A stretch of DNA of 11,859 nucleotides from Candidatus Woesearchaeota archaeon (GTDB lineage: Archaea > Nanobdellota > Nanobdellia > SCGC-AAA011-G17 > JACPIM01), in NCBI GenBank assembly GCA_964513145.1, contig CAZELK010000007.1:1-11859 (forward strand), read 5' to 3'. The position numbers were made by a program, and so were the translations under genes. The notes below the pieces were generated by a model. The model did not search any database and was not told the origin of the DNA. It was given only the letters and a program-made list of their open reading frames with translations. Shown here one piece after another: positions 1-11,859 of the stretch. Positions within the stretch are counted from its first letter, which is position 1. Each line of letters opens with the position of its first letter.

Positions 1-2522
1 TCATAACTTATGCTCCAGTTTGTTCCATTGAATACGTATATATCCCCATCACCAGCAACAGACCTGCCTTGGCCAGCGTAGAGTTTTCCATCATAGACTG
101 CTAAAGAACCAAATCTTGCTTTGGCACCATCAAAGCTTATGCTCCAGGTTTTTGAATCATTAATTAATTCTACTTTTAATTTTCCGTCTGACTTATCCAA
201 AAACACTTTGTAATTTCCAGCATCAATAAAACCTTGTACATAATCTGAAGTAATATTGAAAGTTTTATTTGGATTAAACCAGAATGTTATTGTGAAATTA
301 TCTTTTAAATCAAATTTACTTGAACTTGTTACATTTATGTATTCATTTATACCATTGAAACTCATTGCATTTCCGTATTTTGAGTTTATTGTCCAATTAC
401 AGAATGAAACTGCTGTGCCCCTGTAACAAGAACCATTATTTGCATATTTACTTACATCAACTGCATAAGTTTCATTTTCTCCTATTGCAGAAACATTGTT
501 GAAACCCATCATTAATATTAAACTTAAATTATCATACATTGTGTAATTAGATCCATTCCAATTCCAAATTAATTCTGTTAAATCGTCTGCATTTAATATT
601 GAAACATTTATTTGAACAGATGTATTTGAAGTAAAGGTGTTATTTTCCGGAGTTGGGGCTGTGAAATTTATTGATGGGGGTGTAGCGTCATTGTAACCAT
701 ATTTTGTTATGTTTCCAAAAGTAAATTGAATAGTATGGACTCCAGTTGTTAAAACTTTAGATATCTCTGAAGAAGTATCATTACATTGATAGTTTGGAAT
801 GAATACTGAATCAGCAGACCATTGATAAATTTGTATAATATTTCCACATTTTAATTCCAAGAATGTTAAATCTATATTTGTTATATTTAAATCATTACTC
901 CATGTAGTGCCATTAAATGCAGTAATCGATAAATTTGCTGTTCCAGTTGTGTTAAATAAGACTGTCCAGTTTCCACCTACAACTGGATAACTTTGTATTG
1001 TTAAAATAGTTAAAGATATTTCTACTGAATAATTATCTTCACTTAAATGGGGGGTATTCCAGTAAATTCTATCTATTAAATTATTATTATTTAAATCTTC
1101 ATAAGTTACATTATAGATTAAATCATTAGTTATATCTGTAAGATAAGTTTCGTTTGTTAAATTATCAAAAGTATAATGTAATAATTTAACTTGTTCTTTT
1201 GCTATATCTGGTAGACTTGTATATGATAAAACATTTGAATAATGTAATTCTGAGTCTGATTTTATAGTAATATTTTTTGTCAAAATGTTATTGTCTGTAG
1301 TATTTTCCGCCAACGCTTTTGGTAAAAGGGTTGTTTCAATAGCATAAGGTGCTTTGGTGTAATAGGTTATTTCTAATTTAGTTTCATTTAACTCATCTAC
1401 TTCTAATTTCTTTTTATCTGCTGCTGTTGAAAAAGTATTTTTTAATCTGGCTTTTTCCTTAGTTCCTTCTGTTTCATTTACTATCTTTTCTACTGTTATG
1501 TTTGTAGATTCTATGGGCAATTCTATTGTCTTGTTTTTAGTGTTTAATTTCCATTCTACTGGCTTGTTTATTTCTGCTTTAACCTGTATTAGCTGTTCTG
1601 TGAAATTAGCCAGACTAAGCGTAATATTTGTTAAATTTGTAGAGTTTGTTTCTATAATTGATAGATTTTCTTTAATTATTGGTATAATAAATTTAGTCTC
1701 ATTAGTTAAATTATTTTCTTGGGAAGTCTCATTTGTTTCTGTTTGGTTTGTTTCCTGAGTTTCATTTGATATTTCAGTCAGTAATGTATAATTAAATCTA
1801 GTTATAGTCAGAGCAATATTTCCCTGGACTTCAGTTTTTATAATATTGCTTGAATTTAATTCATTGCATGTTTCTATACATATGTCATTAAAATTAATTC
1901 TTGTATCTATAACTGGCTGTGTTGAAAATGAGTTATTTGCTTCTGACTCGTTTATTTCTTTTAATGGGTTGTTCTGACTTGTTGTCTCATTATGACTTAT
2001 ACTTAATAATGAACTGTCTAAGACTAAATTGTTACCAAGATAGACTTTTATTGATCCATCGCCATCCAGATAACCACTTAGCCTTAAACTAGTTACATTT
2101 TTGTCTAAATCCATGGAGGTGGTTTGATTAAAGACAAGAGTTGAATCTAATATTGAAAGGCCTGTTATTGAAACATCTAAGTAAACATAGGTAAGAGAAA
2201 ACAGCATTAAAAATGAAATTAAGAACAATTCTTTTGATAAATATACCTTATCATAACCATTTATTTTGGCGTCTATTAAGTATAATTTATTTTGCAGTTT
2301 TTCAACTTGCTTAGAATTATAGCTTATAAAATAATTAAATGACTTATTTTTCAATAATTTAGTTAAGGAGTTTTCATAAACAACAGTTGAAATTTTGTTT
2401 TTACTTAAGGATTTGTTTAATTTCGTTAATTTACTTATTACAGAAGATTTTTCTTTATTTAATCTATTTATGCTTCTAATTAATTTTAACTTCTCATTCC
2501 TTAATTTTATGATATTATTCAT
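1..2522 (-). CDS. Large membrane-anchored surface glycoprotein with LamG-like jellyroll and start of a beta-propeller region; 3'-truncated by the window edge
   Basis: Hand translation gives 840 codons with no stop, from ATG 2522 to the window edge. N-terminal Lys/Leu-rich segment, one hydrophobic stretch (LFLISFLMLFSLTYVYL, ~2178-2229) followed by SITG, about 50 N-x-S/T sequons, LamG-type motifs (GNAMSFNGINEYINV...FTITFWFNP), then a 43-aa-period repeat (WSISFDG...SLAVYDGKLYAG...IYVFNGTNWSISY). The ATG overlaps the upstream TGA (ATGA). Confidence 0.9.
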   Translation of the reverse strand, partial: MNNIIKLRNEKLKLIRSINRLNKEKSSVISKLTKLNKSLSKNKISTVVYENSLTKLLKNKSFNYFISYNSKQVEKLQNKLYLIDAKINGYDKVYLSKELFLISFLMLFSLTYVYLDVSITGLSILDSTLVFNQTTSMDLDKNVTSLRLSGYLDGDGSIKVYLGNNLVLDSSLLSISHNETTSQNNPLKEINESEANNSFSTQPVIDTRINFNDICIETCNELNSSNIIKTEVQGNIALTITRFNYTLLTEISNETQETNQTETNETSQENNLTNETKFIIPIIKENLSIIETNSTNLTNITLSLANFTEQLIQVKAEINKPVEWKLNTKNKTIELPIESTNITVEKIVNETEGTKEKARLKNTFSTAADKKKLEVDELNETKLEITYYTKAPYAIETTLLPKALAENTTDNNILTKNITIKSDSELHYSNVLSYTSLPDIAKEQVKLLHYTFDNLTNETYLTDITNDLIYNVTYEDLNNNNLIDRIYWNTPHLSEDNYSVEISLTILTIQSYPVVGGNWTVLFNTTGTANLSITAFNGTTWSNDLNITNIDLTFLELKCGNIIQIYQWSADSVFIPNYQCNDTSSEISKVLTTGVHTIQFTFGNITKYGYNDATPPSINFTAPTPENNTFTSNTSVQINVSILNADDLTELIWNWNGSNYTMYDNLSLILMMGFNNVSAIGENETYAVDVSKYANNGSCYRGTAVSFCNWTINSKYGNAMSFNGINEYINVTSSSKFDLKDNFTITFWFNPNKTFNITSDYVQGFIDAGNYKVFLDKSDGKLKVELINDSKTWSISFDGAKARFGSLAVYDGKLYAGQGRSVAGDGDIYVFNGTNWSISY

Positions 2523-2947
2523 TTCTTTATTGCCCTGCTATATATTGTCCATATTGTCCTATCATCACGCTTCAACAGGACTGCAATATTATGATAAGTA
2601 AGACTGAGATTTTCTTTCATGTATTTTACAATAGATTCCAGAACTGAAAGTTTTAAGTTAGAAAAAATAGAAATTGGGACAAAGAAATCAGATTTTGTAT
2701 CTAATCTATCCTTAAATTTTTTTAAAGAATTTTTATAGGTGGCTATTATCGGGCTTTTAGTTCTGTATAATAGTTTAGAAATTTCTTCATAATTCAAATT
2801 TTTATCTTCTTTTAAATACTTTACAATAGATTCTAGAGGCCCAAGAACTTCATTAAATATAGAAACAGGTATTCTCAGCTCTTTTGATGCTGGTATTTTG
2901 CTTAATTCCTGGTCTTTTAGATTATATTTTTGTTTTATAAATGACAA
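2519..2947 (-). CDS. Tandem-repeat helix-turn-helix DNA-binding protein; true start possibly upstream at 3019
   Basis: Two internal repeats: IPVSIF..LGPLESIVKYLKEDKNLNYEEISKLLYR and VPISIF..LSVLESIVKYMKENLSLTYHNIAVLLKRDDRTIWTIY, each HTH-like. The track start is a TTG; the frame stays open to 3043. Confidence 0.75.
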   Translation of the reverse strand: MSFIKQKYNLKDQELSKIPASKELRIPVSIFNEVLGPLESIVKYLKEDKNLNYEEISKLLYRTKSPIIATYKNSLKKFKDRLDTKSDFFVPISIFSNLKLSVLESIVKYMKENLSLTYHNIAVLLKRDDRTIWTIYSRAIKK

Positions 2948-3026
2948 GAATTCATTGAATAATTCTTCGGTGTTTATACTACTAATATTAATCTCTTTAT
3001 CTTTACTATCTTTAGTAATACAAAGC

Positions 3027-3127
3027 CACCTCTTTTGTAAGTATTATAGAAAATATGTAAGTATTTCTGTATATAAAGTTTTACATTTGTAAGTAAAATT
3101 GAATATATGTAAGTAAATAAGTAAGTA
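3027..3127 (-). promoter_or_regulatory. Archaeal promoter (TTTATATA 3070-3077), SD-like GAGGTG (3027-3032) and five GTAAGTA direct repeats
   Basis: GTAAGTA on + at 3037, 3057, 3089, 3109 and 3121; two 20-bp-spaced pairs flank the TATA box. Confidence 0.6.
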
Positions 3128-3147
3128 AATATATAAGAACTAACTAG

Positions 3148-3184
3148 AAACTTATTAAGACACTAAGTCAGACTAATAACTTAA
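3148..3184. repeat. Boundary repeat copy 1 (AAACTTATTAAGACACTAAGTCAGACT + AATAACTTAA)
   Basis: The 27-bp core recurs at 5454 and 6747 in direct orientation; the match to copy 3 extends to 37 bp. Confidence 0.85.
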
Positions 3185-3368
3185 TAGCCACTTTCAGGCA
3201 GGTATAAGTTTTACAGTACCTTCTTCAAGTTTTATTTGGCTTTCTTGATTTTTTGTTATCAAAAATGATTCTTTTTTATTAAATTTTTTCATAAATTTCT
3301 TTAATGGTTTAATATCTTTATCTTTTATTTTTTCCTGGTATTTTACTTCTATTGATATATTATAAATT
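3173..3368 (-). pseudogene. 3' remnant of a COG1373 AAA+ ATPase, near-identical to the end of 10547..11803
   Basis: 3186-3353 matches 10563-10730 with 7 mismatches in 168 bp. It carries a TGG>TGA nonsense change (3194-3196) and is cut at 3368 by an IS-like end. Confidence 0.92.
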
Positions 3369-3590
3369 CCTAAATTCCCAGTCTATTATTGACTATGATT
3401 AAGTTTCTCTGCTAAATTCTTCTGTTGTCTTGCTAGTTCCCCAATTATAATCTTATTTTCATAAACCTTGCATTTTAGATTTCTCATTGTTAATAATAAT
3501 TCTTCAACAGTATAATGTTTTCCTAATCTGTTTTTCAGATTAATAAATGCAATTAAAGATTATAAATTGCATAAATAAAAATCCTTGAGT
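3369..3590 (-). mobile_element. Remnant of an IS1634-like (IS4 superfamily) transposase C-terminus and candidate right end
   Basis: Removing one base at ~3560 gives TQGFLFMQFISLIAFINLKNRLGKHYTVEELLLTMRNLKCKVYENKIIIGELARQQKNLAEKLNHSQ* (stop 3386-3388), which resembles IS1634-type transposase C-termini from memory. GC-richer CCTAAATTCCCAG at 3369 lies exactly where ATPase homology stops. Confidence 0.55.
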
Positions 3591-3624
3591 GCATTAAAAA
3601 AAGTGTATCTTAATTTTATAATAA

Positions 3625-4293
3625 TTATTGTTTTAAGTTACTTATTCTTTTAACTTGTTCAAAATCTATATCAAATTTTTTTTCAATAAAAACGCCTTTA
3701 AATGAATCGATAAAATTTTTGTTGTTCACTATATTATTTAAATTAATTAAATTTTCATTTATTTTTTCAATATTTCCTATAAAAATAAATTTCTTTATTA
3801 AGTTTAAATCTGTTCCTTTAGCTAATGCAGCTATATCTCTAAAATCAGTTAATCTTCCTGAATGTAATTTTGAAACTATTAAAATTTCTTTATTAGCTAC
3901 CCTTGCTATTATTTCTTTTTCAATCCCAATTATCTTTCTTTTCTCCGAATTCTCAAATAATAAGTTAAAGCTAAAAGAAGCATTTGTTGTCCTTGAAGCT
4001 AAAGCATTTATTAATAAATCCATACTTATTTTATCTTTTTCATATCTCATAAATTTTGAATAATCTAGATTTGCTAAATCCTTGAAACTTGTTTTTTTAA
4101 AGTGATTTTTAATTAAGATAGCTTCAAATTTTGTTAAATCAATCTCTTTTATAACTATATCCGCATCAATAGAAAATCTATGTTTAAATGAAGAAACAGC
4201 ATATCCTCCAACTAGAATGAAATCCAGATTAAAATCTATAAACTTATTTAAAATCTCTAAAATTTCATTTTCTTTTTTTATTAAATCTTCCAT
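3625..4293 (-). CDS. AbiEii/MenT-like nucleotidyltransferase, putative type IV TA toxin
   Basis: ILVGGYAV-x-RFSIDADIV fits hG[GS]x9-13Dh[DE]h; the C-terminal SKLHSGRLTDFRDI fits the K..R..D..D motif of this superfamily. It starts 1 nt after the upstream stop. Confidence 0.8.
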   Translation of the reverse strand: MEDLIKKENEILEILNKFIDFNLDFILVGGYAVSSFKHRFSIDADIVIKEIDLTKFEAILIKNHFKKTSFKDLANLDYSKFMRYEKDKISMDLLINALASRTTNASFSFNLLFENSEKRKIIGIEKEIIARVANKEILIVSKLHSGRLTDFRDIAALAKGTDLNLIKKFIFIGNIEKINENLINLNNIVNNKNFIDSFKGVFIEKKFDIDFEQVKRISNLKQ

Positions 4294-4294
4294 T

Positions 4295-4933
4295 TTATAA
4301 ATAATTAATTTCCTTATATTTAATATTTAATTTTTTATTATAAATTTCTTGAATAATTTCCAAGGCTGGCTGAAAATTATAAATATATTTTTTCATAAAC
4401 TCTATTGTCATATCTAATGGATCAACTGGAGTTTTATTTGTTTCTGCTGCTTTAAAATTGTCTAAAACTTCCGGCATATAAAAAACATTTCTTTTTGAAT
4501 TTATCTTTAAATTTAATTTATTGCAATAATATAAGAATCTTTCATAGTCTAATTTCTTTATTTTAATAAAAATAGGGTAATATTCTTTATATCTTGCTAT
4601 GTTGTATCTACCTTCTGTATAAATATAAACAGCATCTGTTTTTGTGAAACAATATTTTATCCCAAATAAGTCTAAAAATGAGTAATATGATCTAACATCA
4701 TTAAAATTATTTCTAATGAACTTAATAATGGCTTTATAAGTTTTATTATCTTTTTGTAATATAATTCCCTTCCACTTTTCTTTAAATATTCCCTCTTTTA
4801 TTAATTCCTTAATCCATTTGTGAGTCCATCCATATGATAATTTTATTCTTTTAGCAATAGAGTTAATACTATCTTCTTCTCTTGCGCTTATTATAATTTT
4901 TATTACATATGGATTTATTAAATCAATTTTCAT
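4295..4933 (-). CDS. N-terminal winged-HTH protein, putative cognate antitoxin/regulator
   Basis: SINSIAKRIKLSYGWTHKWIKELIKEGIF is a wHTH signature. The C-terminal domain is unassigned. First gene of a two-gene operon with the nucleotidyltransferase. Confidence 0.7.
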   Translation of the reverse strand: MKIDLINPYVIKIIISAREEDSINSIAKRIKLSYGWTHKWIKELIKEGIFKEKWKGIILQKDNKTYKAIIKFIRNNFNDVRSYYSFLDLFGIKYCFTKTDAVYIYTEGRYNIARYKEYYPIFIKIKKLDYERFLYYCNKLNLKINSKRNVFYMPEVLDNFKAAETNKTPVDPLDMTIEFMKKYIYNFQPALEIIQEIYNKKLNIKYKEINYL

Positions 4934-4942
4934 ATTATCATT

Positions 4943-4964
4943 ATAGTGATACTATCTATTTAAA
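4943..4964 (-). promoter_or_regulatory. TATA box TTTAAATA (4957-4964) and inverted repeat ATAGT-gat-ACTAT (4943-4955)
   Basis: The box ends 24 nt before ATG 4933 (leaderless geometry); the inverted repeat lies between the box and the start. Confidence 0.55.
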
Positions 4965-5029
4965 TCTTTTGATAAAATTTTGTTTAGGTAGTATCTGGTT
5001 TTTGCATACTCACTTTATTTAGGTACCTC

Positions 5030-5077
5030 ATAATTTACTTATTTACGAAATATTGTGGTCATTATAATGTACTTATT
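5030..5077 (-). repeat. Orphan, degenerate copy of the promoter region of ATPase 10547..11803
   Basis: ATAATTTACTTATTTACGAAATATTGTGGTCATTATAATGTACTTATT matches 11813-11859 (ATAATGTACTTATTTATAAATATTATGGTCATTATAATGTACTTATT); the TATA element TTTATAAA has become TTTACGAAA. Confidence 0.85.
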
Positions 5078-5453
5078 ATTTAATCTAATTTAAGGATAGT
5101 TATCAATAATTTTAGAAGCAAACTATATTTTGGGAGAACGATTTATTTTACTTAATTGAGTTTTTTTATAACTGATAGCCTAACCAAGCTGCTTTTGATT
5201 TTTTAGACTTCCATAGTTGCGTGCAGAGTCCAGAATATCTCCCCCAATTATTTTTTATTATGAAACCTCTTTATAGGCAATCTGCATAGAGACTTTGAAT
5301 AACTAACTTTTTTTAAATCTTCAATGCTCAAAAATTTAATTCTTGAAAAGATATCTGGGTTTAGTGTATGGAGTTAATGAAATTAATTGAACATAGCTGA
5401 AGAAAAAATCTGGGTGTGATGCAACTGAACGAAACTCTTTTATGTAATGTCTG

Positions 5454-5483
5454 AAACTAATTAAGACATTAAGTCAGACTTAG
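5454..5483. repeat. Boundary repeat copy 2 (AAACTAATTAAGACATTAAGTCAGACTTAG)
   Basis: 25/27 identical to the copy 1 core; contains TAAGTC-A-GACTTA dyad. Confidence 0.85.
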
Positions 5484-5543
5484 TTATATCTTTAATTTGA
5501 ATCTATTATTTCTTTTTTATACAATTTTTCTATATTTTTTTAT

Positions 5544-6383
5544 CTATTTAATCTCTTTAGGTTTTTTCTGCTGAGTTAACCCCAAGAAATTGTTTTTTGA
5601 AATTACCGGCTTTTTTGTTTCTTGTTCCAATTCTTTTCTTGCATTACTAGCTATTTGCCCACCTCTTTGTGCTGCTTCTTTATTTTCTTCAAAGCCGTGA
5701 GCGTCTCTTGTTCTAGCTATATCTGTTGTTGCTTTTTCTCCAAGCATAGTAAATATTAATTCCCAATCATTCATATGATCCCTAAGATTTTGGTTCTTTT
5801 TTTCCAGTCCCTTAAATTTTTTATATTCCTGTACTGTCTTTCCAAATGTAGCTTTGGTAATTTCATTAGTAAGAATAGCAAAATTTATCTCTTCAATAAC
5901 TCCACCTTTCCATTCGTCAGTGAGTTCTTGTCTTATTGCTATTCCTCTGAGTCTTTTTTCTATCCAATCTTTTGAATATCCCTTAAGTTCATAATATTCT
6001 TTAACTCGATTTTGTGCAATTTCCGGGTTTTCTATTTCTTCAACACGTTCATAACCTACTTGTGCAAGCCATAATTTAAAAGGTTCAGCTTTTCTAGATG
6101 GTATGGACTGAATTATTCTAAAAAGAGTTTGTGTATTTGCACAATCTGTTTCATAATATTTTCCATCAGTTGATTGAAGTTTCAGTTGTCGACAAAATGT
6201 CGATAACTCAATACTACTCGACTCCAATTCTCTTTTCTTTAGTCTATACCAGTAATCTTTAGCATCTTCGCTGTCTGTTAAAGCTTTTATAACATCAACT
6301 ACTGAATAAAACCATTCTTCATTATGCCAGATTCTTCTTATTTTTTTATCCTGAAATACCACGAGGGCTTTATCTTTATCCAT
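5544..6383 (-). CDS. Bro-N domain protein (phage antirepressor-like)
   Basis: IRRIWHNEEWFYSVVDVIKAL...YWYRLKKR...CRQLKLQSTDGKYYETD...RIIQSIPSRKAEPFKLWLA is the characteristic pattern of this widespread family. GGGAG lies 14 nt upstream of the ATG. Confidence 0.9.
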   Translation of the reverse strand: MDKDKALVVFQDKKIRRIWHNEEWFYSVVDVIKALTDSEDAKDYWYRLKKRELESSSIELSTFCRQLKLQSTDGKYYETDCANTQTLFRIIQSIPSRKAEPFKLWLAQVGYERVEEIENPEIAQNRVKEYYELKGYSKDWIEKRLRGIAIRQELTDEWKGGVIEEINFAILTNEITKATFGKTVQEYKKFKGLEKKNQNLRDHMNDWELIFTMLGEKATTDIARTRDAHGFEENKEAAQRGGQIASNARKELEQETKKPVISKNNFLGLTQQKKPKEIK

Positions 6384-6406
6384 TTTTATTTAATTTTCTC
6401 CCTTAG

Positions 6407-6562
6407 CTATTCCCATATTCCTCTGCTTTGTAAAAAAACTGCCTTATCAAAATCAATGATCATCAAATTTTTAAGTCCATTATATTTATGATCTAAATAT
6501 TCTTTTTTATAATTAGTTAATTTAATTACACCAGCTTTTATTACTTTAATAACTAACCTAAT
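6407..6562 (-). pseudogene. Short unassigned open frame or gene remnant ((I/M)RLVIKVIKAGVIKLTNYKKEYLDHKYNGLKNLMIIDFDKAVFLQSRGIWE*)
   Basis: 51 open codons starting with ATT 23 nt after a TTTAAATA box (6585-6592); no ATG at that position and no family recognised. Confidence 0.3.
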
Positions 6563-6627
6563 TTTTAGTTATAATCTTTTGAGATATTTAAAATTTTATT
6601 TTAACTATTAAGTAGATCGAGTGTATT

Positions 6628-6687
6628 TTTGAAAGGTTTCCGGTTTATTTGAAAAGTTTTCGGGATTTTTGGAAATTCTTCGGAACT
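6628..6687. repeat. Three imperfect 20-bp tandem units TTTGRAARKTYTYCGG
   Basis: TTTGAAAGGTTTCCGGTTTA / TTTGAAAAGTTTTCGGGATT / TTTGGAAATTCTTCGGAACT at 6628, 6648 and 6668. Confidence 0.7.
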
Positions 6688-6746
6688 CTATTTCTTAAAG
6701 AAATTTAATACCCCATAGTACAAAATTGTTTTATTATTTATTTTAA

Positions 6747-6783
6747 AAACTTATTAAGATATCAAGTCAGACTTAGAACTTAA
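6747..6783. repeat. Boundary repeat copy 3 (AAACTTATTAAGATATCAAGTCAGACT + TAGAACTTAA)
   Basis: Flanks identical to copy 1; the three core differences all fall in the central 6 bp. Confidence 0.85.
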
Positions 6784-6837
6784 CAAATCTGTTATTTCCT
6801 TTAATTTGTTTACAAAGTCTTTTGCTTTTAAAGGAAT
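6754..6837 (-). pseudogene. Stranded C-terminal tail of a second HEPN-like gene, in frame behind the stop of 6838..7380
   Basis: Reads IPLKAKDFVNKLKEITDLLSSKSDLIS*, which parallels the last helix of the intact HEPN (DAEEFITKIEEIL). Confidence 0.5.
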
Positions 6838-7380
6838 TTATCCCAAGATTTCTTCAATCTTTGTAATAAACTCTTCCGCATCTTCCAATGCGCTAACTGC
6901 ATTTTCTTTTGAAATTCCCGGGGTTGCATCATACTGTGCAGTTTCCCTTCTTGTCTTTGTCTGAATCAGTTTATTTATCAAATCTTCACTCAACACATAT
7001 GCTTTAGTAAGTTGTTGAATGTGCTTTGCTTCAAGATTTTTCTGTTTATGGACATAATTTTGTTCTAAAACACAGATTGTGGCAGCATGACTTTTTGATT
7101 TGAATCCAAGCTTTGCCAAAGCAGCTAATGCTGAAACATACATTGAGTAATATGAAACAACAATAACCCATTCGTACATTTCAAAATCATAAGAAAGTGC
7201 AAGTGTTTTCTTAAACTCATCTTGTTCAGAAATCTTGAACATCAGGTTTGCAATAGTAAAATTCTTTCGTGCCTTTTTTAAAAATGGCTTTTCCAGTTTA
7301 GTGTATTCATCATTCTTGAGCAATTGCTCTTTTTGCAGGCATCTCTCAATTTTCTTTTTCAAAAAGTCTGTTCTTGCCAT
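6838..7380 (-). CDS. HEPN domain protein (UPF0332-type), putative toxin of an MNT-HEPN module
   Basis: YYSMYVSALAAL..LGFKSKSH and R-x4-Y (RETAQY) motifs; overlaps the upstream MNT gene by 22 nt. Confidence 0.88.
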   Translation of the reverse strand: MARTDFLKKKIERCLQKEQLLKNDEYTKLEKPFLKKARKNFTIANLMFKISEQDEFKKTLALSYDFEMYEWVIVVSYYSMYVSALAALAKLGFKSKSHAATICVLEQNYVHKQKNLEAKHIQQLTKAYVLSEDLINKLIQTKTRRETAQYDATPGISKENAVSALEDAEEFITKIEEILG

Positions 7381-8009
7381 GATATTAACCTCCAGAATTG
7401 TTCTGAGCCATAGAATGCAACACCATATTCCCTTGCTTCTTTTCCAATATTCATCCCTTTAGATTTTAACATTTTCTCAAATTCTTCCACGTCAGTGATT
7501 ATAGGACTTATTTTAACATTGTGAGAATGCTGGTAACTTGCACATTCTCTCTCTATTTTTTCTCTTACAGCTTTATCTTTAATATTGCTTACAATAAAAA
7601 GTAAATCAACATCTGATGATTTTGTAGCTGTTCCTTTGGCATAGCTCCCAAATAAAACTATTGAATGAAGTGAGGCAGTTATCTGATTCATGAGTTTTAA
7701 CATAATCTCCTCAAGAATTCTTTTTAATTTTTGATTATTTTTATACAATTCTTCTTTTCTTGCTAAATCCACTTCCTGAAGAAAATGACGAGATTGCACG
7801 TTTTCAAGATTGAGGAAACACTGCTTTGAACTTCCTACTTTTTTTACAATAATCGCATTTTTCTCCCCTAATTCGGAAATATGGTTGTATGCTGGACGAT
7901 ATCCTATACTGAGCAATTTTGAGATCTCTAGTATAGTGAATCCCTTACCAAGATTATTTCTCAATAAACCAACAATTTTTAATACAGTTTCGCGTCTCAT
8001 GCTATTCAC
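7359..8009 (-). CDS. wHTH-MNT fusion (minimal nucleotidyltransferase antitoxin); start GTG 8009 or ATG 8000
   Basis: N-terminal FTILEISKLLSIGYRPAYNHISELGEKNAI wHTH; C-terminal LFGSYAKGTATKSSDVDLL = GS-x10-DxD. Confidence 0.9.
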   Translation of the reverse strand: MNSMRRETVLKIVGLLRNNLGKGFTILEISKLLSIGYRPAYNHISELGEKNAIIVKKVGSSKQCFLNLENVQSRHFLQEVDLARKEELYKNNQKLKRILEEIMLKLMNQITASLHSIVLFGSYAKGTATKSSDVDLLFIVSNIKDKAVREKIERECASYQHSHNVKISPIITDVEEFEKMLKSKGMNIGKEAREYGVAFYGSEQFWRLISWQEQTF

Positions 8010-8043
8010 TTAATGAATAATATTATTCACTTTAATATATAAA
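8002..8043 (-). promoter_or_regulatory. TATA box (8036-8043) with a perfect 16-bp palindrome TGAATAATATTATTCA (8014-8029)
   Basis: The palindrome lies between TTTATATA and the start. An overlapping TATTCA-N5-TGAATA dyad sits at 8003-8019. Confidence 0.65.
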
Positions 8044-8151
8044 TGTTTCTTATTTTCTGGCTTTGATGATATGAGAATTCTTATAGCTGTGGAGTGCGCT
8101 CCATTTGTGAGACTGTAGTTAAATGAATAAGACGAAGATTACAAGATCTAC

Positions 8152-9441
8152 CTAATAACCTAAGAGCCATTTCCATAAAGGAATAAATTTAATTTTTTGT
8201 TGCTCTTTCTCAAGATCTTTTGTTATTATTACCATCTCTTTTGTTTTGTTGAAATTCTTTTTAAACTCCAACAATGCCCTAATCTCCCTCTCATCAATAT
8301 TATCAGTATATGAGACATTAATTATACTTAAACTATTATCTTTATTTTTAACTATAAAATCAACTTCATGTTGTTTTGAGTTCTTCCAATAATAAATATT
8401 TTTTATTTTTCTTCGTAGATGAAGAAAGACAGAATTTTCTGCAAGCTTTCCTTCGTCCTTTGAAAATTTAAATGCGACTGAATTTCTTAATCCATTATCT
8501 ATGCAATAAACTTTTTTGGCTTTGGTCTTTTGTTCTTTTATTGAATATGAAAAATGTTCCAATGTAAAAAATAAAAACGCTTCTTTGAAATAAGACATAT
8601 AATCTTTTGCTGAATCATATGCTATTCCCAGAGAATTTCTTATTTTTCTTAATGAAATCTGGCTTGTAAAATTAGTTATTAAAAATAAAGCCAGGTCACT
8701 TGTTTTTTGGTTATTTGAATTGTACCTATCGACTATATCTTTATAAATTATATCGTCAAAATATTGCTTGAGAACTTGTAATTTAAATTGTTCTTCTTTT
8801 AAGACTATCTCTGGAAACCCACCCAACTCCAAATAGTCTACTAATTTATTTATTATAATAATTTTTGATTTCTCTAACAAAATTCCTTTTTCAATATTCT
8901 CTTTCTTCAATTCTACACCCTTAAACAAAAGAAATTCCTGTAAACTCAAAGGGAAAACTTCAAAAGTCAGATTTCTCCCTGTAAGAAGAATGGAGTATTC
9001 TTTTTTTAACAGATAAGAGCAAGATCCAGAAATAACAAATTTATCTTTAGTTTTTAGATCATACTTCTTTTTTACCCATGACTCCCAACCTTCTTTTTTA
9101 TGTATTTCATCAAAAAATATATATGCTTTTTTGTCTGGATTAAGGCTGCCTCTATAGCTTTGATATATCTCGTCCAAAGAATCTTGGGATAATTTTTTGT
9201 CATCAAAATTAACAAATAATATTTGTTTAGTGTCTACTCCTGTTTCCAGAAGTTTAGCTATCATTTGGTACATTATTGTCGATTTACCAGACCTCCTGAC
9301 TCCAGTTATTATTGTTATTTCTTTTATTAAAATAGAATCAACTAAAGAGTCGTATTCTGACCTATGTATACCTGTGAGCTCTTTTAACAGATTTTTATCT
9401 TCCCACCATGGGTTCCATTCGCTTAATTTTTCAAGTTGCAT
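8152..9441 (-). CDS. COG1373 AAA+ ATPase (AAA_14 + DUF4143-type C-terminus)
   Basis: Walker A GVRRSGKS, Walker B YIFFDE, VISGS, LTGR, GGFP, YCIDNGL, HEVDF, and the terminal IPLWKWLL motif. Confidence 0.93.
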   Translation of the reverse strand: MQLEKLSEWNPWWEDKNLLKELTGIHRSEYDSLVDSILIKEITIITGVRRSGKSTIMYQMIAKLLETGVDTKQILFVNFDDKKLSQDSLDEIYQSYRGSLNPDKKAYIFFDEIHKKEGWESWVKKKYDLKTKDKFVISGSCSYLLKKEYSILLTGRNLTFEVFPLSLQEFLLFKGVELKKENIEKGILLEKSKIIIINKLVDYLELGGFPEIVLKEEQFKLQVLKQYFDDIIYKDIVDRYNSNNQKTSDLALFLITNFTSQISLRKIRNSLGIAYDSAKDYMSYFKEAFLFFTLEHFSYSIKEQKTKAKKVYCIDNGLRNSVAFKFSKDEGKLAENSVFLHLRRKIKNIYYWKNSKQHEVDFIVKNKDNSLSIINVSYTDNIDEREIRALLEFKKNFNKTKEMVIITKDLEKEQQKIKFIPLWKWLLGY

Positions 9442-9492
9442 GTTACAAAATAATGTAACTTATTATATTTAAATGTTACGTTTATGTGTAAC
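9442..9492 (-). promoter_or_regulatory. Two GTTAC-N8-GTAAC inverted repeats flanking TTTAAATA (9466-9473)
   Basis: GTTAC-aaaataat-GTAAC at 9442-9459 and GTTAC-gtttatgt-GTAAC at 9475-9492, offset 33 bp. Confidence 0.7.
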
Positions 9493-9656
9493 AAATATTA
9501 TGCTTTAATGTAATAGCCCTTGTATGTTTCATATTAGCGCTTCTTAAATACACTTTCTAATTGATAATAGTATCCCAAATTAAGTACAATAACCCTTTAA
9601 AGCTTCATTTTTTTGGTTTAAGCTATTTTTGGCTCTAAATTAAATACTATCTTCTA

Positions 9657-9692
9657 CTAGAAAGTGTAGTCAACAAACTTTTTTTCTATCAT
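9657..9692 (-). pseudogene. 11-codon stub (MIEKKFVDYTF*) coupled to the AbiEi-like gene; probable scar of a lost toxin gene
   Basis: ATG 9692-9690 overlaps the TGA of 9689..10303 (ATGA), followed by TAG TAG. No ORF follows before 9492. Confidence 0.4.
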
Positions 9693-10303
9693 AACATCTC
9701 TTTTAATCTTTTAATTGTTCTTTTATCAAAACTTTTGGAGTATTTAAGTAGCTTATTCTTTGAACATTTCTCAAATATTTCTTCTGGAACTAATTTAATA
9801 TTCCCATGCTCTTTTAAATAAATAAAGTCAATCATTGTTTTTTCAATATCTGAATATGGCAAGTTTTTATTAAGTATTCCAAATGATGTAAGGTTAGATT
9901 TTATTTTCATGAATTTTATTTTATATCCTAAAATTAAAAATGGTTTGGCTCTAAATATTTTATCATTAATAATGTAGTCAATTGTAAAGTATTCATGCGT
10001 TAGATTGTTAAGCTTTAGAGCAGTTGACAATCCAAAATACCAATTTTTAACTCCTTTTATTTTTAATGCCTCTTTTATAGCTTCGAGATGGTTAATATTA
10101 ATTTTATTTAGTTTTCTTTCTTCTATTGACTTTATATAGAAAATTCCTCTTAAAATTCTTATTAAATATTTATAGTGAGTCAAATATCTTATTGTAACAT
10201 AATAGTCCAGACTGAGTTTTTTGCAATCTACCCTAAGCTCTTCTCTTGTGATAAACTTCTTATCATTCAATTCTAATTTCCTTACTATTAATTTAATAGC
10301 CAT
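9689..10303 (-). CDS. AbiEi-like (COG5340-type) type IV TA antitoxin/transcriptional regulator
   Basis: N-terminal wHTH ending LIRILRGIFYI, then YFGLSTALKLNNLT and SDIEKTMIDFIY, which are AbiEi-like motifs. Confidence 0.8.
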   Translation of the reverse strand: MAIKLIVRKLELNDKKFITREELRVDCKKLSLDYYVTIRYLTHYKYLIRILRGIFYIKSIEERKLNKININHLEAIKEALKIKGVKNWYFGLSTALKLNNLTHEYFTIDYIINDKIFRAKPFLILGYKIKFMKIKSNLTSFGILNKNLPYSDIEKTMIDFIYLKEHGNIKLVPEEIFEKCSKNKLLKYSKSFDKRTIKRLKEML

Positions 10304-10307
10304 ATTG

Positions 10308-10345
10308 TATTGTTATAAAATATATAACAATATGATATTTATAAA
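10308..10345 (-). promoter_or_regulatory. 10-bp inverted repeat TATTGTTATA-N5-TATAACAATA and TATA box TTTATAAATA (10336-10345)
   Basis: Perfect arms at 10308-10317 and 10323-10332, directly upstream of ATG 10303. AbiEi antitoxins are known to autoregulate via promoter inverted repeats. Confidence 0.7.
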
Positions 10346-10546
10346 TTTATCTTTTCTTTAAAAGAAAATTGCTATTTTTTGTTAAGATAAGGCTTGTTTT
10401 GGAGTGAACCCTTTACCAAAATGTAAAACATACCCTGAATAGTCATAGTGCTGCTTCGACCACGAATTTTTCCTTTGGTTAATAATTTTCATAAGTGTTT
10501 TCAATTAAAGCTAGCTAGACTAGTAATTTTTGTTTTTATTTCAAAT

Positions 10547-11803
10547 TTAATTACTTTGCAACAGCCACTTCCAGGCAGGTATAAGTTTTACAGTACCTTC
10601 TTCAAATTTTATTTGACTTTCTTGATTTTTTGTTATCAAAAATGATTCTTTTTTATTAAATTTTTTCATAAATTTCTTTAATGGCTTAATATCCTCATCT
10701 TTTATTTTTTCCTGGTATTTTACTCCTATTGGGATATCATTATAAATTATATCTATTTCATTTCCATTTTTCCAGAAACTTCTTGCCTGGACATGATTTA
10801 CTATTAATGTTTCAATTATTTTTCCAAAAAAAGCTTCGTCTATATTTGATTTATACAAATAGATCAAGCTATTATCTGTTGGGTAAGCCCTCTTCTTTTT
10901 CCTTAATGAAGCCAGACTTCCTTTTCTGTAATTTCCAAGAATATTAATCAAAAAGCTTTCTTTCAAATAATTAAAATAATCCTTTACTACCCGCCTATCT
11001 TTTCCAAATTGTTTACTTATAGATTGATAGTCTATATACGCCCCGGGATTTGTTGCTATAATTTCAAGAAGAATTCGAAGAAATCCTGGATCTTCTATTT
11101 TAAACATCATTGGAATATCTTTATAGATTATTTTGTCAACTACCAAAGAAGATATATATTCTTTAAAATCCCTACTACTTTCAATTTCAAATGTCTCTGG
11201 AAAACCGCCTTTTTCTGCAAATTTAATAAAAAAAGAATTTATTTTTGTTTCATACTTGAAATCCTCTTCCTTTATTCCATTAAATCTCAAATATTCTTTA
11301 AAAGTAAAGGTTGCCAATGTGAATTCAAAGATTCTGCCTGCCAATGTTTCTTTAGTTTTTTTCCTTATGAAAAGAGACTCAGAACCAGCAATAATAAATT
11401 TTAATTTTGGATATAGATCATAATACTTTTTCAACTCGTTTTCCCAATTGCTACATTTTTGAATTTCATCCAAAAACACATAAATTTTCTCTTCTCTTAG
11501 GTCTTTTTTATGAAATTCTTTATATGCTTCCATAACCTCATTAAGTTTTACAAGGGTTTCGTCAAATGAAAAAAATAGAATGTTCTCTGGTGAAATGTTT
11601 TTGTCTATTAATTCTTTAATTAGCTGATAAATTATTGTTGTTTTTCCGACCCTTCGAATGCCAACTAAGGCTAAAATAAACCTATTTTTTAAATGACTTT
11701 CTATATCTCGGTATATGTTTCTCTTAAAAGGCAATGCTAATTCAATATCAACTTTTCTTCTAGTCCACCAATGATTAAATTCTTCTAATTTTGATTTTTC
11801 CAT
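10547..11803 (-). CDS. COG1373 AAA+ ATPase (AAA_14 + DUF4143-type C-terminus)
   Basis: Walker A GIRRVGKT, Walker B YVFLDE, IAGSES, LAGR, GGFPE, YPTDNSL, NEIDI, and terminal IPAWKWLL. Confidence 0.93.
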   Translation of the reverse strand: MEKSKLEEFNHWWTRRKVDIELALPFKRNIYRDIESHLKNRFILALVGIRRVGKTTIIYQLIKELIDKNISPENILFFSFDETLVKLNEVMEAYKEFHKKDLREEKIYVFLDEIQKCSNWENELKKYYDLYPKLKFIIAGSESLFIRKKTKETLAGRIFEFTLATFTFKEYLRFNGIKEEDFKYETKINSFFIKFAEKGGFPETFEIESSRDFKEYISSLVVDKIIYKDIPMMFKIEDPGFLRILLEIIATNPGAYIDYQSISKQFGKDRRVVKDYFNYLKESFLINILGNYRKGSLASLRKKKRAYPTDNSLIYLYKSNIDEAFFGKIIETLIVNHVQARSFWKNGNEIDIIYNDIPIGVKYQEKIKDEDIKPLKKFMKKFNKKESFLITKNQESQIKFEEGTVKLIPAWKWLLQSN

Positions 11804-11805
11804 AT

Positions 11806-11854
11806 GTACAATATAATGTACTTATTTATAAATATTATGGTCATTATAATGTAC
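11806..11854 (-). promoter_or_regulatory. Two G(T/G)(A/T)C-N8-GTAC sites flanking TTTATAAA (11825-11832)
   Basis: GTAC-aatataat-GTAC at 11806-11821 and GGTC-attataat-GTAC at 11839-11854, offset 33 bp; TATAATGTACTTATT is repeated exactly. Confidence 0.6.
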
Positions 11855-11859
11855 TTATT

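Follow-up and report, generated by a model that had tools for sequence, protein, structure and literature searches.

Junction scars as a probable source of a short direct repeat in the defence-gene island of a small Nanoarchaeota-type archaeon

The cis-mobilisable elements (CIMEs) of streptococci retain att sites that belong to a known integrase family. The 'minimal mobile elements' of Neisseria are variable defence or accessory genes that occupy a slot between two conserved genes and are swapped by recombination, with crossover taking place in the conserved flanking genes. In archaea, att blocks range from 8 to >100 bp, several elements can integrate in tandem at a single locus, and the integrase may be lost once integration has occurred (PMC8371274). 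Archaeal dif sites consist of two near-perfect inverted-repeat arms of ~11 bp around a 6-bp spacer, are used by one XerA, and are highly conserved across an order (PMC2958812).

The locus described here belongs to the 977-kb genome (G000; assembly in 18 contigs) of a small DPANN, Nanoarchaeota-type archaeon, and the window is the whole stretch analysed, the first 11,859 nt of contig C7. With little more than even confidence, we read the repeat copies found in it as junction scars and short homology tracts left by repeated insertion and duplication, and not as recognition sites of Xer or integron type. The repeat would originally have been a short stretch of DNA at the end of a conserved AAA+/wHTH gene, as it still is, in single copy, in sister species; the slot would then have grown in G000 into a defence-gene island of ~12 kb, each addition or duplication multiplying the repeat as a by-product. 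The ancestral copy may, in addition, serve a local regulatory function.

Repeat copies and their ancestral site

Three near-identical copies of a 27-bp repeat lie at 3148-3174, 5454-5480, and 6747-6773, all on the + strand and spaced by 2306 nt (copies 1-2) and 1293 nt (copies 2-3), in full agreement with the original prediction. Since all genes are on the - strand, every copy falls on the 3' side of a gene or of what is left of one. Shuffled window sequences gave 0 matches, and the 977-kb genome holds no 27-bp match beyond the three, even when 6 mismatches are allowed. A diverged copy 4 is located at C7:12023-12055, directly past the 100-N scaffold gap that closes the window; a profile from which it had been left out ranks it as the next-best match genome-wide (E=0.017). 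In addition, a half copy at 5082-5099 is limited to the left arm plus a portion of the centre.

The similarity common to copies 1-3 extends over just ~33-40 nt, and the length of the block in common varies from one pair of copies to another. Thus, copies 2 and 3 match further on the gene-proximal side (15/17 nt, p=0.017), and copies 1 and 4 have an ATPase gene tail in common (p=0.0005). Copy 1 agrees at 24-25/27 positions with the sequence ancestral to copies 2 and 3, yet the flanks on both sides are unrelated. The downstream flanks are mutually unrelated across all copies, and the similarity of all of them ends within 1-2 nt of one common downstream edge. Only 4 positions vary among copies 1-3, and the location of 3/4 of these inside some 6-bp window has P=0.25, falling to P=0.025 only with a window fixed beforehand; the conserved arms and variable core ascribed to the repeat are, thus, not statistically established, and such a look can come from three substitutions.

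Copy 1 (core 3148-3174, feature 3141..3188, + strand) is the ancestral, syntenic copy. It adjoins the control region of the regulator/surface-protein operon (3030..3147, - strand), which carries GTAAGTA direct repeats and a TATA box. Read on the gene strand, copy 1 comes immediately after the final codons of an ATPase remnant. The control region is 80% identical to that of two sister species, versus 67-69% for the adjacent coding DNA. The sister species G002 and G003, of the same genus, have one motif copy each at the syntenic place (4757-4783 in locus L020; about 2735-2762 in locus L019), between the stop codon of the AAA+/wHTH gene and the operon control region, abutting this stop or at most 12 nt (<=12 nt) from it. 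Beyond the AAA+/wHTH gene, the order in both is prefoldin, SepF, ZPR1, Dph2, and ProRS. The AAA+/wHTH orthologue of G000 (C7:15358-16266) lies 12.2 kb away from copy 1, and the ~12-kb island between the same two genes is absent in G002 and G003. Comparison with these species places the copies at internal and outer island junctions, bordering DNA that both species lack. Most module borders are without a site.

At the ancestral site, G000, G002, and G003 have an unchanged 9-nt right arm, TCTGACTTA on the gene strand, which equals the TATA box and the operator repeats in its constancy. A recognisable variant of the motif also follows the AAA+/wHTH stop in another genus (G009), all copies are placed between the 3' side of a gene and the next promoter, and the block contains two small dyads. 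These features would suit a cis-acting, protein-binding element under selection at each copy, which could be a distal operator for the tandem-HTH regulator or could stop or insulate transcription between co-oriented genes. As an explanation of the copies, however, such an element seems quite improbable to us: the distance to the next start codon is inconsistent (about 120, 520, and 363 nt), the block is missing at other gene borders of the island, the right-arm dyad is not conserved in G002 or G003, and in the copy 1/copy 4 pair the neighbouring ATPase tail is better conserved than the motif itself. Furthermore, the block forms no hairpin, a five-T run follows copy 3 only, with no consistent T-run, and G008 retains the operator repeats while lacking the block. 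The distribution of the motif is narrow: the G003 copy already differs at 3/19 specified positions, no genuine copy turned up in the remaining 13 genomes of the family, whose 3-mismatch matches occur at the control rate, or in 60 scanned relatives, and across ~185,000 species genomes it occurs in this genus only, the remaining matches being chance ones in bacteria.

Bro-N/DinD cassette and ATPase duplicates

Copies 3 and 2 form the inner portions of two direct repeats, 57-63 nt long, that bracket a 1.23-kb Bro-N/DinD-like single-gene cassette (5517..6746, - strand). Copy 2 with its shared extension (5454..5516, + strand) forms the downstream repeat, and copy 3 with its own (6747..6803, + strand) the upstream repeat, beginning 35 nt past the stop codon of a HEPN gene. 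The 1230 nt between the repeats hold a single gene (5544-6383; Pfam Bro-N, 2.8e-11; PADLOC PDC-S13, PDLC04920, 1e-117), preceded by a 363-nt leader with an iteron-like promoter-proximal element, and no recombinase. At the DNA level, 88% identity to G008:C14, from a different genus, is confined to the gene itself, whereas other window DNA in common is 66-70% identical, which points to a recent horizontal transfer of the gene. Among the units said to be delimited by the copies, the one between copies 2 and 3 is a horizontally mobile single-gene cassette.

Relatives of the gene in G008 are likewise flanked by long direct repeats, which bear no likeness to the 27-bp motif. At locus L021, these are 47-nt repeats of the start of cbf5 (3288-3334 and 4642-4688, spaced 1354 nt) and, at locus L048, 106-nt repeats of a promoter and ATG (2393-2498 and 3683-3788, spaced 1290 nt). 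Three independent Bro-N/DinD cassettes are flanked by duplicated target DNA, one here and two in the sister genus. On the scar reading, the cassette would have entered through a 'borrowed' copy of the target that it carried, by a Campbell-type single crossover, leaving the 57-63-nt direct repeats that now contain copies 3 and 2. We infer the mechanism of the crossover: homologous recombination on 30-60 nt is favoured, and the action of an enzyme in trans is less likely.

Several observations sit uneasily with scars. Flanking repeats are absent at 2/5 assessable Bro-N loci, and the three tyrosine recombinases of the genome could act in trans. With 27-33 nt, the tract is on the short side for homologous recombination to be efficient, and the first acquisition of a 'borrowed' target copy by the cassette has no explanation.

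A second set of duplicates concerns ATPase genes of the COG1373 (AAA_14/DUF4143) type, whose tails are accompanied by the copy at 3148 and by copy 4. A 3' remnant with a premature stop (3183..3363, - strand) has 90% identity to the ATPase 10547-11803 by tblastn and is 94% identical to 10560-10740 in DNA, and its stop replaces a conserved Trp codon. Likewise, a remnant of the ATPase upstream region that ends in the half copy (5030..5099, + strand) is 94% identical to C7:11961-12028, which runs on into copy 4. As 94% copies of the ATPase tail and upstream region, the stretches 3183-3363 and 5030-5098 bracket a different, two-gene module (3625..4933, - strand), in which Pfam detects a weak DUF6036/NTP_transf_5 nucleotidyltransferase with its partner, and which occupies the former place of the ATPase body. 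Its counterparts in G003, G008, and G009 occupy unrelated loci and show 72-74% identity to it; there, only the coding part is in common and no flanking repeats are found. The 354 nt between the half copy and copy 2 (5100..5453) contain no ORF and have no relatives in similarity searches. The 2.3-kb unit from copy 2 to copy 1 would, in terms of scars, have arisen as a duplicated COG1373 ATPase cassette, since hollowed out, that ends in the same block, and copy 4 would be this block behind an intact ATPase gene.

Beyond the Bro-N cassette, the island continues on the - strand with a pair of HEPN (6838-7380) and nucleotidyltransferase (7359-8009) genes, detected by Pfam and PADLOC, and its remainder within the window (8152..11803) comprises an ATPase (8152-9441), an AbiEi-like gene (9689-10303), and a further ATPase (10547-11803). 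The island genes match the defence-candidate models PDC-S01, PDC-S13, PDC-S09/M05, and AbiEi.

Tests for a dedicated recombination site

The original prediction took the repeat for a candidate recombination site of a gene-cassette array, with an arm-and-core pattern typical of tyrosine-recombinase sites such as dif/pdif. Its statement that the arms are not inverted repeats of each other holds, since the left arm and the reverse-complemented right arm agree at 3/11 positions. Whatever geometry is allowed, the strongest dyads of copies 1 and 3 do not surpass those of shuffled sequences (278/500 and 413/500 do as well). No single-strand hairpin forms at the site on either strand (fold energies of -1.5 to -4.9 kcal/mol, z of -1.5 to +0.5), and Rfam and tRNA searches of the window gave no match. 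The window lacks a recombinase gene, as had been noted, and the ~12-kb island contains neither such a gene nor a remnant of one; the search for a nearby XerA or integrase, suggested from the outset, led only to PF00589 matches on contigs C1 and C12, corresponding to three tyrosine recombinase genes, all outside the island. The genome has no serine recombinase. No copy of the motif is present at four module borders, i.e., behind the ATPases 10547-11803 and 8152-9441, the AbiEi-like gene, and the gene 3625-4293, nor at the far island end, at the AAA+/wHTH stop. A dif/Xer (XerA) site, which should be present once per chromosome and strongly conserved among relatives, is not supported, given the 3/11 inverted match of the arms and the absence of the block from most of the family. 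Neither is an integron attC array, given the lack of a folded site, of an integron integrase or attI, and of repeats at most borders. Overall, the location of the copies at junctions of added DNA is supported, and the idea of a dedicated cassette-array site is not.

A broader version of the original idea is that the block serves as a genuine attachment or cassette site, at which a recombinase, either one of the three tyrosine recombinases on other contigs acting in trans or one since lost from the island, inserts small integrase-less elements, the copies being the att junctions of decayed tandem elements. The copies are indeed direct repeats bordering DNA absent from sister species, the genome carries tyrosine recombinase genes, and att blocks, tandem integration, and integrase loss have precedents in archaea (PMC8371274). 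The common downstream edge also belongs here, as two independent junctions at one edge are expected of a site-specific crossover and argue against scars. Moreover, the break of the half copy 5082-5099 falls within the motif centre, and in copy 3 the centre resembles that of copy 4 but the left arm that of copy 1, as though crossovers had taken place inside the block, which likewise speaks against scars. However, the island has no recombinase or remnant, and the genome has no further copy of the block, for instance next to its recombinase genes, around which no att-like repeats occur either. The arms lack inverted symmetry, the block is of unequal length between pairs of copies, the repeats flanking related Bro-N cassettes are unrelated, and the far end of the island has no copy. 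In scans requiring exact arms, two patterns gave no match to the block in IMG/VR, and metagenomic contigs yielded chance matches only. An attachment site is, on this balance, unlikely, and we retain scars and homology tracts as the working reading.

Significance and comparison with known systems

If true, the scar reading would make the locus a worked example of the growth of a defence island in a very small archaeal genome, where one slot beside a conserved gene gains genes stepwise and each event copies the same gene-end sequence. A more far-reaching suggestion, which we regard as rather doubtful, is that DPANN archaea may swap small defence cassettes, such as Bro-N/DinD and others, via circles that re-enter at a carried gene-end block, either enzyme-free or with a recombinase in trans. 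In that case, the locus would be a tandem cassette array, an archaeal functional analogue of an integron array with a different site logic, and demonstrated circles or enzyme-dependent recombination at the block would raise its importance.

Among known systems, dif/pdif modules and Xer-exploiting elements resemble the repeat in that it can be given an 11-6-11-like layout, its copies all point the same way, and sister species carry it once; unlike archaeal dif, it has arms that match at 3/11 positions and is absent from most of the family. As in integron attC arrays, the genes are co-oriented and have a repeat at the 3' end but, unlike in these arrays, there is no folded single-strand site and no integron integrase or attI, and most borders are without a repeat. 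Tens-of-bp direct repeats bordering inserted DNA beside a conserved gene end are reminiscent of archaeal att repeats. Nevertheless, in contrast to archaeal integrated elements, the island has no integrase, split integrase, or remnant, its far end is without a repeat, and scans requiring exact arms found no free-element copy of the block.

The location of defence and accessory genes in one slot between two conserved genes recalls the hot spots of Neisseria, while the short intergenic block that is duplicated internally at this locus sets it apart from the minimal mobile elements. The cassette of ~1.2 kb without a recombinase, bracketed by a duplicated piece of the end of a neighbouring gene, is similar to CIMEs, although the locus, unlike these, has no linked enzyme of a known integrase family. 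Finally, compared with the Bro-N relatives at other loci, which use other targets, the duplicated target here has also been repeated by other events in the island, and this gives the locus the look of an array.

Extent and variation of the 27-bp block

The 27-bp direct repeat lies in the genome of a DPANN-type archaeon (G000; 977 kb, 29% G+C), on a contig of 50.8 kb (C7) whose first 11,859 bases form the window, and all genes of the window are on the minus strand. Three copies were found exactly where the original prediction had placed them, at 3148, 5454 and 6747 (copies 1, 2 and 3), with none in shuffled sequence, and the similarity common to them spans only about 33–40 nt. A scan for scattered occurrences over all 977 kb, allowing up to six mismatches, returned no further copy, and a profile built from copies 1–3 and two orthologues added, as its next-best genome match (E = 0.017), a diverged copy 4 at C7:12023-12055, just beyond the scaffold gap; an intact COG1373 ATPase gene has its stop codon immediately before this copy. 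The DNA running into copy 4 has a 94% identical counterpart at 5030-5098, which ends in a half copy that comprises the left arm only (5082-5099). The gap itself (100 N, C7:11860-11959), which ends the window, falls inside tandem promoter repeats upstream of the ATPase gene 10547-11803, and the promoter repeat unit upstream of this gene (11804-11859) recurs past the gap and leads into copy 4.

The three copies vary at 4 of 27 positions, three of which fall within some 6-bp window at P = 0.25, so that the proposed pattern of conserved arms around a variable core is not established. The arms are indeed not inverted repeats of each other (3 of 11 positions agree), other dyad geometries in copies 1 and 3 were no better than in shuffled sequence, and the same holds for the single-strand fold of the block on both strands. 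Several candidate identities were rejected: no attC-like or terminator-like hairpin was found at the block, and Rfam and tRNA scans for a tRNA or RNA-family origin were empty. Degenerate copies behind the ATPase genes 8152-9441 and 10547-11803 were likewise discarded (p = 0.6 and p = 0.1; the profile misses them too), as was the notion that COG1373 ATPase genes carry the block as a generic 3' element: it does not flank eight other paralogues of this genome or three in relatives.

The ancestral copy and the added island

The surface-protein operon and its control region, with GTAAGTA repeats and a TATA box, are orthologous in two sister species of the genus (G002 and G003), where identity to the window reaches 80% in the control region as against 67–69% in coding DNA. 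A tandem-HTH regulator is encoded in the 2519-3029 region of the window. In each sister, the control region has a single motif copy at its far end; the copy touches the stop codon of an AAA+/wHTH gene (300 aa) in G002 and lies 12 nt away from it in G003, and this gene is followed by prefoldin, SepF, ZPR1, Dph2 and ProRS. The orthologue in G000 lies at C7:15358-16266 with an identical downstream gene order and, thus, about 12.2 kb has been added between the AAA+/wHTH stop codon and copy 1. The DNA that separates the AAA+/wHTH gene from the TnpB element contains a small ORF (C7:15028-15200; about 57 codons) that, by eye, resembles a membrane protein and is absent from the corresponding place in both sisters.

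In a different genus (G009), a recognisable variant of the motif directly follows the stop codon of the same AAA+/wHTH gene; in another (G008), the operator repeats are present and the motif is absent. Across the three species of the genus, the right arm of 9 nt (gene strand: TCTGACTTA) does not vary and, thus, the ancestral copy may have a local function. This conservation would also suit a purely regulatory element selected at each copy, a reading that we consider quite improbable, since the distance to the next gene varies, the motif is less conserved than the ATPase tail in the pair formed by copies 1 and 4, and other borders have no copies. Outside the genus, the motif was not found in 60 relatives, 16 family genomes, IMG/VR or about 185,000 species genomes, except for a few chance matches. 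These comprise a match with three mismatches in G009 (C34:5998-6020; AAA+/wHTH gene start, opposite strand), of a kind no more frequent than in controls, two metagenome matches in higher-GC DNA, one of them within a long ORF, and three matches in bacterial genomes of unrelated phyla. Reading the block as an origin-recognition box, with the AAA+/wHTH protein as an Orc-like protein, was set aside; the sister species carry a single copy, which is not known to resemble such boxes.

The genes of the island match defence-candidate models. They include three COG1373 (AAA_14/DUF4143) ATPases (PADLOC PDC-S01) and a fourth present as a 181-nt tail only, a nucleotidyltransferase/HEPN pair, an AbiEi-like gene of 204 aa (9689-10303; AbiEi antitoxin models, 6e-45) with no adjoining AbiEii partner, a Bro-N/DinD-like gene (PADLOC PDC-S13, 1e-117) and a TnpB element that lies outside the window. 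A second nucleotidyltransferase pair (3625-4933) gave a weak match and may be a two-gene system related to the AbiEi type. The lack of a recombinase gene in the window extends to the whole island, which contains neither a tyrosine recombinase gene nor an integrase remnant; the three tyrosine recombinase genes of the genome are all on contigs other than C7 (regions C12:12296-13159, C1:20589-21116 and C1:22700-23314), with no att-like repeats around them, and no serine recombinase was found in the genome. Two short elements were also noted. An intergenic one (8036-8090; about 55 nt) contains a G+C-rich palindrome and recurs on contigs C3 and C6 of G000 at 82–87% identity, and part of it (8059-8090) has a 97% match in G001. 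The other, inside the surface-protein ORF (1303-1340), recurs over about 32–38 nt at 87–97% identity in several genera (seven sites in G009, four in G019 and one on G000 C9) and is unusually conserved within surface-protein genes, the surrounding coding DNA being only 66–78% identical.

Two pairs of copies and the units they border

The copies were sorted into pairs by comparing their flanks. On the gene-proximal side, the match between copies 2 and 3 continues over another 17 nt with 15 identities (p = 0.017), and the two form direct repeats of 57–63 nt (5454-5516 and 6747-6803) that bracket a 1230-nt unit with no content other than the Bro-N gene and the leader of this gene. Taken by itself, the gene (5534-6391) has a counterpart of 88% DNA identity on G008:C14, in another genus, far above the 66–70% of the DNA shared from the rest of the window; judged by its sequence, it is a recent arrival. 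This similarity ends at the gene ends and not at the motif. In G008, a Bro-N relative is bracketed by 47-nt repeats of the cbf5 start at a spacing of 1354 nt and a paralogue by 106-nt repeats of a promoter and start codon at a spacing of 1290 nt, and no flanking repeats were found at two further Bro-N loci. Transposon-like ends were rejected, as the three repeat-flanked units have, by eye, no terminal sequences in common.

The Bro-N leader contains an iteron-like element (6482-6685; period of about 21 nt) rich in TTCCGGA/TTCGGAA-type words. Similar elements occur on C7 upstream of tnpB (13819-13973) and in a third place (25650-25740), as well as in G001, G003 and G008, including the leader of the Bro-N unit flanked by 106-nt repeats (locus L048, about 2500-2590). 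At the other G008 locus (L021, on C14; 4790-4925), cbf5 downstream of the cassette seems, by eye, to be split by two insertions of about 19–20 nt, one after SGPT codons and one about 90 nt later, which could be mini-introns or assembly/frameshift errors.

Copies 1 and 4 have the same ATPase tail ahead of them (p = 0.0005), the DNA ahead of copy 1 corresponding to the last 181 nt of the ATPase gene 10547-11803 at 94% identity and with a premature stop. This tail and the promoter remnant at 5030-5098 show that a duplicated ATPase cassette makes up the 2.3-kb unit lying between copies 2 and 1; a two-gene module has replaced the body of this cassette. The module occurs in three other genomes at unrelated places and without such flanks, and neither flanking repeats nor ATPase remnants were found around it in G003 and G008. 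At the truncation point of the ATPase remnant, 58 nt (3362-3419) are 88% identical to C12:17989-18046, and 3363-3584 is 71% identical to G008:C32; this resembles the end of a small gene followed by a conserved downstream element.

Origin of the repeats and comparison with known systems

We lean, if only slightly, towards reading the repeats as junction scars of insertion and duplication. Behind this reading stand the single ancestral copy, the sister-species site without the island, the extended repeats around a recently acquired cassette, the unrelated target repeats around related cassettes, and the ATPase tail and promoter remnants bordering another unit. A single crossover of the Campbell type between the resident copy and incoming DNA with its own block copy would duplicate the block, and segmental duplication of ATPase cassettes would copy it again. 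The different length of the block in each copy pair and the lack of a copy at most island gene borders favour homology and duplication over one enzyme with one site. Nevertheless, copy 1 is identical to copies 2 and 3 at 24–25 of 27 positions with both flanks unrelated, all copies cease to be similar within 1–2 nt of a common downstream edge, the half copy is broken in the motif centre, and copy 3 resembles a hybrid of copy-4-type and copy-1-type halves. Such misfits would be expected from crossovers within a defined site, and att blocks, tandem integration and the loss of integrases have been documented in archaea (PMC8371274); thus, a true att or cassette site served by a recombinase in trans, although unlikely, is retained beside the junction-scar reading.

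The original prediction had proposed a tyrosine-recombinase site of an archaeal gene-cassette array; the repeat is real, but this mechanism is only partly supported, and a site of dif or attC type is not supported. The defining features of dif are inverted 11-bp arms and order-wide conservation (PMC2958812), from which the block departs in both arm inversion and breadth of conservation, and it differs from attC arrays in having no hairpin and no integron integrase and in that not every cassette is followed by a site. The outward features of att-flanked insertions are present, whereas the integrase is absent. Nearest to this locus are the recurrent repeat-flanked Bro-N/DinD cassettes and, more broadly, the cis-mobilisable elements and defence-island hot spots.
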